Part shown: positions 1 to 55,870 of the stretch, in pieces
How positions within the stretch are numbered: position 1 is the first letter of the stretch
Layout of the letters: each line of letters begins with the position of its first letter
Virus record (IMG/VR): IMGVR_UViG_3300011399_000002
Span: 1 to 55,870 of that record
Source of the DNA: a virus
Lineage: Duplodnaviria > Heunggongvirae > Uroviricota > Caudoviricetes
Length of the DNA stretch: 55,870 nucleotides
Reading direction: 5' to 3' (one strand)
Program-made: the position numbers and the translations under genes
Notes under the pieces: model-generated
Databases searched by the model: none
The model's input: the letters and a program-made list of their open reading frames with translations, nothing else
What the model was told of the DNA's origin: nothing

Positions 1-4
1 AGTA

Positions 5-3000
5 ATGGCTACACAAGGACCGAACTATCCCGCATCCGGCGCTACCCTAGCGAACGCCGGTACAAGTGAAAACGCCGAAGCATGGGTAAGCCCCGGTAAC
101 ATCACGTCCGATAACGGCACGTCTGCTTCTGTTACCGCTGCTACGTACGACAACAGCGACATCACCCAGTTGCTCGTTGCCTCAAACTTCGGGTTCTCTA
201 TCCCGGCTGGTTCTACTATCGACGGCATCACGGTCGAGGTTGACCGGAGCAACGCGGCTGGCGCTGCGCATACATTTCGTATTCAATTGGCAACTGGTAC
301 TACATTTGCCACCCTTGTTGGTGACAATAAAGGTGATGCGACCGACTGGCCCGCTTCTCTTGCTATCGCTACCTACGGTGGCGCGGCTGACAACTGGAAC
401 GCCGGTCTTACTGTCGCTCAGGTCAACGCTACTGGCTTCGCTGTCATGCTCTCGGCTCAGGCTGACGGCAACAACACCGACGTAGCGGTTGACTTCATCC
501 GGGTAACGATTAACTACACAATACCTTTAACTATCTCTTATGCCCAAGCACAGGCATTGATAAAAACTACCGTTAGAGGGCTTGCAGGTACCGTCGCAGT
601 AATTTCCGGCAACACAACGAGTGTTACAGAAACCTTCACAAGAAGCGAGACTGATAGTTGGGGCGGTGTATGGACCCGCCATTCAGGCACCGCATCAATG
701 CTAGATGTTAATGGCTCAGAGGGAACAATTACAACAACAGCGGGCGCTGATGATGTAAATGTTATCATAAAACCCGTATATCTCCGTGATACAAGTGTCT
801 TATTTAAGTTTAAATCAACAAGCCCTCCCGGTACAAACAGTAGTTTACGATTCTCTGTAAGAAGGGGAGAATCCACTGTTACCCTTTTTGGTTCATATGT
901 TTTTGGTATAGCCCTACAAACCGATGCATCAATTGATCTAACCTTAGATCATAATAACGGAACAATTGCTTTAGCAACACAGAATAACGTGGTTACTGGT
1001 TATGTAAGTAACACCTATTATCGGGTAAGGTTTGAAGTCTTTAACAACTTTAATAATACTCTTGTATATTCAAGAGCAAGAATTTGGGAAGATGGTACTG
1101 CGGAGCCCTCTTCTTGGAGTATCGAGGCAACTGACTCTTCCCTCACCGGAGTTGAAATTGCTCCCGGTCATGTGGGTCTTAGAGCCGTTAATGCAGCAAG
1201 TCAAACATGGACAATTGATGATGTACATATTAACCAATATATTTCTGCTGGGTACTCACAAGCACAAGCAGAGATAATAGTACCCTCTACTACCGGAAGA
1301 GGGTTTGCACAAGCCCAAAGTAGTATAAAGCAAATATACAATGTTCATGCACAGGCTCAAAGTCAAATAAAGCAAACTTATCCATTTGCTCCATATTACA
1401 GAGCCGCTGTAGGATTCACCCCGCTAAGAGGGTGGAGAGTAGGAGAAGCCTCAGGCTCAACTGCTGTTGAAATTACAGGCAATAATAACGGTACATATGT
1501 TGGTACCCCAACGCTGGGGGCAACAGGAATCATCGGTAATGGTGGAGATAAAGCAATTACCCTTGACGGATCAGGCTCATCTTATATCTCAACTACATGG
1601 GATGCTATGCCAGCACCACCGGCATCGATTACTGTATGGATAAAGCATAACGGTACTGACTTCACAATTGATACAACACTTGCTGGATCAGCACAGCCGG
1701 GTACTAAAGCATTCAGGCTTATGGCATTCGGTAATGGTGTAGATACGATTGAATTAGGTATTTATACAGAGCAGGGTAATGCTCACTACACTTGGACTCC
1801 AACAGACACTAACTGGCACTTACTTGCTGGTTCAATAGTTGCCATAGGAAACGAAGCCCACATATACTTCGACGGTGTAAGACAGGCATCTAATGGTGTA
1901 ACTTACGCTGGCGGTACCATGACAATTCCATTCCATATTGGTACAATGACTGATGCTGGAACAATAGGTTCTGAGTCATGGCCGGGTTCTATCGATGACG
2001 TATTTGTATATGATCGTGACCTAACAGATGCCGAGGTTCTTGAACTTTATAACACAGGATTCAGAGCAACACAGGGCGGAACTTTTGCTCAAAGTCAGGC
2101 TTGGATCGAGCAAACTTATCAAGGTTACGCACAAGCACAAGCATCTATTATTTCTACATTTACGCAACATGCTCAGGCACAAGCACAGATTAAGCAAATA
2201 TACCAAGGTTATTCACAGGCTCAATCTTGGATAGAGGTTACTGTTAATCGTCATGCACAGGCACAAGCAGACATAAAGCAGACATACTTTGGATTTTCTC
2301 AGGCTAACGCTTGGATAGAGCAGACTTACTTCGGTTTTGCGCAAGCAAATGCTTGGATAGAGCAAACATATAATGCCCATGCGCAAGCACAAGCACAAGT
2401 AAAGCGTGCGTATAGATCACACGCCCAAGCAAATGCTTGGATTAAGCAGACTTACCCACTATTTGGTTATACCCAAATACAAGATACATTTACTGAGTCA
2501 GTTAACACCCTTATTGAAAATCATACTGCGGACATTGGCGGCTCTTGGACCAAGGTGTCGGGTACCCTGACAGTAACCGCAAGTACGGATACATTACATA
2601 ATGAGACTTCAAATAACTCAGGATGGGCATATGTAACTAATGTTGATGTAGCAGATGCACATATCTCCTTTAATCCTATTGGGGATACTGCTGGAGATGT
2701 ATATTTTAGAATTATTGATACCAATAACTATTATAGAGTATCACTAGGGGGAAGCCCCTCTGCACCCTCTATATTTATTTATAGGATCACTGGCGGTAGT
2801 ACAACTCAAATCTTTTCCCACGTAGATTATCCTGCTGTTGGGGGTACGTATACTTTCCATATTTGGGTATCTGGAATAAGCCCTACAGCAATAAAGGCAA
2901 GAATTAACGGAACAACTGGAAATACAAGCACTTCTTGGCAAGCCGAAATAACTGACAATACAGCGGAAAATCAGATAATCGAGGGTAAGGTTGGAGTATT

Positions 3001-5188
3001 CCTAGCAAATAACGTTGCTGGTGACGATACAATCGATAACTTCCTTGTAGTAAAGGAAATTATTACAGGTCCGTTCGGACAAGTTGCTGCGAGAATTAAG
3101 GGAAATCCTAATAAATCTGCACAAGCGCAAGCAAGAATTAAGGCTACTAGTTACCAGTTTAGCCAAGCACAAGCCAAGATTAAGACAACTCGCGTACACG
3201 CACAAGCACAAGGCTGGATCGAGCAAACATATTTTGTACACAGTCAGGCTCAGGCTTGGATAGAACAGACATATAATGGCTTTGCTCAGAGTCAGGCTTG
3301 GATAGAAGTCACCGTAAATAACCACGCGCAAGCGCAAGCGTGGATAGAGCAGACGTACAATGGATTTGCCCAAAGCCAAGCATGGATAGAGCAAACCTAT
3401 AATTCATTTGCGCAAGCACAGGCCAATATTGAACAGACATACAATGCGTTTGCTCAGGCACAAGCATCGATTGCTAAAACTTCACAGGTATATGCTCAGG
3501 CAAATGCTTGGATAGAGCAAACTTATAACGCATTTGCTCAGGGTCAAGCGTGGATTGAAAACACTTACTTTGGTCATGCTCAGGGTCAAGCATGGATTGA
3601 AGCAACATACAATCAACATGCTCAGGCTCAGGGTACAATAAAGACAACATACCAAGCATATGCTCAGGCCCAAGCAAAGATCAATACAACTAGGGTTCAC
3701 TCACAAGCCAACGCTTGGATCGAGAATACCTACTTCGGACACAGCCAAGCCAACGCTTGGATCGAAGCAACGTATTATGGTCACGCACAAGCGCAAGCAA
3801 ATATTGAGAACACATACAATGCACATGCCCAAGCACAGGGCTGGATCGAGCAGACCTATAATCAATTTGCCCAAGCGGGAGCATGGGTTGAAACAACATA
3901 CAATCAATTCGCTCAGGCACAAGGCTGGATTGAACAAGCATATAATCAGCACGCTAATGCTCAGGCATGGATTGAACAAACATATCAAGGCTATGCACAG
4001 GGCGCAGCATGGATTAGGGACACATATGTAGGTTGCGCACAGGCACAAACATGGATCAAGGCTACATACTTTGGACATTCACAAGTCCAAGCAAAGATTA
4101 ACGCTTACGGTGTTAATCAACATGCTCAGGCTAATGCTGCAATAGGCGGTCAAAGTCTAGGACATTCGCAAGCACAGGCTAAGATAAATGCATTCGGAGT
4201 ACAGGGTTACGGTCAAGCACAGGGCTGGATTGAAACTACTTACTTTGGATTCGCTCAGGCACAAGCAAACATCGAGCAGACTTATAATGTACACGCACAA
4301 GCACAGGGTTGGATAGAGGCTACATACTTCGGTCATTCCCAGTCTAATGCTTGGATCGAGGCTACATACAATGCCTGTGGAAATGCGCAAGCATGGATCA
4401 AGAATTCTTATCAGGGGTACTCACAGGCCCAAGCGGATATTAAAGCCGTCTACGTGGCTTGTGGACAGGCTCAGGGCATCGTGGGGGCACGTTCACAAGG
4501 ATGCGGACAGGCACAAGGAACCATTAAGTCTGTAACTACATCTTGTGGACAAGCGCAAGGCACAATCGAACAAACTTATAATGCTCATGCACAATCTCAG
4601 GGTTGGATTGAAGCCACGTATCAAGGTTATGCACAGGCTAATGCCTACATAAAGATCGCTGATATTGAGGGCTTCGCACAAGCACAAGCAGCAATCAAAG
4701 CAACCATAAATTCTTGTGGACAGTCACAAGGACAAATAAAGCAAATCTACTTTGGACACGCACAAGCCCAAGGTTGGATAGAAACAACAGTTATTAATGT
4801 AGCACAGGCACAAGGTACCATCTCCTCTGCTTATCAAGCATACGCACAAGCAGAGGCAGTAATACTTTCAGGTAGAGCGGGATACGCGCAAGCCCAAGCA
4901 CTCATTAAGGTTATAGACATTAATGCATGTGCACAAGCCCAAGCAGTTGTCATAAAGGCCGCAGGATATGGACAAGCACAAGGATATATCCGAATTGTTC
5001 ACTTCTTAGATGATGTAAATGTATCCGATGGAATTAGAATCACACTCAACCTATCTGATAGAAAGACAGTAACACCAGTGCTAACAGATGAAAATCAATT
5101 GACAATCAATCTGAGAGATTCGGGCTTAACACTCAATCTCTCAGATATCAAAACTCTGACTATGCAGTTAGACGATAACAACTACTAG
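5..5188 (+). CDS. Large virion fibre/adhesin: 14-aa AQAQA-repeat scaffold with an N-terminal beta-rich domain, two inserted beta-sandwich domains and a LamG/ConA-like domain
   Basis: 1727-aa ORF. LamG-like segment GWRVGEASGS...ITVWIK...NWHLLAGS...IYFDG...GSIDDVFVYDRDLTDAEVLELY. About 55-60 copies of the AQAQAWIEQTYNxF-type repeat. Confidence 0.75.
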   Translation: MATQGPNYPASGATLANAGTSENAEAWVSPGNITSDNGTSASVTAATYDNSDITQLLVASNFGFSIPAGSTIDGITVEVDRSNAAGAAHTFRIQLATGTTFATLVGDNKGDATDWPASLAIATYGGAADNWNAGLTVAQVNATGFAVMLSAQADGNNTDVAVDFIRVTINYTIPLTISYAQAQALIKTTVRGLAGTVAVISGNTTSVTETFTRSETDSWGGVWTRHSGTASMLDVNGSEGTITTTAGADDVNVIIKPVYLRDTSVLFKFKSTSPPGTNSSLRFSVRRGESTVTLFGSYVFGIALQTDASIDLTLDHNNGTIALATQNNVVTGYVSNTYYRVRFEVFNNFNNTLVYSRARIWEDGTAEPSSWSIEATDSSLTGVEIAPGHVGLRAVNAASQTWTIDDVHINQYISAGYSQAQAEIIVPSTTGRGFAQAQSSIKQIYNVHAQAQSQIKQTYPFAPYYRAAVGFTPLRGWRVGEASGSTAVEITGNNNGTYVGTPTLGATGIIGNGGDKAITLDGSGSSYISTTWDAMPAPPASITVWIKHNGTDFTIDTTLAGSAQPGTKAFRLMAFGNGVDTIELGIYTEQGNAHYTWTPTDTNWHLLAGSIVAIGNEAHIYFDGVRQASNGVTYAGGTMTIPFHIGTMTDAGTIGSESWPGSIDDVFVYDRDLTDAEVLELYNTGFRATQGGTFAQSQAWIEQTYQGYAQAQASIISTFTQHAQAQAQIKQIYQGYSQAQSWIEVTVNRHAQAQADIKQTYFGFSQANAWIEQTYFGFAQANAWIEQTYNAHAQAQAQVKRAYRSHAQANAWIKQTYPLFGYTQIQDTFTESVNTLIENHTADIGGSWTKVSGTLTVTASTDTLHNETSNNSGWAYVTNVDVADAHISFNPIGDTAGDVYFRIIDTNNYYRVSLGGSPSAPSIFIYRITGGSTTQIFSHVDYPAVGGTYTFHIWVSGISPTAIKARINGTTGNTSTSWQAEITDNTAENQIIEGKVGVFLANNVAGDDTIDNFLVVKEIITGPFGQVAARIKGNPNKSAQAQARIKATSYQFSQAQAKIKTTRVHAQAQGWIEQTYFVHSQAQAWIEQTYNGFAQSQAWIEVTVNNHAQAQAWIEQTYNGFAQSQAWIEQTYNSFAQAQANIEQTYNAFAQAQASIAKTSQVYAQANAWIEQTYNAFAQGQAWIENTYFGHAQGQAWIEATYNQHAQAQGTIKTTYQAYAQAQAKINTTRVHSQANAWIENTYFGHSQANAWIEATYYGHAQAQANIENTYNAHAQAQGWIEQTYNQFAQAGAWVETTYNQFAQAQGWIEQAYNQHANAQAWIEQTYQGYAQGAAWIRDTYVGCAQAQTWIKATYFGHSQVQAKINAYGVNQHAQANAAIGGQSLGHSQAQAKINAFGVQGYGQAQGWIETTYFGFAQAQANIEQTYNVHAQAQGWIEATYFGHSQSNAWIEATYNACGNAQAWIKNSYQGYSQAQADIKAVYVACGQAQGIVGARSQGCGQAQGTIKSVTTSCGQAQGTIEQTYNAHAQSQGWIEATYQGYAQANAYIKIADIEGFAQAQAAIKATINSCGQSQGQIKQIYFGHAQAQGWIETTVINVAQAQGTISSAYQAYAQAEAVILSGRAGYAQAQALIKVIDINACAQAQAVVIKAAGYGQAQGYIRIVHFLDDVNVSDGIRITLNLSDRKTVTPVLTDENQLTINLRDSGLTLNLSDIKTLTMQLDDNNY
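2087..2464 (+). repeat. Coding tandem repeat, 9 x 42 nt (14 aa)
   Basis: Nine consecutive units from AQSQAWIEQTYQGY to AQANAWIKQTYPLF. Confidence 0.9.
3077..5002 (+). repeat. Coding tandem repeat, about 46 x 42 nt (14 aa)
   Basis: Near-continuous 14-aa period (A/S/G)Q(A/S/G)(Q/N)AWIE(Q/A)TY(N/F)x(F/H/Y). Confidence 0.9.
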
Positions 5189-5201
5189 GTGGTGAATTAG
5201 C

Positions 5202-5495
5202 TTGGCAAAACCGCATCGATATGTCTTAGGAAGTGTTCCAGAGATAGACTTAGAATTCCTTGATACCGATGATGAAGCATTTACACCGGGCGAAGTAAGG
5301 TTAAGCATTAAAGAACCATCTGGTACAATTATTACCTACTCTGGTGCTGACCTAACACAGGGCTCAGGTTATATGTACGTCCTGTACAGACCCCCTACAA
5401 TTGGATACTACGAGTACGAGGGCTGGGGCAAGGATGGAGCCGGAAGGGAGATAGCATCTACTGCCGGGTTTGAGGTATACGACAGAGTTTATTAG
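5202..5495 (+). CDS. Small Ig-like/beta-rich virion accessory protein (possible partner of the fibre)
   Basis: 97-aa TTG-start ORF with AGGTGG SD, directly after the fibre gene; beta-strand pattern VRLSIKEPSG...YEYEGWG. Confidence 0.6.
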   Translation: MAKPHRYVLGSVPEIDLEFLDTDDEAFTPGEVRLSIKEPSGTIITYSGADLTQGSGYMYVLYRPPTIGYYEYEGWGKDGAGREIASTAGFEVYDRVY

Positions 5496-5501
5496 ACCGA
5501 C

Positions 5502-5531
5502 TTGAACTTGATACAGGCCATCTGATATGAT
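5502..5531 (+). promoter_or_regulatory. Sigma70-type promoter driving the ncRNA/tRNA array
   Basis: TTGAAC-18 nt-TATGAT with extended TGn; shares the gACTTGAacTT context with other copies in the window. Confidence 0.65.
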
Positions 5532-5537
5532 GGCATC

Positions 5538-5638
5538 AGCCAGTACGGACAAGGCTTTGGCGGGTAATCGGATCACGTAATCTTAGGGGTTTGATTACGG
5601 GAACGAAAATCCCGGTGGGTAGCGAGTGGTAACTGGCT
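5538..5638 (+). ncRNA. Candidate structured ncRNA A (about 100 nt)
   Basis: Starts at the predicted TSS. Terminal helix AGCCAGUAC/GUAACUGGCU with one bulged A; internal hairpins CGUAAUC/GAUUACG and GGGA/UCCC; no ORF. Confidence 0.5.
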
Positions 5639-5642
5639 AAAA

Positions 5643-5875
5643 GCTTCTGATATGCGGACTTTCATTCCTTCATACTGATATCATATACGAACGTCTGTGA
5701 CACTATAAGCGGTGCATAATGCTCTTCACATTGACTAGTCATGTGCAATCATTCACTCCCGGCTGGAAACGTAAGTTACAAGTAGTTTCCCTGTGAGGTC
5801 ACTGAGAGGTCAAGGTTTTAGCGACGGCTGACGATTTTGTTTTCTGGCCGGAAAACAAAGGCGCATATCAGAAGC
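5643..5875 (+). ncRNA. Candidate structured ncRNA B (233 nt)
   Basis: Perfect 14-bp closing helix GCTTCTGATATGCG (5643-5656) / CGCATATCAGAAGC (5862-5875); internal hairpins at 5727-5745, 5765-5790 and 5836-5859. Confidence 0.6.
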
Positions 5876-5884
5876 ATTTATTAT

Positions 5885-5961
5885 GGCTCCGTATCCCAAT
5901 CGGCAGAGGAAACTGACTTAAAATCAGTCAAGTGTCGGTTCGAATCCGACTGGAGCTACCA
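5885..5961 (+). tRNA. trnL: tRNA-Leu(UAA), short variable loop
   Basis: Cloverleaf: GGCTCCG/TGGAGCT, anticodon arm ACTGA-CTTAAAA-TCAGT, T-loop TTCGAAT, A73-CCA. Confidence 0.93.
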
Positions 5962-5988
5962 ATTCCTTTGGACAGGAAGTGAAATTAT

Positions 5989-6195
5989 ATGGCACCTTTA
6001 GAAGTGTACTGCAAAGAAATACTGCACTCAGGGTGCGCGCTCGTACAGGGCAAGCACTCATGGGAAGAGTGCGATGCAAAGTATGTTTACGAACGTATCG
6101 CTGTCAAGCACCAAACAACATTAAAGGGTTTGGGTCTTGCTATCGGTACGTGGGTTGACGCAAATCGATATGAGTTAAAAGAAAAAGGTAAGTAA
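5989..6195 (+). CDS. Hypothetical protein
   Basis: 68-aa ORF filling the gap between two tRNAs. Confidence 0.55.
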   Translation: MAPLEVYCKEILHSGCALVQGKHSWEECDAKYVYERIAVKHQTTLKGLGLAIGTWVDANRYELKEKGK

Positions 6196-6199
6196 TCGT

Positions 6200-6277
6200 G
6201 GGCCGGTGATGTAATTTGGTAAACGTGTCGCTCTCAAACAGCGAATTTTGTGGGTTCGAATCCCACCCGGCCTACCA
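6200..6277 (+). tRNA. trnL: tRNA-Leu(CAA), short variable loop
   Basis: GGGCCGG/CCGGCCT, TCGCT-CTCAAAC-AGCGA, TTCGAAT, A73-CCA. Confidence 0.93.
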
Positions 6278-6282
6278 AATTT

Positions 6283-6360
6283 GGCGACGTAGCCCAACTG
6301 GCAGGAGGCGTATGCCTTAGGAGCATAACAGTGAGAGTTCGAATCTCTCCGTCGCTACCA
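6283..6360 (+). tRNA. trnL: tRNA-Leu(UAG), short variable loop
   Basis: GGCGACG/CGTCGCT, TATGC-CTTAGGA-GCATA, TTCGAAT, A73-CCA. Confidence 0.93.
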
Positions 6361-6375
6361 AATTTTAGGAGAGTA

Positions 6376-6564
6376 ATGCGTAGAATAGTATTGCTTGCTA
6401 TGTTATTTGCTATAGCAGGTTGTGGCTCTGGTGCTACAAAGGGCGCACAAATAGCACCCTTTAAGGACAGTGACCTAACAGATTGTATATCTGTTACAAT
6501 GGACTATGTAAACTACGAGCAATATAACGGTATCTACTGTAGAGCAAATTTAGAGATTCCCTGA
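6376..6564 (+). CDS. Small lipoprotein
   Basis: Start re-set to ATG 6376 (SD AGGAG); signal peptide MRRIVLLAMLFAIAG-C with lipobox. Confidence 0.7.
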   Translation: MRRIVLLAMLFAIAGCGSGATKGAQIAPFKDSDLTDCISVTMDYVNYEQYNGIYCRANLEIP

Positions 6565-6565
6565 C

Positions 6566-6595
6566 TTGACCTTCTGGTGGTCAGTAAGGTATGAT
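6566..6595 (+). promoter_or_regulatory. Sigma70-type promoter inside the tRNA array
   Basis: TTGACC-18 nt-TATGAT, same gACTTGAccTT context. Confidence 0.55.
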
Positions 6596-6647
6596 TGATT
6601 CCGACAGTCGGAAGACAGAGGTGATACAATGGTAAACGTAACCGAAG

Positions 6648-6848
6648 ATGGGATACGAGGTTGCTCTTAGTCCTCTCTTTATAAAGACATTGTATCGCAG
6701 ATTAATTCGTGCAGGGTATACACCAAAAGAAGCCGGAAATCTGGTTGCTAAAGTAATGGGTCTAGTTGCCTCAGAGAAGGGATGGACTGTTAAGCAATTA
6801 ACTGATCTTCTATTTCTACAGTATATAGATAAAAACCAAGAAAAATAA
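6648..6848 (+). CDS. Hypothetical protein (true start may be ATG 6629 in another frame)
   Basis: 66-aa helical ORF; the best SD (GAGGTG) precedes an out-of-frame ATG at 6629. Confidence 0.55.
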   Translation: MGYEVALSPLFIKTLYRRLIRAGYTPKEAGNLVAKVMGLVASEKGWTVKQLTDLLFLQYIDKNQEK

Positions 6849-6855
6849 TTCTCAC

Positions 6856-6930
6856 CCGCCCGTAACTTAATGGATAAAGTCTCGGAGTTCTAACCCGAAA
6901 ATGGGGGTTCGATTCCCTCCGGGCGGGCCA
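6856..6930 (+). tRNA. trnR: tRNA-Arg(UCU)
   Basis: CCGCCCG/CGGGCGG, TCGGA-GTTCTAA-CCCGA, TTCGATT, G73-CCA. Confidence 0.9.
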
Positions 6931-6949
6931 TTTTATTTAAGGAGTATCA

Positions 6950-7159
6950 ATGACAAAGGTAGCAGTTAGGGATGGACAGAAGGTTGTTCCTACTTGTCCT
7001 AAGTGTGAATGCAGACTAGAGAAACAAGCCAACGGCGATTATACTCACTTTATGAAGTGGGCTAACTGGATCGCTAAGGATGCAAGAGGTTGTTCTTGTA
7101 CTTTATTGTTCGAAAAGTTTGCTATCGTTGATAGAAAAGTAACTCTCGTTTGGGTATAG
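6950..7159 (+). CDS. Hypothetical Cys-rich (Zn-binding) protein
   Basis: 69 aa, SD AAGGAG, CPKC...CSC. Confidence 0.6.
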   Translation: MTKVAVRDGQKVVPTCPKCECRLEKQANGDYTHFMKWANWIAKDARGCSCTLLFEKFAIVDRKVTLVWV

Positions 7160-7198
7160 ACCCAAAAACAAGTAAAAACAAAGGTTAGTATTTGCCAT

Positions 7199-7273
7199 CT
7201 AGGTGTGGTGTAGCGGTAGCACTTCACGTTTGGGACGTGACGGTCGAAGGTTCGAATCCTTTCACCTAGACCA
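7199..7273 (+). tRNA. trnP: tRNA-Pro(UGG)
   Basis: CTAGGTG/CACCTAG, TCACG-TTTGGGA-CGTGA, A73-CCA. Confidence 0.93.
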
Positions 7274-7293
7274 TTTTTACTTGGGAGTCTAAA

Positions 7294-7701
7294 ATGAATT
7301 AGAAAAAGAGAATGAGAAATAAAGATATTTTTAGAGCAGCAATTGGGAGTGGACACTTTCCTCTGACATTCAATTTCGTATATAGAAGGGATGGAAGATT
7401 TATACAGTGTTACGGTTGTGGTAAATATGTCTACTATAGGCAGATTACGCGCGACCATGTGTACCCTAAAAGTAAGGGCGGGCAACTAAAGGCTCCTGCA
7501 TGTATTGATTGTAATATCAAAAAAGAAAACATGCTACCCATTGAATGGGCCATTTACGCTCATAAGCATAACTTGGATGCCGCTACAATCCCTCTTGGGG
7601 CAGAGTACCTACAAGAGTATGTTGATATGCTGCCAAGTAAGCATGAAATGTATATAAACTTCGCTCAACTCTTTGAGCAAATTATTGCCGGTGTAGCATA
7701 A
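7294..7701 (+). CDS. HNH endonuclease; SD-linked ATG 7294 is followed by in-frame TAG at codon 3 (alternative start ATG 7312)
   Basis: CYGCG...TRDHVYPKSKGG...ACIDCNIKK is an HNH signature. GGGAG-6 nt-ATG AAT TAG AAA AAG AGA ATG is in frame with the 129-aa ORF. Confidence 0.8.
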
Positions 7702-7761
7702 TGGTTAATGTTACAGTCTTCCAAACTGTAGATGTGGGTTCGATTCCCATCACCGGCTCCA
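7687..7761 (+). tRNA. trnG: tRNA-Gly(UCC)
   Basis: GCCGGTG/CACCGGC, ACAGT-CTTCCAA-ACTGT, U73-CCA; its first 15 nt overlap the 3' end of the HNH ORF. Confidence 0.93.
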
Positions 7762-7787
7762 TTTAATCATCAGGTGGTGAATATGAT

Positions 7788-8150
7788 TTGGCAGAACACG
7801 TAACAGTATTTCCATTAAAGGCTAGAACAACAGCACAAACCAGTTCTATTATTGAGAACGACGAAGGCGCAGAGGGTTTAGTTGTAGTTATCGATTGTAC
7901 AGCAGTCGCAGACACTCCTTCTGTTACATTTACAATTCAAGGTTACGATACTACGTCATCTAAAGCCTATACTATTTTAGCATCGGCTGCTATTACAGGC
8001 ACAGGCACAACTGTATTGAGGGTTCATCCCGCATTAACAGCAGCAACAAACACTATAGCAAAAGACTTGTTACCTCGTTACTGGCGCGTAAGCGTAGCAG
8101 TAGCAGATGCAGACTCTATGACTTATAGTGTTGGGGCATCAATGGTTTAA
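7788..8150 (+). CDS. Small all-beta protein, possibly a virion decoration/jelly-roll protein
   Basis: 120 aa, Thr/Ala/Val-rich strands (GLVVVIDCTA, SVTFTIQG, RYWRVSV, TYSVGA). Confidence 0.55.
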   Translation: MAEHVTVFPLKARTTAQTSSIIENDEGAEGLVVVIDCTAVADTPSVTFTIQGYDTTSSKAYTILASAAITGTGTTVLRVHPALTAATNTIAKDLLPRYWRVSVAVADADSMTYSVGASMV

Positions 8151-8155
8151 TTCTA

Positions 8156-8230
8156 CCAGTAGTAATATAGAGGCTATTATGCGTGCTTGCCAAGTACGAC
8201 ACGGGAGTTCGATTCTCCCCTACTGGACCA
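8156..8230 (+). tRNA. tRNA with GCC (Gly) anticodon but non-Gly acceptor end (C1-G72, A73)
   Basis: CCAGTAG/CTACTGG, CGTGC-TTGCCAA-GTACG, GGGAG-TTCGATT-CTCCC, A-CCA. Confidence 0.85.
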
Positions 8231-8245
8231 ATTTATTGTAAGGGG

Positions 8246-9004
8246 ATGGTTCAGATCGTCAGGGTATACTATTGGAAGTCAGTTGCTAACTTCGGTGATC
8301 AATTGAATCCATTGTTACTACGACGATTTCCTAGGCTTCTTACTGAATGGTCGGAACCCGATGATGCGGAGTTAGTGCTTTGTGGTTCAGTGATAGATCG
8401 ATTGCCTAGAGATTGGACAGGAGTTATTGCTGGATCAGGAAAACTGCATGAATACACAAAGGTACCACCGGAGGCAAGAATACTAGCACTTAGGGGACCA
8501 CTCTCTGCAAAGGGAGTTAAAGGTGATTTTGCTCTAGGTGATCCGGGGCTTCTCGCTGATGAATTAATACAAAGAGAAGATAAACAGTATGATCTTGGAA
8601 TCGTTCCGCATTGGACTGACAAGGCTCTGGAATTCGATAAAAGGTTTCTACGTTACAATCCTAGAATCATACGAGTAGCAGACGATCCTCTTGAAGTTAT
8701 CAGAGAAATCGGGCGCTGCAAAAAGATAGTCAGTTCTTCATTACATGGAATAATACTAGCAGATGCTTTCAATATTCCTAGAAGAATAGAGATAGCACCA
8801 AGAATGCTAACTCATCCTCATCAAGAGGGTGGGTTATTCAAATGGCACGATTACAGTGAGAGCATAGGGATGACCTTAGAGATAGGGTTAACCCAGCAAG
8901 CCTCTCCATTTAATATAAGTCAGAGGCAACATGAGTTATATGATGTTCTTAGAGAGTTAAGGGTGGTGTTTAATAGTGGGACGACGACCAAAAGTCAGAC
9001 CTAA
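8246..9004 (+). CDS. Polysaccharide pyruvyltransferase family protein (ExoV-like)
   Basis: Start re-set to ATG 8246; motifs NFGDQLNPLLL, ALRGPLS, GDPGLL, HWTD, VSSSLHGIILADAFNIP. Confidence 0.88.
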   Translation: MVQIVRVYYWKSVANFGDQLNPLLLRRFPRLLTEWSEPDDAELVLCGSVIDRLPRDWTGVIAGSGKLHEYTKVPPEARILALRGPLSAKGVKGDFALGDPGLLADELIQREDKQYDLGIVPHWTDKALEFDKRFLRYNPRIIRVADDPLEVIREIGRCKKIVSSSLHGIILADAFNIPRRIEIAPRMLTHPHQEGGLFKWHDYSESIGMTLEIGLTQQASPFNISQRQHELYDVLRELRVVFNSGTTTKSQT

Positions 9005-9854
9005 GATAAGTCTATTGATCCCCTTTACTACTAGGGACGCATACAGAAAGAAAACTTTTAGGTGGTTACTAGACTACTGGAAGGCAGAGTTGCCCGATGC
9101 AGAGATTGTAATAGGGCATAGCACTGGTCCCGTATTCTGTAAGACAGAGGCTCTTAACAGAGCAGCACACAGAGCAAACGGAAAGGTTCTAGTTGTTCTC
9201 GATGCTGATGCATACATCAGTGGAGCGATATTAAATAACGTAGCAGACATAATACTGGAAGAATTGGAGCAGGGCTATCAAACTTGGTATGTACCGTACA
9301 GAAATCTTTACAGGTTGAACTTAGACACTACACTTGCTATACTGGAATCTGACCCGGAGAACCCGGTGAGGATACCCGATCCGCCACCAGACAATTATCT
9401 TGACAATGAACCTAATGCAGCAAAGTATGGTAGAGCGTTCGCAGCACTTGCATACGTTATACCAAGAGAAGCCCTAGAGGCCATTGAATGCTTTGATGAA
9501 AGGTTCAACAGAGGATGGGGTGGGGAAGATGTATCAACCCTACGAGCATTAGATACACTTTGGGGCAAGCATAAGACTACTCCTAATGGTATCTTCCACT
9601 TATGGCATCCTAAGATCGGAGACACGTTTAAAACAAGAGCGTGGCAAGGTCAGAATGATGATGAGCCGAATAGAAAGTTAGCCGTTCAGTATAAAATTGC
9701 CAGTCAAAACCCCTCTGTAATGAGGGAGTTAGTACGAGAGGGCTGTGACTTCAAGAAAAGAAAAGAAGAAGCAGGAATCTTGTGGGACGGTCCCGATGAA
9801 TGGATGCAGGAAATTATCATAGAAACTGTCGGTAGAAATAAGAAGTTTTTATAG
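8976..9854 (+). CDS. GT-A fold glycosyltransferase (GT2/GT7-like)
   Basis: ISLLIPF, KTEALNRA, LVVLDAD (DxD), FDERFNRGWGGED, FHLWH. Confidence 0.88.
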   Translation: MGRRPKVRPKISLLIPFTTRDAYRKKTFRWLLDYWKAELPDAEIVIGHSTGPVFCKTEALNRAAHRANGKVLVVLDADAYISGAILNNVADIILEELEQGYQTWYVPYRNLYRLNLDTTLAILESDPENPVRIPDPPPDNYLDNEPNAAKYGRAFAALAYVIPREALEAIECFDERFNRGWGGEDVSTLRALDTLWGKHKTTPNGIFHLWHPKIGDTFKTRAWQGQNDDEPNRKLAVQYKIASQNPSVMRELVREGCDFKKRKEEAGILWDGPDEWMQEIIIETVGRNKKFL

Positions 9855-9864
9855 GAGAAAGGAA

Positions 9865-10194
9865 ATGAGTAGCGGAGAAGCAGATGCATACAAGATTCCA
9901 GTTGTAGGTTCGGTAGTAACGGATACAAATACCTCTGGTTTTTATTCAGTAGGTGACTGGTGGACTTCACCGTCTACTAGCACTATACAGTATACCTATA
10001 CTACCAAAGTCTATATGTATCAGATTACCTGTCCTAGATGTAAGCAACTAAATTGGTGCGAATTAGATCAAACAGTAACGTGTGATACTAAACTTCCGAC
10101 AAGGATAGTCGGGCGCAAGAAAGTAGAATCATACTGCGGGGCAGTCTTACAAGCAGTAAAAGATACTGTAGACTATCAAGTCCCCGTAAAGTAA
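9865..10194 (+). CDS. Hypothetical protein with Cys motifs (possible Zn ribbon)
   Basis: 109 aa, SD AAAGGA, CPRC...C...C. Confidence 0.6.
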   Translation: MSSGEADAYKIPVVGSVVTDTNTSGFYSVGDWWTSPSTSTIQYTYTTKVYMYQITCPRCKQLNWCELDQTVTCDTKLPTRIVGRKKVESYCGAVLQAVKDTVDYQVPVK

Positions 10195-10199
10195 CTCAC

Positions 10200-10273
10200 A
10201 TGGAGGTCGTTCAACGGTAGGATCACAGTCTCCAAAACTGTCAATCAGGGTTCGAATCCCTGCCGCCATGCCA
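10200..10273 (+). tRNA. trnW: tRNA-Trp(CCA)
   Basis: ACAGT-CTCCAAA-ACTGT, CAGGG-TTCGAAT-CCCTG, G73-CCA; one A-G mismatch in the acceptor stem. Confidence 0.88.
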
Positions 10274-10293
10274 AACTTAGGAGTTGATTATGG

Positions 10294-10359
10294 GTGGAAG
10301 GTCTACTTATAGTATTGTTAATTATTTGTGCTATAGTGTTCTTGATTAAGAACCTATAA
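10294..10359 (+). CDS. Possible 21-aa single-pass membrane peptide
   Basis: GTG start after AGGAG; MEGLLIVLLIICAIVFLIKNL. Confidence 0.35.
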   Translation: MEGLLIVLLIICAIVFLIKNL

Positions 10360-10366
10360 CATTCAT

Positions 10367-10452
10367 GGGTTAGGTGAGCATGTTCGGTACGCTCAGGAGT
10401 CTGTAAAACTCCCGTCTAGGCTATGCAGGTTCGAATCCTGTCTAACCCACCA
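10367..10452 (+). tRNA. trnY: tRNA-Tyr(GUA)
   Basis: GGGTTAG/CTAACCC, GGAGT-CTGTAAA-ACTCC, long variable arm, A73-CCA. Confidence 0.93.
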
Positions 10453-10453
10453 T

Positions 10454-10528
10454 CCCTTCATCGTATAACGGCTATTATATTTGTCTGTCGAACAAGAGAC
10501 AGGGGTTCAACTCCCCTTGGAGGGGCCA
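10454..10528 (+). tRNA. trnD: tRNA-Asp(GUC)
   Basis: CCCTTCA/TGGAGGG, TTTGT-CTGTCGA-ACAAG, G73-CCA. Confidence 0.9.
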
Positions 10529-10542
10529 AGAAAGGAATAAAA

Positions 10543-10761
10543 ATGAAGAAGTTGATCTTCTTAGTCGCATCTGTTATAGTAGTTGCAGGATGCCGTGCAG
10601 ACTTCTCCCCCGGTGAAACGGTGGAGCAGGGCACAAATCCTCTAGGTACATCACAGATTAAATACGTACATGATGATAAGCATGGAGTAGGCTGTTGGTT
10701 CTTTGTTGATGAATCAGGTTCATCACTAAGTTGTCTTCCTGACAGTCAATATACGCCATAA
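10543..10761 (+). CDS. Small lipoprotein
   Basis: Start re-set to ATG 10543 (SD AAAGGA); MKKLIFLVASVIVVAG-C lipobox; C-terminal HDDKHGVGCW...SCLP. Confidence 0.72.
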   Translation: MKKLIFLVASVIVVAGCRADFSPGETVEQGTNPLGTSQIKYVHDDKHGVGCWFFVDESGSSLSCLPDSQYTP

Positions 10762-10766
10762 TATAT

Positions 10767-10844
10767 GCCGGGGTAGCTCAGTCTGGTAGTAGCGGTTGTT
10801 TGAAGAGCAGCGCGTCGTCGGTTCAAATCCGACTCCCGGCACCA
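10767..10844 (+). tRNA. trnF: tRNA-Phe(GAA)
   Basis: GCCGGGG/TCCCGGC, GTTGT-TTGAAGA-GCAGC, A73-CCA. Confidence 0.92.
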
Positions 10845-10852
10845 ATTTTCGC

Positions 10853-10928
10853 GGGCCAGTAACTTAAAGGATAAGTAGCTGTCTCTTAAACAGTCGTTAT
10901 GAGGGTTCAAGTCCCTTCTGGCTCGCCA
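10853..10928 (+). tRNA. trnK: tRNA-Lys(CUU)
   Basis: GGGCCAG/CTGGCTC, GCTGT-CTCTTAA-ACAGT, G73-CCA (A73 is more usual for Lys). Confidence 0.9.
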
Positions 10929-10950
10929 ACAATTTTAGGAAGTGAAGTGA

Positions 10951-11145
10951 TTGGGTCGATTATATGAAGGATTGTGGAGGGTTCTATTAGTAACTGAAAC
11001 AGTATCAGGTACAGAAAGAATGGCATTCACACAACCAGATGTATATGAAGAATGTGAGAGGCGATGCATCTTGCACGGTATGGGAGTACCATATGAAGGC
11101 GAGAGAGTCAAGCGCGCATTAATCGTAGGCCCAGTAGAGGAATAG
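10951..11145 (+). CDS. Hypothetical protein
   Basis: 64-aa ORF, first of a tightly packed trio. Confidence 0.5.
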   Translation: MGRLYEGLWRVLLVTETVSGTERMAFTQPDVYEECERRCILHGMGVPYEGERVKRALIVGPVEE

Positions 11146-11152
11146 GAGTACA

Positions 11153-11326
11153 ATGGAAAAAGAGCATGAGCGTTTATGGAACGCTTATGAGGCAACGGCA
11201 AAGAAAATCAAGGCTCAACTTAATTCACCCAAGGGTGGAACACAGGCAGAGTCAGAATTCAAGATTGCATACCAGAATCTAGTGAAGGCTGGATTGGCTA
11301 TGCAAATCAAGAAGAAGTATCGATGA
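11153..11326 (+). CDS. Hypothetical protein (57 aa, not in the ORF track)
   Basis: SD AGGAG; MEKEHERLWNAYEATAKKIK...QIKKKYR; stop overlaps the next ATG (ATGA). Confidence 0.65.
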   Translation: MEKEHERLWNAYEATAKKIKAQLNSPKGGTQAESEFKIAYQNLVKAGLAMQIKKKYR

Positions 11327-11514
11327 ACAACGCAATAAGAATAGAGGAGTTAATTACTTTTCTAATCGATGCTGGCATGGAAGAAGAAACCGTGCAACAC
11401 TTCTTGAACAGAAAGATATTCAAGGATCGTTCGCTTATGGAGTATATAAGAGAAGATGAGTGGCTTAAAGTTTGGGGTTATGCCCAAGCATACATGGCCG
11501 GTGATCAAATCTAA
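11323..11514 (+). CDS. Hypothetical protein
   Basis: 63-aa ORF coupled to the upstream stop. Confidence 0.6.
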   Translation: MNNAIRIEELITFLIDAGMEEETVQHFLNRKIFKDRSLMEYIREDEWLKVWGYAQAYMAGDQI

Positions 11515-11517
11515 CAT

Positions 11518-11592
11518 GGTGATGTTAGTGTAACGGCAACACTTCTGGTTGTGGTCCAGACATTACGGGTTCGAATCCCGTACATCACCCCA
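11518..11592 (+). tRNA. trnH: tRNA-His(GUG) with encoded G-1
   Basis: G-1/C73, GTGATGT/ACATCAC, TCTGG-TTGTGGT-CCAGA, CCA. Confidence 0.93.
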
Positions 11593-11605
11593 ATTAAGGT
11601 AGGAA

Positions 11606-11857
11606 ATGATAAAGTACGGCAGCACTATTCGGTTAAAGTTTATCATGACTGATAACTTTGGAGAACGGGTTCTTTACGAAGAGCCCTTCACCTTTACTAA
11701 GGATCATTATAAGGTACGGAAATTCATAGAGGCTTTTCAACAAGGCGTTGAGGATGCCCTCAAAGACCTTGATCGTGACGTAGAGTATCTTGATAGACTA
11801 CGTGACATTCCTACAGCCGTCCTACAGGGAGAGATTAAACGAAGATCAATTCGTTAG
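11606..11857 (+). CDS. Hypothetical protein
   Basis: 83-aa ORF between tRNAs. Confidence 0.55.
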   Translation: MIKYGSTIRLKFIMTDNFGERVLYEEPFTFTKDHYKVRKFIEAFQQGVEDALKDLDRDVEYLDRLRDIPTAVLQGEIKRRSIR

Positions 11858-11931
11858 CCTAGTCGTCCAACGGTAGAAGATATCTCGCTGATAACGAGAG
11901 GAACGCAGTTCAACTCTGCGCTAGGCTACCA
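11856..11931 (+). tRNA. trnI: tRNA-Ile(GAU)
   Basis: AGCCTAG/CTAGGCT, TCTCG-CTGATAA-CGAGA, A73-CCA. Confidence 0.92.
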
Positions 11932-11937
11932 CTTTAT

Positions 11938-12011
11938 ACTCCTTTAGTGTAAAGGCTGCACGCCTCACTCTAAATGAGAAAGAAGGGGTTCGATTCCCCT
12001 AGGGAGTACCA
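11938..12011 (+). tRNA. Amber suppressor tRNA, anticodon CUA (reads UAG)
   Basis: ACTCCTT/AGGGAGT, D-arm GTGT/GCAC, CCTCA-CTCTAAA-TGAGA, AGGGG-TTCGATT-CCCCT, A73-CCA. Confidence 0.88.
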
Positions 12012-12014
12012 AAT

Positions 12015-12188
12015 ATGCTTGAAGAAGAATTTAAACAGCACCTACGGATTACATTGCTGTGGTACACAGCATGGCTTGTAGCACACGGTCCTAAAGACCC
12101 AGCAACAGATATGAACAAATCTGTTAATACCTTTCTTGAAGAGGATGAAGATTTAATTGTACGATTTTTTGATATGCAGGAGAAGTAA
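12015..12188 (+). CDS. Hypothetical protein (57 aa, not in the ORF track)
   Basis: MLEEEFKQHLRITLLWYTAWLV...FFDMQEK directly after the suppressor tRNA. Confidence 0.55.
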   Translation: MLEEEFKQHLRITLLWYTAWLVAHGPKDPATDMNKSVNTFLEEDEDLIVRFFDMQEK

Positions 12189-12190
12189 GA

Positions 12191-12424
12191 ATGACTTAGC
12201 GTTACCAGATAGACGTTAATGGTTATAAAGTTAAACAGGCTAAAGAAGGTTTGGATACACCTTGTATCCGTATCATGGATAATACTACTGGACAGATTTG
12301 GTATGCCAAGGAGATTAAGTTTCTTGGCCCAACACAAATCTCTCAGTGTGATCCTGATAAAGATAACCTCAACAAACCTTTTATCTGGATTGAGACTGAT
12401 GGTCCTATAGAGTGGACTAAATAA
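12191..12424 (+). CDS. Phage protein of 77 codons interrupted by in-frame TAG at codon 3
   Basis: SD CAGGAG, then ATG ACT TAG and an open frame RYQIDVNGYKVKQAKEGLDTPCIRIMDNTTGQIWYAKEIKFLGPTQISQCDPDKDNLNKPFIWIETDGPIEWTK to TAA. By eye it resembles a widespread small phage family (IHVN...P.I.V...Y..E..ILGP...VWIET). Confidence 0.7.
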
Positions 12425-12427
12425 TTT

Positions 12428-12522
12428 GGCTCGCTAGTGAACCGTTAACACGCTCGGATAAAGTAGGTAAAATCTATGAGCAGGACCGGGAGAAAGAGGT
12501 TAGATTCCTCTGCGAGCCTCCA
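12428..12522 (+). tRNA. tRNA-like RNA: Cys-type acceptor (GGC/GCC, U73-CCA), 28-nt expanded anticodon loop, T-loop TTAGATT
   Basis: GGCTCGC/GCGAGCC, D-stem GTG/CAC, anticodon stem CTCGG/CCGGG, T-arm AGAGG/CCTCT. Confidence 0.7.
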
Positions 12523-12523
12523 T

Positions 12524-12597
12524 TGACGTATAGTGTAATGGTACCACGACTGGCTCTGGACCAGTTAATCTAGGTTCGAATCCTAGTACGTCAGCCA
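12524..12597 (+). tRNA. trnQ: tRNA-Gln(CUG)
   Basis: TGACGTA/TACGTCA, ACTGG-CTCTGGA-CCAGT, G73-CCA. Confidence 0.93.
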
Positions 12598-12619
12598 ATC
12601 AACAGCAGAGGTAGTTTTT

Positions 12620-12847
12620 ATGGATAGTAAAGACAGGAGAACGAAACGCCAGAAGATAGAAGATATGGCGAATCAATCTGCCTCTCCGCTTGAAGCAGAG
12701 ATTGCAAAGAAGAAACTAGAGGAAGTTAGGGAAGACGAGCCCCTCATTTTTGCCAAATTTATCTTTAATATAGAAGATGAAGAGAACGACCTATTCAAAA
12801 ATTGGTCGTCGTTTTGGGCAACAGCCTCCGGTTTAGGAGAGTATTAA
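12620..12847 (+). CDS. Hypothetical protein (weak DUF2786-like helical motif)
   Basis: 75 aa; KIEDMANQSASPLEAEIAKKKLEE. Confidence 0.5.
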   Translation: MDSKDRRTKRQKIEDMANQSASPLEAEIAKKKLEEVREDEPLIFAKFIFNIEDEENDLFKNWSSFWATASGLGEY

Positions 12848-12848
12848 T

Positions 12849-12923
12849 CCGCCCTTAGCACAATGGAGAGTGTATCGGAGTTCGATCCCGAGGGTGCGCG
12901 TTCGACTCGCGTGGGGCGGGCCA
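12849..12923 (+). tRNA. trnR: tRNA-Arg(UCG)
   Basis: CCGCCCT/GGGGCGG, TCGGA-GTTCGAT-CCCGA, G73-CCA. Confidence 0.9.
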
Positions 12924-12933
12924 AGTAAATAAA

Positions 12934-13138
12934 TCAGGTCCGAAGCTGTCATAATGTACCCGAAAGGGTTTCGATAAACACTGAGGATAAGCGGTTAATT
13001 TCTAGTGATACAACGGCACACTAGAGCCTGAACGTCCTTTGGTAGTGTGGACGTAAAACAAACTATTGCCCACCGGGTTGTTGCGATCAAAGGCCCTCCT
13101 TGGAGGGAAAGCCGGTGATGGGGTTGAATAAAGCAACA
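12934..13138 (+). ncRNA. Candidate structured ncRNA C with possible pseudoknots
   Basis: ORF-free gap with helices TCAGG/CCTGA, ACCC-GAAA-GGGT, TCTAGTG/CACTAGA, CGTCC/GGACG, CACCGG/CCGGTG and CCCTCC/GGAGGG. Confidence 0.5.
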
Positions 13139-13154
13139 GAATAAAACCACTCGT

Positions 13155-13229
13155 TGCGGGTGGGCGGTATGGTTATCTCACGGGTTTCATAAGCCCACAA
13201 ACTGAGTTCGATTCTCAGACCCGCAACCA
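13155..13229 (+). tRNA. trnM: tRNA-Met(CAU), initiator-like acceptor sequence
   Basis: TGCGGGT/ACCCGCA-A-CCA resembles the fMet acceptor; loop TTCATAA; three G-C pairs in the anticodon stem. Confidence 0.85.
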
Positions 13230-13245
13230 ATACTAGGCAAGGACA

Positions 13246-13278
13246 AGGAGCGGATCAGAAATGATCCCTCCTTTTTTT
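13246..13278 (+). terminator. Intrinsic terminator ending the tRNA array
   Basis: AGGAG(C)GGATCA-GAAA-TGATCCCTCCT followed by a T run. Confidence 0.85.
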
Positions 13279-13292
13279 ATGTGAGGAATATT

Positions 13293-13934
13293 ATGACACA
13301 AATTGATCCTACGTACAAGGGGAAGATCGCTAAACTGCGTAACCTCAAATTGTACGCTAATTCTACTGACGAAGAAATTTACGAGGCAATACTTCGTAGA
13401 GAACGTGCAACCGAATTAGGAATCATTCCAGTTAAGAATGAACCAAGCAACGATGCTAAATTCAAGGAGTTATTCAAGAAGCTACAAGCCGACTATGGCG
13501 TAGATATGAACGACTCCAACGACGTTGAAGCCTTAAAGATGCTGGCAAAGCATATCGTTCAGAGAGATTCAATTGACTCTCACATGGCACGTATCCAAGA
13601 TCAGGAAGCCATGAGCAATGAGGATACTAGAACACTAAAGAACCTAGGTGACGTACAGAGAGGTATTGTAACCTCTATTACTGAGTTACAGGATAGACTT
13701 GGTATCAACAGAAAGGCGCGCAAGGAAAAGCAGATTGATGACGTTCCACAATTCCTTGATAACCTAAAGAAGAAGGCAGCAGATTTTTGGGAACGGTCTA
13801 CTACGCCGATCACATGCGATAACTGCCATATTGAATTAGCCAGATTATGGCTTAACTTTCCCAAGCGTCCTTCAATCATTACTCTAGAATTAGAGTGTCC
13901 AAAATGTTTGCAGAAGGTGCTTTATGTCAGATAA
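13293..13934 (+). CDS. Probable terminase small subunit with C-terminal CxxC...CxxC
   Basis: Helical/coiled-coil protein overlapping the start of the large terminase; ATG 13293 with SD GAGG. Confidence 0.55.
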   Translation: MTQIDPTYKGKIAKLRNLKLYANSTDEEIYEAILRRERATELGIIPVKNEPSNDAKFKELFKKLQADYGVDMNDSNDVEALKMLAKHIVQRDSIDSHMARIQDQEAMSNEDTRTLKNLGDVQRGIVTSITELQDRLGINRKARKEKQIDDVPQFLDNLKKKAADFWERSTTPITCDNCHIELARLWLNFPKRPSIITLELECPKCLQKVLYVR

Positions 13935-15513
13935 CACATATGATGAAAGAGATTGGGCACTACTACAGATCATGGAAAACCCTGTTATGTTCAGGGAGTT
14001 TATTAACGAAGATGATCCGTACTGGCAACCATTAGAAGAACACGAAAGAGCATGGACCAGTAGCACTTCTCAGTACCTATGCATGTGCTGTGGACGAGGA
14101 GTTAGAAAGACTACAACAATGATTGAAATGCTCTACTATTGGGCAATTAATAGAATGTACATTCCCGGCGATCCGGGTCTACTTGTATACGTACCTAACA
14201 AGGCACAGAAGGATGCAATTTGGCCCCGAATCAGACAAGCCTGTGAACAGCACTGGCTTATGAAGATGTTGGTAGATGTTAATGCTATCAATGCTTCGGA
14301 GGGAAGAATTACATTTTTAAACGGTTTCACATTTATTCTAAGAATCGCAGGAAGCGAGGGGAAAGAATCCAACGTTATCTCCATCCACACAAGTCGTATA
14401 TGGGTAGACGAGGCACAGGCGTTCCCTTGGTTAGCATGGAAGTCACTAGGAAACGTCCTAAAGTTTGATATCCCCGGACACATGCTTTGGGTATCAGGTG
14501 TACCCAATGGAGAACGAAAGGACAACGTTCTCTTTGAATGCGATCAAAACGATGACAAGTATATATCATTCAATATCCCACAAACATTAATGAGTTGGTG
14601 GAATCCTGATCTAGAGTATCAGAGAAGAAAGGAATACCACGCTCTTCTAGAAGACAGTGAAGATTACAAGCACTTCGTTTTAGGCCAGCATGGAGTACCG
14701 ACCTATTCTATCTTTGACAGAATTAGGTTCAGAACAGATGATTCTGAGGTTACAAAGTTTGTCCTTAACCAACATAACTTCGACACTACCAAGAGATTTG
14801 ATCCCGATGCTAAGGAAAGGTACCACATCAACGAGATATGTGTGCCGCCTCCTGTGCCCCTACACGGGGGCGTAAAGGCTCAACTAGGGCTGGGATATGA
14901 CGTTGGGTATTCTCCTGATCCCGCTGTATTCTTTGTGATGTACAGGGATGCGCAAGGTGTATGGAAGTGCCTTGCCCGGTTTGTACTACAACGTGTAGAG
15001 TATGCATTACAGAGGGAGTTTTTAGCATACCTAGATTCTATTTACAGGTTTGATTTCCTAGGGATAGATATGGGAGGACCCGGCAAGGTTCAATACCAAG
15101 ATTTGGCCGGGGAATTAACTGATTATAAGATACATAAATTTATGGAGAGGCTATTCCCTGTAGAGTTTGGTTCCTATATGATCGTAGCCGTTGATGAAGA
15201 TGGCACAGAGAAGAAGGATCAGACCAAGCGAGTAGCAGTTGAAACCCTGTCACGATGGGTTCATGAGCATAGATTTGCTTTCTCTAAAGAAGATACAGAC
15301 CTTATGGATGAACTAGAAAGAACGAAATTCTCTAGAACACAGACAGGAGAGCCTGTATATAGAACAGAAGACGATCACCAGATGGCAGCAATGATGTGTG
15401 CTATTATGGCATATGAAAACAAGTTTGGTCCTCCTATTATTTGGGATAGACCTGAGATAAAGCCAAAGCTTCTGTCTGCCAGTTGGCTAAACACATCTAA
15501 AGGAGTGGCATAA
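13924..15513 (+). CDS. terL: Terminase large subunit
   Basis: Walker A variant GRGVRKTT, Walker B IWVDEAQ, RNase H-like nuclease acids (GYDVG, GIDMG, DDHQMA). Confidence 0.85.
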   Translation: MSDNTYDERDWALLQIMENPVMFREFINEDDPYWQPLEEHERAWTSSTSQYLCMCCGRGVRKTTTMIEMLYYWAINRMYIPGDPGLLVYVPNKAQKDAIWPRIRQACEQHWLMKMLVDVNAINASEGRITFLNGFTFILRIAGSEGKESNVISIHTSRIWVDEAQAFPWLAWKSLGNVLKFDIPGHMLWVSGVPNGERKDNVLFECDQNDDKYISFNIPQTLMSWWNPDLEYQRRKEYHALLEDSEDYKHFVLGQHGVPTYSIFDRIRFRTDDSEVTKFVLNQHNFDTTKRFDPDAKERYHINEICVPPPVPLHGGVKAQLGLGYDVGYSPDPAVFFVMYRDAQGVWKCLARFVLQRVEYALQREFLAYLDSIYRFDFLGIDMGGPGKVQYQDLAGELTDYKIHKFMERLFPVEFGSYMIVAVDEDGTEKKDQTKRVAVETLSRWVHEHRFAFSKEDTDLMDELERTKFSRTQTGEPVYRTEDDHQMAAMMCAIMAYENKFGPPIIWDRPEIKPKLLSASWLNTSKGVA

Positions 15514-17234
15514 TGGCAACAAAAGAAACTAAGGAGTTGTTAGACACTCCGCAAGATTTTAGACTGGCTAAGTCCTCTATGTGGGATGCGCCGGGATCGC
15601 CGTTTGTTGATTACGGTGGATCAACGTTCTACGGACCAAACTCAGTTGATAGCATCTTCCAAAATGCAGGACTAGTACCTGAGAAGTTATTAGTACCTAA
15701 GGAATTCCATGAAGTAATACAGATGGTTTACGATTTCTATCAGAGGGGAGGAATTGTAACTACTGTTATCAATAGACTCGCTGAGTTAGCAATTACAGAT
15801 ATACGCAATGGTCAAAGAAAGACCACAGATGAACAGAATTATTATTTCGATGCTGTTCTACATAGACAACCCTCTAGGTTGATGCGGTTCCTACGAACAT
15901 GCGCCCTAGAGTATTTCTTGTCTGGACTGGTAATTCCATATGTTGAATACGAAGAGGTACTAGGCAAAGACTTACACCCTAAGTTAACTCCTAACAAGAT
16001 ATACACAGTTCCTAAGTTTGATCTTTATCCACCCAACCTTCTTTATGTTGTTTGGGTAGGCTGGGGTGAAAAGGAATACTACCTAAAGATTCCTAGCAAG
16101 GACGTGTCCCTAATTAAAAACGGGGGCAAGACGAAGGAACAGCAATTAAAGTACGACTTCTACAACAAGTATTATCCTCAACTAGTACAAGATGTAAAGA
16201 ACGGAGTAGATAAGATTCGTCTAAGTGACGTTGATCCTATCCTACGGAAAGAGATTTCCTACTCCCCATATCCCACACCATACCTATTTAGCGTCCTAGA
16301 GCCACTTATCTTTAAGCAGCAATTAAGACGCATGGACTTTGCTGTGGCTTCTAGAGTTATTAATGCTATCTTGCTGGTCAAGGAAGGTAATGATAACTAC
16401 CCTATTACAGAAGAAACAAGAGGGAACCTAGACGAGTTAAAGGCTCAGATTCTAGCACGTTCAAGTAATCCTAGACTATTAGAAAGACTTTTCATGTTAT
16501 TTACCAACCATACAACTGAGTTGGAATGGATTACGCCAGACGTAGCCGCAATGTTGGACCAAGATAAGTATCGACAAACAAACGAAGAATTATCTGAGGG
16601 TCTAGGATTAGCAAGAGTGCTTATTACAGGAGAGGCTAGAGGAACAGGAACATCTTCCGAGGTTTCAACTTGGGCCATCCAGCCTCAGTTGGAAGAGTTA
16701 AGATCAAACCTAATGGAATGGACTTCTGATCTATACGAGGAGTTATCTGAAAAGAATAAGTTTAGAAATACTGCTTCCCCAAAGTTTAAGCCAATTAAGT
16801 TACAAGACTTTGTAAAGACAGCAGCAGTGTTTGCTCAACTATTCACAGAAGGTAATATGTCTAGAACAAGTAGAGCAGACCTTTCAGGACTTGACTTTGA
16901 AACAGAAGTTGAATTGATGACTGATGAAAAGGAATTAATGAAAGACCTACCTGCCTTCCCTCCAATGCCTTACAGTCCACAACCGCCAATGGGCGCAGGA
17001 ACAGGAGTTAGAGGTAACGGTGGGGGAAGACCATTAGGTAGTCAGAATGTTCCAATAACCAAGAGAAATACAGGAGTAAAGCCTAAGGGCCAGAAGCCTG
17101 TATCACAAGTTAAGAAGTCTGAATTGATGGAAGATACAGATGTTATTGATCTATTGATTAGAGTAGCGGAAGAACTTGGGGTCTACATCGATGAGGGAGT
17201 TGTAGAAGAAACACCGGAATTGTTAAATGAATAA
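15513..17234 (+). CDS. Portal protein
   Basis: 573 aa, translationally coupled to terL (TAATG); size, helical content and low-complexity C-terminal tail fit a portal. Confidence 0.72.
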   Translation: MATKETKELLDTPQDFRLAKSSMWDAPGSPFVDYGGSTFYGPNSVDSIFQNAGLVPEKLLVPKEFHEVIQMVYDFYQRGGIVTTVINRLAELAITDIRNGQRKTTDEQNYYFDAVLHRQPSRLMRFLRTCALEYFLSGLVIPYVEYEEVLGKDLHPKLTPNKIYTVPKFDLYPPNLLYVVWVGWGEKEYYLKIPSKDVSLIKNGGKTKEQQLKYDFYNKYYPQLVQDVKNGVDKIRLSDVDPILRKEISYSPYPTPYLFSVLEPLIFKQQLRRMDFAVASRVINAILLVKEGNDNYPITEETRGNLDELKAQILARSSNPRLLERLFMLFTNHTTELEWITPDVAAMLDQDKYRQTNEELSEGLGLARVLITGEARGTGTSSEVSTWAIQPQLEELRSNLMEWTSDLYEELSEKNKFRNTASPKFKPIKLQDFVKTAAVFAQLFTEGNMSRTSRADLSGLDFETEVELMTDEKELMKDLPAFPPMPYSPQPPMGAGTGVRGNGGGRPLGSQNVPITKRNTGVKPKGQKPVSQVKKSELMEDTDVIDLLIRVAEELGVYIDEGVVEETPELLNE

Positions 17235-17490
17235 GAAGATTGTAGCAGTAATTTGGGATGATCATGTTTATGTCGATAGAGATAAAATACCAAAGCATCC
17301 CGACGATGTACTAACTACTAACCTCTCAGTGGGAATTCTTTATGATCAAACTGATAAGGTGTTAGTGCTAGTTAATAGTATAGAAGCCTACGAAGAGCGG
17401 GACGACGTATCTTATACAGTTATAGTGAAGGCTACTATACAGGGTATAAAGGAGTATGGTGACATAGAAATAAATGAATTAAGAGAGTGA
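17227..17490 (+). CDS. Hypothetical protein
   Basis: 87 aa, KIVAVIWDDH...SVGILY...VLVLVNS; overlaps the portal stop. Confidence 0.65.
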   Translation: MNKKIVAVIWDDHVYVDRDKIPKHPDDVLTTNLSVGILYDQTDKVLVLVNSIEAYEERDDVSYTVIVKATIQGIKEYGDIEINELRE

Positions 17491-17497
17491 CGAATGC

Positions 17498-17791
17498 ATG
17501 ACTGAAATACTTATCGCAATTATCTCAGCCCTTACTACTATAATTATCGCAGGAATTACTCGACATTATAGAAAGCAAGAAGCAGCAGATGAGGATCAAG
17601 ATAAACTAGTTTCAACTTTAAAGGATTTAGTAAGGGCGCAGGATGATAGAATCGGTATGCTTGAAAAACACGTTACTGATGGGACAGAGGAAATCCGACT
17701 CTTGCGTTTACAGGTAGTGGAATTGCGGGAAGTAATCGTAAGTCAGGCTCTCCTAATTCAGGAATTATCAGCAAAAACCGCCCTAAATTAA
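17498..17791 (+). CDS. Membrane-anchored coiled-coil protein (holin-like)
   Basis: N-terminal TM ILIAIISALTTIIIAGI followed by a heptad-like coil. Confidence 0.55.
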   Translation: MTEILIAIISALTTIIIAGITRHYRKQEAADEDQDKLVSTLKDLVRAQDDRIGMLEKHVTDGTEEIRLLRLQVVELREVIVSQALLIQELSAKTALN

Positions 17792-17840
17792 ACATTAATG
17801 TAGTTTCTATTATTGGAACCTACCCCAAGGGGGTGAATAC

Positions 17841-18893
17841 ATGACGATAAAAAATACTAATTTTAATATTACCATTGCATCGATTGAAGATGTACCAGAA
17901 GCCGAAGTAAACAACCCGTTCCTAACAAGGATTAAATTCATCTTCGCTGACAATCAGGGAAATGGAAACAAGCAGGGAATTACAGAGGACGAGTTTGATG
18001 CAATAGCACAGTCTGCACTTCATATGCCAATCAAGATGAAGTTTAGCGAGGAAGATGTTGAAGGACACGCTGCCTCAACACCCATCGGGCATATAACTGG
18101 AATGACAAGAGCAGTAGAGGAAGGCGTTCCACAATTACTTGGAGAGGCTTTGCTTTATCGAAATGAATATCCAGAGGAAGTGCAATTCCTAAAGACTAAG
18201 CATGCAGAGGGTGAAGCACCCGGTATCTCTTGGGAAATAGCGTACAAGGATAGTATTGTTGATCAAGGGATCGAATGGCTAAAGGGTACAGTAGCGATGG
18301 CAGCAACATTTGTTAAGAAGCCAGCGTATGGCAAGAGAACAAGATTGCTAGCCATAGCAGAAGAAAATGTAAACAATGACGAGTTCATGACACAGCTAAA
18401 AGAAATAACAGATGCATGGGCTTCAACTAATGAACCAAAGGGAGGTAACAAAGTGGAGGAAGAACTAGCAAAGGCGCAAGCCGCACTAGAAGAAGCGAAG
18501 GCTAAAGTAACTGAACTAGAAGGCAAGTTAACAGAAGCCACAGTTAAGGTAGATGCCTTAACAGAAGAAAATAAGGGTTATGCTCAGGCTAAGGTACTAG
18601 CAGAAAGAATCGCTAAGATTGCAGAAGCAGGTATCAAGTTTGAACTAGAAGGCGAAGCACTTACAGCAAAGCAGTCATTCTGGCTATCATTGTCAGAGGA
18701 AGCATTTGATGGTTACATTGCAGACCTTGCTGCTGCAAAGGCATCAGTAAAGGTTGAACCAACAAAGACTACAGTAGCTTCAAAGAGGGAAGACCTACCA
18801 AAGTTTACTGCGGTAGCAGGACAGGAATTAACACTAGAAGACTTGAAGGCATCAGCAAGACGTGCTTCAAGAGGCGAACTAGCAGACTTATAA
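17841..18893 (+). CDS. Prohead protease/scaffold fusion
   Basis: N-terminal domain with His (EGHAAS) and Ser (GISWE) candidates; C-terminal Ala/Glu/Lys coiled coil; lies upstream of the capsid genes. Confidence 0.62.
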   Translation: MTIKNTNFNITIASIEDVPEAEVNNPFLTRIKFIFADNQGNGNKQGITEDEFDAIAQSALHMPIKMKFSEEDVEGHAASTPIGHITGMTRAVEEGVPQLLGEALLYRNEYPEEVQFLKTKHAEGEAPGISWEIAYKDSIVDQGIEWLKGTVAMAATFVKKPAYGKRTRLLAIAEENVNNDEFMTQLKEITDAWASTNEPKGGNKVEEELAKAQAALEEAKAKVTELEGKLTEATVKVDALTEENKGYAQAKVLAERIAKIAEAGIKFELEGEALTAKQSFWLSLSEEAFDGYIADLAAAKASVKVEPTKTTVASKREDLPKFTAVAGQELTLEDLKASARRASRGELADL

Positions 18894-18914
18894 GAAAGGA
18901 GGTAGGCAAACAGA

Positions 18915-19553
18915 ATGGCAGATGCAATTAACACAGGCAATCCAGTAGATACAACTAAGTTTATTGTAAACAAGTATCATGATATCGACGGGGCGCGAGT
19001 AAGTCAGGAAACTAACAGAGGACGGTTCTGCTTTAGAGATTCGAACGGTAGAATGACTCTACCAAGAACAATCACAGAAGCACAGAAGGCTGTATTCCCT
19101 GTTGACTGGCCTATGCCACTTAATCCGGGTCCTTATTTCACAGGCGCAGGATTAAATGGTTCACAGGTTTACGGTCTTAATGATGGTTCTTTGAACAATC
19201 AGGAAGGCGATTTTGAACTTGATCTTGATCAGGCTTTCAACGCTTCATGGCCCACAGGTATTACTGTTTATGATGTACCGTTGAAGTATTACAATCTCCC
19301 AGTGGCATCAGGTAACAAGGCTCTTGTTTACGATGCAGGAACATTCACATTTGGTTCAGGTAACTACATGGGTGTTTCATCTGATTACAGCATTGGATCA
19401 AAGGTTTACGCAGAATACTCAACAGGTAATGAAGGTAAACTAACAGTTTCAGGTTCTATTGCTGCTAACACAGTCGTAGGATATGTAACACAGAAGGATA
19501 CGTTCGGACAAAACACAATCACTGTAAAGCTTAAGGGCTTAGCAGCACTTTAA
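18915..19553 (+). CDS. Head decoration/cement protein
   Basis: 212-aa beta-rich protein between scaffold and capsid; SD AAGGAGG. Confidence 0.55.
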   Translation: MADAINTGNPVDTTKFIVNKYHDIDGARVSQETNRGRFCFRDSNGRMTLPRTITEAQKAVFPVDWPMPLNPGPYFTGAGLNGSQVYGLNDGSLNNQEGDFELDLDQAFNASWPTGITVYDVPLKYYNLPVASGNKALVYDAGTFTFGSGNYMGVSSDYSIGSKVYAEYSTGNEGKLTVSGSIAANTVVGYVTQKDTFGQNTITVKLKGLAAL

Positions 19554-19586
19554 TAGCTGAGTAAGTAAAGGAGGCGAAATAATAGA

Positions 19587-20591
19587 ATGGCAGTTAGACT
19601 AGACCCACAAATAACTCCTGAATACCGAAAGGCTGTTTCAGAGTTAGCTAAGACAAATAGATCGGCGCTAGCAGAAATCCTAACAGAATATGTTGATCCG
19701 GTATATTTAACTCTTGACTTGGCTGGTACCTTCATGAATACACGAGAAATGCGCTTTGGCGATATGCTCGTAAAGAGATTCAAGGGTAAGTACCACGTTC
19801 AGCAGATTGTACCCGGTCAGATCACCCTTGGTGAACAGATCACAGTAAAGGATAAGGCTCTCTCATGGAACCTTGATATCCTTGCCGCAAAGGCAGAGTA
19901 CAACACACTAGAACTAGAACATGGTGGTCCAGCATTCACACCTGAAACAGTAAGATCAGACGTTCAGAAGGCTCTTAATGAAAAACTTCTTATGAGAACA
20001 TGGAACGCTCTAGGTAACATCTGGACAGCAGGTAATGCATCAGCACTTACAATTCCGGGTTCATCAGTATCAAACTTCATTGATGCCTCAGGCGCGTTGA
20101 CTTCAACAGTGCTTGATCAGGCTATCGATCACGTTAACTACTGGTCAGGATCAGTAAAGGCAATCATTGGAACAGAGGCAGCACTTGCTCCTTTGTCAAC
20201 ATTTGGTCAGTACAAGGTTATCACAGGCACAAACTCTGATTTCCTTGTAAAGGTTGATGGAACAAACGGAAATTCAATTAGAAACATTTCACCTTACGCA
20301 GGACAGCAAGTCGAATCATATCGAGGCGTTAGTAACATCGTAAGAGTAAAGCAACTATTTGATAACACAGTATTCCCACCTCGACCGCTTCTACCAACAG
20401 ACTATGTATTAGTAATCGGGGACGACATTGGTGAATTCATCACTTATGGTGGACCTCAGTATAAGGAATACGTCGATAACCGACCAACTCCTCCATACTG
20501 GAACTACGAAACATGGATTCAGTTTGGTATGATGATTACCAACGCAAGAGGGCTTGTAAAGATCGCTGTAACAGCACCAACAGTCCCGTAA
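19587..20591 (+). CDS. Major capsid protein (HK97-like)
   Basis: 334 aa, SD AAGGAGG, canonical position, followed by a strong terminator. Confidence 0.75.
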   Translation: MAVRLDPQITPEYRKAVSELAKTNRSALAEILTEYVDPVYLTLDLAGTFMNTREMRFGDMLVKRFKGKYHVQQIVPGQITLGEQITVKDKALSWNLDILAAKAEYNTLELEHGGPAFTPETVRSDVQKALNEKLLMRTWNALGNIWTAGNASALTIPGSSVSNFIDASGALTSTVLDQAIDHVNYWSGSVKAIIGTEAALAPLSTFGQYKVITGTNSDFLVKVDGTNGNSIRNISPYAGQQVESYRGVSNIVRVKQLFDNTVFPPRPLLPTDYVLVIGDDIGEFITYGGPQYKEYVDNRPTPPYWNYETWIQFGMMITNARGLVKIAVTAPTVP

Positions 20592-20617
20592 TCTAGGAAA
20601 CTAGTAGGATAGTATAG

Positions 20618-20663
20618 CAAGGGCCATCTTCGGTCAAATGGCCGGGGATGGCCCTTGTTTTTT
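20618..20663 (+). terminator. Intrinsic terminator after the capsid gene
   Basis: CAAGGGCCATC...GATGGCCCTTG followed by TTTTTT. Confidence 0.85.
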
Positions 20664-20715
20664 ATTTGTTTTAGACTCGCATAGGAGTCGAAGGTTGACC
20701 TTGGAGGTTATTATT

Positions 20716-21207
20716 ATGCAACGTGATCCATACGAACAGCAAAACAAAGGTGAAGTAATAGAATGGGTATACTTCAAGAAGCAAGTACCCTTTAGTGTAG
20801 GAATAAGATTCCATCAGCGTGACCCTGACGGCTTGGTTCTTAATGGCAACAATCCTTACGTTAACATTAGAAAGGAAAACGTCAAGGAGTTTATGCGGGC
20901 CAATAGAATCGCATTTGAGCGAGGACTCATAAAGGAAGCAGAAGAACCGGGAATGGACTTTGCTGATAACACTAATCAAATCTCACAGGAAGAAGCAGCA
21001 GAACTGGTAAAAAATTTATTCATGCTAAAGAAGCGTTTACCAGCAATAACATCAGAAGCAGTTTTAGGTATGCTGTACGCAGAAGCTAAGGCTCAGAAAA
21101 GATCACAGAAGATTATCGATCTAATAGAGGAAAGGCTATTAGATGTTACCCCAGCAGGAATGAAGGGTATTGATTGGGCACCAGAGGAAAATGACGGAGG
21201 TGTTTAA
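20716..21207 (+). CDS. Hypothetical head-associated protein
   Basis: Start re-set to ATG 20716 (SD GGAGG); the track start lies inside the terminator. Confidence 0.6.
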   Translation: MQRDPYEQQNKGEVIEWVYFKKQVPFSVGIRFHQRDPDGLVLNGNNPYVNIRKENVKEFMRANRIAFERGLIKEAEEPGMDFADNTNQISQEEAAELVKNLFMLKKRLPAITSEAVLGMLYAEAKAQKRSQKIIDLIEERLLDVTPAGMKGIDWAPEENDGGV

Positions 21208-21209
21208 CA

Positions 21210-21647
21210 TTGAATTTATTGGACCTAGTTCCAGCGTTTAGAAGACATATCTCTAACTACCTTGATACAGATGAAATTGATGGGGAGTTAGCAGCGTATC
21301 TTGCCGATGGTGTCGAAGCATTACAGTTTCGATGGGAGCGGACATACGTGATAGATCATGAACCTCCGTTGACGTTTTTGGTTGAACCGGAAATAGCATC
21401 TAAGGATAAGCGACCTATTATTTTGATGGGTTCAATTATATATAAGATGGGTAATCTACAGTTGGCAGGATTTAAAGATGGAGACTTCTCCTACGATCCT
21501 CAGCAAGGTAGACAGAACCCACTACAAATGGACATAGAAGAGTTAGCAAGATTCTTACCGATCTATAGATTGGCGAAGGGAAGCACAAGTCCTCTAAGAG
21601 GATTTAACAATACGGTGAATCCAGAGTCTTATCAGTTCTTACTATAA
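21210..21647 (+). CDS. Probable head-tail adaptor
   Basis: 145-aa helical protein in the adaptor position; GFKDGDFSY motif. Confidence 0.55.
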   Translation: MNLLDLVPAFRRHISNYLDTDEIDGELAAYLADGVEALQFRWERTYVIDHEPPLTFLVEPEIASKDKRPIILMGSIIYKMGNLQLAGFKDGDFSYDPQQGRQNPLQMDIEELARFLPIYRLAKGSTSPLRGFNNTVNPESYQFLL

Positions 21648-21656
21648 GGAGAAGGA

Positions 21657-22313
21657 ATGGCAGAGGTAACGGTTGTGATACCCACTTATTTTGCTGGGTC
21701 GATGCTTTATAATTGTATAGAAAGCATCCACAAAAATGTGCCCAACGTCAAGGTACTAGTGTACAAGAATGATGTTGGGTTTCTTAAAGCATGTAACAAA
21801 GCAATGGCATCCCTTACAACGGACGTTCTATTGCTCAATGATGATACTCAAATACTAAGCAACATAGTGCGTGAAATGCATGATTTAGCTTATAGTGATG
21901 AGAAGATCGGGATAGTTGGGGGCAAGGCATTATCCCCCAATGATCCTCAAACGATAATCAATTATGGTATATACATAGGGGTAGATGGAAACACTGCTCA
22001 TAAATATTACGGTCAAGCCAGCGACTCCGTAGATGTTGAAAATCAAAAAGCAGTCGAAGGTTCTTGCATGTATATAAAGCGAGAACTGATTGAAGAAATT
22101 GGATTGTTTGATGAAGGCTATGGAATGGGCTACCGTGAAGAGATTGATTTCTGTCTGCGCGCTAGAGAGAAGGGCTGGAAGATTGTTTCCTGCCCAACCG
22201 CAGAATATATCCACTACACAAGTCAAACAAACAGCAAGTTAGGGATTCACAATTCTACCTACGATTACTTTATGTCCAAGTGGGCAACAAAGTTAAAGTT
22301 AGGATTAGTGTAA
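21657..22313 (+). CDS. GT2 family glycosyltransferase
   Basis: VTVVIPTY, GFLKACNKAM, LLLNDD, VEGSCMYIKRELIEEIGLFDEGYGMGYREEIDFCLRA. Confidence 0.92.
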   Translation: MAEVTVVIPTYFAGSMLYNCIESIHKNVPNVKVLVYKNDVGFLKACNKAMASLTTDVLLLNDDTQILSNIVREMHDLAYSDEKIGIVGGKALSPNDPQTIINYGIYIGVDGNTAHKYYGQASDSVDVENQKAVEGSCMYIKRELIEEIGLFDEGYGMGYREEIDFCLRAREKGWKIVSCPTAEYIHYTSQTNSKLGIHNSTYDYFMSKWATKLKLGLV

Positions 22314-22324
22314 AGGAGAAGGAA

Positions 22325-23302
22325 ATGGCTAACAAGACAATTGCAGATATGGGAATCTACTTTGGTGATAAGCAGAACACAGGTCAATATGACAATGGTG
22401 TTTGGATGGACTTACTAAAGATTCCTTATCTACAGTCAAAGGATGAGGCGGGATTGTTCAAGACAATTATCCGTACTCTGTGGATAGACTCTATAGGTTG
22501 GAGCAAGGAGATAAAGAATCGATGGCCCCAACTAAACCTAATCGGATTATCTGATCACCCTCTCAGCACTCATATATCACGTCTGCCAGCAGATAAACAG
22601 TATGCGTACTTGGCTGATCTAGAATACCTTGATGGTCTAATGGCTCTTACTTATGAAGAAGAGCAATTTTATAAGACTGTCTTACCTTCAAAGCCAGTAG
22701 TACGTGTTGGCCTACCGTTCCCTGTTGAGAATTATGAAAAGAATTTTGGCTCATTCAGGGGCTCTGAAAAGGAGTTCATTGGTTTAGGCGTAGGTGCAGC
22801 AGATAATGATAGGAATTTCATATCGAACTTACTTGTGTTTCAAACTTTGAAACTAAAGAATCCCGACCTACAAGGTGTATTCCTTTCTGTTCCTCACCAG
22901 TTAATGCCCTACTGTGTGTACATGGCAGATCAATTCGATGGTGTATTTATACACAAGCGGACAAATATGGGTGAATACCTAGAAGTTTTGAGCCGTTGTA
23001 AGATGGTAATAAGTCTGCCGGATAGGAATACACCGGGTCGGTTACAAGGTGAAGCAGCGTTCTTTAAGATTCCTGTAGTGGGTAGTGATCGGTTGGAATT
23101 ACAACGCGAGTTATTCCCAACTACAAGCGTGTCTCCGTTCTCTCTACAGGATGCTGTAGAACAGGCTACAAGGGTCCTAGAAAGCCCGGAGGACGCCGCA
23201 AGCATCGGAGAGTACGCATACTCCACCTTATTAAAAGAATACGACTATGCTAAGAGTCTGGAAAGATTCAACTCACTACTCGATAAGATAAAGGGTGGTT
23301 AA
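22325..23302 (+). CDS. GT-B fold glycosyltransferase-like protein (GT4-like)
   Basis: Start re-set to ATG 22325; C-terminal YLEVLSRCKMVI...GRLQGEAAFFKIPVVGS...IGEYAY. Confidence 0.7.
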   Translation: MANKTIADMGIYFGDKQNTGQYDNGVWMDLLKIPYLQSKDEAGLFKTIIRTLWIDSIGWSKEIKNRWPQLNLIGLSDHPLSTHISRLPADKQYAYLADLEYLDGLMALTYEEEQFYKTVLPSKPVVRVGLPFPVENYEKNFGSFRGSEKEFIGLGVGAADNDRNFISNLLVFQTLKLKNPDLQGVFLSVPHQLMPYCVYMADQFDGVFIHKRTNMGEYLEVLSRCKMVISLPDRNTPGRLQGEAAFFKIPVVGSDRLELQRELFPTTSVSPFSLQDAVEQATRVLESPEDAASIGEYAYSTLLKEYDYAKSLERFNSLLDKIKGG

Positions 23303-23777
23303 TTTGTCAGAAATTATCAAAGTAAATCGGGAGTGGATCAAAAGACAAATCGATTCTGCCCGTGTAAGTATAGGTCGTAATGTATCTTTCTATACAACGG
23401 AGAGAACGGCTTGTACACTTTGTACACCTTCTGGTTATTATAACTCTCATACAGACTCAACACTCTATTTTAATTGTCCTGTATGCTCAGGAGCATATTG
23501 GCTCCTAGCAGAAACGGAGCATATTATTCTTGCTCGCGTACACTGGACAAATGATGAGGCTCTTGATACTACACCCGGAGGAAAATACTTCGTCGGGGAT
23601 GCTACCGTAACTGTTGATCCTGCATATAGAACAATAGCAGAGGCCGCACAAAACGAGGACGGTAAGGTTGTAGTCGATGGACACGATATGCAAATCATTA
23701 AGATTATACCTCTAGGTGCCCCTGATCCAAACCGTTACAGGGTTGTATTAAAGGGACAAGGGGAACGACCAGCATAA
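23295..23777 (+). CDS. Probable head-closure/stopper protein with Zn-finger insert
   Basis: CTLC...CPVC; C-terminal VVDGHDMQIIKI...YRVVLKG fits a beta-barrel stopper. Confidence 0.55.
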   Translation: MVNLSEIIKVNREWIKRQIDSARVSIGRNVSFYTTERTACTLCTPSGYYNSHTDSTLYFNCPVCSGAYWLLAETEHIILARVHWTNDEALDTTPGGKYFVGDATVTVDPAYRTIAEAAQNEDGKVVVDGHDMQIIKIIPLGAPDPNRYRVVLKGQGERPA

Positions 23778-23786
23778 AGGAAAGGA

Positions 23787-24059
23787 ATGGATATGATTGA
23801 CACAGACGGAATCACTTGCCCGCATTGTGGTAACAGATTTGAATATAACAAAGTTAACGGCGTTAATCTTGTTGATATAGCGACTAACATTGAAAAACAA
23901 AAGCGAATGTATTGCAAGTTATCGCTAGATGCACTTGAAAGGTTGGGCAAGAATGGAGAATTAACCTTCCCCCAAACTAAGAAGATCGTACTAGATAACT
24001 TCAATGATTTCACAAGAGCAGTACATACGATAATAGGATTCGGTAGAGAGGTGGAGTAA
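23787..24059 (+). CDS. Hypothetical protein with CPHC
   Basis: 90 aa, SD AAAGGA. Confidence 0.55.
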   Translation: MDMIDTDGITCPHCGNRFEYNKVNGVNLVDIATNIEKQKRMYCKLSLDALERLGKNGELTFPQTKKIVLDNFNDFTRAVHTIIGFGREVE

Positions 24060-24983
24060 TTGGCTTCTAAATTCCTGATTAGCGTAGATGCCATAGGTGA
24101 AGAGGCTTTCATTGACTCCCTTAACTTAGCCAAGGCTGATGTTAAGCGCGCTGTCATTAGAGCAGCAGAAAGAACAAAATCACTTGTACATGAATCCTTC
24201 TTACTACTCCTACAGAACGCTATGAATAAAGCAGGAATAGAGGCATTCCCCATACCTTATAGAATACACCTTCTAACTGTGGCTGGAACAATATTCCCAT
24301 CTGTAGGTTTACACTACTATGGATATGATCTGGCATATGATCTATCTAGGTTAGGTGACTATAATGATCTAGCCCAAGGCTTCCACTATCATGCGCAATT
24401 AAGACGCGGAGGACAAGTTGAATTACCTTGGACTTCTAGAAGTTTTGACTCTTCCCTAAAGAACCCATTTGATGTTCGTTACGATTACTGGTGGGCTCTA
24501 CGAAACGGTATTCAAGTTAATGGAAAGCAGATAACGGGTAATGAATGGAGTGAAACTCTTAACGCTAGAATTGCTGTGTGGGGAGACAAAGCCCCTGAAT
24601 GGTTACTCCTACAGTACGGACAGAGGGATGAACCAAGTAACGAACCCTATCCTATCATCGAGGTTCTACAAAGAAATACAAAGAAGATAGGGACAGGTAT
24701 ATTAGCCCAAGAGTTATACAATAGTTATCAAAACCTATTTGGAAGACGGGCTAACCTAGGTGCAGACAGGTTAGGTGAACACGCTATCTTTAATGAAGCA
24801 GCCTCATCAGATAACCTATCAGCTAAGGGAGTAGGCTTGGGAAGATGGTACTCTCAATATATGTTAGCCTCCATCAGAGGAGATGTTAGCGGATTTGAAA
24901 CCTTCATGAATGAAATGAGGGGTCTAGAAAATGTAGAATACTCTGTACTAGAGGAACTATTTAAGAGAGGTTTGAAAGAATGA
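24060..24983 (+). CDS. Neck/tail-completion region protein
   Basis: 307-aa TTG-start ORF in the head-tail joining block; function inferred from position only. Confidence 0.45.
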   Translation: MASKFLISVDAIGEEAFIDSLNLAKADVKRAVIRAAERTKSLVHESFLLLLQNAMNKAGIEAFPIPYRIHLLTVAGTIFPSVGLHYYGYDLAYDLSRLGDYNDLAQGFHYHAQLRRGGQVELPWTSRSFDSSLKNPFDVRYDYWWALRNGIQVNGKQITGNEWSETLNARIAVWGDKAPEWLLLQYGQRDEPSNEPYPIIEVLQRNTKKIGTGILAQELYNSYQNLFGRRANLGADRLGEHAIFNEAASSDNLSAKGVGLGRWYSQYMLASIRGDVSGFETFMNEMRGLENVEYSVLEELFKRGLKE

Positions 24984-25447
24984 CAGCAGCGAAGCAAGAC
25001 CTTGAAATTAATGCGATTATAGCCGCATTAAATACACATCTGCAAAGCACTGGCTGGGGAACCTTTACCTTTAATCACGGGTTTGATGTTAATACTCAGA
25101 TCAGTGCCCCAACTATGGGGCTACATTTCCTACCCAACGGACCTGAACCTCTACAGATGGGGGATACCAATCAAAAATACTACAGACGTGTACTACAAAT
25201 AGATTCGTACATGGACACAAGGGGACGAGCGATAGCCCTTAATGACGAGTTAATGGACTACCTTGATTTAATGGCAGTTTCAATAGCAGACCCACTTAAC
25301 GGGAATGCTATCGTGGGTAGTATTGCATGTTATGATACTGACTCTATATATAGCGAGATTGCGCCCCCGAATTTAAATAATCCGAAGGTTATACGATGGA
25401 GAGCCATCACTAGGGCAACCTTAGATTCTTTTTATCCTAATGATTAA
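24980..25447 (+). CDS. Probable tail terminator
   Basis: 155 aa, directly upstream of the major tail gene; RRVLQIDSY pattern. Confidence 0.55.
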   Translation: MTAAKQDLEINAIIAALNTHLQSTGWGTFTFNHGFDVNTQISAPTMGLHFLPNGPEPLQMGDTNQKYYRRVLQIDSYMDTRGRAIALNDELMDYLDLMAVSIADPLNGNAIVGSIACYDTDSIYSEIAPPNLNNPKVIRWRAITRATLDSFYPND

Positions 25448-25539
25448 GTTATGGGCCGTAACATATAAATAAGGGCGGCAATTGGAAAGGAACGGAAATT
25501 ATGAGCGAATGATAATTCCACTAAAGGAGGAATATATAC

Positions 25540-26745
25540 ATGGCACGAAGAGCTAGAGTACACTCTAGAGATTTGCAACCACAAATTGCAACACCAAAGG
25601 GACTATTCGCTGCTGCCCGAGTTCAAAGATTTGACTGGCCTATGAATATCCCAACAGAGTATGTTGATGAAATTGGAAGAAGATTACACGTAGGTTCAAC
25701 AAGAGAAATTCCAGAAGTCACAGTATCAATGGAAGCTTTCGATGTTAGCCACAATACTTATTCATATCTAACAGGATACACACCGGGAACATTCCCACTA
25801 TCAGGTGCATCAGTTACAGAGTTTAAGAATGTAGACGTTATCGGACAGATTAGAGATGCTTCAACACAGAACATCGTTAACGCACTATATGTGCGAAGAG
25901 GGATTGTTACTGGCATGGACGCATCGTTTGATGTAAGAAGCACTTCAACAGTTTCATACACAGTAACTTCAAACCAGAAGAAGGAATTTAGACAGCCGGT
26001 TTACTACCAGCAGATCACATTGACTACAACTGGTTTGGGTATTGCACTAACACAGACACCAACCTACCTAACTAGAACATCAGGATATATCATTGATGCG
26101 TTTAGAACAGGTTCAGATGGTACAGCAGGATTCCTTGATGAAAGCCTAATCGCTTATCAGGGAGACTTCAACGTAACAGGTGGTACAATTAACTTCCGTG
26201 GCACAAACGTAGCCGCAGGAGATACAATTTGGGTTACTTACTGCGCACCAGTAACAACAAAGAAATTCGAAGGACTAGATGACATTGCTCCTGCCGCAAT
26301 TCAGGGCAAGTATGTTCCACTCTCAATCTCAGTGAACTCAATTCCTAGAGTACAGAGCGCAACAATACGAGCAGCATTCCAGTCAGAATCAATTGTAGAA
26401 ATGGGTGGACTAGGTAAGCCAGTTGGAGTAGAAATCGGCATCCCTGACGTAACAGGAGACATTACTGTTCTAAAGACAGACAATGATCTACTTGCGATTT
26501 TGGAAAATGTTTCTAACACAACAGTTGAAAATGATGTAGAGTATGCTGTAACAACACTACCTCTAAAGGTTGAATTGAAGAACCCAGCAAATCCATCACA
26601 GACATTGCTTACATACTACGTACCAAGTATTACTGTCAACTCAGAGGGCGACTCATCTTCTGTTAACGCTAGCATGGAAGAAACCTTCTCATGGACAAGC
26701 ACAACAGGTGAATTGTTCGTACTATCTGGTGGCGGCGTATACTAA
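25540..26745 (+). CDS. Major tail (tube) protein with an inserted beta domain
   Basis: 401 aa, SD AAGGAGG, followed by a terminator and the chaperone pair. Confidence 0.75.
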   Translation: MARRARVHSRDLQPQIATPKGLFAAARVQRFDWPMNIPTEYVDEIGRRLHVGSTREIPEVTVSMEAFDVSHNTYSYLTGYTPGTFPLSGASVTEFKNVDVIGQIRDASTQNIVNALYVRRGIVTGMDASFDVRSTSTVSYTVTSNQKKEFRQPVYYQQITLTTTGLGIALTQTPTYLTRTSGYIIDAFRTGSDGTAGFLDESLIAYQGDFNVTGGTINFRGTNVAAGDTIWVTYCAPVTTKKFEGLDDIAPAAIQGKYVPLSISVNSIPRVQSATIRAAFQSESIVEMGGLGKPVGVEIGIPDVTGDITVLKTDNDLLAILENVSNTTVENDVEYAVTTLPLKVELKNPANPSQTLLTYYVPSITVNSEGDSSSVNASMEETFSWTSTTGELFVLSGGGVY

Positions 26746-26792
26746 ACTAAACAAACAGAACAGTTAGGAATGTAACCGTTAGGTTATATCAA

Positions 26793-26830
26793 AGGGGAGT
26801 CTATCATTTCGGTAGACTCCCCTATTTTTT
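26793..26830 (+). terminator. Intrinsic terminator after the major tail gene
   Basis: AGGGGAGTCTA...TAGACTCCCCT followed by ATTTTTT. Confidence 0.85.
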
Positions 26831-26851
26831 ATTTACAGGAGAGGATAAGGA

Positions 26852-27583
26852 ATGGGTAAGTTAACTAACCTTCTAAAGTATAAGAAGGAAATTATCGTTA
26901 GAGATGAGAAAGGGTCAATTGCACGCGACGAGGAAGGTAAACCTGTTATGGTTTATATGCGCGTGATAGGTGACAAGGACTTAGAGGAAGCGCAAACAAC
27001 TGGGCGCATAGCATCTGCTCAGAGAAGAGCAGCACTCTTTGATACTGAGTCACAGGATCATTTGATTAATGTTAAAATTTTCAATGATGCTGGACCAGAA
27101 GAATGCAGGGCAACAATTGTACAGGCTAGTGCTACAGGTTGGTCTAGTGAAGCCTATGTCGTTGTTGAGTTACCTGAGTTACCTAGAATTGAAGAGATTG
27201 CTAAGGACCCTGATGCTCCTACATTGGAGGAATTAGAAAAGTTAGACAAGGCTATATCTGATGTTAATCTAGACTATAAGGAAAAGGTAACAGAGTATAT
27301 CCAGACTAGATTAACTGAGTTACAAACTGAGCTAGAGGATAAGCCTGTAGAGGAATTAAGAGAACGAGCAAAGACAGGAATAATAATCTTGCTGTCTATC
27401 GAAACCTACTTAAACGTAGTACGTGATGAAAAGGTTTGGCGTTCAGTCTACCAAGACTCCTCATACTCTTTGAAGGAATTTTCAAGCATAGAAGAGTTTA
27501 ATAATCTGCACATTAAACTAAAGGACCAGTTAAGGGATGAATACGAAAACCTAGAGGCAGGTCTAGATAACGTAAAAAACTAG
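26852..27583 (+). CDS. Tail assembly chaperone (gpG-like)
   Basis: 243-aa acidic helical protein between the tube and tape measure genes; ends at a slippery site. Confidence 0.75.
   Translation: MGKLTNLLKYKKEIIVRDEKGSIARDEEGKPVMVYMRVIGDKDLEEAQTTGRIASAQRRAALFDTESQDHLINVKIFNDAGPEECRATIVQASATGWSSEAYVVVELPELPRIEEIAKDPDAPTLEELEKLDKAISDVNLDYKEKVTEYIQTRLTELQTELEDKPVEELRERAKTGIIILLSIETYLNVVRDEKVWRSVYQDSSYSLKEFSSIEEFNNLHIKLKDQLRDEYENLEAGLDNVKN
27574..27580 (+). other. Programmed -1 ribosomal frameshift site A AAA AAC
   Basis: X XXY YYZ heptamer just before the TAG; the -1 frame (KLAEGNAWGVALSMSK...) is open through to 27870. Confidence 0.85.
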
Positions 27584-27870
27584 CAGAGGGCAACGCATGG
27601 GGAGTAGCCTTGTCAATGTCTAAGGCTCTTGGGATTCCGCTAGTCGAGGGATTGACTACGGCAGATAACATGCCCCATCCAATATCGTTTGCTGTTATGT
27701 ACAGAGAACGTATTGACTCATTTAGAGAGTTGCCCAAGGATAAAAGGCCACCTAGAAATCTATGGAATAAACCATATAGATTGGAGCAGTGGTTTGATGA
27801 AGTATTTGATAGAAAAGATAATACCACTAAGAACGAATTTGTTGAATTTGACGATTCCGAAGTCGAGTAA
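27580..27870 (+). CDS. Tail assembly chaperone gpT portion (frameshift extension, gpGT)
   Basis: In frame with track ORF 27610-27870 and has no SD of its own. Confidence 0.75.
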   Translation, partial: LAEGNAWGVALSMSKALGIPLVEGLTTADNMPHPISFAVMYRERIDSFRELPKDKRPPRNLWNKPYRLEQWFDEVFDRKDNTTKNEFVEFDDSEVE

Positions 27871-27887
27871 AGGAGGTGGCAAAGTAA

Positions 27888-30800
27888 TTGGCTGATATAG
27901 TTATCAGGTTTACAGGAGATGCATCTGGATTAGCGTCCTTCTACCAGAGCGTAGGTGCACAGACTGATGCCTTTGTTAATAAGATACAGAAGACCTACCA
28001 AGGGCAATTTAGAGATGTTCTAGGACTTAAAACAACAAGACTACCTATTATTGATCCTGCTACAAATAAGCAGATGCGTGACGTATTTGGTAGCAAGATG
28101 TTCAAAACAACAGGATCAGACATTAGAAACATCTCTGTTGAGATGGATCGTCTTAATGATGTTATTAAAGTCACAGGTGAAACAGGCTTTAGATTAGCCA
28201 ACGGGTCATTCTTTCCTGTCGGTACGACTAGCATTGTCCGTGGTAGCGTTACGGAGTTAGAAAAAGCGCGCAAGGTAATCGGACAAATTCTAACACAAAG
28301 GGACCTACTACAGGCTAGATACGGAAACGCTAAAGAGATTCTTGGCGCACAAAGAATTGCAGGACTAGCAGCAGCAGGACCCGCACAAGTAGCAAAAGAT
28401 GCAGCAGAGGCAAGACGGAATCAAACACGCGCAGATAGAGATGCTTTAACGCAGGAAATTAGGGATAGACAAAGACTACGAAGACCCGGTGGAACATACG
28501 CAGGGTTACGTGGAGTAGCAGCTTCTTCTTATGATGCACTAACAAATAGAAGGATAACTGAAAGAAACGGTCTAACTGCACGTCTAGCAAGGGAAACTTC
28601 TGCGCTAGCAGCAGCACAAGCACGCTATAATGCCATGCTTGCTGATCCTAGAATTGCTCAATATCCTGCTAAACTAGCAGCAATTGAGGCTAGACAGGCT
28701 AGAGAGTTAAACAGATTACGAGGCGGATTAAATACTGCCCGTGCAGCAGAAGCGGCTGTTCTCTCTGATACAAATGTAGGTCTACCAGTCGGTTACAAGC
28801 AGATACCTCCACAGCTTTTAAGACAGTTAAAAAAGGGCGGTCTTGGTGCAGGTCCAGCGGGTATTGGTGAGAATCTTGTCAATCAAAATGCTGAGTTTAA
28901 CAGAGCCGTATATGATATGGAACGTGGCCTAATTAGATTAGGTGGTTCTTATGATCAGGTAATCAAGACTAAGTATGGCGATATTACTGCAACTAAGCAA
29001 TGGAATGCCACAGTAGATGAACAGGGTCGAGTGGTTCAAACCTCAACTAGAAACTTACGAGGACTTAGCAGACTAACCCAACAAATTTCTAAGGACTTCC
29101 AGAAAGTTATCGAATGGACAGTTGCTACAACTGTAGTATTCGGTGCCCTAGCAGCCGCAGGACAAGGACTGCAAATTATCAAGGAAATGGATGCTGACTT
29201 AGCCAGACTATCTCTTACTGCTAATACAACAAGTGAACAAACAAAAGTTCTTTACGAGGGCTTAGTAAATGTTGCAAATATTACTGCTACTCCTCTTGAA
29301 GAGTTAGTAAAGGCAGCGGACGACTTGGCTCTTGCCGTAAGACGACCGGGCCAAACAGCACAGCAACTAACTAGTGAAATCACAACCTTGGCAGAGGCAG
29401 TTGGTATCTATACTAACTTGACTGGTGAGGATACAGTAGCAGCAACAGATGAATTAGTTGCTGTTATGAAGCAGTTAGGTTATACTGCTACAGAAGTTTA
29501 TGGTATTTTGAACAAAGTAACTGCCGCCGCTGGTGGACAGTCAGGAACAATTTCTGACATTACAAGAGCCCTATCAGTTATGGCAGAGGCAGGAGAACAG
29601 GCTAACCTAACAGTTGATCAACAGATCGGTGTTATCAAGACACTATCACAGGTTACTTCAAAGTCTCCTGCGGAAATTGCCACAGCATTCAAGAACCTAG
29701 TTGGAGCATTGGAAAACCCAGCCGCTCTAAAGGCTCTAAAGAGTTATAATATTGGCCTTATTAAAGAAGGTAACAGTATTATTGATATCTATACTCAGAT
29801 TGCAGAGAAGATTAGAACAGGTGCCATTGCTCCTAATGATGTATCTGGATTACTACGAGCAATCTCAGGTGGACCAAGACGAGCCCCTGATGCAGCGGCT
29901 TTGCTTGCTAATATCAACACAGTATTAAAGGAAACAGAGGTTTCAGCAAACGCTACAAACGAAGCATTCGTTGCTAACGCTGCCGTTCTTGATACATTAA
30001 ATGCTAAGATGGTTCAATTCCAGAACGTTCTAAAGGATAAAATCTTTGTAACGTTTGGAGATATCTTTAAGCAAGCAGTAGAAACCTTGCTTCCGCTTAT
30101 AACGCAACTCTTGGATAAATTCAGTGGTATTAATCCTCAAATTCTTATTGTCCTAGGGGGCCTTGTTCTTCTAAGAGCAGCACTAGGGTTAACTTTAAGA
30201 GCCCTACGTTCTATCGGTATACCCGGTATGTTTACTGGTGCAATCACAGGAGCATCAACACTAAAGAAGGAATTACTAGGTGTTGCAGCAGCAGCACAAT
30301 TAGTAGCCCAAGCAACAAAGGCAGGTGGAATAGGAGCAGGTATTAAGGGCGGTCTTGCTCTAACTAACAGGGGTTCTATTGGTGCAGGTTTAGTTGGTGC
30401 TGGTGTTGGTGCTGCATTAGGTGCAGCAGGTGGAGGAGGACTATCACAAATTGCAGGTGGTGGTCTACAAGGATTAGGTTTAGCACTTCTAACATTACCT
30501 GAACCTACAATGCTTACGAAGATTGCTGGCGGTATTGCACTTATTGGTGGAACATTCCTAAGTCTACAGCAAGAGGCTGGACCAACAGCGGAAGAACTAG
30601 ATGCTAACGCTCAGGCAATTTTAAATGTGCATGAGTCAGCAATAACAGCAGGAAAATCCCTATCTGATTTAGCAACAACACAAAGAGATGTAAAAGAGCA
30701 AATAGCGGCTCTTGAAAAGGCGACAGAGAAAGACCCTGAACAACAGGCTCTTCTCAACGATCTTTACTCACAGTATGCGTCTAATATCCTAGCGTCCACA

Positions 30801-32939
30801 GATGCTCAGGTTCAACTTAATAACGCTGTTTCGGAGTTTACCACTTTAACAGCAGATTTACCGGGAGCAGAAGACTTTGGTGAAAGACTAAGAGCCGCAG
30901 CTACAGGTGGAGCAAATAGTGAAGAGGTAACTAGATTAATCCAGCAGCTACAACAAGATAGATTATCAAGCATATTCCCCGGAGTTGATTTTACTAAGGG
31001 TACACCAGCAGTCCCTATTGGAACTAGTAGTGTGCCATTTGGTGTAGTACCGGGATTAGCTGCAACAGCAGCTAAGCCGGGGGTCTTACAACCTACTGGT
31101 ATCTATGCAGGAGCAAGGGAATCTAAACTTGTTGATCTTGATACTCTTGATGATAAGGGTCTAAAGAGTTTATTCTCAGGAGATTTGGGTGGAGGAGCAA
31201 GAGAGTTTAACGCCACCCTTGCAATAACAAGAACTAACATTGACGCTATTCAAACAGCAATTAATAATCTTCCCGAAGGGGAACGTGGTCCATTCCAGCA
31301 AGCCTTTGATATATTCAAGAGTAATGAAGTTAATGACAATATTGTCAAAGCATCTTACGCTTTAGATTTATATAAGAGTTCATTTGAAAGTTTAACAGGA
31401 GTTCTTCCTGCTGACGTATCAAGTCAAGCGGCTGGATTACTAGAAACATGGACTAAGATCAATGCACTTGGACCGGGAAAGACGGCTGAGTCCGCAGAAA
31501 TATTCGCAACTAATATTGAGTCTATACAGGAGGCTTTAAGACGCCTATTTGACACTAGACAAGTAATTCCAGTTGGTGGGGCACAGGAATTAGCAGAAGC
31601 GTTTGTTGCTTCGCTTGATCCAATGAATGAGTTAGTAAAGGGATCAGAAGAATACAATGAGTTTGTTGCTCTGATAATGGAGGGCATCTTCGGATGGAGT
31701 CCTGCGATTGATCAAGCAACAGAGGCTATGACAGGTTTAAGTGATAAGGCAAAGGAAACGATAGCCTCTATTAGAGAAACTACGGATGGACTTCTAACTG
31801 ATGTTGCTTCTAAATCCCAAGAAGCCTTTAGTCAACTATTAAGTGGAGATATATCTGCTAAGAAGTATGCAAAACTTACAGGCGGATTAAAAGAAACAGC
31901 ACAAGCAATTAGAGAGGTAAGACGTTCTTCGATAGAAGCTGCTAAGGCTCTAGACGGCGATTTGGAACCTTCTATGGAGGGTGTAAAGAAGCAATTAAGT
32001 AAGATTCCGGGTCTTGAAGACGCTATGTCACTAAGCACAGTCCAGTTAATTCAGCGCATGTTTGAACTTGCCGATGCCTACGGTGTAAACGCAGCGGGCA
32101 TCGATATGCTGGGCGGTAAGATGAATAAACTCTTTAAGGCTATTAGAACCATTGCAGGTATTGAAGCAAAATTCCAGATTACGGGCATAGTTGATCTTAG
32201 AAATGCTATCGCAGGATTAAAAGCGATGAAGGCTGCTATGATTGCTGCGGGGCTTAATCAAGGGTTTAACAGTATTCAGATAGCAAGAATTCAGGGCGCT
32301 ATTGATTCAATGGAAGCAGCAACAGGACGATACACAAGGGCACAAAATACCCTAAAGGGCTTTGGTAAGTCAACAAGAGATATCTATAGTAGTGGTAATG
32401 GGGGCGGAAGCGGTGGAAGTGGTGGAAGTGGAAGCGGAGGATCAGGAAGTTCAGGACCCGGAAAAGATGTGTCCGAATTAGACCTACCAGAAGAAATTGC
32501 TGATGCTCCTAACAGAAGCGCACTCATTAGAGAAGCGATCAGACGTGCTAGAGCATTGCAGAGAAAGATTCCGGGCGCATCAAAGGAAGGAAGAAACGAT
32601 ATAGTAGAATTACTAAAGGGAACACAAAGAATCCTAGAGGTTCGTGGTGTCAAGGATGATCTACTAAGAAGGGCGCTGGAAGAACTAGCAGAAATTGAAA
32701 AGAAGAGATTGGAGCAGGAACAAAAGGCAGATACCATTAGAAGAATTAGAGTAGGTAACGGAGACTTTGCAGCAATTGCAAACGTTCCTGTCAACTCTAG
32801 AACGGGTATCTCTCTTGGTGGTCCAGAGGGTCCAATCAACATTACGCTTAACCTAAATGGTACGGTGCTATCACCGGCTCAATTCCAGCAATTCGCTGAT
32901 CAAATTGCCGCAGCACTAAAGAGACAAATATCTAAATAA
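27888..32939 (+). CDS. Tape measure protein
   Basis: 1683 aa, Ala/Gly/Leu-rich helical, TP901-like core, hydrophobic glycine-zipper stretch; follows gpG/gpGT. Confidence 0.9.
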   Translation: MADIVIRFTGDASGLASFYQSVGAQTDAFVNKIQKTYQGQFRDVLGLKTTRLPIIDPATNKQMRDVFGSKMFKTTGSDIRNISVEMDRLNDVIKVTGETGFRLANGSFFPVGTTSIVRGSVTELEKARKVIGQILTQRDLLQARYGNAKEILGAQRIAGLAAAGPAQVAKDAAEARRNQTRADRDALTQEIRDRQRLRRPGGTYAGLRGVAASSYDALTNRRITERNGLTARLARETSALAAAQARYNAMLADPRIAQYPAKLAAIEARQARELNRLRGGLNTARAAEAAVLSDTNVGLPVGYKQIPPQLLRQLKKGGLGAGPAGIGENLVNQNAEFNRAVYDMERGLIRLGGSYDQVIKTKYGDITATKQWNATVDEQGRVVQTSTRNLRGLSRLTQQISKDFQKVIEWTVATTVVFGALAAAGQGLQIIKEMDADLARLSLTANTTSEQTKVLYEGLVNVANITATPLEELVKAADDLALAVRRPGQTAQQLTSEITTLAEAVGIYTNLTGEDTVAATDELVAVMKQLGYTATEVYGILNKVTAAAGGQSGTISDITRALSVMAEAGEQANLTVDQQIGVIKTLSQVTSKSPAEIATAFKNLVGALENPAALKALKSYNIGLIKEGNSIIDIYTQIAEKIRTGAIAPNDVSGLLRAISGGPRRAPDAAALLANINTVLKETEVSANATNEAFVANAAVLDTLNAKMVQFQNVLKDKIFVTFGDIFKQAVETLLPLITQLLDKFSGINPQILIVLGGLVLLRAALGLTLRALRSIGIPGMFTGAITGASTLKKELLGVAAAAQLVAQATKAGGIGAGIKGGLALTNRGSIGAGLVGAGVGAALGAAGGGGLSQIAGGGLQGLGLALLTLPEPTMLTKIAGGIALIGGTFLSLQQEAGPTAEELDANAQAILNVHESAITAGKSLSDLATTQRDVKEQIAALEKATEKDPEQQALLNDLYSQYASNILASTDAQVQLNNAVSEFTTLTADLPGAEDFGERLRAAATGGANSEEVTRLIQQLQQDRLSSIFPGVDFTKGTPAVPIGTSSVPFGVVPGLAATAAKPGVLQPTGIYAGARESKLVDLDTLDDKGLKSLFSGDLGGGAREFNATLAITRTNIDAIQTAINNLPEGERGPFQQAFDIFKSNEVNDNIVKASYALDLYKSSFESLTGVLPADVSSQAAGLLETWTKINALGPGKTAESAEIFATNIESIQEALRRLFDTRQVIPVGGAQELAEAFVASLDPMNELVKGSEEYNEFVALIMEGIFGWSPAIDQATEAMTGLSDKAKETIASIRETTDGLLTDVASKSQEAFSQLLSGDISAKKYAKLTGGLKETAQAIREVRRSSIEAAKALDGDLEPSMEGVKKQLSKIPGLEDAMSLSTVQLIQRMFELADAYGVNAAGIDMLGGKMNKLFKAIRTIAGIEAKFQITGIVDLRNAIAGLKAMKAAMIAAGLNQGFNSIQIARIQGAIDSMEAATGRYTRAQNTLKGFGKSTRDIYSSGNGGGSGGSGGSGSGGSGSSGPGKDVSELDLPEEIADAPNRSALIREAIRRARALQRKIPGASKEGRNDIVELLKGTQRILEVRGVKDDLLRRALEELAEIEKKRLEQEQKADTIRRIRVGNGDFAAIANVPVNSRTGISLGGPEGPINITLNLNGTVLSPAQFQQFADQIAAALKRQISK

Positions 32940-32953
32940 GGGGGTCGAAATAG

Positions 32954-33724
32954 ATGGGCCTAGGTCCAACACAGTCATATCTGGCAAAATTTAACGATCA
33001 TACGTTACCCGGATATGTTCAAGATGAATCATTTGATTCGGTCCAGCGTATTGCTGATCACTATGCAGCATACGCTGATGGGTCTAACTCAGAATATTTG
33101 GGCCTCCAAAACAAAGCACTTCAATTAACCTTGAAGGTGTGGGAGCAAGACTATTTCACTTGTAAAGAACAGATACAGCAAGCAGCTACGATGTTACGAA
33201 GCAAGAGGAATGGCTTTGCTCCCCTTTATGTCCAGTATGATGATAGATATTATGAGGCTCTTGTTGGTCCCATAAGGGTACAAAAAACCGCAGGAGATAA
33301 TGTACATACACTAGAGTACCAAGTAGACTTTGAATGCAAGCCTTGGCTAGTATCAGAGACTTCTTATACTGTAAGTGGAAACGCATTAAATGGAGCGCGA
33401 GTTACGTTCAGCACCACAGGTAGAACAATTGATGACGGTGGCTGGACGTATGCTACTGTACTGATTAGTGGACGAGCAGCAACACTATCAGGTTACATTG
33501 CTAACGGGGATCAAGCGGGCTTTATAAGCGTGTCAGGAACCATTGCAAACCTGACAATAGATAGTGAAGCATTCACAGCAACAACAAGTGCTGGAACAGT
33601 GAATAGAAATGATTACATGCGCACATCAGACTACCGTATGTGGGTAGGTCCAGAAGAAACTTACTTTACAGTATCGGGCGCACAATTATGTGAGATAACA
33701 TACCACAATAGATGGTATATTTAA
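32954..33724 (+). CDS. Distal tail protein (Dit-like)
   Basis: 256 aa immediately after the TMP; EYQVDFECKPW motif. Confidence 0.7.
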   Translation: MGLGPTQSYLAKFNDHTLPGYVQDESFDSVQRIADHYAAYADGSNSEYLGLQNKALQLTLKVWEQDYFTCKEQIQQAATMLRSKRNGFAPLYVQYDDRYYEALVGPIRVQKTAGDNVHTLEYQVDFECKPWLVSETSYTVSGNALNGARVTFSTTGRTIDDGGWTYATVLISGRAATLSGYIANGDQAGFISVSGTIANLTIDSEAFTATTSAGTVNRNDYMRTSDYRMWVGPEETYFTVSGAQLCEITYHNRWYI

Positions 33725-33737
33725 GGGGTGAGTAATA

Positions 33738-35462
33738 ATGCCTAATGGTTTTAGTCAATCGGGAGCAACAATAAGAGTTAGCGGTATTACTCACCAATCT
33801 ATGAGTGCTATCGAAGCAGAAGCAGATAGTGGTAGGGTAAGACCGCCAGAATGGAATGATGATCACGTAGTTACAGGAGGATATCACGGTCAATACATGA
33901 TGCGTGATACTACAGCCGCAGTAGGTTGGAGTTTTGCAGGAGCAGGATCAGCATTTATTGGTGCCAAGGCTGTATACTCAACAACTCAAAATGTGTCTAC
34001 TACAGCAGCATTAACACTTGATACAGAGGAATTTGATACTGATAACTTTTGGAATAGTGGGGCCAATACACGTATGACTATTCCAGCAGGTTTGGGAGGA
34101 AAATATCTTTTAATAGCCAGAACGCATACTGCGGAAATAACTGCATCAGCACCGCAATCTGTTATCTGGCTTAGAAAGAACGGTGCAACAGTTATTTCTG
34201 GTTCGGGTGCTGGGGCTAATACTTCGGGAACACAAGATTTGAACTCTTATGAATATGTTAGTACATGCGTTGCTGATCTTGTCGCAGGAGAATATGTTGA
34301 AGTTATGGCATTTTCTACAACTTCTATTGCTTTTGGTCATGCAAACGATGAAATTGCTACAGCCTTTACAATAATTAAACTAGACTCAGGTAAAGTAGGT
34401 GGGGGTATTGGTGCTAAGGCTGTGAATACAGCCGGAACAAGCATTGCTAATAACACCGTAACGCCAATTCCTTATGCAGCAACCGATCTTTTCGACACAG
34501 ATAACTTCCATGATACTGTAACCAATAATACGCGGATGACTGTTCCAGCAGGATTGAGCGGAAAGTATCTAATTCAAGCACAAGTTACATGGAATGGTGT
34601 TCTTGGTACAACAAGCAGTTATGCGATCATTAAAAAGAATGGTACTATAGACTTAGCCTACGTCAGACCGATGGTAGTGTCATCTGGAACAGCGGAATCA
34701 TGGAATTTTTCGGCGGTTGATGATGGTGTAGCAGGAGATTATTACGAAATCCATGTCTGGCAAAACTCGGGTAGCGCAAAGACCCTTGAAGCAACCAGCC
34801 CATATAACTACTTCGCGGTTATGCGCCTTGATTCTGGCTCACAGACAAACAGCATTAAATTTCCAACTATATTACAACGAGCCCAAAATGAGGCTTCTAC
34901 AACAACAACAATTACCGCCACTATCGCTGCTGCTAATGCAGGACAAAGAATCATCTTGGGGGCATGGTCAACACTAGGAGATATAACATCAGTAGCATGT
35001 ACAAACGTCACATGGACACAAATGACTAATGGTAACTTCTCAACAACAGTTTATGCAGATATTTGGGTAGGAGTTGTTACCGCAACTAGCGGTACTACAA
35101 TCACTGTTACTAAAGGTTTAAGCGGAGGATTCATGGGTGTGGCTGTCGCTGTGGTTAATGACCTATTGACTCCAACTGCGGTACTAAGCACAAGTAGGAC
35201 TGGGACTGATGCTAACTATTTGTCAACCACAGTAGCCTCGTTAGAAGCACAAACCCATGTTGGAAAATTATTTGCTGCATTTGCAGGTTTAACTGACGGT
35301 ACTAACCCTGTATCTATTATAATAAATCAGCCGCATCTAACTGTATATGCAACTAGTTACGCATTACTTATTGGATATGTTTCAACGGGTGGAACGCTAA
35401 CATCGTGGTGTACAGGAACATCGGGCGCAGACTTTGTTAATGACTTGGTAATTATCTCTTAG
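33738..35462 (+). CDS. Receptor-binding/fibre protein with two tandem C1q/TNF-like domains
   Basis: Duplicated unit IGAKAV...FDTDNF...TRMT(I/V)PAGLxGKYL...GxY(V/Y)E...(K/R)LDSG plus a further beta domain. Confidence 0.7.
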   Translation: MPNGFSQSGATIRVSGITHQSMSAIEAEADSGRVRPPEWNDDHVVTGGYHGQYMMRDTTAAVGWSFAGAGSAFIGAKAVYSTTQNVSTTAALTLDTEEFDTDNFWNSGANTRMTIPAGLGGKYLLIARTHTAEITASAPQSVIWLRKNGATVISGSGAGANTSGTQDLNSYEYVSTCVADLVAGEYVEVMAFSTTSIAFGHANDEIATAFTIIKLDSGKVGGGIGAKAVNTAGTSIANNTVTPIPYAATDLFDTDNFHDTVTNNTRMTVPAGLSGKYLIQAQVTWNGVLGTTSSYAIIKKNGTIDLAYVRPMVVSSGTAESWNFSAVDDGVAGDYYEIHVWQNSGSAKTLEATSPYNYFAVMRLDSGSQTNSIKFPTILQRAQNEASTTTTITATIAAANAGQRIILGAWSTLGDITSVACTNVTWTQMTNGNFSTTVYADIWVGVVTATSGTTITVTKGLSGGFMGVAVAVVNDLLTPTAVLSTSRTGTDANYLSTTVASLEAQTHVGKLFAAFAGLTDGTNPVSIIINQPHLTVYATSYALLIGYVSTGGTLTSWCTGTSGADFVNDLVIIS

Positions 35463-35512
35463 TCAGAGTTAATACAATAACTCTAATCTAATACAATAGG
35501 TGGTGTAAACAC

Positions 35513-38500
35513 ATGGTATTCCAGAGCAATGCCTTTCAAAGCAATGCCTTCCAATCTGATGAAGAGAATGCCACGTATGTTCACGCCCAAGCACAAGCCA
35601 AGATTAACACCACTAGGGTCCATGCACAGTCTCAGGGCTGGATAGAGCAAACTTATAATGGTTTTGGTCAGGCACAGGCTACTCTAAAAACACCGCTTAG
35701 ATTTGCACAAGCACAAGCACGTCTAACAGATGAGTATGAGCAACTTATCATTAATGCCGCTCCAAACGGTTACTGGCCGCTAGAAGAACTCTCTGGTACA
35801 GTTGCTTATGGTTTAGTAGGACCAGATGGTACGTATACTGGTGCATTAACATTAGGCAATGCTACAACAATGCCCACAGGCTACTATCAGTACGCTATAT
35901 CAAACAACAATACATCTGGCAGATATGGTACTGTTACTCTAGCAGAAATTGCTAACACCTTCACTCTTGAAGGTTGGGCTAAACCCGCTAAAACAATTAC
36001 ATTAGCAACTGAATCTAACTCTGGTACCGGCGTAGGAACAAGTAATACCCAAAACTACATGTTCTACCCAACTCAGAAGGGTACCAATAGAGGTATAGGA
36101 GTATCAGTAGGAACAAACGGTATAGTTGTTGCTGCACACGGCGATGCAACTATTTGTTCTCTTGGTACCTATACGGGAACAATTAGTGGTGTGAATCACG
36201 TAGCAGTTGTTGTAAATGCTAAGGCAGTTACAATATACCTTAATGGCGTGCTGGTTAGAACAGGCTTAACATCGAGCGCAGCAAATGTTTATTCTCCAAC
36301 AACATTTGCTGGTGACGGTTCTGGCTATGGGATATTAAACGGACAATTATCCAACCTTGCTATCTACCCAACAGCACTATCTGCAACAGACATCCTTATT
36401 CATAGCAATGCAGGACGACCTAAAGGATTTGCTCAGGCAGGAGCATTAATCTATCGACTGCCTATGTTTGCACAGGCAACAGCCCTGATCGATTCTCCTA
36501 TTAAGAACGTATATGCCCAAGCACAAGCATGGATGCTGCACAGAGTTAGATTTGCGCAAGCAGCAGGGCATATAAAGGTTGCAACTATTCAATATGTGCA
36601 GCATAAAGAAGCAGGTATCTCAGACCTCAACCCTAAGCAAGTAACGTTTGATAATGCGCCTACACAGGGTAACTTGCTTGTAGCAATAATGACCCACCGT
36701 AACAGCGATACAGCGTCTACTCCTAGTGGTTGGACACTAATCGATAGAGAAGTTGGTGCTGGTAGTGGAAACAGCCCCATCTATATGTGGTACAAATTTG
36801 CTGGTGCGGGTGAAAGTGCTACAACGCCTGACTTTGCTGTAGGTAGACCAGTACGTCTTTCAGTAATAGAATTCTCTGGTGTAGGAAGATATGATAGTGA
36901 GATTGGATTAACTTTCCAAAGTGCTTCTGCAACTCCAACTATTTCGGGCCTCTCACCAACATCAGCAGTAGAAACATTGCTGGTTGCAGGATTTGCAGTT
37001 GATCTTGCTGACTCTGAGCATGATGGCTTTACTCCGGGTACTAACTATGTAGAAATTATGGATGGTAAGGTTGGTACTGGTACTGAATCTCCGCGTGGTG
37101 TAGGAGAGTATCGAATTGCTTTAGTTGCAGGGCCATTCTCTGCATCAGTATCTACAACTCTGTCTCGTAACTGGGGCGGAATACTTGCTGCATTCCTACC
37201 AGCCGCTACGTCTAAGAGTGGACAGGCTAATGCTTTAATCGACTCACCAATCAAAGTACAATTTGCGCAAGCAAATGCTTGGGTTATTCCAACAACCCAA
37301 GTTGCTCAGGCAATGGCTACGCTAAAGACACCAATACGAGCAGCACAGGCACAAGCATACATTGATCAAAGAATTCGTCTAGTACAGTGGGCTACTGCAC
37401 ATCAAGGTAATGACCTTGCAGCACCTACTGTAACATTATCTGCTACCCCAACACCGGGTAACATGATTATCGCTTATGCGATTGCTAGAGGATTTGGCGA
37501 TAATTATAGTTGGACTACAGACGGATTAACGGAAGTTTCCGACGATTTTGCTGGTCAGGGGTTTGATGGAGGCCACTCTTCAATTGCCTATCGTATTGTA
37601 CAGGCTGGGGACGATGCAACATATACCGCTAATCCCAATACCCTAGGTGCAGGTAGAACCTCAGATATTCTTGTAACTGAATGGACAGGATTAAAGGGTC
37701 CAGCATTATATAATACTCAGTCAGGATTAAGCGCAACATCAAGTATGTCTGCTGGACCTGTCACAACAGGTCTTGGTCCAAGACTTATCTTTGCTGGTGT
37801 CAATGCTTCATCTAGACTTCCTAACCATACATGGGGATCGGGGTTCACAAATCTAGGCGGGACTCTTTGGGCTAACGGTTCTGGTCCTGCGGGTAGTGTA
37901 GGCTACAAGATTATAAACGGTACTGGCGGAACAGAGACAGCCACAGTCAGTTCAGATCAGAGCGATACTTACGGGTATCTAATCATCGACTTTGGTAGCC
38001 CGACTATTCAATTTGGTCTGGCTATGGCTTCTATTCTGGCCCTTACCAGTAACTACGGTCATGCCCAAGCAAATGCATCTATAAAGCAAACATACTATAA
38101 ACATGCACAGGCACAGGCATCTATTGTTTACAAGCGATGGGGACATAGCCAAGCACAGGCTATGCTTATAGGTATTGGAAAAAGTCACGCTATTTGTATG
38201 GCCTTCATTCGAAGACCTAACGGATTAGCACAGGCACAAGCCACAATATTTACCTACACAGGTAAATATGCACAAGCGAGAGCAGTAGTTAAGTTACCGG
38301 AGTGGCAACTAGCACAAGCACAAGCGCATATTTATACAACAAGTCATGGCTTTGCTCAGGCATTAGCGTTGATGAATCAATACTGGGCTTGGGGGCAAGC
38401 AGAAGGATCAATCAAGGCTACAGTAAATGCACATGCACAAGCACAGGGAGAGGTTAGATTCTCTGGAGCCCACGGCAATGCAATGGCCTTCATTGATAAA

Positions 38501-39520
38501 TTTGAGGGCTTTGCACAGGCACAGGGTCGTATCCTTGCCGCACTATTAAGTAGATGTGCACAAGCACAGGCACGCATAGTTAAAACTTGGCGAGCCTACG
38601 GACAGGCTATGGCTATGATTGAACAAACACAATCATTTGGATATGGTCAATGCAACGCCTTAATCAACGGACGATCTGCTTGTGGACAAGCGGAAGCATA
38701 CATAGGTCCAGTAAGAATGGCACATGCGCAAGCAGAAGCCTTCATCTTCGATAGACCTAGAGCATGGGCTCAGGCTCAGGCTCAGATTAGTAGACAAGAT
38801 TTCTGGCTTAGATATGGCACTTACACGTTACCGGGATATCTACAGCAAGAAAATTCTGACAGCGGTAACAGATTAACTGCCCATGAAGGTCCATTCAAGG
38901 ACGGTTCATTAAGTGAGGATTTGGGTCTGTCTAATAAGAGTCTTAACCTACGGTTTAAGTTGTTAGGTGAAACCTATGATGACCTAAAGACCGAAGTATT
39001 CAAGGCTGGATCAATCCTACGAAGCACAAGGGGAAGATATGAGAAATTATACCTTACTAACCTTGATCGATACTATCTAGTAAGACCAAAGACTATTAGC
39101 ATGCACTCAAATGCAGCGGATGGTGCTTTAAGAACACTAGAGTATGAGGTAGAATTTGATGCAAAGCCACACATTTATACCGATGTTAGCCACACAATAG
39201 TAGGAGCAGGAAATATTGATACAGGGATTAGACCTATAAGCGAGGGTGGCTGGACACCAGCAAGAATCACTGTAACAGGTACAAATGTTACAGTGTCAGG
39301 ATACACAGAGTACAACGAATTCACTGGGTACTTTGCAGTATCGGGCGCAGTAACAAACCTTGTAATTGATTCAGATACTTATACAGCAACTACAAATGGA
39401 CAAAATAAAAACAATCTAATGAGAAACTTAGACTACACGATCTACGTGGGACCGGGAAGAACATACTTTGCGGTAAGTGGAGCAAGTAATATCGAAGTTA
39501 CATGGAGCAATAGGTGGTAA
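35513..39520 (+). CDS. AQAQA-repeat fibre with LamG and two beta-sandwich domains, fused to a C-terminal Dit paralog
   Basis: LamG segment (GYWPLEE...FTLEGWAK...NHVAVV...IYLNG...LAIYPTALS); last ~255 aa align by eye with 32954-33724 (TLPGY.Q.E..DS, LGL.NK.L.L, LRS.R, DRYY, GGWT). Confidence 0.75.
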   Translation: MVFQSNAFQSNAFQSDEENATYVHAQAQAKINTTRVHAQSQGWIEQTYNGFGQAQATLKTPLRFAQAQARLTDEYEQLIINAAPNGYWPLEELSGTVAYGLVGPDGTYTGALTLGNATTMPTGYYQYAISNNNTSGRYGTVTLAEIANTFTLEGWAKPAKTITLATESNSGTGVGTSNTQNYMFYPTQKGTNRGIGVSVGTNGIVVAAHGDATICSLGTYTGTISGVNHVAVVVNAKAVTIYLNGVLVRTGLTSSAANVYSPTTFAGDGSGYGILNGQLSNLAIYPTALSATDILIHSNAGRPKGFAQAGALIYRLPMFAQATALIDSPIKNVYAQAQAWMLHRVRFAQAAGHIKVATIQYVQHKEAGISDLNPKQVTFDNAPTQGNLLVAIMTHRNSDTASTPSGWTLIDREVGAGSGNSPIYMWYKFAGAGESATTPDFAVGRPVRLSVIEFSGVGRYDSEIGLTFQSASATPTISGLSPTSAVETLLVAGFAVDLADSEHDGFTPGTNYVEIMDGKVGTGTESPRGVGEYRIALVAGPFSASVSTTLSRNWGGILAAFLPAATSKSGQANALIDSPIKVQFAQANAWVIPTTQVAQAMATLKTPIRAAQAQAYIDQRIRLVQWATAHQGNDLAAPTVTLSATPTPGNMIIAYAIARGFGDNYSWTTDGLTEVSDDFAGQGFDGGHSSIAYRIVQAGDDATYTANPNTLGAGRTSDILVTEWTGLKGPALYNTQSGLSATSSMSAGPVTTGLGPRLIFAGVNASSRLPNHTWGSGFTNLGGTLWANGSGPAGSVGYKIINGTGGTETATVSSDQSDTYGYLIIDFGSPTIQFGLAMASILALTSNYGHAQANASIKQTYYKHAQAQASIVYKRWGHSQAQAMLIGIGKSHAICMAFIRRPNGLAQAQATIFTYTGKYAQARAVVKLPEWQLAQAQAHIYTTSHGFAQALALMNQYWAWGQAEGSIKATVNAHAQAQGEVRFSGAHGNAMAFIDKFEGFAQAQGRILAALLSRCAQAQARIVKTWRAYGQAMAMIEQTQSFGYGQCNALINGRSACGQAEAYIGPVRMAHAQAEAFIFDRPRAWAQAQAQISRQDFWLRYGTYTLPGYLQQENSDSGNRLTAHEGPFKDGSLSEDLGLSNKSLNLRFKLLGETYDDLKTEVFKAGSILRSTRGRYEKLYLTNLDRYYLVRPKTISMHSNAADGALRTLEYEVEFDAKPHIYTDVSHTIVGAGNIDTGIRPISEGGWTPARITVTGTNVTVSGYTEYNEFTGYFAVSGAVTNLVIDSDTYTATTNGQNKNNLMRNLDYTIYVGPGRTYFAVSGASNIEVTWSNRW

Positions 39521-39524
39521 AGGA

Positions 39525-42500
39525 ATGTTATTAATAAAAATTACAGAGAGCGATGGAAGTGATCCAGTCATTCTCCACGGTACAGAGTCAAGAGAGTATT
39601 CAAAGTCTCTTAACTCTCCTGATGAGGGGTTAACTTTTGAAATCTCTAAAAATGATCCCAAGGCTGATGTTGTTAACCCATATAATGAGACTAGCTATAC
39701 GCGCTTTTGGGAAGTATGGGAAACATCTACCAATACAAGGCTTAACTTCGGACCTATTACTAGCATAGAAGATCAGGGGCAGAACTATCGAGTTACAGGC
39801 TCAGGTAGGTCTGCCCTGTTGTCTGACCATTTTCAAACATTAAAGACCTTCTATGGAAGAATTGATTCTATTGTAGATGAAATTAGATTTGAAAATATAG
39901 CAACCTCACCATCTACTGTAACACTTGTTAACAACATGGATGAGGATGACACGGATAACGCTCAGTTCTTTCCTATGGCTAACATCAATAGTAAGTATTG
40001 GAATCTTAGTAAGCGGTCTAAGGACTTTGCTATTGATGATGAAACAAACTATATTCCACTAGGTAAGATAGAGCCACCAAGAACATTCAGTACCACATCA
40101 CAGTATTGGACAGGCATGAGCCACAACGATGCCCTGTGGTTAGACTTCGGAGATACCTACCAGATCGATAAGATCAAGGTACTCTTTCCGTGGTGGGGCG
40201 GGCCGCAGAGATTATCAAACCGAACCTATGACTTTAGAATTAGATATGCTACAGATACTCCTACATATGACTTCCAAGGTAGGGACGCATCGGAGCCCGT
40301 TGAATTGTGGGATTCCAACGACCAGTTTGGAGAAAATAGAATTGTAACTGTGCCCTCACGTCCTATGACTTGGTATATAGGTGCTACATTAAGTGGTACT
40401 GGTACAGAATTAAATACATTCTACATGCAGCCACATAGAACTACACCACTAGAGTTTAGGTATCTACAGGTAGCCATTCAAGATGTACATGCTTGGTATG
40501 GTACTGAGTTTGATAGACAGCCATCCCACGATGGCTTTGACTTTCAATGCGATCCATACTACGAGCCGGGGGATGACTCATACTTTGGTAACACTATTGG
40601 TACAATGACGTATCGAAAGAATGGCAATCTAAAGAAGAGATTCATACCGGATGAGGTAATCAAGCCCTCCAACGACTGCCATGCATCGATTGTGGAAATT
40701 GGGGCATATAAGCAGATCGTTGAGAAGCGATCAGTTAAGCCTCTAGCCTTACAGCGTATCGATAACAACAACAGACAGATAACTTACTCCCGTGTACCTG
40801 ATGCATCTGAAATGAAGCGTCATACCTACGACGGTAAGGTATATCGTAAGTTTGAGCCGGGAACATTCTTTAGAAAGTTTACTATAGACTGGGCCTCTGC
40901 TAACAATACATTCACCAAGTTTTATAAGGACGATTGTGATGATTGCTATTCAGCAGGATTTAGTTTCGGTGTTGTAGATGATGATAACTCCTTGATCTAC
41001 AGAAGTGATAGTGCTTCTGGCACTAGTTCAGTACGAGGTAAACAAAATACTAAGCATATAATCACACGCGGTACTTCTGATGTGGAAGTTACTCTAGTGG
41101 ATGCATGGAAAGGCAAGACTGATCCTCTATCATGGGGCGGTTCCTATTCCTACACAGAGAAAACTGGGGATTACTTTGTTGTTCACTTTAGAGGGCAATC
41201 CTTTAAATGGTATGCTACGATTCCTGCAAACAAGACAGGAGCAACAGTTAAAATAGAGAAGAGAATTAAAGCACTAGGCCAAAGACAAGGCTACGGATCG
41301 ATAGCTGCTAACTTTTGGGGCGTATGGGAAACACTTGAAGCCTCCCTTACGTTGCCTAATGACATAAGTAATGAAGTTGTTTATGAAATCCCTTACGGAA
41401 GTAGCGAGTTACTTGCTAATAGAGTCTATGAAATCAGAATTACACTCCTTGACGATAACTATGCTTCCGTGGATTCAATAGAGGGCTATTGGTCAGCCTC
41501 ATTCACTGAGTATAACGAAGACAGTAACAGAATTAGACTAAGTAAGCCGGATAAATTTACTCAAATTTATAACAAGAAGTTTTCTGGTGGTTCCATGTAC
41601 AAATGGAATACAAAGGGAGCAAGTGCTTCTATCCAGTTTGAGGGGGATAGAATAATTATTGCTTCGGCTAAGGGAAGAAATCACGGTAGGATACGTATAC
41701 TTCTCTTCCAAGCGGTGGAGGGTTCATACGAGTATGATCCCGGTGAGTCTAACCATATCTATATTCCGGGTGGAAGTGCTAACGGTAGCCTAGAGGTCGA
41801 TCTTGATACAGGGCAGGTAGGTCAAGAGTTTCCTAACTACATTGCCTTTGATAGCAATGATTATTTCACAGATGGTCTACCTTGGGGTAAATATACAGCA
41901 CTCATCAGTCTACAAAACACTGATCAATATACTACAAGCAAGTATGAAACAGGATCAGATACATTCAAGTATCGATGCCAGTCCTGCGACCCTAAGACTG
42001 GTACACAACGAGAGATTAATAAGTATGTATACTTAGACTCTATCGGGGTGCATGAATTAGTAGGACTATCAGTTAACTTTGATCAAGAATCTCATCTAAA
42101 TATACTACAGTCTGTTGCGGAGGCCATTCAAGTTGAGTGGGACGTATCAGAAAGTGGCTTGATGCTTGAACCTAGACTTGGAAGCGATACATACATTGCT
42201 CTACGAGAAGGTGAAAATACTCTGGTCAATTTCCAGATCGCTAACGACTTTAGTAAGGTAGCAACTAAACTTCTATCCTATGGTACAGCCATTGATGGTA
42301 TTGATATGTTCTCTATCACTGAGGACAAGCGATCAAAGCGACTATTTGGTAGAACAATCACTAGACAAAACGACTTCCGTGATATTGGAAGTTATCAGCA
42401 ACTAATTGGTTTATCAAGAACGGAATTAAAGAGAAGGAATAGACCGGAGAGAAGAATAACTGTAACTCATACAGCAACTAATCTTGACTTAGAGAGAGGG

Positions 42501-42629
42501 GACTCGTTTGTACTCTGGACGCGCAAGGCAGGGGAAATACGAGTGCGCATTCAAAATATACGAATCTCAGAATCCTCTTCTGGTAGAGTATATACAATGG
42601 AGTGTGTAGAATGGCCTCAGATAACCTAA
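39525..42629 (+). CDS. Tail tip hub (Tal-like) with inserted carbohydrate-binding-like domains
   Basis: Start re-set to ATG 39525. Hub-like termini; discoidin-like LWLDFGDTYQIDKIKV; two related HFRG/FEGD modules. Confidence 0.62.
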   Translation: MLLIKITESDGSDPVILHGTESREYSKSLNSPDEGLTFEISKNDPKADVVNPYNETSYTRFWEVWETSTNTRLNFGPITSIEDQGQNYRVTGSGRSALLSDHFQTLKTFYGRIDSIVDEIRFENIATSPSTVTLVNNMDEDDTDNAQFFPMANINSKYWNLSKRSKDFAIDDETNYIPLGKIEPPRTFSTTSQYWTGMSHNDALWLDFGDTYQIDKIKVLFPWWGGPQRLSNRTYDFRIRYATDTPTYDFQGRDASEPVELWDSNDQFGENRIVTVPSRPMTWYIGATLSGTGTELNTFYMQPHRTTPLEFRYLQVAIQDVHAWYGTEFDRQPSHDGFDFQCDPYYEPGDDSYFGNTIGTMTYRKNGNLKKRFIPDEVIKPSNDCHASIVEIGAYKQIVEKRSVKPLALQRIDNNNRQITYSRVPDASEMKRHTYDGKVYRKFEPGTFFRKFTIDWASANNTFTKFYKDDCDDCYSAGFSFGVVDDDNSLIYRSDSASGTSSVRGKQNTKHIITRGTSDVEVTLVDAWKGKTDPLSWGGSYSYTEKTGDYFVVHFRGQSFKWYATIPANKTGATVKIEKRIKALGQRQGYGSIAANFWGVWETLEASLTLPNDISNEVVYEIPYGSSELLANRVYEIRITLLDDNYASVDSIEGYWSASFTEYNEDSNRIRLSKPDKFTQIYNKKFSGGSMYKWNTKGASASIQFEGDRIIIASAKGRNHGRIRILLFQAVEGSYEYDPGESNHIYIPGGSANGSLEVDLDTGQVGQEFPNYIAFDSNDYFTDGLPWGKYTALISLQNTDQYTTSKYETGSDTFKYRCQSCDPKTGTQREINKYVYLDSIGVHELVGLSVNFDQESHLNILQSVAEAIQVEWDVSESGLMLEPRLGSDTYIALREGENTLVNFQIANDFSKVATKLLSYGTAIDGIDMFSITEDKRSKRLFGRTITRQNDFRDIGSYQQLIGLSRTELKRRNRPERRITVTHTATNLDLERGDSFVLWTRKAGEIRVRIQNIRISESSSGRVYTMECVEWPQIT

Positions 42630-43657
42630 ACGAAGTAGGAAGATATATAAAGAACAGCGGGGATGCAGCAGAGCGGGCGCTTAAAAAGCAGAAGCCTACT
42701 CGTCCCTCTGTAGAAAGAACTAGGGATATATTCGATGCGGATATTCCATTTGAAATGTTTTTCACAGTGGAACCAACACAGAAGAGTGTATCCCTAGACT
42801 TAGAATTTAACAAACCTCCCCCGATGAGTGGGTGTAGAACAGGATCAGATGTTAAGCCGCACTGTGAGGAATTCACACTCCCTGCGGGTGATCATGAGAT
42901 TCAACTATCACACGCTGCTAAAACAGGGAGCATAACGGTCTTTGTTAACGGAGCAACCTACTCCCCCTTACTGTGGGAAGTTATTTCTTATGGTGTTCTT
43001 GATGAGGAACCCGCATCTATCATGGTGTACCAGTTGCCATTGGAAACAAACACAGTCTCAGTTTGCTACATAGAGCCAGTAACTCTTTACTATACTGGAA
43101 GTGCGTTTGCTGAATTACTGGCCTCCAATGATTTTGGTTCAGGTGGAGCGGGACAATACCTTGCATTTTCATTTACAGGTGATAACCCCGGAGCAGGGTG
43201 GGCAGGGTATGGAAAAGTAGGTCCAGTAGAATATGGACCAGTAGATTATACTGGCGGAACTAACTACTCTAGTATTGAAGTAACTGCAAGCATGGTAATA
43301 AGAATTAATCTTGTCATGGGCTGGTCTACTGTTATTAGTAGGGCGACAGGAGCGACTGTAACAGTTAAAGTATGCATAGTACGTGGCTGTTCGGTTGTCC
43401 AAGAGTTAACAGAACAGGCTGTATTTCCCGGTGGTGGAAGTGGGTTAAGTGGATGGGTTAGTGGGTTAACACTAGACCGACACGATATAGAAGTTTTAGC
43501 CGGTGATAAAATTATGGTTAAAACAGTTTGTGGTACACAACTATCAGGAAATACTGGATTCTTAATTGGTGGCTACGAAGCAGGATCAAACGGTACATGG
43601 CTAAGAATCGGTAGAGGAACACATAACTTATTCCAAGGAATATGGACGGGACCTTAA
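42611..43657 (+). CDS. Receptor-binding protein 1 (shared N-terminal anchor)
   Basis: Start re-set to ATG 42611; first ~70 aa paralogous to the next gene; C-terminal TNF/C1q-like beta domain. Confidence 0.6.
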   Translation: MASDNLNEVGRYIKNSGDAAERALKKQKPTRPSVERTRDIFDADIPFEMFFTVEPTQKSVSLDLEFNKPPPMSGCRTGSDVKPHCEEFTLPAGDHEIQLSHAAKTGSITVFVNGATYSPLLWEVISYGVLDEEPASIMVYQLPLETNTVSVCYIEPVTLYYTGSAFAELLASNDFGSGGAGQYLAFSFTGDNPGAGWAGYGKVGPVEYGPVDYTGGTNYSSIEVTASMVIRINLVMGWSTVISRATGATVTVKVCIVRGCSVVQELTEQAVFPGGGSGLSGWVSGLTLDRHDIEVLAGDKIMVKTVCGTQLSGNTGFLIGGYEAGSNGTWLRIGRGTHNLFQGIWTGP

Positions 43658-45366
43658 TGTATAATGATGGCATAAACCAAATAGGTAAGTACGTAGGAAA
43701 GACTGGTAAGAATGCTAACCGTGCGTTAAAGAAATCGGAACCCGATTACGCCGCTGATGAAATTGCCAGAGATATATTTGATCCCGTTGTATCTTATGTC
43801 ATGTACTTTACTACGTCCCGTCCTAACCAATCTATTAAGGCTGATCTAAAATTTGAGTTACCTCCTCCTAATATTGGATTGGGTAAATGCTGCGGAGATT
43901 GCTACTGCTCTAAGTGTGAAATATTCTTCTTTGATGACTTTGATAGTCAGATAATACTGACAGAGTATCCTTACGTAGCGGGTACAGTAAGGGTCTTTGA
44001 TGCTTACGGTAATACTAGCCTTGTAACTGAGACTGATCCCGATGCTGGTATTGTAGACTTAGGCTATGACCCTGATCCAAGCCCCACTAATAAAATCTAC
44101 GTGTGCTATGTTTATAGATACGATGGTAACTGCACTACTAACGAACCTATACCAGAGGAACCGTGGGAACCGGGCTATGATCCTACAGATGGACAGGGCT
44201 ATGCACAATCTGCTGCGCTAATTTACTCTACTATCAAGCAGAGTCTTGGACAGGCTAGAGCAGTTATACTATCAGATCATACTGAGGTATATGTATTTGC
44301 TCAGTCCCGTGTAGTGATAACAGGTGGGGATCGTCCATTTGCTGCACCACATACAACTGCTACATACACAGTACCCGATGCAATTGATAGAACGGGAGCA
44401 ACAAATGCCGCAGATGATCTTCAATCGTGGATTAATAGTACAGTACCAGATGGATCGATCATTGACTTCGTTCATGCTGGTGGTATTTACAGGCTAGATG
44501 ATGGATTATTATTTGAGGGTAGAAATAACTTAATTATACGTGGTAATTCAGATACTACACTAATAATGAATGGATCAGACGCAGAGACATTCTCTACGTT
44601 CTTGATGCGTAATTCTCATCACATAGCCATCGAGGGCTTCACAGTTAATGGTGCCTACTCTACCTTCCCTAATCAGGATGGAGAGTTGTCGCATTGCTTA
44701 GGTATCTCAGGATTCTTTAATGGGGGCGCATCAACATACATAGAAATGAAAGAGGTTATAGGGGATCACTTCTACGGTGACTTCGTGTACGTGGAAGGAA
44801 GTAATGGCGGGGCATTCCCACCAGCACAGTACATATGGGTACACCATAATGACTTTGATTACTGTGGTAGAAACGGATTCTCATTTATCAATGTTCAAGA
44901 TGCTTGGTTCCAGTACAACACGGTAGACCATGTTGCTTATCATGCTATAGACTTTGAAGCAAACTTTGATGCAGAGGAAACTACAAGGATCATCATTGAG
45001 TTGAATGATTTTGGTAGTTATGGACACAGGGGCGGATTAATTGGGTACTTTGCGGCAGCATTCTCACCCAACAATCCTAGCGTATCTGAGTTAACAATCA
45101 GGAACAATACGGTTGCTGGTATCGCTGCTAATGGATACAACGGAGCGCCACTTGGGCTTCATTCAAAATTCTTAGGAACAAGCGGCAATCATTACACGTA
45201 CATAATATTTACAGGTAACACATGCACACAGACAGTTTCAGGATCATCAATCATTTACTTTGATTACGTTGACCATGCGACTGTCACAGGCAACACACAA
45301 CCGGGAGCAGGTACATTGGTAGGAGCAGCAAACTCTACAGACATTACATCTAACCCTAACCCATAA
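43657..45366 (+). CDS. Receptor-binding protein 2/tailspike with a right-handed beta-helix (pectate lyase-like depolymerase)
   Basis: TAATG coupling; DRTGATNAADDLQSWINS...GIYRL...NLIIRG followed by parallel beta-helix repeats. Confidence 0.75.
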   Translation: MYNDGINQIGKYVGKTGKNANRALKKSEPDYAADEIARDIFDPVVSYVMYFTTSRPNQSIKADLKFELPPPNIGLGKCCGDCYCSKCEIFFFDDFDSQIILTEYPYVAGTVRVFDAYGNTSLVTETDPDAGIVDLGYDPDPSPTNKIYVCYVYRYDGNCTTNEPIPEEPWEPGYDPTDGQGYAQSAALIYSTIKQSLGQARAVILSDHTEVYVFAQSRVVITGGDRPFAAPHTTATYTVPDAIDRTGATNAADDLQSWINSTVPDGSIIDFVHAGGIYRLDDGLLFEGRNNLIIRGNSDTTLIMNGSDAETFSTFLMRNSHHIAIEGFTVNGAYSTFPNQDGELSHCLGISGFFNGGASTYIEMKEVIGDHFYGDFVYVEGSNGGAFPPAQYIWVHHNDFDYCGRNGFSFINVQDAWFQYNTVDHVAYHAIDFEANFDAEETTRIIIELNDFGSYGHRGGLIGYFAAAFSPNNPSVSELTIRNNTVAGIAANGYNGAPLGLHSKFLGTSGNHYTYIIFTGNTCTQTVSGSSIIYFDYVDHATVTGNTQPGAGTLVGAANSTDITSNPNP

Positions 45367-45377
45367 GGAGGAAAGGT

Positions 45378-45596
45378 ATGGCAGCATCATATCCAACAGG
45401 ATTAAAAATACTAATAGATGATGAGGACGTTACTAATTGGATATTTGGAACTGAGACATTTGAAATCAACGAATTGAATGAGCGCTTTAGGGACATTGAT
45501 CTGTCTCCTTTTTGCGCTGATCCGGGTGAGCATAAGTTAGAAATAACTTGCGAAGAGGGTGTAGGTAGAGTCGAAGCCCGTGTGGAGATACAGTAA
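45378..45596 (+). CDS. Small hypothetical (possibly virion) protein
   Basis: 72 aa, SD GGAGG. Confidence 0.6.
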   Translation: MAASYPTGLKILIDDEDVTNWIFGTETFEINELNERFRDIDLSPFCADPGEHKLEITCEEGVGRVEARVEIQ

Positions 45597-45892
45597 TGAG
45601 CATAACATTTACCAATGAAGCAGAGAAGCGAAGACAAAGGGCGATACAAGAACAGCGTGCAAAGAAGGCACCTACTTGGGAGTTGCTAAAGACTTCAAGT
45701 CTAGTAGAAGCACTACAGTTTGCTAGAAAGCATGGCTGGGAGCATCAAGAAGTACAGGTCAAAGCATACCGTATAACTACAGAAGAGTTTGAGTATCATG
45801 TTGAACCTTGGGAGAAGGATTGTTCTTGTCCCAATCTTCTGTATTATGAAGATTACTTTGATGAGGGTCCTCATACTCATGAGGCAGATTAA
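45596..45892 (+). CDS. Hypothetical protein
   Basis: 98 aa, coupled by TAATG. Confidence 0.6.
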   Translation: MSITFTNEAEKRRQRAIQEQRAKKAPTWELLKTSSLVEALQFARKHGWEHQEVQVKAYRITTEEFEYHVEPWEKDCSCPNLLYYEDYFDEGPHTHEAD

Positions 45893-45902
45893 GGAGAACT
45901 AA

Positions 45903-47126
45903 ATGGCAAGGATTTTTTTCATTGGAGATAGTCCAACAGTCTCTACAGGCTTTGGACAAGTTAGCAAGCACCTATTAAAAAGGCTAGTAAAGTTGGGGCA
46001 TGAAGTCCACGTACTAGGCATTAACTTCCACGGCGACCCATATGATAGAGAGGAGTTTCCCTATGATATCTGGCCCTGTGATAAAGGGTCAATGGATTTA
46101 GTGTATGGTTATGCCAAGATGTGGTACCTAACACAGAAGATAAGACCAGATGTAATATTCTTTTTGAATGATCCTTGGGTCATTGAGAAGTATTTTGAGT
46201 TTAGACCACATGACTTTCCAGATACTTACATAAAGTATTTAGCGTACTATCCTATTGATGCTGGTCCTCTAAAAGAGGGCTGGGCACAGATGCTTACAGA
46301 TAGATTTGATGCACAGGTTTGTTATTCACACTTTGCAGAGAATGTTATTATTGAGGCCAATGGTGGAGTCAGGCCAGACAATCTGTACCAGATATATCAT
46401 GGTGTAGATACAGACGATTTCTTCCCAGTACCTCAAACAGTAGCAAGAGCAGCACTAGGATTACCACAGGATGCATTCATTGTAGGCATGGTAGCAAGAA
46501 ATCAATACCGAAAGAGATTTGATATCCTTGCTAAAGCATTCGATGAGTTTTCCAAGGACAAGCCAGATGCCAAGTTATACTTGCACACATCACTACATGA
46601 TGTTGGATTTGATATCGTTGATATCTCAACGCAGTTTAACTTCAAGGGTAAGTTAATTCTTACCGAAGGTTTAGAGTTACCAGAGGGAGTACCGACACGG
46701 GCACTCAATATGATCTATAACTCTTTCGATGTTAATGCTTTAATCTCTCTAGGCGATGGCTTTGGACTACCTGTAGCAGAGAGCATGGCAGTAGGATGCC
46801 CGCAGATTGTATCAGATCATTCTTGTTTACGAGAGTTAGTTGATGGGCACGGTGGTCTTACTGTTAAAAATGCCGCATGGATACTCAATGTATCGGGTAT
46901 TAATACATGGGGTGGAGTATCAGACGTAGATGATTTAGTAAAGAAACTAAATCTACTCTACACTAACAAAGACCTACGCTTAAAACTAGCGGAGGATGCT
47001 TACAACTACATACTCCAAGACAAGTTTAATTGGGATACAATCGCAAAACAATTTGATGAAATCATAGGTACGATGCTACATCTACTGCCGGTTAATAAGC
47101 GTGAACTCGCGTTCAGTAATTACTAA
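45903..47126 (+). CDS. GT4 family glycosyltransferase
   Basis: STGFGQVSKHL, IYHGVDTDDF, VARNQYRKRFD, GDGFGLPVAESMAVGCPQI. Confidence 0.92.
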   Translation: MARIFFIGDSPTVSTGFGQVSKHLLKRLVKLGHEVHVLGINFHGDPYDREEFPYDIWPCDKGSMDLVYGYAKMWYLTQKIRPDVIFFLNDPWVIEKYFEFRPHDFPDTYIKYLAYYPIDAGPLKEGWAQMLTDRFDAQVCYSHFAENVIIEANGGVRPDNLYQIYHGVDTDDFFPVPQTVARAALGLPQDAFIVGMVARNQYRKRFDILAKAFDEFSKDKPDAKLYLHTSLHDVGFDIVDISTQFNFKGKLILTEGLELPEGVPTRALNMIYNSFDVNALISLGDGFGLPVAESMAVGCPQIVSDHSCLRELVDGHGGLTVKNAAWILNVSGINTWGGVSDVDDLVKKLNLLYTNKDLRLKLAEDAYNYILQDKFNWDTIAKQFDEIIGTMLHLLPVNKRELAFSNY

Positions 47127-47212
47127 AGCGCCCTCAGACACCAGACTAGGGGATAAAACCGCTCTCCGTGGCTTCTAGGGGCCTTGTAGGGCACGTATGG
47201 GAGGTTAAAGGA

Positions 47213-47848
47213 ATGGCTCTACCACACAGCAGAGACATATTTAAGTACCCAGCAAGATTCCAATTTGGACAGAACCCAAAGGGACCTTGTTTGGGAAGTA
47301 GCTGTTGCACAGATACTTGTATCCAAATGGTAGTAGAATACTATAAGGATAAAAGTTTTACACTCGATCAGGTTAGACGACAAGCACAGGGAGATACAAG
47401 ATTTAATGAGGCTCCTTGCACAGGAATCAACCACATTGAAGTATTAAATGCTCTTGAAGGCTTTGGTATAAATCACTACAGGGTAGGTTTCGGTTCTAAT
47501 ACGAGTGATGTGTTAAACTATGTTGAAATAGGACCAGTTATTGTTGGCGTGCACTATGGATCATATCCAATTAGGGCACAAGCAGAAGTCGGGGGCAAGA
47601 CAGATCATGGATTCAATGGTGCACATGCTGTCCTAGCAATAGGAAAGAGAGTACATGATGCACCAAAGGACAGACATAGAGATATCTTTGTACGTGATCC
47701 AGACCATAACTCACCAGCAAGACCAGAGAAGCCTGATTTTGACAGAATAAGAAGATCGCAGTTACAGAGAGCAATGGAAAATCTACCAAGATATACAGCT
47801 TTCTCTAACACATATATTTTATATCCAACAAGACGAAAGTCATTATAA
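47213..47848 (+). CDS. C39-like cysteine peptidase, probable endolysin
   Basis: Start re-set to ATG 47213. Papain-type pattern FQ...SCCTDTCIQM, HAVLAIG, VRDP; sits directly upstream of a TM protein. Confidence 0.65.
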   Translation: MALPHSRDIFKYPARFQFGQNPKGPCLGSSCCTDTCIQMVVEYYKDKSFTLDQVRRQAQGDTRFNEAPCTGINHIEVLNALEGFGINHYRVGFGSNTSDVLNYVEIGPVIVGVHYGSYPIRAQAEVGGKTDHGFNGAHAVLAIGKRVHDAPKDRHRDIFVRDPDHNSPARPEKPDFDRIRRSQLQRAMENLPRYTAFSNTYILYPTRRKSL

Positions 47849-47862
47849 GGAGGTGATGTTAC

Positions 47863-48159
47863 GTGTCCAATATTTCATTATTTGGTTGGCTAGATAACAT
47901 TCCATTTTGGAGAGATTTACCATATCCAACCAAGGGAGCTTTGCTACGAGCATTAAAGGCAGGACTATCAGTTACAGTAGGTATCTTACTTGCTGCTGTA
48001 ACAGGAGGAATACTATTTCCTGCGGAGTTTAGTCCACTAGTGGTGCTTGTAGTAACATCAGTGCTTCAAGCACTGGATAAGTTCCTAAGAGAAAACGACT
48101 TAGAGAAGGAAATGAATGCTAATCCCATAGCGTTAACAGACTCTCCTAACGGAGAGTAG
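47863..48159 (+). CDS. Holin
   Basis: 98 aa with two hydrophobic segments and an acidic C-terminus; SD AAGGAGG. Confidence 0.65.
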   Translation: MSNISLFGWLDNIPFWRDLPYPTKGALLRALKAGLSVTVGILLAAVTGGILFPAEFSPLVVLVVTSVLQALDKFLRENDLEKEMNANPIALTDSPNGE

Positions 48160-48171
48160 TCAAAAGGAAAC

Positions 48172-48206
48172 TAGGGGAGGGTTAAAATCCTCCCCTAAAT
48201 TTTTTT
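48172..48206 (+). terminator. Intrinsic terminator ending the late/lysis operon
   Basis: TAGGGGAGG-GTTAAAAT-CCTCCCCTA followed by AATTTTTTT. Confidence 0.85.
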
Positions 48207-48214
48207 ATTTTGAC

Positions 48215-48243
48215 TTGAACTTCGGGTACCGATGTGCTATACT
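48215..48243 (+). promoter_or_regulatory. Sigma70-type promoter of the replication module
   Basis: TTGAAC-17 nt-TATACT with extended TG. Confidence 0.7.
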
Positions 48244-48352
48244 TTTTAATAGAGAATACGTAGTATTCTCTAGAGTAGCTACTATATAGTAGCAGTATAT
48301 AGGGGGAGTTATAGAGGGGATTTTTTATCCCAGCATCAAAAGGAGGAGCGAC

Positions 48353-48382
48353 TTGAAGTTCAACTAGCCCATAAGATAGTCT
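48353..48382 (+). promoter_or_regulatory. Second promoter upstream of the SSB gene
   Basis: TTGAAG-18 nt-TAGTCT; strongly resembles the promoter at 54353, including the spacer (TTCAxCTAGCC). Confidence 0.55.
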
Positions 48383-48449
48383 ATGAATGTGCCCAAAGGG
48401 TCCGATGTACGGACTCAGGCCAACTGTACCAGATAGGAGTGTTAAATCA

Positions 48450-49196
48450 ATGCCGTTCAGTGAAGAGCCAAGAACATACAAGGAAACTCGCACAAGAACC
48501 AGTAACCAATATGTAAAGTTTTCTCCCGATTATCGTATCACCCTACGAATTCTAGATACCAAGGCCCAAATGGTCTGGAAGCATTGGCTTCCTATGGCTA
48601 ATGGTGGCAAGGGATTTGGTGTAGTTTGTGCCAATACCTCTAGCCAAGTAAGACCTTGCCCCGTTGAGCATCTAATTGCTACGCTCAACGATGACGACCC
48701 GCTTCTATCACAGATTAAGGCACGCCGAAGATTTATTGTGAATGTTCTGGATCGTACCCCACATACTGTTTGTGAAGCCTGTGAATCTACTACACCCGGT
48801 AAGAAGTGCATTAACTGCGGTGCCGATGTTAGTAAGAATGAATTCCACCCTCTCAACGTTGTAAAGATCATGGAGCAGGGTCCTAACCTGTTCAACAAGG
48901 GCCTCAACCCTATTGAAAAGATGTACCAAGAAGATCATGGTGTCGGTATCGATGGCTATGATCTAGTGTTCATGACTCAGGGAAACGGGCGCGATAGACA
49001 AATCGTTGCCAATCCTCTAAAGGTAGAACCACTACCGGAAGATGCATTCCTTGATGCAGAAGGTAATCAGCAGAAGTTATACGACCTGTCCCTGCTAGCA
49101 GAAGCAACTAGCGTTGACGAGATTAATATGTACCTAGAAGGTGCAACTATTTCAGAAGTTAACGAAGCAAAAGGCGTAACAAGCGCAGCAGTCTAA
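48450..49196 (+). CDS. gp32-like single-stranded DNA-binding protein with Zn-binding inserts
   Basis: Start re-set to ATG 48450 (SD AGGAG); RITLRIL...KHW...VVC...CPVE...RRRFIVNVLDR; CEAC/CINC. Confidence 0.62.
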   Translation: MPFSEEPRTYKETRTRTSNQYVKFSPDYRITLRILDTKAQMVWKHWLPMANGGKGFGVVCANTSSQVRPCPVEHLIATLNDDDPLLSQIKARRRFIVNVLDRTPHTVCEACESTTPGKKCINCGADVSKNEFHPLNVVKIMEQGPNLFNKGLNPIEKMYQEDHGVGIDGYDLVFMTQGNGRDRQIVANPLKVEPLPEDAFLDAEGNQQKLYDLSLLAEATSVDEINMYLEGATISEVNEAKGVTSAAV

Positions 49197-49222
49197 GCCC
49201 GAATTTCCCATAGGAGGACAAC

Positions 49223-50245
49223 ATGGCACTACAACATCTTATTAACCACATCTCTCTTGTTGTTGACAAGTCATCGAGCATGGACTACCACACAAACAAA
49301 GTGGTAGAGGTCTTTGATCGAGAGTTAAACGCTCTAAAGCAAAGAAGCGTTGACGCGCATCAGGAAACTCGTATATCTATTTACTTGTTTTCAGACCCGT
49401 CCGCATTGGAAGTGCTTACGTTCGATATGGACGTGATGCGTTTTACTTCCCTAAAGAGTTACTACAAGCCTTACGGTAACACAGCACTACTAGATGCTGT
49501 AGCCAAGAGCATTGAAGACCACAAGAAGCTTCCTGAATTATATGGCGATCATGCGTTCCTAACGTATGTTATCACAGATGGTCAGGAAAATAGAAGCAGG
49601 GAGCAAACTCCCGGCTCGCTTACCACGCTGCTAAATTCTCTAAAGGATAACTGGACTACAGCACTACTTGTTCCTGATCAGCAAGCAGTAAACGCTGCAC
49701 TGCGATTTGGATTCAATGCAGGTAGTATCTCTACTTGGAATACAAACTCCAAGAACGCTGTTGAAGAGGTTGGAATTTCCTTTGCTTCCGCGACAACTAG
49801 TTACATGGCAATGCGCTCAACTGGTGTTAGAGGAACAAAGAACCTATTCGATCTTAATCCTGCTAACCTAAATGCCTCAACAGTTAATAAGACTCTAACA
49901 GAATTACCAACATCAGAGTATGAGGTTATCCCTGTTAGAATTTCAGGCCCAAAGATTGCAATCAAGGACTACGTTGAGTCTTGGACAAAGCAAAAGTATC
50001 GACTAGGTTCAGCTTACTACCAGCCAACTAAGCCGGTAGAAGTGCAGGACTACAAGAGAGTCATGCTTCAAGATGTAAGGAACGGTAAAGTGTATGAGGG
50101 TGTAGACGTTAGAAGAATTCTAGGTCTACCTGATTATACTGTAGAGATTAATCCTCTAAGCCACCCTGATTATCGTTTGTTTGTTCAGTCAACAAGTGTT
50201 AACAGAAACTTATTCCCCAATACTTTCCTTCTAATTAGACGCTAA
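49223..50245 (+). CDS. vWA (MIDAS) domain protein
   Basis: LVVDKSSSM (DxSxS), GNTALLDAV, VITDGQENRS; extra C-terminal domain ending FVQSTSVNR. Confidence 0.85.
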   Translation: MALQHLINHISLVVDKSSSMDYHTNKVVEVFDRELNALKQRSVDAHQETRISIYLFSDPSALEVLTFDMDVMRFTSLKSYYKPYGNTALLDAVAKSIEDHKKLPELYGDHAFLTYVITDGQENRSREQTPGSLTTLLNSLKDNWTTALLVPDQQAVNAALRFGFNAGSISTWNTNSKNAVEEVGISFASATTSYMAMRSTGVRGTKNLFDLNPANLNASTVNKTLTELPTSEYEVIPVRISGPKIAIKDYVESWTKQKYRLGSAYYQPTKPVEVQDYKRVMLQDVRNGKVYEGVDVRRILGLPDYTVEINPLSHPDYRLFVQSTSVNRNLFPNTFLLIRR

Positions 50246-50448
50246 TGGATATCACTCAGGTCAAGGACAAGACTAGAACAGTCAAGGCTTTCAATGATCT
50301 TCTAGATGCTTTACGGATTGAATATCCTGAGGAAGCATGGACTGGTCGAGAGCAAGACGCTGTAAATGTCCTAATATCAATCGAAAAGGTACTTAAATGG
50401 TTGAGGTTAGATATAGACGATAATGGAGCAATCAAAGTCGCTGAGTAG
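50245..50448 (+). CDS. Hypothetical protein
   Basis: 67 aa, coupled by TAATG. Confidence 0.6.
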   Translation: MDITQVKDKTRTVKAFNDLLDALRIEYPEEAWTGREQDAVNVLISIEKVLKWLRLDIDDNGAIKVAE

Positions 50449-50782
50449 GTGGCGCTTTGAATTGCAGTCCATAGGTAAAAAGCAGTGGGTTGTCTTCTAC
50501 AGAGAAATGCTGGGAAGACAACCCACTTCCATACCTAGACTGTACAAAGCACTAAATCAATACGGATTCTGGCCTCTGTTTGAGGCTATAGTTGCAACGT
50601 CGGATAAAGAGTTTGATACTGATCCATTTAACTACGTCATAAAAGTGGCGCAGAACAAATGGAAAGAATCAGAAGAGCAAGACGTACAAGACGAGTCTTA
50701 TATCTCTGAGATAGACGCTGCAAAAGATAGGAGTAAGAAAGCAAATGACGAGTTGGCTAAGAAGTTGGGCAAGATCAAATAA
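50423..50782 (+). CDS. Hypothetical helical protein (possible replication initiator/loader-type domain)
   Basis: 119 aa; FNYVIKVAQNKW recalls DnaD-like C-termini, but the match is weak. Confidence 0.5.
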   Translation: MEQSKSLSRWRFELQSIGKKQWVVFYREMLGRQPTSIPRLYKALNQYGFWPLFEAIVATSDKEFDTDPFNYVIKVAQNKWKESEEQDVQDESYISEIDAAKDRSKKANDELAKKLGKIK

Positions 50783-50936
50783 GATCGCAGTAATTGTAGG
50801 CATCTGGATAACCTTTGCACTAGCAGGGCTAGCAGCCGCGCTATTCCCGATATTATTCGTAGCATACGCTGCTATATTTGCTATAAGCGTGATTACTTTT
50901 ATTATCTATGTATTTATAGACGTGTTTACAGAATGA
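50745..50936 (+). CDS. Small two-TM membrane protein
   Basis: 63 aa, almost entirely hydrophobic. Confidence 0.6.
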   Translation: MTSWLRSWARSNKIAVIVGIWITFALAGLAAALFPILFVAYAAIFAISVITFIIYVFIDVFTE

Positions 50937-51310
50937 GTAACTGGTTTACTAAGTTACTCCTTATGGGAGTACCTAAGGAAACTATTCCGCCCCCTACACC
51001 ACCTGAGGATGGACCAAGGGTGGTTTATAAGGATACTCCCGTACCTGAACCTAGAAATCCTCTTACTCCACCAGAGCATCCCAAATATTGTGAACGCTGC
51101 GGTGATCAACTTGCTTTGTATAAACACACTAACTTCAATACGTTTACAAAGAAAGAGAACGTCGATTACTGGGTAGCCATTTGCCATGATAAGGCTCGAT
51201 GGCCCTCTCTATATACTGAACACAGTAAGTTTAAGTTGATGCACGACGCTGATAAGTGGGTTAGAGTTAATGAAGGGTTCGATGAAGAAAACCATGTGAG
51301 GGTAAGATGA
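50933..51310 (+). CDS. Hypothetical CxxC protein, paralog 1
   Basis: NWFTKLLLMGVPK, Pro-rich linker, CERC...C.H. Confidence 0.6.
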   Translation: MSNWFTKLLLMGVPKETIPPPTPPEDGPRVVYKDTPVPEPRNPLTPPEHPKYCERCGDQLALYKHTNFNTFTKKENVDYWVAICHDKARWPSLYTEHSKFKLMHDADKWVRVNEGFDEENHVRVR

Positions 51311-51690
51311 AATGGTATCAAAAACTACTTCTTATTGGAGTAGAGAAACCAAAGAAAGCACCACCAGTATATCCTGATCAACATTGGGAGATAGACTGTC
51401 CTAGGTTTTGTGTTGCTTGTAAGGGTGACATAAGCGTTAAACGATATTCAAAGTTTAATGAGCAGACAGGGGAGGAATATGTCTCTTCCTGTACTGCCCA
51501 GTGTATCAATCCAACTAAGCCACTGGATAATCCAGAGATAAAACATACCGATAAGATATGGAAATATGGGAGTGGTTGGTATGACACCCCTTTAGTTTCA
51601 GCGGGTGGCATCACCCGCTCCTCGGCCAACAAATCATTCACAAGTAGCAGCATACCATTCTTTACTACTACAACATACGATGAGGTCTAA
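51307..51690 (+). CDS. Hypothetical CxxC protein, paralog 2
   Basis: KWYQKLLLIGVEK, Pro-rich linker, CVAC...C...H. Confidence 0.6.
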   Translation: MKWYQKLLLIGVEKPKKAPPVYPDQHWEIDCPRFCVACKGDISVKRYSKFNEQTGEEYVSSCTAQCINPTKPLDNPEIKHTDKIWKYGSGWYDTPLVSAGGITRSSANKSFTSSSIPFFTTTTYDEV

Positions 51691-52175
51691 TGGATACAAC
51701 TACATGGTTATGCGGACCACCACCCGCTACTGGACAGTTTCAACGATACCCGTCCAGATTTATGTTCAATCTAAAGAAGTTTTACCCGGAGTTTATCGAT
51801 GACAATACACTCCATATGTTCTCAGGCTCTAGTGAGTTTGGAATCACCACTGACTTTCGTGCTGAGACTGGCGCTCAGATTATATCTGATTACGATAATC
51901 TACCTGTGGATAACGATACTTTCAGTAACGTACTTGCTGACCCTCCCTATGCAGATCATTGGCAGGGTCAATGGCACGGGGAATTACCAAAGCCTAAGCG
52001 AATACTTGGCGAGGCGGCTCGCACCGTAAAACCGGGGGGATTAATAGGCATCCTTCATATCATCATAGTACCAGCATACAAAGAATACGGAGTAAAGAGG
52101 ATAGCACTTCATCCGGTTCTAACTGGCCCCAACAATGCTATCAGGGTGTTCAACGTATTCAAGAAGGAGGGGTAA
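51690..52175 (+). CDS. Compact amino-methyltransferase (N6-A/N4-C type)
   Basis: SAM-binding LHMFSGS and catalytic DPPY motifs. Confidence 0.75.
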   Translation: MDTTTWLCGPPPATGQFQRYPSRFMFNLKKFYPEFIDDNTLHMFSGSSEFGITTDFRAETGAQIISDYDNLPVDNDTFSNVLADPPYADHWQGQWHGELPKPKRILGEAARTVKPGGLIGILHIIIVPAYKEYGVKRIALHPVLTGPNNAIRVFNVFKKEG

Positions 52176-53476
52176 TGAATCTAATTCCATATAACGAAGA
52201 GTTTGAGCGAGCAGTTATCGTTGCTACTATCTCAGACCCACTCTTACTACCAAGGGTGCAACAAACAATCACAGCGGATGATTTCTTCAAGGCTCAGCAC
52301 AAGGAAATCTTCTCTGTCATTGAGGACATAGGGGTAGACAACTTAGACTCCTTAACCGTACAGGATAAACTAGCATCCGATACCAAGGACTATTTCAAAG
52401 AGTTGGTAGAGGATCAAACTAAATACCTACCGGGGATGAGCAACGTCCTCTATTATGCTGATACGATTAAAGGTAAGAGCCAGTTACGTGCTGGCATTGA
52501 ATTAGGTAGAGAGATTACTGCTCTATGCTATAATCCAGAGGCAGACTCAGATGAAACTCTGCGAGCATTAGAGGAACGTTTCTCCACATTCTTACAGCAA
52601 AAGATTCTTGACAACAAGATCGATTCTAGTGGTGAAGCCTTCAAGGATTTCATTTCTAACCTAGGTAAGAAAGCAGCCGATCCTAACGCAGTACGTTCAG
52701 GGTTCCAAGCCCTAGACCTTATGCTACACCGTCTAGAAGGGCTCCTAGTCCTCGCTGCCCGTCCGGGGATGGGTAAGACAGCATTCGCAATTAATATTGC
52801 ACGCAATGTTGCAGAATATAGACCTGTTCTTTTCTTCTCACTAGAACAAACCCGTGAACAAATCTTTGAACGTATGCTAGCAGCAGAGTCAGAGATAGGG
52901 TTAGAAGATATCAGGACCGGAGCATTTGCCGCAAGTGAAAGAGACACATGGGAGATTGAAGCAGCCAACAAGAGATTGCAATCTATTATGGATCGCATCC
53001 ATGTAGATGAGAAGGCAGAGGTTCCATCCTCCTACATATCAAGTGTAGCACGTCAGAAGAAGTATGAGTGGGGAGACATAGGGCTAATTGTAGTTGACTA
53101 CCTCCACATCATGAAGTTGAATAACAAGAGTACAGTCGATGCTCTTGGTGATGCCACAAAGGAAATCAGGGCGCTAGGAAAAGAACTAGATTGCCCTGTA
53201 TTACTGTTGGCTCAGTTATCTAGACAGAATGAGAACAGGAGCGAAGGGCGCAAGGCAAACAAGCGTCCAGAGTTATCTGATCTTAGATCATCAGGTGAGA
53301 TTGAACAATCAGCAGACGTAGTTATCTTCCTCTACAGGGATAGTTACTACGGTCAGTCAGGCTTAGCCCCGGATGACGACTTAGTAGAGGTTATTGTAAA
53401 GAAGCACAGAAATGGTAGACAAGGTATAGCCACAATGAAATGGCTACCAAAGTTTGTAAAATTTAAGGACTACTAA
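52175..53476 (+). CDS. dnaB: DnaB-like replicative helicase
   Basis: LAARPGMGKTAF, FFSLEQ, IVVDYL, LLAQLSR, RPELSDLRSSGEIEQSAD, KKHRNG. Confidence 0.97.
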   Translation: MNLIPYNEEFERAVIVATISDPLLLPRVQQTITADDFFKAQHKEIFSVIEDIGVDNLDSLTVQDKLASDTKDYFKELVEDQTKYLPGMSNVLYYADTIKGKSQLRAGIELGREITALCYNPEADSDETLRALEERFSTFLQQKILDNKIDSSGEAFKDFISNLGKKAADPNAVRSGFQALDLMLHRLEGLLVLAARPGMGKTAFAINIARNVAEYRPVLFFSLEQTREQIFERMLAAESEIGLEDIRTGAFAASERDTWEIEAANKRLQSIMDRIHVDEKAEVPSSYISSVARQKKYEWGDIGLIVVDYLHIMKLNNKSTVDALGDATKEIRALGKELDCPVLLLAQLSRQNENRSEGRKANKRPELSDLRSSGEIEQSADVVIFLYRDSYYGQSGLAPDDDLVEVIVKKHRNGRQGIATMKWLPKFVKFKDY

Positions 53477-53489
53477 GGGGGTCATCAAT

Positions 53490-53711
53490 GTGGCAGGAGA
53501 ATTTGTAGACTACGAGAGGGCACCGGGCTTCTGGTTCCTGTTTGAAATGGCTTTAGCTGTAGATATATGCAGACAACCCCTGCTTTCAGCAAAGTATGCA
53601 GAATATTTTGCTTACATAGGGGGCAGGGAAGACATATACAAGACGATGGATGAGGGATTACAAATTTATGAAATGGTAAATAGCAGAAAGAAATATACAG
53701 GATGGTATTAA
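53490..53711 (+). CDS. Hypothetical protein
   Basis: 73-aa GTG-start ORF between dnaB and the nuclease. Confidence 0.5.
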   Translation: MAGEFVDYERAPGFWFLFEMALAVDICRQPLLSAKYAEYFAYIGGREDIYKTMDEGLQIYEMVNSRKKYTGWY

Positions 53712-54356
53712 ATGGGTAGAATGGTTAATAGCAAGAGGAAATTTGTATGTAGTGCATGCAATGGCGTTCAAATGGTTTGGGAAGGCAAGTGCAGATCATG
53801 TAATGCTGTAGCTACGTTAGAAGAGGTAGCAATAAGTGCACCAAGAGTTAGATCAACGGCAACCGATGAGCAGAGAAGACTTAGACGTAGGGCTAAAGAC
53901 TCTGAGCGTGGAATTGCTAAAAGAATGGTGGCGGCAGATGGACCTGATCCATCGTTCAATAAAATTGCTTCCTCCACCGGAAGAATTGGACACATTACGG
54001 GTCTTAGAGTTGACGCTGTTAGCAGAACTTACGTCACTGAGAACAAGAATCGAAAGATGCCAACGTGGTTAATAGAGGCATGGGTACTGATAAATCAACG
54101 TGGTCAAGACTTTAATAAGCACGTCCTACTTCATGTTGATCCACCGAATATGCCAAGAGACTATCCTTCGCAAGGTCTAAAGAAGAAACTGGATACTATG
54201 GCGATCATAACACAAACACGCCATGAAAATTTAATTATTAAGGAGAAGGCTTTAGGTGAGTTAGAGAGAATATTATTCTCAGAAGTCAATATAGAGGCAA
54301 AACTCCAACAAGCCCAAGGTATCTTTAACTACGACGAATTGGACAAGTCATCTTGA
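53712..54356 (+). CDS. RadA-type Zn finger fused to a PD-(D/E)xK (Holliday junction resolvase-like) nuclease
   Basis: FVCSACNGVQMVWEGKCRSCNAVATLEEV; KDSERGIAK...VDAVSRTYVTENK. Confidence 0.6.
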   Translation: MGRMVNSKRKFVCSACNGVQMVWEGKCRSCNAVATLEEVAISAPRVRSTATDEQRRLRRRAKDSERGIAKRMVAADGPDPSFNKIASSTGRIGHITGLRVDAVSRTYVTENKNRKMPTWLIEAWVLINQRGQDFNKHVLLHVDPPNMPRDYPSQGLKKKLDTMAIITQTRHENLIIKEKALGELERILFSEVNIEAKLQQAQGIFNYDELDKSS

Positions 54357-54382
54357 AGTTCATCTAGCCAACATGATATGGT
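54353..54382 (+). promoter_or_regulatory. Sigma70-type promoter
   Basis: TTGAAG-18 nt-TATGGT with extended TG; shares spacer sequence with 48353. Confidence 0.55.
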
Positions 54383-54504
54383 ATTGTTAGACGGATAGGC
54401 CCCCTTGATAGGCGGGCTTAGGGCTTCCTTTTTACCTCATGAATGGGGTTTCACTATATGCGCGGTTCCGTTGTAAACAAGATGCATAATTACACGGAGG
54501 TTCT

Positions 54505-54699
54505 ATGCTTATTGGCGAAGTTTTTTGGGATGAGTTTATTAGATGGGCAGTACCGTTTGCAAAAGTAAAGCCTGATGCTGATATCTATGATGTTTTTGCT
54601 TGGATTAGAGAGCATCAGCAAGGGGCTTCGCCTTACTCTGAGTCTTTTCTTGCAAAGATAGATGCAGAGATAGAACGTGAGTTAGGCCCGTGGACATAG
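54505..54699 (+). CDS. Hypothetical protein
   Basis: 64 aa, SD GGAGG. Confidence 0.6.
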   Translation: MLIGEVFWDEFIRWAVPFAKVKPDADIYDVFAWIREHQQGASPYSESFLAKIDAEIERELGPWT

Positions 54700-54983
54700 A
54701 CACGATATATGCAGAGATAAACGGTTACTACTACCAACTGGAAAAACTACCAGAAGGTGAGCATCTAATTGATAGGTACAAGCAAGTAGTAGCAATCATG
54801 TTACGAGTAGCACATATCAGATCGGAGTTTGCATTTAGGGAAGTATTAGGCGTGGCTGATGCACCAGAAAAGAAATTCCGCACGATGGTTCTTGATCCAT
54901 TCATTGAGCGCTTACAGGAGTTAGCCCGCTATGAATCAAGAGCAATCACTGCCAAGGAAATTGAAGCAAAGATGGAGAGATAG
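54690..54983 (+). CDS. Hypothetical helical protein
   Basis: 97 aa, overlapping/coupled to its neighbours. Confidence 0.6.
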   Translation: MDIDTIYAEINGYYYQLEKLPEGEHLIDRYKQVVAIMLRVAHIRSEFAFREVLGVADAPEKKFRTMVLDPFIERLQELARYESRAITAKEIEAKMER

Positions 54984-55303
54984 TGAGCGACGAGTTATTC
55001 GCAAGCATCAACGGTTTTCTAGCCGGTAACAAAGAGGAAGAGCGCATCCTAAGTGAGGATGAAGTCGAGACTCTTATCCTAAGCCTTGCATCTGCAAGAG
55101 GAATTGAAGGCTTCGAAGAAGAGGAAGCATTTAAACTTGTGAAGTGGGCAGAGAATATCCGCATAGGTGAGGCTCTTCTTGACCTAACCTTAAAGGGATT
55201 AACCACTGCTGACTGGGATAAAGAGGTAGATGAGCCTAGATTCAAGGCTACTGACCTAGGTAGAGAGATTACACAGAAGGAGAACACCCGTGGGCTTAAC
55301 TAA
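54983..55303 (+). CDS. Hypothetical acidic protein
   Basis: 106 aa, coupled. Confidence 0.6.
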   Translation: MSDELFASINGFLAGNKEEERILSEDEVETLILSLASARGIEGFEEEEAFKLVKWAENIRIGEALLDLTLKGLTTADWDKEVDEPRFKATDLGREITQKENTRGLN

Positions 55304-55550
55304 CATGACGTATACCGATGACTCCGTACTTGTTTCTGTAACATGGAGAGGAGCATTGACTACGGCTTTTGTTTACCACAACCTAACAGGTATCTATGCC
55401 AAGGGGCATGCAAAGCATTTCGAAGAAGATCAGTACAGCCAAACTGTAGGCTCTGATCTTGCAGTCGCGCGAGCAAAGTCTCGGCTATACAGTAAGATTA
55501 GCAAGCATATTGCTAAGAATCCCATTGAGTCAATCGAGGACGTGATTTAA
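55290..55550 (+). CDS. Hypothetical phage protein
   Basis: 86 aa, SD AAGGAG; GHAKHFEEDQYSQTVGSDLAVARA. Confidence 0.6.
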   Translation: MGLTNMTYTDDSVLVSVTWRGALTTAFVYHNLTGIYAKGHAKHFEEDQYSQTVGSDLAVARAKSRLYSKISKHIAKNPIESIEDVI

Positions 55551-55551
55551 C

Positions 55552-55731
55552 TTGCCAACAGATCATCAAAGCAGACTAGCGGAGAAGATTTATAAGCGAC
55601 AGTGGAAACTAATGAATCGGGCGGGACAATTAGGGAGGCAGGGTGTGCATGGACCAGCAGAACAAAGTGAAAAGCGTCTACTCCGCACTACTAAAACGAA
55701 GGCGACACCTAAGAGTCATCGGCTTAAATAA
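55552..55731 (+). CDS. Hypothetical basic protein (59 aa)
   Basis: TTG-start ORF filling the gap. Confidence 0.4.
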   Translation: MPTDHQSRLAEKIYKRQWKLMNRAGQLGRQGVHGPAEQSEKRLLRTTKTKATPKSHRLK

Positions 55732-55740
55732 GAGGAAGGT

Positions 55741-55870
55741 ATGAAGAATTACGCTACTGATACTAGGGAGGGACGTTCAATTGTAATGAACCCTAACGAG
55801 GTTTGGGTATGCATGGTTCTTATTGAATTGTACGTTGCAAACCCCGGTGGATTTACAAATCTATTTGATA
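55741..55870 (+). CDS. Hypothetical protein, truncated by the window end
   Basis: SD GAGG/AAGG then ATG; frame is open to the end of the window. Confidence 0.45.
   Translation, partial: MKNYATDTREGRSIVMNPNEVWVCMVLIELYVANPGGFTNLFD

What the first reader, a model, noticed from the sequence alone, without database searches (positions are those of the whole stretch)
7294..12424. Candidate amber-gated expression system: phage suppressor tRNA(CUA) plus genes with TAG at codon 3
Seen: an intact CUA-anticodon tRNA (11938-12011), and two genes in the same array whose SD-linked ATG is followed by TAG at exactly codon 3 (HNH nuclease ATG-AAT-TAG at 7294; small phage protein ATG-ACT-TAG at 12191). Also seen: TAG is the ordinary stop in at least 11 other genes (ending 5188, 5495, 7159, 9854, 11145, 11857, 27583, 35462, 48159, 54699, 54983), and the 1000-1700 aa genes need no TAG read-through. 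Known: TAG-recoded phages (crAss-like, Lak) carry many internal TAGs. Inference: this is not global recoding but a switch that makes selected proteins dependent on the phage's own tRNA, for timing or to keep a toxic nuclease off, or it is an early stage of recoding. Both contexts would read naturally as Lys (MTKRY, MNKKKR; AAG to TAG is one change).
Basis: partly seen in the sequence, partly recalled or inferred. Interest (0 to 1): 0.88.

Follow-up and report, generated by a model that had tools for sequence, protein, structure and literature searches.

The report
Suppressor tRNA unlocking codon-3 amber genes
An uncultivated 120-kb phage that otherwise uses the normal genetic code carries its own UAG-reading tRNA, and two of its genes keep a conserved UAG stop as their third codon, so they can probably be made in full only when that tRNA is working; I found no paper that describes this.

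Summary
The window has a sound tRNA(CUA) at 11938-12011. It also has two SD-linked genes with TAG as codon 3: the HNH gene (ATG AAT TAG, 7294) and a 77-codon gene (ATG ACT TAG, 12191).

- **Small gene:** all 10 distinct homologues found (38-87% identity) keep start-NNN-TAG in frame. Nine have a tRNA(CUA) within about 1 kb. One has no other in-frame start codon at all.
- **HNH:** the four closest homologues (69-73%) also have ATG-NNN-TAG, then three basic codons, then ATG. Relatives without TAG have AAG (Lys) at that column.
- **Co-occurrence:** equally close relatives without tRNA(CUA) (G001, L071, G005 and others) have neither the small gene nor the HNH TAG.
- **Not recoding:** TAG ends about 22% of genes, as in suppressor-free relatives, and no other in-frame TAG has support.

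Best reading: translation of a few chosen genes depends on the phage's own suppressor tRNA. Why the stop sits at codon 3, which amino acid is inserted and what the gate is for are all inferred, not shown. Earlier notes of this scan report the same pairing of tRNA(CUA) with a third-codon TAG on other DNA, with other client genes (PTH2-like hydrolase). I found no published description.

The parts
11938..12011 (+). tRNA with anticodon CUA (reads UAG). It has A1-U72, discriminator A73, a 4-nt variable loop, an encoded CCA and a C27/A43 mismatch at the top of the anticodon stem.
   Evidence: ARAGORN; Rfam tRNA 56.1 bits. Its nearest relative is the tRNA(CUA) of L056/L065 at 75% identity.
12191..12424 (+). 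Small gene of 77 codons whose third codon (12197-12199) is TAG. It encodes an all-beta protein and is a distant relative of phrog_8676 (function unknown).
   Evidence: 10 of 10 homologues keep start-NNN-TAG in frame. The 17 codons after the TAG vary mainly at third positions. The AF2 model has pLDDT 73.
12178..12182 (+). Shine-Dalgarno AGGAG, 8 nt before the ATG at 12191.
   Evidence: All 10 homologues have a GGAG/GAGG-type motif 5-10 nt before their start codon.
7294..7701 (+). HNH_5 endonuclease gene whose third codon (7300-7302) is TAG. A second in-frame ATG lies at 7312. The 3' end of the gene overlaps tRNA-Gly(UCC).
   Evidence: Pfam HNH_5 scores 35.7 bits against a cut-off of 27.5. The four closest homologues keep ATG-NNN-TAG, three K/R codons, then ATG. 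TAG-less relatives have AAG at this column.
7283..7287 (+). Shine-Dalgarno GGGAG, 6 nt before the ATG at 7294. The ATG at 7312 has no motif at a usable distance.
   Evidence: In L063, L064 and L065 a GAGG/AGGAG motif lies 5-10 nt before the upstream ATG.
12015..12188 (+). 57-codon ORF between the tRNA(CUA) and the small gene. Its TAA stop lies 2 nt before the ATG at 12191. It is not conserved between loci, so it is variable cargo and not a third component.
   Evidence: ORFs lying between the small gene and the tRNA in different loci show no similarity, except L060 and L054.

Best explanation
The phage tRNA(CUA) decodes a UAG kept as the third codon of two genes: a small beta protein beside the tRNA and the family's conserved HNH nuclease 4.6 kb upstream. 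Ribosomes start at a good SD-ATG and make fMet-X. They then either read through, if charged suppressor is present, or stop after a dipeptide. The full proteins are therefore made only when the phage's own tRNA has been transcribed, processed and charged by a host enzyme. TAG at the ends of other genes still terminates.

Shown here: the parts exist, the TAG and the reading frame across it are under selection, and the TAGs co-vary with the tRNA.

Inferred: (a) read-through really happens. (b) Codon 3 is favoured because release-factor termination on a dipeptidyl-tRNA is slow, so even a modest suppressor wins there, and failure costs only a dipeptide. (c) The inserted residue is Lys or Gln. (d) The purpose is a delay or gate on a nuclease and on an unknown small protein. 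My odds: about 0.8 that both genes depend on the tRNA, and about 0.45 that this is a selected regulatory gate and not mere tolerance.
For: 1) Small gene. 10 of 10 distinct homologues (38-87% aa identity) have an SD, then ATG/GTG, then ACT/ACA/ACG/TCA/GCC, then TAG, in frame with the conserved ORF. 3-nt indels directly after the TAG keep the frame.
2) The 17 codons after the TAG differ between pairs at rates of 0.18/0.23/0.53 by codon position, with 263 synonymous against 176 non-synonymous codon differences. They are therefore translated.
3) There is no shared alternative start. The first in-frame ATG/GTG/TTG after the TAG falls at codon 8 to 75, and L058 has none.
4) 9 of 10 have a tRNA(CUA) within about 1 kb, in at least four different array contexts and in either order. 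The tenth contig ends too early to tell.
5) HNH. G000, L062, L063, L064 and L065/66 all have ATG-NNN-TAG, three K/R-rich codons (14 of 15 are Lys/Arg, with AAA/AGA/CGT/CGG switching), then ATG. TAG-less relatives read M-x-K-K-R-R, with AAG under the TAG. In L011 the later Met is TTA, so the upstream ATG is the family's start.
6) L065 carries the HNH TAG, the tRNA(CUA) and the small gene with its TAG on one 14.9-kb contig.
7) Negative controls. G001 and L071 (TerL 84% identical to G000, the same as L065), and G005, L006, L011, L014 and L018, have full tRNA arrays. They have no tRNA(CUA), no small gene and no HNH TAG.
8) TAG is not recoded. It ends 36 of 160 rough gene calls in G000, against 31 of 150 in G001 and 32 of 130 in G005. 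Open-frame totals and homology-spanned stops show no excess of TAG.
Against: Nothing here is experimental. It is unknown whether the tRNA is expressed or charged, or with what amino acid. Raw reads and RNA data were not available for this window. The HNH clade keeps an ATG three codons after the TAG, so some tRNA-independent synthesis by re-initiation is possible. The tRNA(CUA)s linked to the small gene are diverse (discriminator A, U or G; 53-89% identity), so a single co-evolving pair is not shown. TAG ends about a fifth of the phage's own genes, without non-TAG back-up stops, so a strong suppressor should be costly. That forces the extra assumption that suppression is weak or depends on position. 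Co-occurrence counts are not phylogenetically independent, and many contigs are short. The function of the small protein is unknown.
Confidence: 0.75

Rival explanations
1. Tolerated drift, or an early step of recoding. Once a suppressor tRNA is present, AAG/CAG-to-TAG changes at permissive N-terminal positions are nearly neutral. The genes do need the tRNA, but nothing is being regulated.
For: The HNH TAG lies under AAG of TAG-less relatives, which is one base change. Position 3 varies in the wider phrog_8676 family. Borges et al. propose that suppressor acquisition precedes the accumulation of in-frame stops (bioRxiv 10.1101/2021.08.26.457843).
Against: A neutral TAG should revert to one of its eight one-step sense codons in some lineages, yet 15 of 15 sequences keep it while codons 2 and 4 turn over. 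The two (perhaps three) independent origins are all at codon 3. No other in-frame TAG has accumulated in 120 kb. TAG is not depleted as a stop and G+C is 43%, unlike the proposed precursor state.
Confidence: 0.17
2. Two-codon leader ORF with re-initiation or a non-standard start. ATG-NNN-TAG is a mini-ORF that loads ribosomes. The real protein starts downstream (ATG 7312 for HNH; a rare start such as ATA/ATT for the small gene). The tRNA(CUA) is unrelated.
For: All five TAG-bearing HNH genes have an ATG exactly three codons after the TAG. Gene callers start the homologues there. An Ile codon (ATA/ATT/ATC) is conserved 3-4 codons after the TAG in the small gene.
Against: The codons between the TAG and the ATG or Ile codon are conserved at the amino-acid level, with synonymous and Lys/Arg switching. 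The SD is placed for the upstream start, not the downstream one. L058 has no canonical in-frame start after the TAG. This reading does not explain why the TAGs occur only where a tRNA(CUA) is present, nor why the stop is always TAG and never TAA or TGA.
Confidence: 0.06
3. Artefact or decay: sequencing or assembly errors, or pseudogenes.
For: Each TAG is a single codon. Gene callers miss or truncate both genes.
Against: The same TAG appears in 15 sequences from independent samples and assemblies. The frames downstream are under purifying selection.
Confidence: 0.01

Closest known systems
Stop-codon-recoded phages with phage-encoded suppressor tRNAs (TAG read as Gln, 'code 15'; crAss-like, Lak and others; Borges et al., bioRxiv 10.1101/2021.08.26.457843, read)
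   Same: A phage of a standard-code host carries a tRNA(CUA) and has in-frame TAG in its own genes. That paper also proposes that recoding regulates when genes are translated.
   Different: In those phages, tens to hundreds of TAGs are spread through late and lysis genes, and TAG is rare as a stop. Here there are two client genes, always at codon 3, and TAG ends about 22% of genes, as in suppressor-free relatives. There is no release-factor or synthetase 'code-change module'.
Two-codon minigenes such as the lambda bar regions (SD, AUG, one sense codon, stop), and the work on peptidyl-tRNA drop-off and slow termination on very short peptides
   Same: The first nine bases of each gene plus its SD have exactly the minigene layout.
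   Different: bar minigenes are followed by non-coding sequence and act through tRNA sequestration. Here a conserved protein-coding frame continues directly after the stop, and a cognate suppressor is encoded nearby.
prfB (RF2) autoregulation through an early in-frame UGA (my own recollection)
   Same: An in-frame stop early in a gene makes its output depend on competition at the ribosomal A site.
   Different: prfB escapes by a +1 frameshift and senses its own product. Here the frame continues in phase, and the competitor is a dedicated tRNA.
Classical amber mutants grown on suppressor hosts, and phage-borne suppressors such as T4 psu1 (my own recollection)
   Same: A gene with an amber codon is expressed only if a suppressor tRNA is present.
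   Different: Those are laboratory mutations. Here the amber codon is the conserved wild-type state, and the phage itself supplies the suppressor.
Earlier notes of this scan on other genomes: tRNA(CUA) beside a gene whose third codon is TAG (PTH2-like hydrolase genes in jumbo phages and Acidobacteria; small genes). These are AI notes and unchecked by me.
   Same: The same pairing and the same codon position.
   Different: The client genes differ. G000 has no PTH2 gene. This window adds a core HNH nuclease 4.6 kb from the tRNA and a phrog_8676-like protein as clients.

Membership tests
Stop-codon-recoded (code 15) phage | Many genes need TAG read as sense | tested here: not met
   Only two genes have supported in-frame TAGs. 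Open-frame gain under TAG=sense (185 kb) is like that for TAA (180 kb) or TGA (177 kb). Homology-spanned internal stops number 46 for TAG, 72 for TAA and 63 for TGA, all noise.
Stop-codon-recoded (code 15) phage | TAG depleted as a terminator | tested here: not met
   TAG ends 36 of 160 gene calls in G000, against 31 of 150 in G001 and 32 of 130 in G005, which lack the tRNA. The 11 named stops were verified.
Stop-codon-recoded (code 15) phage | Phage-encoded suppressor tRNA(CUA) | tested here: met
Code-change module (suppressor tRNA plus release factor and/or aminoacyl-tRNA synthetase) | A phage RF or matching aaRS gene | tested here: not met
   No RF-1, tRNA-synt_1c or tRNA-synt_2 match in the 119,870-bp genome, while the control genomes give matches.
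Elongator tRNA (Rfam RF00005) | Cloverleaf scoring above the gathering threshold, with a 7-nt anticodon loop | tested here: met
   56.1 bits against 29. The loop is CU-CUA-AA.
tRNA-Pyl (ARAGORN's label) | Atypical tRNA-Pyl architecture (6-bp anticodon stem, 3-nt variable loop, small D loop without GG), as I recall it | tested here: not met
   The ARAGORN drawing shows a normal 7-nt D loop with GG, a TTCGATT T loop, a 4-nt variable loop and a 4- to 5-bp anticodon stem. ARAGORN names any CUA tRNA 'Pyl'. I did not search the genome for pyl genes.
Amino-acid identity of the suppressor (Lys or Gln) | Identity elements of one isoacceptor family | tested here: inconclusive
   G000 has A73 with A1-U72. 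Linked tRNA(CUA)s elsewhere have A, U or G at position 73. No isoacceptor is more than 80% identical. The HNH column is Lys in TAG-less relatives. One data source translated P0004 with TAG=Q.
HNH_5 endonuclease (PF14279) | Pfam match above the curated cut-off | tested here: met
   35.7 bits against 27.5, residues 33-75. The gene is syntenic between tRNA-Pro and tRNA-Gly(UCC) across the phage family.
phrog_8676 (phage protein of unknown function) | Significant match to the PHROG profile | tested here: inconclusive
   P0001 itself has no match and its relative P0004 scores E=0.0022. Proteins found with the subfamily profile (E from 1e-4 to 6e-7) match phrog_8676 at E from 1e-14 to 1e-17.
lambda bar-type two-codon minigene | SD, AUG, one sense codon, stop, with nothing coding behind it | tested here: not met
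   The layout is present, but a conserved coding frame follows the stop in phase.

The most novel reading that the evidence does not exclude
UAG has a position-dependent double meaning in these phages. It is sense at codon 3, where a ribosome holding only fMet-X terminates poorly and a private suppressor tRNA wins. It is stop at gene ends. On this reading the 'codon-3 amber lock' is a general, portable control device: a tRNA key plus any number of locked genes. Unrelated phages use it for different clients: here an HNH nuclease and a small beta protein, and elsewhere, according to earlier notes of this scan, peptidyl-tRNA-hydrolase-like genes.
Probability: 0.35. Interest if true: 0.9.

Novelty: new variant of a known kind. 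Interest (0 to 1): 0.8.

Why it matters
- **Role for orphan suppressors.** Suppressor tRNAs found in standard-code phages are usually treated as orphans or as a first step towards recoding. This would give them a concrete job: translating a small set of locked genes.
- **Natural single-codon switch.** It would be a naturally occurring translational switch of the kind synthetic biologists build with amber codons.
- **Annotation.** Standard gene callers truncate or miss every one of these genes, so such loci are annotated wrongly.
- **A testable mechanism.** If the preference for codon 3 reflects weak termination on dipeptidyl-tRNA, one codon can carry two meanings in one genome without a change of code. 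That can be tested directly.

Tried and rejected
- **Global or partial TAG recoding:** rejected.
- **Other codon-3 TAG candidates in G000** (28015, 70181, 83163, 89062, 34723, 70033, 84274): these are junk frames, or a normal start follows the stop directly.
- **L006/L007 'GTG AGC TAG' before a 156-codon frame:** this is the stop of the upstream glycosyltransferase-like gene. The next gene has CTG where relatives have TTG/GTG/ATG.
- **G002 'AAGGAG-N9-ATG ACA TAG' in frame before its HNH:** not confirmed. The TAG is part of a TAGGAG that L007 also has, and relatives (P0059-62, L067) start at MEDNR without it. I keep it only as a possible third case.
- **A second suppressor, tRNA(UCA), at genome 108688-108757:** it has no CCA.
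- **A conserved third gene between the tRNA and the small gene:** none.
- **Function of the small protein:** no Pfam hit. There is no solved-structure match (best Foldseek E=0.84; best VIA-align Z=3.4). AFDB and BFVD hits are only to uncharacterised proteins, and the protein-atlas search gave no usable hit.
- **Cultured phages:** no nucleotide or protein match for the region or the small protein in INPHARED.
- **Theta/HDV-like ribozyme or other Rfam element beside the tRNA:** none.
- **Literature:** three full-text searches found no report of a third-codon amber paired with a phage suppressor tRNA.


Full report
**Where the window lies.** The window is the first 55,870 bases of a 119,870-bp IMG/VR virus record. 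The record has 123-bp direct terminal repeats, 43% G+C and 28 ARAGORN tRNA calls. Eighteen of the tRNAs lie in one + strand array (5.9-13.2 kb) between a 1727-aa fibre-like gene and the large terminase. Nothing in the INPHARED phage collection matches the region at the DNA level. The small protein has no protein-level match there either.

**The observation.**
- The tRNA at 11938-12011 has anticodon CUA, a 7-bp acceptor stem, normal D and T arms and an encoded CCA. It scores 56.1 bits on Rfam's tRNA model, whose threshold is 29.
- ATG AAT TAG (7294-7302) follows GGGAG by 6 nt. ATG ACT TAG (12191-12199) follows AGGAG by 8 nt.
- The pattern is not rare enough within one genome to be convincing on its own. 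SD-start-NNN-stop followed by an open frame also turns up in junk frames. I therefore looked at relatives.

**The small gene.**
- I searched IMG/VR, JGI metagenomes and a 1.84-billion-protein library with the protein or its profile, and looked up the encoding contigs. This gave ten distinct members, 38-87% identical: G000, G003, G004, L052, L053, L054, L055, L056/L065, L058-60 and L061.
- Every one has an SD, then ATG or GTG, then a Thr/Ser/Ala codon (ACT, ACA, ACG, TCA or GCC), then TAG, and then the conserved frame in phase. Where the length differs just after the TAG, it differs by one whole codon (GCA, GCT or GGT).
- The 17 codons after the TAG vary at rates of 0.18/0.23/0.53 by codon position. 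There are 263 synonymous against 176 non-synonymous codon differences, so they are translated.
- There is no common alternative start. The first in-frame ATG/GTG/TTG after the TAG falls anywhere from codon 8 to codon 75, and L058 has none.
- One data source had already translated P0004 with TAG=Q.
- Nine of the ten loci carry a tRNA(CUA) within about 1 kb. It lies upstream in G000 and L056/L065 and downstream in the others, inside at least four different tRNA neighbourhoods. The tenth contig (L054) ends too early to tell.
- The ORFs lying between gene and tRNA are unrelated from locus to locus. The linkage is therefore between these two parts only.

**The HNH gene.**
- An HNH_5 gene sits between tRNA-Pro(UGG) and tRNA-Gly(UCC) throughout this phage family, so it is a core gene and not a stray homing nuclease.
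- The four closest homologues of the G000 protein (69-73% identical; L062, L063, L064, L065/66) read ATG CGT TAG AAT CGT AAG ATG, ATG AAT TAG AGA AAG AGA ATG, ATG CAG TAG CGT AGA AAA ATG and ATG AAT TAG AAA CGG AGA ATG. G000 reads ATG AAT TAG AAA AAG AGA ATG.
- The TAG is kept in all of them. Fourteen of the fifteen codons between the TAG and the next ATG are Lys or Arg, with switching among AAA, AGA, CGT and CGG. That is amino-acid-level conservation.
- The SD is placed for the upstream ATG.
- More distant relatives without a tRNA(CUA) start M-V-K-K-R-R-M or M-G-K-K-R-R-L. In L011 the later position is TTA, so the upstream ATG must be the family's start. G003 starts ATG AAC AAG. In all four, AAG (Lys) lies under the G000 TAG.
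- The conserved ATG three codons after the TAG leaves room for some suppressor-independent synthesis.

**Co-variation.**
- L065 is a 14.9-kb contig whose terminase is 84% identical to G000's. It carries the HNH TAG, a tRNA(CUA) and the small gene with its TAG.
- G001 (complete, 120,336 bp) and L071 are equally close (84%). Both have the whole array from Leu to Met, but no tRNA(CUA), no small gene and no TAG in HNH.
- At 67% terminase identity the same split holds. G002, G003 and G004 have a tRNA(CUA). L006 and G005 do not, and they have no supported codon-3 TAG. The same is true of L011, L014 and L018/L022 (about 63% terminase identity), which also lack a tRNA(CUA).
- The module is thus patchy on the terminase scale, and the TAGs travel with the tRNA. 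The counts are not phylogenetically independent, and several contigs are short.

**Not recoding.**
- Treating TAG as sense opens no more sequence than doing the same with TAA or TGA.
- Internal stops spanned by homology to relatives are no more frequent for TAG (46) than for TAA (72) or TGA (63). All of these are frame noise.
- TAG ends about 22% of rough gene calls in G000, as in the suppressor-free G001 and G005. It is often followed by another TAG and not by a different back-up stop.
- The genome has no release-factor, GlnRS-type, LysRS-type or PTH2 gene.

**What the tRNA inserts.** This is unresolved.
- G000 and L056/L065 share one type (A73, 4-nt variable loop, 75% identical).
- Of the other tRNA(CUA)s linked to the small gene, four have U73, two have G73 and one (L060) has A73; G002's unlinked tRNA(CUA) also has A73. 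Four of the five I aligned first have a 5-nt variable loop. None is more than 80% identical to any isoacceptor in these phages.
- The Lys column in HNH favours Lys. The usual phage reassignment, and the source's TAG=Q call, favour Gln.
- From my recollection of E. coli amber suppressors, CUA tRNAs without strong acceptor identity tend to be charged by GlnRS or LysRS through U35.

**Mechanism proposed.**
- *Shown:* a sound tRNA(CUA), two genes whose frames run through a conserved UAG at codon 3, and co-inheritance of the two.
- *Inferred, read-through:* ribosomes initiate at the upstream start and the suppressor carries them across the UAG. Both proteins then appear only once the phage tRNA is made, processed and charged.
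- *Inferred, why codon 3:* there are two independent origins (three if G002's unconfirmed case counts), all at codon 3. I propose this is because termination on a ribosome holding only a dipeptidyl-tRNA is slow. That is my recollection of the lambda bar and minigene work, which I did not read here. A modest suppressor would win there yet leave ordinary TAG terminators largely intact, and a failed attempt would cost only a dipeptide.
- *Speculation, purpose:* for the HNH nuclease a delay or threshold is plausible. The small all-beta protein is a distant relative of phrog_8676 and has no structural or functional match, so its role is unknown.

**Rivals.**
- Neutral tolerance after gaining a suppressor explains how the HNH TAG arose. 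It does not explain why no lineage has reverted, why only codon 3 is used, or why nothing else in 120 kb has drifted.
- A leader mini-ORF with re-initiation fits the HNH ATG. It fails for the small gene and ignores the link to the tRNA.
- Sequencing error or gene decay is excluded by 15 independent sequences under purifying selection.

**Comparison with what is known.** The nearest described system is stop-codon recoding in gut phages with their own suppressor tRNAs (Borges et al.). This case shares the tRNA and the idea of translational control. It fails that group's defining features: many recoded genes, TAG depleted as a stop, and code-change factors. Three literature searches found no report of a third-codon amber paired with a phage suppressor. 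Earlier notes of this scan describe the same pairing on other DNA with other client genes, mainly PTH2-like hydrolases. I did not test those notes. They suggest the device is general, and this window adds two new kinds of client, one of them a core gene 4.6 kb from the tRNA.

**Verdict.** This is a new variant of phage stop-codon suppression. It rests on strong comparative evidence for dependence on the tRNA and has no experimental evidence yet.

Noticed in passing
genome G000 108688-108757 (beyond the window): ARAGORN calls a 70-nt 'tRNA-SeC' with anticodon UCA and no CCA end.
   Followed up: no
window 7199-7761 and the same place in L004, L006, L011, L014, L018, L020, L071: An HNH_5 gene lies between tRNA-Pro(UGG) and tRNA-Gly(UCC) in every relative examined. 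Its 3' end overlaps the tRNA-Gly gene in G000. It behaves as a core gene of the family, about 6 kb upstream of the terminase.
   Followed up: partly
L006 19398-19877 (also L007): The conserved Zn-ribbon-type gene after the glycosyltransferase-like gene has CTG where all relatives have TTG, GTG or ATG as the start. Its first canonical in-frame start is 108 codons in. This is either a CTG start or a damaged start.
   Followed up: partly
L055 244-561: This copy of the small gene also ends in TAG, 6 nt before its tRNA(CUA). Read-through would add four residues.
   Followed up: no
L007 4633-4652; L067 19-39: In the MEDNR-type HNH genes, the ATG nearest the SD (4 nt away) is out of frame. The HNH ATG lies 8 nt further on, 12 nt from the SD. 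This may be a short overlapping leader.
   Followed up: no
L068 (Bacteriophage DSS3_PM1, MN602267.1 11572-13368): A TAG-less phrog_8676 relative of the small protein directly follows a metallophosphoesterase gene and an RNA ligase 2 gene, which looks like an RNA-repair setting. In phages Melnitz and OLIVR5 the neighbours are uninformative.
   Followed up: partly
window 11938-12011: The G000 tRNA(CUA) has a C27/A43 mismatch, which leaves a 4-bp anticodon stem. The other tRNA(CUA)s drawn by ARAGORN have five pairs, or four pairs plus a top G/A mismatch in L052.
   Followed up: no
P0009 (2312 aa), P0015 (1038 aa), P0025 (739 aa, autotransporter): The profile of the small protein matches five repeated stretches in each of these large, probably surface-located proteins. 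The fold therefore also occurs as a tandem repeat module.
   Followed up: no
L053 928-1001, L055 565-639, L057 545-618, L065 5156-5229: A tRNA-Cys(GCA) lies directly after the tRNA(CUA) in L053 and L055, and directly after the small gene in L057 and L065. G000 has no tRNA-Cys at that place.
   Followed up: no

Follow-up and report, generated by a model that had tools for sequence, protein, structure and literature searches.

A phage tRNA with a CUA anticodon lies beside a small gene whose conserved third codon is UAG

The DNA analysed here (the window) makes up the first 55.9 kb of a virus record that is complete at 119,870 bp and carries direct terminal repeats. The complete genome has a G+C content of 43% and yields 28 ARAGORN calls, one of which, a 'tRNA(TCA)' at 108688, lacks CCA. 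Eighteen same-strand tRNAs called by ARAGORN form an array at 5885-13229 (plus strand), and a tRNA with the anticodon CUA is among them. The slot of the array that holds this CUA tRNA, and the small gene that follows it (the client gene), contain the following features:

11856-11931, plus strand: tRNA-Ile(GAU), the upstream anchor of the slot, 6 nt from the CUA tRNA
11938-12011, plus strand: CUA tRNA, 74 nt (ARAGORN; coordinates include CCA)
11970-11972: anticodon CUA of this tRNA, with A73 at 12008 and the encoded CCA at 12009-12011
12015-12188, plus strand: orphan 57-codon ORF between the CUA tRNA and the client gene (from the sequence)
12178-12182, plus strand: Shine-Dalgarno (SD) sequence AGGAG of the client gene, 8 nt before its ATG
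12191-12424, plus strand: client gene, 77 codons, ATG ACT TAG ... TAA, with the TAA at 12422-12424
12197-12199, plus strand: in-frame TAG of the client gene, codon 3 (from the sequence)
12428-12522, plus strand: tRNA-Cys-like element, marking the place of tRNA-Cys(GCA) in relatives
12524-12597, plus strand: tRNA-Gln(CUG), the downstream anchor of the slot

The CUA tRNA has a complete cloverleaf. Its acceptor stem is ACUCCUU/AGGGAGU (A1-U72, C2-G71, U3-A70, C4-G69, C5-G68, U6.G67, U7-A66), followed by U8 and A9, a D arm GUGU-AAAGGCU-GCAC with a 7-nt loop containing GG, and G26. The anticodon stem CCUCA/UGAGA carries a C27.A43 mismatch and closes the loop CU-CUA-AA, the variable loop is AAGA (4 nt), and the T arm is AGGGG-UUCGAUU-CCCCU. 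The Rfam tRNA model RF00005 matches it over full-length positions 1-71 with 56.1 bits (gathering score 29, E 3e-10), and its anticodon loop (C32 U33 C34 U35 A36 A37 A38; seven nucleotides, U33, purine at 37) satisfies the criterion for an amber suppressor. The 'Pyl' label it receives is the ARAGORN default for any CUA anticodon. A preliminary description of this DNA had listed the loop, A1-U72, C2-G71, U3-A70, A73 and the 4-nt variable loop, all of which are correct on re-reading, and had proposed an intact amber-suppressor-type tRNA whose amino-acid identity cannot be read from the sequence, a view that our analysis supports. We found no match to the tRNA region in a megablast search against INPHARED phages, nor in a scan of IMG/VR with an exact 36-nt tRNA pattern.

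While the suppressor-type reading of the tRNA stands, that description overlooked a specific and conserved client, which lies 180 nt downstream on the same strand. The client gene begins AGGAG-N8-ATG ACT TAG CGT TAC CAG, and the codons after the TAG read R-Y-Q-I-D-V-N-G-Y. Using tblastn and pattern scans of IMG/VR (L007, L027, L028) and JGI metagenomes (L035-L039), with further homologues from a profile search of 1.84 billion proteins, we recovered the gene in 11 phage lineages at 50-86% identity. Codon 3 is TAG in all 11, and each starts with ATG or GTG, then ACN or TCA, then TAG; for L037-L039 and L228-230 the leader readings rest on upstream sequence only. An SD sequence at the same spacing is present in nine aligned homologues. 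Behind the TAG, in some lineages after one additional small residue, all share the motif (R/K)-Y-x-I-(D/T)-V-N-G-(Y/F), in which the codons differ mostly synonymously (R is written CGT, AGA or CGA, and the codons for Y, N and G vary likewise). Across the aligned homologues no start codon occurs for 10-17 codons after the TAG. Synonymous divergence in a stretch that lacks a start codon indicates that the stretch is translated and that translation must cross the TAG. A purine directly after UAG is a context that favours suppression, and 11 of 13 leaders have one immediately behind the TAG, against about half of the phage's ordinary TAG stops.

What the client protein does cannot be read from its similarities. 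Its AF2 model is a small all-beta fold (pLDDT 74) without a match in the PDB, its matches in AFDB are only uncharacterised or unnamed small proteins, and no Pfam domain was found. Gene prediction deals poorly with such an ORF: the database entry for a close relative (P0002) begins at an internal TTG, and that for P0001 translates only 'with TAG=Q'. In L027 the client itself ends in TAG (5758-5775), with 6 nt left to the CUA tRNA of that phage; two codons beyond this terminal TAG comes another one in frame, partly within the tRNA gene.

To place the slot among relatives we used TerL, which gave 21 IMG/VR loci at 60-84% identity whose tRNA arrays are collinear with that of the window. Six relatives read Ile(GAU), Glu(CUC), Gln(CUG), and the Glu(CUC) slot is the one that the CUA tRNA of the window occupies. 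In the nearest complete relative (G001; 120,336 bp, TerL 84%) Ile(GAU) and Gln(CUG) abut, and no CUA tRNA occurs anywhere in the genome. In two other relatives, L003 and L007, CUA tRNAs stand elsewhere in the array.

The client gene and a CUA tRNA occur together. Ten of the 11 client-bearing lineages have a CUA tRNA on the same contig, and the contig of the eleventh (L037) ends 13 nt after tRNA-Phe. The gap between client and tRNA is 9-361 nt in eight contigs, about 270 nt in L226 and about 500 nt in L230. Conversely, none of 11 related arrays without a CUA tRNA, including that of the complete 120-kb G001, contains the client gene. A naive Fisher test on 17 contigs gives p = 4e-4, which is only indicative, since the lineages are related and the counts are not independent events. 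When we scanned for the bare motif (an SD sequence, ATG or GTG, any codon, TAG and at least 40 open codons), it was present in all five CUA-tRNA records then available and in none of 18 scanned records without a CUA tRNA, and it turned up twice in 1.11 Mb of unrelated phage DNA. Eight other phage CUA-tRNA loci that share the T arm have no codon-3 TAG motif within the short stretches available. The features by which a suppressor-tRNA-gated gene pair would be recognised, namely a TAG among the first few codons of a constrained ORF, a nearby CUA tRNA, a pairing that is kept across relatives and a standard genetic code (documented below), are thus all present. The same data bear on whether the anticodon might be a sequencing error, which the preliminary description had named as a refutation: CUA tRNAs occur in at least nine other independent contigs of the group, each beside a gene that needs one, and an error is therefore untenable.

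The CUA tRNAs of the group belong to at least two unrelated scaffolds. Seven relatives carry a tRNA of 75-78 nt whose variable loop has 5 nt and whose D stem is of the GCUC/GAGC type in all but one; position 73 is U, or G in one case. This tRNA comes shortly after the client and is followed by tRNA-Cys where the sequence reaches that far. The tRNA of the window, L226 and L003 measures 74-76 nt, has A73 and a variable loop of 4 nt, and its D arm is of the GUGU/GCAC type. The L226/L227 phage is the most informative comparison, with a client gene 85.6% identical in DNA to the window's and the same order of Ile(GAU), CUA tRNA, client, Cys and Gln. Its CUA tRNA agrees with that of the window at only 57 of 76 aligned positions, and of the seven acceptor pairs only two are shared (the L226 stem is GCGCUCG/CGGGCGC). 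Eight stem pairs are altered on both sides between the window and L226, and eight between the window and L003, with pairing preserved in each, and the loop CUCUAAA is invariant. The slot downstream of the client, where other relatives keep their CUA tRNA, is empty in the window. On this comparative evidence one kind of suppressor is a replacement for another, made while the TAG stayed, which is what would be expected if the client needs some reader of UAG but no particular one. Together with the strict pairing of client and CUA tRNA, this apparent non-orthologous replacement points to the client as the putative selected target.

The position of the tRNA also raises the question of whether it is merely a copy of some sense tRNA that is decaying or neutral and is neither charged nor used; tRNA-Glu(CUC) with A in place of C36 would be an example. 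Such a copy could well sit in what is the tRNA-Glu(CUC) slot of more distant relatives, the nearest complete relative has no tRNA there at all, and the C27.A43 mismatch could be taken as a sign of decay. However, the tRNA has an intact cloverleaf, an encoded CCA and a conserved A36-A37-A38 loop; the stems of the three same-scaffold tRNAs have evolved by compensation; and the client would be untranslatable without such a tRNA. We give this explanation scarcely any weight.

A glycoside hydrolase family 16 gene (L226, 1284-2237) lies between tRNA-Ile(GAU) and the CUA tRNA of L226, where the window has only 6 nt, and the ORF between tRNA and client in L226 differs from the window's; these inter-tRNA spaces behave as swappable cassettes. 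In the window the space between tRNA and client holds the orphan ORF at 12015-12188, which has no homologue in any relative. Its ATG lies 3 nt after the CCA of the CUA tRNA, and its only SD-like sequence, GGGAG (12002-12006), is inside the 3' acceptor strand of that tRNA, so that tRNA processing would remove its ribosome-binding site. It may not be a real gene.

Downstream of the client, the element at 12428-12522 has the acceptor GGCUCGC/GCGAGCC, U73, CCA, the D stem GUGA/ACAC and the T arm AGAGG-UUAGAUU-CCUCU, and a 28-nt 'anticodon loop'. Its similarity to the tRNA-Cys(GCA) of L036 is 76%, and it can be aligned to an intact tRNA-Cys in L227 (545-618). Neither ARAGORN with default settings nor Rfam at the gathering score detects it, and ARAGORN at lowered thresholds returns it as a tRNA with an intron. 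A pseudogene, a tRNA into which a short stretch has been inserted, and a tRNA-like RNA are all possible readings; no further tRNA-Cys is present in the phage. The expanded loop contains a promoter-like TTAACA-17-TAAAAT (12445-12473).

Which amino acid the CUA tRNA might insert is not evident from its sequence. It is not a tRNA-Pyl, for which a 3-nt variable loop, a 6-bp anticodon stem, a small D loop lacking GG, an unusual T loop and pylS/pylBCD would be expected: the variable loop here has 4 nt, the anticodon stem has five positions of which four are paired, the D loop has GG, and the T loop has the canonical sequence UUCGAUU. No synthetase turned up when 29 ORFs of at least 200 aa were scanned with Pfam. 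Nor is it a supE-type derivative of tRNA-Gln, which needs U1-A72, G2-C71, G3-C70 and G73 where this tRNA has A1-U72, C2-G71, U3-A70 and A73; all 15 of the group's listed tRNA-Gln genes have G73, and nearly all start with U1 and G2. None of the Gln, Gly, His, Ala, Ser, Tyr or Pyl identity sets is met. The preliminary description had likewise noted the lack of a Gln acceptor set, of a long variable arm and of tRNA-Pyl architecture, as well as G73 in the phage's own tRNA-Lys(CUU) (10853-10928), and both the structure and the ARAGORN calls bear these points out. Its guess that LysRS or GlnRS charges the tRNA is still reasonable, with charging itself inferred. Among the three A73 tRNAs, C34-U35-A36, A37-A38, A73 and the D arm are kept and the acceptor stem varies freely; U35, A73 and the loop CUCUAAA persist where acceptor stems differ. 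In the suppressor collection of Normanly, Kleina, Abelson and Miller, tRNAs without strong acceptor determinants are said to be often charged with Lys or Gln through U35, and under E. coli rules such tRNAs are, in the 1990 account by Normanly and co-workers, reportedly mostly charged with one of these two. Our odds for the residue are rough: Lys is plausible at somewhat under even chances, a residue other than Lys, Gln or Glu comes a little behind it, and Gln or Glu is a doubtful third. Since unrelated scaffolds do the same job at position 3, the inserted amino acid is probably unimportant, and the comparison suggests that the choice of residue is not under selection.

The ancestry of the tRNA is equally elusive. 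Its acceptor end agrees with that of some phage tRNA-Glu genes, and its best single match is a phage tRNA-Glu(UUC) with the same ACUCC/GGAGU-A acceptor end (73%); its identity to the group's Glu(CUC) is 67% at best. A D-arm motif scan returned mostly Trp and His (a Trp/His/Gln type), pairwise similarity gave a mix of Glu and Trp, and isotype HMMs scored Asp 48.2, Glu 39.3 and His 38.1, with the L226 orthologue assigned to Trp/His and the L003 tRNA to Gln/Trp. These HMMs are home-made and were 88% accurate on held-out phage tRNAs. We could not name a sense parent isotype, as the methods disagree (Glu/Trp, Trp/His, Asp/Glu), and an origin from tRNA-Glu(CUC) by one mutation is therefore unproven.

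Other tRNAs of the group are also unusual. Where a bacterial tRNA-Leu would be expected to have a long arm, the three tRNA-Leu genes of the window (UAA, CAA and UAG at 5885-5961, 6200-6277 and 6283-6360; 77-78 nt including CCA) have a variable loop of 5 nt. The tRNA-Leu genes of related phages mostly have short loops too, and only two have a long arm. Most tRNA-Gly(GCC) of the group have A73 rather than U73, tRNA-Arg(ACG) has U73 and some tRNA-His have A73. These discriminators may be informative about the synthetases of the unknown host.

Charging would have to be done by that host. The preliminary description had suggested searching the genome for an aminoacyl-tRNA synthetase or release factor; we ran this search and found neither encoded. 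Six-frame HMM searches of the genome gave no RF-1, no GluRS/GlnRS and no class II Lys/Asp/AsnRS domains, and Pfam scans of 29 of its ORFs of at least 200 aa, which include all but one of the ORFs of that size outside the window, gave no synthetase of any class. Without a synthetase in the genome, a host enzyme must charge the CUA tRNA. The phage does encode a set of proteins for tRNA or RNA maintenance, identified by Pfam:

74131-74832, 84298-84960 and 106278-107807 (genome coordinates, beyond the window): tRNA/RNA maintenance set

This set consists of a PolyA_pol head domain (a nucleotidyltransferase of the CCA-adding type), an RNA ligase and a Ro60/TROVE protein. NAMPT, an IMPDH/GMP reductase-like protein, a class II RNR, ThyX, PolA and DnaB are also encoded.

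The phage uses the standard code. Its large structural ORFs are intact under table 11, and in a crude ORF call the stops of 184 ORFs are TAA in 99, TGA in 43 and TAG in 42 (about 23%). With long ORFs intact and TAG ending 42 of 184, the genome does not qualify as a code-15 (TAG-recoded) member. The preliminary description had expected partial read-through of ordinary TAG stops, of which we find no trace: the extensions opened by reading through TAG have a median of 7.5 codons and are no longer than those after TAA or TGA, and the TAG share is the same as in G001, the nearest relative and one without a CUA tRNA (42/184 here, 35/168 there). In a genome-wide tblastn screen for coding across TAG, off-frame conservation of the DNA drowned out any signal; we used targeted checks instead, in which no other TAG showed conserved coding across it. 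Among the candidates rejected in this way were five TTG-start ORFs with an early TAG at codons 3-7 (70181, 83163, 89062, 41803 and 51581), which are not conserved across the TAG, and the TAG-separated in-frame pairs at 58899/59460, 112314/112983 and 68120, each of which has its own SD and ATG. With TAG so common as a terminator, a cost would be expected of an efficient suppressor; since TAG is used no less than in the relative without the tRNA, suppression must be weak, brief or position-dependent, none of which has been demonstrated.

These results bear on the possibility that the tRNA is a general tool, for read-through, for action on the host or as a counter to defences that target tRNAs or translation, and that genes with TAG at codon 3 merely tolerate or exploit it. 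The 42 phage ORFs ending in TAG could then give extended products, and the phage invests in tRNA maintenance (the CCA-adding-type enzyme, the RNA ligase and Ro60); CUA tRNAs are also found in other phage contigs, whose genetic code we did not check. Yet no TAG-terminated ORF has a conserved in-frame extension, the neighbours downstream have their own SD and ATG, and the strict pairing with one small gene and the non-orthologous replacement of the CUA tRNA point to that gene as the target. We regard a general tool as unlikely.

Besides the client, a second gene in the array carries a TAG at codon 3:

7294-7701, plus strand: HNH endonuclease gene, after tRNA-Pro (Pfam HNH_5, 35.6 bits, cut-off 27.5)

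Its leader reads GGGAG-N6-ATG AAT TAG, with the TAG at 7300-7302, followed by three codons and an in-frame ATG at 7312. In L003, whose CUA tRNA is of the same scaffold, the HNH gene is 57% identical and has the leader AAGGAG-N8-ATG ACA TAG. The codon-3 TAG leader is absent from the homologues examined in L005 and L169-L171, which have no CUA tRNA, and in L027 and L028. The closest homologue (66% identical), in L166, has the leader ATG GTA TAG TGT ATG after tRNA-Pro (2070-2110) without an SD, and no CUA tRNA occurs in the 10.5 kb of L166 sequence available; this leader may be the relic of a lost gate, or chance. In the window, the ATG four codons past the TAG could serve without suppression. 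The HNH gene is thus only a possible second client, with weaker support than the small gene.

The sequence SD-ATG-ACN-TAG might be an autonomous two-codon minigene or leader, acting by termination and reinitiation or by peptidyl-tRNA drop-off, and the tRNA might be unrelated to it. With an ATG so close behind the TAG, reinitiation is plausible in the HNH gene, and early drop-off and minigene effects are real in bacteria (PMC10192219, PMC2490762). The small gene does not fit, however, as it offers no start codon over the 10-17 codons in question and is nevertheless constrained as a protein, and the co-occurrence with CUA tRNAs would remain unexplained. We consider a minigene highly improbable.

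Taking these observations together, our best explanation is that the phage carries a functional amber-suppressor tRNA, charged by the host and working under the standard code, whose task is to read the UAG at codon 3 of the gene at 12191-12424 and perhaps that of the HNH gene; we put the probability of this reading at roughly 0.68. Ribosomes that start at the SD-linked ATG would make fMet-Thr and reach the UAG. Without the CUA tRNA they would terminate, and only a dipeptide would be released and wasted; with it, they would read through and make the client protein. There would then be no client protein except where and while the phage tRNA is available in processed and charged form, a feed-forward dependence. 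The tRNA and the client probably share a transcript, an inference drawn only from their being adjacent with no terminator-like site in between; our promoter and terminator scans gave counts close to those in shuffled sequence. All of these functional statements are inferences from sequence comparison, and nothing in them is experimental: that the tRNA is expressed and aminoacylated, that a residue is inserted at the UAG, and that the arrangement regulates as a gate or timer, as opposed to a mere dependence of the client on the tRNA, are each inferred. For aminoacylation and insertion the support is indirect only and comes from the in-frame TAG, conserved in a constrained gene that goes with such a tRNA.

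It is tempting to speculate further that the arrangement is a one-codon switch, in which the tRNA is replaceable and the residue irrelevant, and in which a UAG at codon 3 exploits poor release-factor action, or different competition, on ribosomes that carry a dipeptide. We hold this idea only tentatively and think it may well be wrong. If true, a weak suppressor could open one or two chosen genes without reading through the 42 ordinary TAG terminators. That would give standard-code phages a reason to keep suppressor tRNAs, and it would explain the early-codon position seen repeatedly in gene families that are unrelated.

Parts of this arrangement have known counterparts. The E. coli amber suppressors supE, supF and su+7 have a CUA anticodon on an ordinary elongator tRNA, but they arose by host mutation or were constructed, in each case from a sense tRNA that is known, whereas the phage tRNA has no assignable sense isotype and appears to be maintained in the virus by selection. 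In prfB, the autoregulated gene for RF2, an early in-frame UGA is passed by a +1 frameshift, and the release-factor level is sensed in this way. There too an early in-frame stop makes the yield of protein depend on competition at that stop, but the phage case needs no frameshift and the competitor is a dedicated tRNA. A further likeness is engineered: in the 'leak dampener' (Ho et al. 2021, NAR; PMC7969014), an amber codon after the start codon and a co-regulated suppressor tRNA remove the leak of a toxic gene. As in our proposal, protein is made only when the suppressor tRNA is present and the amber codon lies just after the start codon; the dampener was built in E. coli with supP under an inducible promoter, whereas the phage pairing is natural and conserved.

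Similar dependence is found on a larger scale in code-15 phages (crAss-like, Lak), where a CUA tRNA lets TAG-containing phage genes be translated in a standard-code host and a role of the suppressor in timing such genes has been proposed (PMC11210395, PMC9523058, PMC10879173). Those phages have in-frame TAGs across many, mostly late, genes and have largely lost TAG as a terminator, whereas the in-frame TAG of this phage is restricted to codon 3 in one or two small genes that lie within the tRNA array. Sup-CTA tRNAs occur in 52% of predicted table-15 phages (PMC11210395), and the present phage could be seen as a minimal version, a way-station to or from genome-wide recoding in which the first in-frame TAGs have become fixed without regulatory meaning. 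But a drift to recoding would scatter TAGs across genes. Here the TAG stands exactly at codon 3 in 11 diverged lineages, the 120-kb genome has no further in-frame TAGs, and TAG is not depleted as a terminator. We find a way-station without regulatory meaning very unlikely, and prefer the reading of a tRNA kept for its client.

A full-text literature search returned no paper that describes a CUA tRNA paired with an early TAG in frame, and none that explains suppressor tRNAs in standard-code phages; the known literature concerns genome-wide recoding. For annotation, our findings mean that gene callers truncate or miss the client, through internal starts or TAG read as Q, and that its tRNA is labelled 'Pyl'. 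For phage biology, an otherwise unexplained suppressor tRNA gains a concrete and testable target in a neighbouring gene, whose codon 3 is a conserved UAG. Should this be confirmed, the pair would be a minimal natural case of tRNA-gated translation, with the same logic as the engineered silencing of leaky genes, and a possible first step towards the recoding of a whole genome.

What the first reader, a model, noticed from the sequence alone, without database searches (positions are those of the whole stretch)
12175..12424. Hidden gene missed by the ORF track: TAG at codon 3 with no alternative start
Seen: CAGGAG SD, ATG ACT TAG, then 74 sense codons ending at TAA 4 nt before the next RNA gene, exactly filling the gap. 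The first downstream ATG is codon 29 and would drop the IDVN motif. The protein resembles, by eye, a widespread small phage family. It lies 180 nt downstream of the suppressor tRNA on the same transcript. This is the cleanest test case for suppressor dependence.
Basis: partly seen in the sequence, partly recalled or inferred. Interest (0 to 1): 0.8.

Follow-up and report, generated by a model that had tools for sequence, protein, structure and literature searches.

The report
Amber-gated phage gene with own tRNA
A small, conserved phage gene keeps a UAG stop as its third codon in every relative examined and always lies beside a phage tRNA that reads UAG, so the protein is probably made only when that tRNA overrides the stop, a one-codon translational switch in a phage that otherwise uses the normal genetic code.

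Summary
SD CAGGAG (12177-12182), ATG 12191, ACT, TAG 12197-12199, then 74 sense codons to TAA 12422-12424, 180 nt downstream of tRNA(CUA) 11938-12011.

It is not a pseudogene or a sequencing error. All 12 distinct homologs whose DNA I could read (57-88% aa identity) have SD + ATG/GTG + ACN/TCA + TAG followed by the conserved ORF.
- Codons 4-20 are under purifying selection (pN/pS 0.18, synonymous sites saturated).
- Eight of the 12 have no in-frame start where the window has its first one (TTG, codon 21).
- Among 28 amino-acid-invariant codon columns, only TGG and TAG never vary at the nucleotide level.

A CUA-anticodon tRNA lies next to the gene in all 13 distinct loci. Nine related tRNA arrays without that tRNA lack the gene. 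The closest complete relative lacks the whole block tRNA(CUA)-ORF57-gene-tRNACys-like (11932-12523).

The phage otherwise uses the standard code: TAG ends about 21% of its genes.

The protein is a distant relative of the phage family PHROG 8676, whose function is unknown and whose members have ordinary N-termini.

Best reading: translation is gated by the phage amber suppressor. I found no description of this in the literature searched. Notes from this scan report the same codon-3 design in other phage lineages; I did not test those.

The parts
11938..12011 (+). Phage tRNA with anticodon CUA (amber suppressor). Canonical cloverleaf, encoded CCA, A1-U72, discriminator A73, 4-nt variable loop.
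   Evidence: ARAGORN and Rfam tRNA model at 56 bits. Eleven orthologs keep CTA, and 17 of 21 stem pairs show compensatory changes.
12015..12188 (+). 57-codon ORF between the tRNA and the gated gene. Its TAA stop lies 2 nt before the gated gene's ATG, so translational coupling is possible.
   Evidence: ORF list. No Pfam hit. L010 has a 70-codon ORF ending 1 nt before its gated gene. Homology between the two was not tested.
12177..12182 (+). Shine-Dalgarno CAGGAG, 8 nt before the ATG.
   Evidence: A GGAG-type SD lies 7-9 nt before the start in 12 of 12 homologs.
12191..12424 (+). Amber-gated gene: ATG ACT TAG plus 74 sense codons plus TAA (77 residues if TAG is decoded).
12197..12199 (+). Invariant in-frame TAG at codon 3, the gate.
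   Evidence: TAG in 12 of 12 distinct homologs. With TGG it is the only nucleotide-invariant codon column.
12428..12523 (+). tRNA-Cys-like element (acceptor stem, T arm, U73, CCA) with a 21-nt insertion in the anticodon loop. Status unknown.
   Evidence: Alignment with tRNA-Cys(GCA) of L009, L010 and L002. Not called by ARAGORN, even with introns allowed, or by Rfam.
11932..12523 (+). Cassette tRNA(CUA)-ORF57-gated gene-tRNACys-like, lying between tRNA-Ile and tRNA-Gln. It is absent from the closest complete relative, where Ile and Gln are 1 nt apart.
   Evidence: G001, large terminase 84% identical.
7294..7701 (+). HNH endonuclease gene with SD GGGAG, ATG AAT TAG (TAG 7300-7302). A possible second amber-gated gene, but an alternative ATG at 7312 exists.
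   Evidence: The TAG is not conserved in the HNH homologs of L014, L015 or G001.

Best explanation
Window 12191-12424 is a real, selected protein-coding gene whose third codon is a UAG kept on purpose.

Proposed mechanism:
- Ribosomes start at the SD-linked ATG and make fMet-Thr.
- At UAG they either terminate or drop off, giving no protein, or continue if the phage tRNA(CUA), encoded in the same 0.6-kb cassette, is present and charged by a host synthetase.
- Output of the 77-residue protein therefore follows the level of active suppressor tRNA relative to release factor 1. This works as a one-codon switch, delay or dose limiter in a phage that otherwise uses the standard code.
- With the gate at codon 3, the 'off' state yields only a dipeptide and no truncated protein.

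What is shown: the gene is real; the TAG is invariant; the region after the TAG is translated; there is no alternative start; the gene is physically linked to tRNA(CUA) and the two are gained and lost together; the tRNA family is under structural selection.

What is inferred: this tRNA is what decodes the UAG; the amino acid inserted (unknown; the aligned position is variable in distant relatives, so almost any residue may do); co-transcription; and the purpose. The protein belongs to a small beta-rich phage family of unknown function, so what is being switched is not known.
For: 1. TAG at codon 3 in all 12 distinct homologs (57-88% aa identity), each with GGAG-type SD + ATG/GTG + ACN/TCA + TAG. 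Database 'Q3' forms are TAG=Q gene calls.
2. Codons 4-20 have pN/pS 0.18 with pS 0.83. Arg4 alternates between CGT, CGG and AGA, and Tyr5 between TAC and TAT. Eight of 12 homologs have no start codon at the column of the window's TTG.
3. Of 28 amino-acid-invariant columns, every codon with synonyms uses at least two of them. Only TGG and TAG are fixed. The stop itself is therefore selected, not an amino acid that CAG or AAG could also encode.
4. A tRNA(CUA) lies on the same contig in all 13 distinct gene-bearing loci. It overlaps the gene end, or starts 6-360 nt downstream, in 10 of them, and lies upstream in the window, L008 and L010.
5. Nine related tRNA arrays without tRNA(CUA) have no gene. 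The closest complete relative lacks exactly the cassette 11932-12523.
6. The tRNA(CUA) family keeps its anticodon and shows 17 of 21 pairs with compensatory changes.
7. No + strand terminator-like site lies between the tRNA and the gene.
8. The fold model (pLDDT 78) matches uncharacterised small phage and cellular proteins at TM about 0.7. Homology to phrog_8676-type proteins, which have ordinary N-termini, is 99.7% by hhalign. The gate is therefore an addition to an existing protein family.
Against: - There is no expression, aminoacylation or peptide data.
- TAG ends about 21% of the phage's genes (29 of 136 in my crude gene set), with no nearby backup stops (median 14 codons to the next TAA/TGA). 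A strong suppressor would be costly, so suppression must be weak, brief or tolerated.
- One relative (L026) has tRNA(CUA) but no gene in 17 kb, so the tRNA may have other uses.
- The CUA tRNAs next to the gene in L010 and L018 have irregular arms or a 6-nt anticodon loop and are missed by ARAGORN. If they are non-functional, read-through there would need another agent.
- Discriminator bases differ (A, G, U), so the charged amino acid is uncertain. No phage aaRS or release factor was found.
- All homologs come from one uncultured phage lineage with syntenic tRNA arrays, so the co-occurrence counts are not independent.
Confidence: 0.8

Rival explanations
1. Pseudogene, recent nonsense mutation, or sequencing or assembly error at codon 3.
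For: A single in-frame stop near the start is the usual mark of a dead gene. Gene callers truncate the gene or skip it.
Against: The same TAG appears in 12 independent, diverged assemblies. Purifying selection acts on both sides of the first alternative start. TAG is nucleotide-invariant while synonymous sites are saturated.
Confidence: 0.01
2. The real protein starts downstream (TTG 12251 or ATG 12275). ATG-ACT-TAG is then only a two-codon upstream mini-ORF that regulates it.
For: the ORF listing gives TTG 12251 as the start. Some database entries start there. SD-AUG-codon-stop minigenes exist, for example the lambda bar minigenes (PMC2490762 and its references).
Against: Residues 4-20 are the best conserved part of the protein (pN/pS 0.18) with synonymous turnover. 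The column of the window's TTG is GCA, ATT, GAA, GAC, ACT or ACA in 8 of 12 homologs. No SD precedes TTG 12251 at a usable distance, or ATG 12275. Distant relatives without a TAG align from residue 1.
Confidence: 0.03
3. The UAG is read through without the phage tRNA. Candidates are a near-cognate host tRNA, or inefficient RF1 action on a dipeptidyl-tRNA ribosome. In that case the neighbouring tRNA(CUA) is linked only by shared ancestry of the arrays.
For: Termination competes with peptidyl-tRNA drop-off on very short ORFs (PMC2490762). The L010 and L018 tRNAs look irregular. L026 has the tRNA without the gene. All loci are from one lineage.
Against: The gene is never found without a CUA tRNA beside it (13 of 13) and never in the nine arrays that lack one. 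Linkage survives rearrangement, since the tRNA is downstream in most loci and upstream in the window group. The cassette is present or absent as a unit relative to G001.
Confidence: 0.08
4. Dual device. In the 'off' state the two-codon mini-ORF itself acts, for example by sequestering tRNA-Thr/Ser as peptidyl-tRNA, or by leaving the downstream RNA ribosome-free and so affecting processing or transcription of the adjacent tRNAs. The protein is only half of the function.
For: Codon 2 is restricted to Thr or Ser (ACN in 9 homologs, TCA in 3). In most relatives the ORF ends 6-9 nt before the tRNA(CUA), and in L012 and L018 it overlaps the tRNA's 5' end, so translation and RNase P processing must interfere there. 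Minigene effects are documented (PMC2490762).
Against: This is pure inference. In the window the tRNA is upstream of the gene, so the interference geometry is not conserved. The strong protein-level conservation shows that the protein matters.
Confidence: 0.07
5. UAG encodes a non-standard amino acid (pyrrolysine-like), as ARAGORN's 'tRNA-Pyl' label suggests.
For: Only the label given to any CUA anticodon.
Against: The tRNA has an ordinary elongator shape: GG in the D loop, a TTCGATT T loop, a 5-bp anticodon stem and a 4-nt variable loop. tRNA-Pyl does not have this shape (from my own knowledge). No synthetase of the Gln/Glu or Lys/Asp/Asn types was found in the phage. pylS itself was not searched.
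Confidence: 0.01

Closest known systems
TAG-recoded ('code 15') phages with phage-encoded suppressor tRNAs: crAss-like, Lak, Jade and others (Borges et al., bioRxiv 10.1101/2021.08.26.457843; Yutin et al., PMC7886860)
   Same: A phage-encoded tRNA(CUA) in a phage whose host presumably uses the standard code. In-frame TAG in a phage gene. The idea that recoding acts as a post-transcriptional regulator, and that expression waits for the suppressor.
   Different: Here one gene (perhaps two) carries a single TAG at a fixed position, codon 3. Coding density under code 11 is normal and TAG remains the stop of about 21% of genes. The target is a small protein of unknown function, not a lysis or structural gene. 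tRNA and target form a 0.6-kb cassette gained and lost together. No RF or aaRS 'code-change module' is present.
Orphan amber suppressor tRNAs of standard-code phages, e.g. Xanthomonas jumbo phage XacN1 (PMC5852040)
   Same: CUA tRNAs inside a large phage tRNA array, in a genome that uses the standard code.
   Different: [quoted passage not shown] Here a conserved target exists and lies at the 5' end of a gene, where such a search would miss it. I saw no comparable ORF next to the XacN1 Sup tRNAs.
prfB (RF2) autoregulation through an early in-frame UGA (from my own knowledge)
   Same: A conserved in-frame stop early in an ORF serves as a sensor of the competition between termination and a recoding event.
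   Different: prfB uses a +1 frameshift and senses its own product. Here the stop is passed by a cognate suppressor tRNA, and feedback by the protein is unproven.
bldA tRNA-Leu(UAA) and TTA-codon gating of regulatory genes in Streptomyces (from my own knowledge)
   Same: A single tRNA species controls translation of the very few genes that contain its codon.
   Different: bldA reads a rare sense codon and is a host gene. Here the codon is a stop codon, and tRNA and target are adjacent on a phage.
Lambda bar-type minigenes (SD-AUG-one codon-stop; PMC2490762 and references therein)
   Same: The leader ATG-ACT-TAG with its own SD is formally a two-codon minigene.
   Different: bar minigenes have no conserved in-frame coding sequence after the stop. 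Here 74 conserved codons follow.
PHROG 8676 (small phage proteins, unknown function), found in Pelagibacter, Methylophilales, Agrobacterium, Brevundimonas and Shewanella phages
   Same: Same length and motif pattern (IxVN...G..P.I.I...YA..V.I.GPS...WIETDG.I). hhalign probability 99.7%. The structural matches are uncharacterised small phage and cellular proteins whose PHROG 8676 membership was not checked.
   Different: Members have ordinary N-termini without TAG and lie among small hypothetical genes, not beside tRNAs. The window protein itself does not reach the PHROG model.

Membership tests
PHROG 8676 small phage protein family | Direct match of the protein to the family HMM | tested here: not met
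   hmmscan of P0001 against PHROGs found only phrog_11199 at E = 0.056. G000 has no phrog_8676 match at E <= 1. The close homolog P0016 reaches phrog_8676 at E = 0.0022.
PHROG 8676 small phage protein family | Homology to proteins that are members (profile-profile comparison) | tested here: met
   A2 against A4: probability 99.7%, E = 2e-25, 71 aligned columns. Five of the nine A4 rows match phrog_8676 at E from 8e-17 to 3e-5. I therefore file the gene as a distant sister branch, not a member.
Stop-codon-recoded (code 15) phage | Phage-encoded tRNA with anticodon CUA | tested here: met
Stop-codon-recoded (code 15) phage | Many genes with in-frame TAG, and fragmented or low coding density under code 11 | tested here: not met
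   The + strand is densely coding under code 11. Whole-genome scans found only 12197, and possibly 7300, as in-frame TAGs in coding frames.
Stop-codon-recoded (code 15) phage | TAG depleted or abandoned as a terminator | tested here: not met
   TAG ends 21 of 97 long + strand ORFs, and 29 of 136 putative genes.
Stop-codon-recoded (code 15) phage | Code-change helpers (release factor, aminoacyl-tRNA synthetase) | tested here: not met
   No PF00472, PF00749 or PF00152 match in G000. The controls gave matches.
tRNA-gated translational switch (bldA-like or prfB-like logic) | The gating codon is confined to very few genes and conserved at one position | tested here: met
   Codon 3 in 12 of 12 homologs. 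Only two SD+ATG+N+TAG+ORF sites exist in 119.9 kb.
tRNA-gated translational switch (bldA-like or prfB-like logic) | Protein output depends on the level of the tRNA | not testable with these tools
Lambda bar-type toxic minigene | SD + AUG + one sense codon + stop | tested here: met
Lambda bar-type toxic minigene | No functional coding sequence continues in frame after the stop | tested here: not met
   Seventy-four conserved codons follow, under purifying selection.
tRNA-Pyl / pyrrolysine system | Atypical tRNA-Pyl architecture and pyl genes | tested here: not met
   The cloverleaf is an ordinary elongator tRNA with GG in the D loop and a TTCGATT T loop. pylS and pylBCD were not searched specifically.

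The most novel reading that the evidence does not exclude
The CUA tRNA and the codon-3-amber gene form a mobile, self-contained two-part translational switch. In this reading the small protein acts back on suppression itself, for instance on RF1 or on processing or charging of the tRNA whose 5' end it abuts or overlaps in most relatives. Codon-3 amber gating would then be a general, convergently evolved device that explains the 'orphan' suppressor tRNAs of standard-code phages.
Probability: 0.2. Interest if true: 0.9.

Novelty: new variant of a known kind. Interest (0 to 1): 0.8.

Why it matters
Amber suppressor tRNAs turn up in many phages that do not use an alternative genetic code, and their targets have been an open question. 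For XacN1 the authors state that no target could be identified (PMC5852040).

Here a target is identified by comparative evidence alone. One small gene has an invariant UAG at codon 3, and tRNA and gene travel together. This gives a minimal natural counterpart of the amber-gated switches used in synthetic biology. It is also a clean experimental system: one tRNA, one codon and a 77-residue product. The system could be used to test how a phage tunes suppression against RF1 without rewriting its code.

It also has a practical consequence. Standard gene callers miss or truncate these genes, or call short contigs as 'code 15', so protein databases hold wrong N-termini for the whole family.

Tried and rejected
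- Direct family searches gave nothing useful. Pfam had no hit and PHROGs had only a chance-level hit. tblastn of the protein and of the large terminase against 50,697 isolated phage genomes found nothing. blastn of the region matched only tRNA-Gln genes.
- Structure searches gave no functional clue. Foldseek against the PDB had no match at E <= 0.001. VIA-align against 48,161 chains gave a best Z of 4.0, which is noise level. BFVD and AFDB returned only uncharacterised proteins.
- I searched G000 for other in-frame TAG genes using stop-to-stop scans, a codon-usage score and TAG=Q ORF lists of suspicious regions. Nothing convincing appeared. The two long same-frame ORF pairs separated by TAG (59454 and 112968) each have their own start 5-13 codons after the TAG, the first with a clear GGAGG SD, and look like separate genes.
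- The 'tRNA-SeC(tca)' at 108688-108757 could have been an opal suppressor. I did not pursue it.
- Generalisation to XacN1 failed. The 2.5-kb unannotated stretch after its two Sup tRNAs holds no convincing TAG-containing ORF.
- Amino-acid identity of the suppressor stayed open. Its nearest tRNAs are other CUA tRNAs (70-89%), not any sense isoacceptor, and the discriminator base varies, so no assignment is possible.
- I did not run complex prediction, because no specific binding partner is claimed.

Full report
**What is there.**
The window is the first 55.9 kb of a complete 119,870-bp uncultured phage genome with direct terminal repeats. It carries a long array of tRNA genes interspersed with small ORFs (18 tRNAs in the window, 28 in the genome).

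At 12177-12182 there is a CAGGAG Shine-Dalgarno, then 8 nt of spacer, ATG (12191), ACT, TAG (12197-12199), and then 74 sense codons to TAA 12422-12424. The frame is closed upstream by TGA 12170. A canonical tRNA with anticodon CUA lies at 11938-12011, 180 nt upstream on the same strand. A 57-codon ORF sits in between, and its TAA is 2 nt before the ATG. No terminator-like site on the + strand separates them.

Two details need adjusting. There is a TTG at codon 21 that mechanical ORF finders use. The 'next RNA gene' (12428-12523) is a tRNA-Cys-like sequence with a 21-nt insertion in its anticodon loop, which neither ARAGORN nor Rfam calls.

**The TAG is a conserved feature, not damage.**
A word-indexed search of 5.8 billion proteins found 13 relatives. 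Some were 'full-length' with Q at position 3. Others were truncated to 54-62 residues.

Fetching their DNA showed that the Q forms are gene calls made under TAG=Q, and that the truncated forms hide the same stop. With further loci from IMG/VR and JGI metagenomes I obtained 12 distinct homologs, 57-88% identical to the window protein. Every one has a GGAG-type SD 7-9 nt before ATG or GTG, then ACN or TCA, then TAG, then the conserved ORF.

Several results show that the region after the TAG is translated:
- Synonymous sites are saturated (pS about 0.8).
- Codons 4-20, between the TAG and the window's first alternative start, have pN/pS 0.18, against 0.33 for the rest of the gene.
- Arg4 alternates between CGT, CGG and AGA, and Tyr5 between TAC and TAT.
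- In 8 of 12 homologs the column of the window's TTG is not a start codon at all.

The region after the TAG is thus translated, and the only available start is the one two codons before the TAG.

The sharpest result concerns codon variation. Among the 28 columns with an invariant amino acid, every codon that has synonyms uses at least two of them. The only nucleotide-invariant codons are TGG and TAG. If UAG merely stood for an amino acid with ordinary codons, CAG, CAA or AAA would be expected in some lineage. Its fixity says that being a stop codon is the selected property.

**Linkage to the suppressor tRNA.**
ARAGORN finds a CUA tRNA on the same contig in 11 of the 13 distinct gene-bearing loci. 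In the other two, the short contigs L010 and L018, a CUA-containing tRNA-like sequence lies in the expected place but has irregular arms or a 6-nt anticodon loop.

Where the tRNA is downstream, it usually starts 6-9 nt after the gene's stop. In L012 and L018 it overlaps the last codons of the gene. In three others it lies 190-270 nt downstream, and in two about 350 nt. In the window, L008 and L010 it is upstream. Adjacency has therefore survived rearrangement.

The 11 CUA tRNAs are 70-89% alike and are closest to each other rather than to any sense isoacceptor. They keep CTA, and 17 of 21 stem pairs show compensatory changes.

Using the large terminase as an independent handle, I fetched 21 related loci. 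Eight distinct tRNA arrays without a CUA tRNA have no homolog of the gene. One array (L026) has the tRNA but no gene. Whole-record searches of five relatives were negative.

The closest complete relative (G001; large terminase 84% identical to the window's) has tRNA-Ile and tRNA-Gln 1 nt apart. In the window the same two tRNAs are separated by the block tRNA(CUA)-ORF57-gene-tRNACys-like, 11932-12523.

Counting arrays of at least about 4.6 kb gives 6 of 7 with the tRNA that carry the gene, and 0 of 9 without it. By my own arithmetic the one-sided Fisher p is about 9e-4. The loci are phylogenetically related, so this is only indicative.

**The phage is not recoded.**
Coding density under code 11 is normal. 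TAG terminates 21 of 97 long + strand ORFs, and 29 of 136 putative genes, with no excess of nearby backup stops. Scans of the whole genome for in-frame TAGs in coding frames found nothing convincing besides this gene. No release factor or Gln/Glu- or Lys/Asp/Asn-type synthetase is encoded.

The only other SD+ATG+N+TAG+ORF site in the genome is the HNH endonuclease at 7294 (ATG AAT TAG), in the same array. Its TAG is not conserved in the HNH homologs of L014, L015 or G001, and an ATG at 7312 could serve as the start. I therefore regard it as a possible, unproven second target.

**The protein.**
AlphaFold with the 12-sequence alignment gives a mostly beta model (pLDDT 78, pTM 0.62). No solved structure matches. 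Uncharacterised small proteins of phages and of cells, one of them fused behind an HTH domain, match at TM about 0.7.

An exhaustive profile search of 1.84 billion representatives found 20 proteins at E <= 0.001. The distant ones have ordinary N-termini without TAG, and most of those I scanned match phrog_8676, 'unknown function'. Profile-profile comparison gives 99.7% probability.

Such proteins occur in many Proteobacteria phages among small hypothetical genes, not near tRNAs. The TAG aligns with a variable N-terminal position. The gate is therefore an innovation of one sub-branch of an older family, and almost any inserted residue should be tolerated. That fits the varying discriminator base of the tRNAs (A in the window; U or G elsewhere).

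**Mechanism proposed.**
Ribosomes initiate at the SD-linked ATG. At UAG in the A site the outcome depends on the competition between RF1, or dipeptidyl-tRNA drop-off, and the phage tRNA(CUA).
- Without the tRNA the product is a dipeptide, so nothing harmful or wasteful is made.
- With the tRNA the 77-residue protein is made.

Work on minigenes shows that on very short ORFs normal termination competes with peptidyl-tRNA drop-off (PMC2490762). This may make codon 3 a favourable place for a suppressor to win. That step is inference.

The purpose is also inferred. It could be a delay until the tRNA array is expressed, a cap on dose, or a read-out of suppression strength. Whether the protein feeds back on suppression is unknown. 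The abutting or overlapping geometry of the ORF end and the tRNA 5' end in most relatives makes interference between translation and tRNA processing plausible there. The window has the opposite gene order.

**Comparison with what is known.**
Recoded gut phages use suppressor tRNAs and many in-frame TAGs, chiefly in late and lysis genes (bioRxiv 10.1101/2021.08.26.457843). This phage meets only the tRNA criterion. For standard-code phages with CUA tRNAs the targets have been unknown, as the XacN1 authors state explicitly (PMC5852040).

Three full-text searches on suppressor tRNAs and phages and one read paper gave no description of a single codon-3 amber gate linked to its tRNA. A fourth search concerned minigenes only. 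In logic the arrangement resembles prfB's in-frame UGA and bldA/TTA gating (both from my own knowledge).

Notes from this scan on other genomes report the same design, TAG at codon 3 next to a CUA tRNA, in other phage lineages with other partner genes, including Pth2-like hydrolases. I did not test those. They are leads suggesting the device is general.

**Verdict.**
This is a new variant of stop-codon recoding: a private, cassette-borne amber gate on one small gene. The main uncertainties are the absence of any expression data, the identity of the inserted residue, the cost of suppression for the phage's many TAG-terminated genes, and the function of the protein.

Noticed in passing
window 12428-12523: tRNA-Cys-like sequence (7-bp acceptor stem, T arm, U73, CCA) with a 21-nt insertion in the anticodon loop, 5' of a GCA triplet. 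Relatives have an ordinary tRNA-Cys(GCA) at this place. It may be an intron-bearing tRNA, a disrupted tRNA, or a tRNA-derived RNA.
   Followed up: partly
window 7294-7701: HNH endonuclease gene with SD GGGAG, ATG AAT TAG (TAG 7300-7302), then an ORF of 132 codons. It is the only other SD+ATG+N+TAG site in the whole genome. The TAG is not conserved in the HNH homologs of relatives, and an alternative ATG exists at 7312.
   Followed up: partly
L012:99-388 and L018:1362-1655: In these relatives the last five codons and the stop of the gated gene are encoded by the acceptor and D arm of the CUA tRNA. RNase P cleavage at the tRNA 5' end would remove the ORF's stop codon, so making the tRNA and making the protein from one transcript exclude each other.
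   Followed up: no
L026:1881-1954: A related phage carries a CUA tRNA packed between tRNA-Phe and tRNA-Lys with no homolog of the gated gene in 17 kb. The suppressor can therefore exist without this partner.
   Followed up: partly
L010:~990-1065 and L018:1578-1655: CUA-containing tRNA-like sequences next to the gated gene that ARAGORN misses. L010 has an odd D arm and T loop. L018 has a 6-nt anticodon loop, CCCTAA. They may be assembly errors, decaying tRNAs or unusual decoders.
   Followed up: partly
G000:C1:108688-108757 (beyond the window): ARAGORN calls a 70-nt 'tRNA-SeC(tca)'.
   Followed up: no
database entries P0002, P0004-P0008, P0016: Public protein collections hold this family either truncated at an internal Met/Val/Leu or translated with Q at position 3, because short contigs were gene-called under TAG=Q. 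The Q is an artefact of the caller, not evidence for glutamine.
   Followed up: yes
L049 (XacN1, AP018399.1) 36560-39053: A 2.5-kb stretch without annotated genes or convincing ORFs lies directly after the two tRNA-Sup genes and ORF088 of phage XacN1. It may hold structured RNAs.
   Followed up: no
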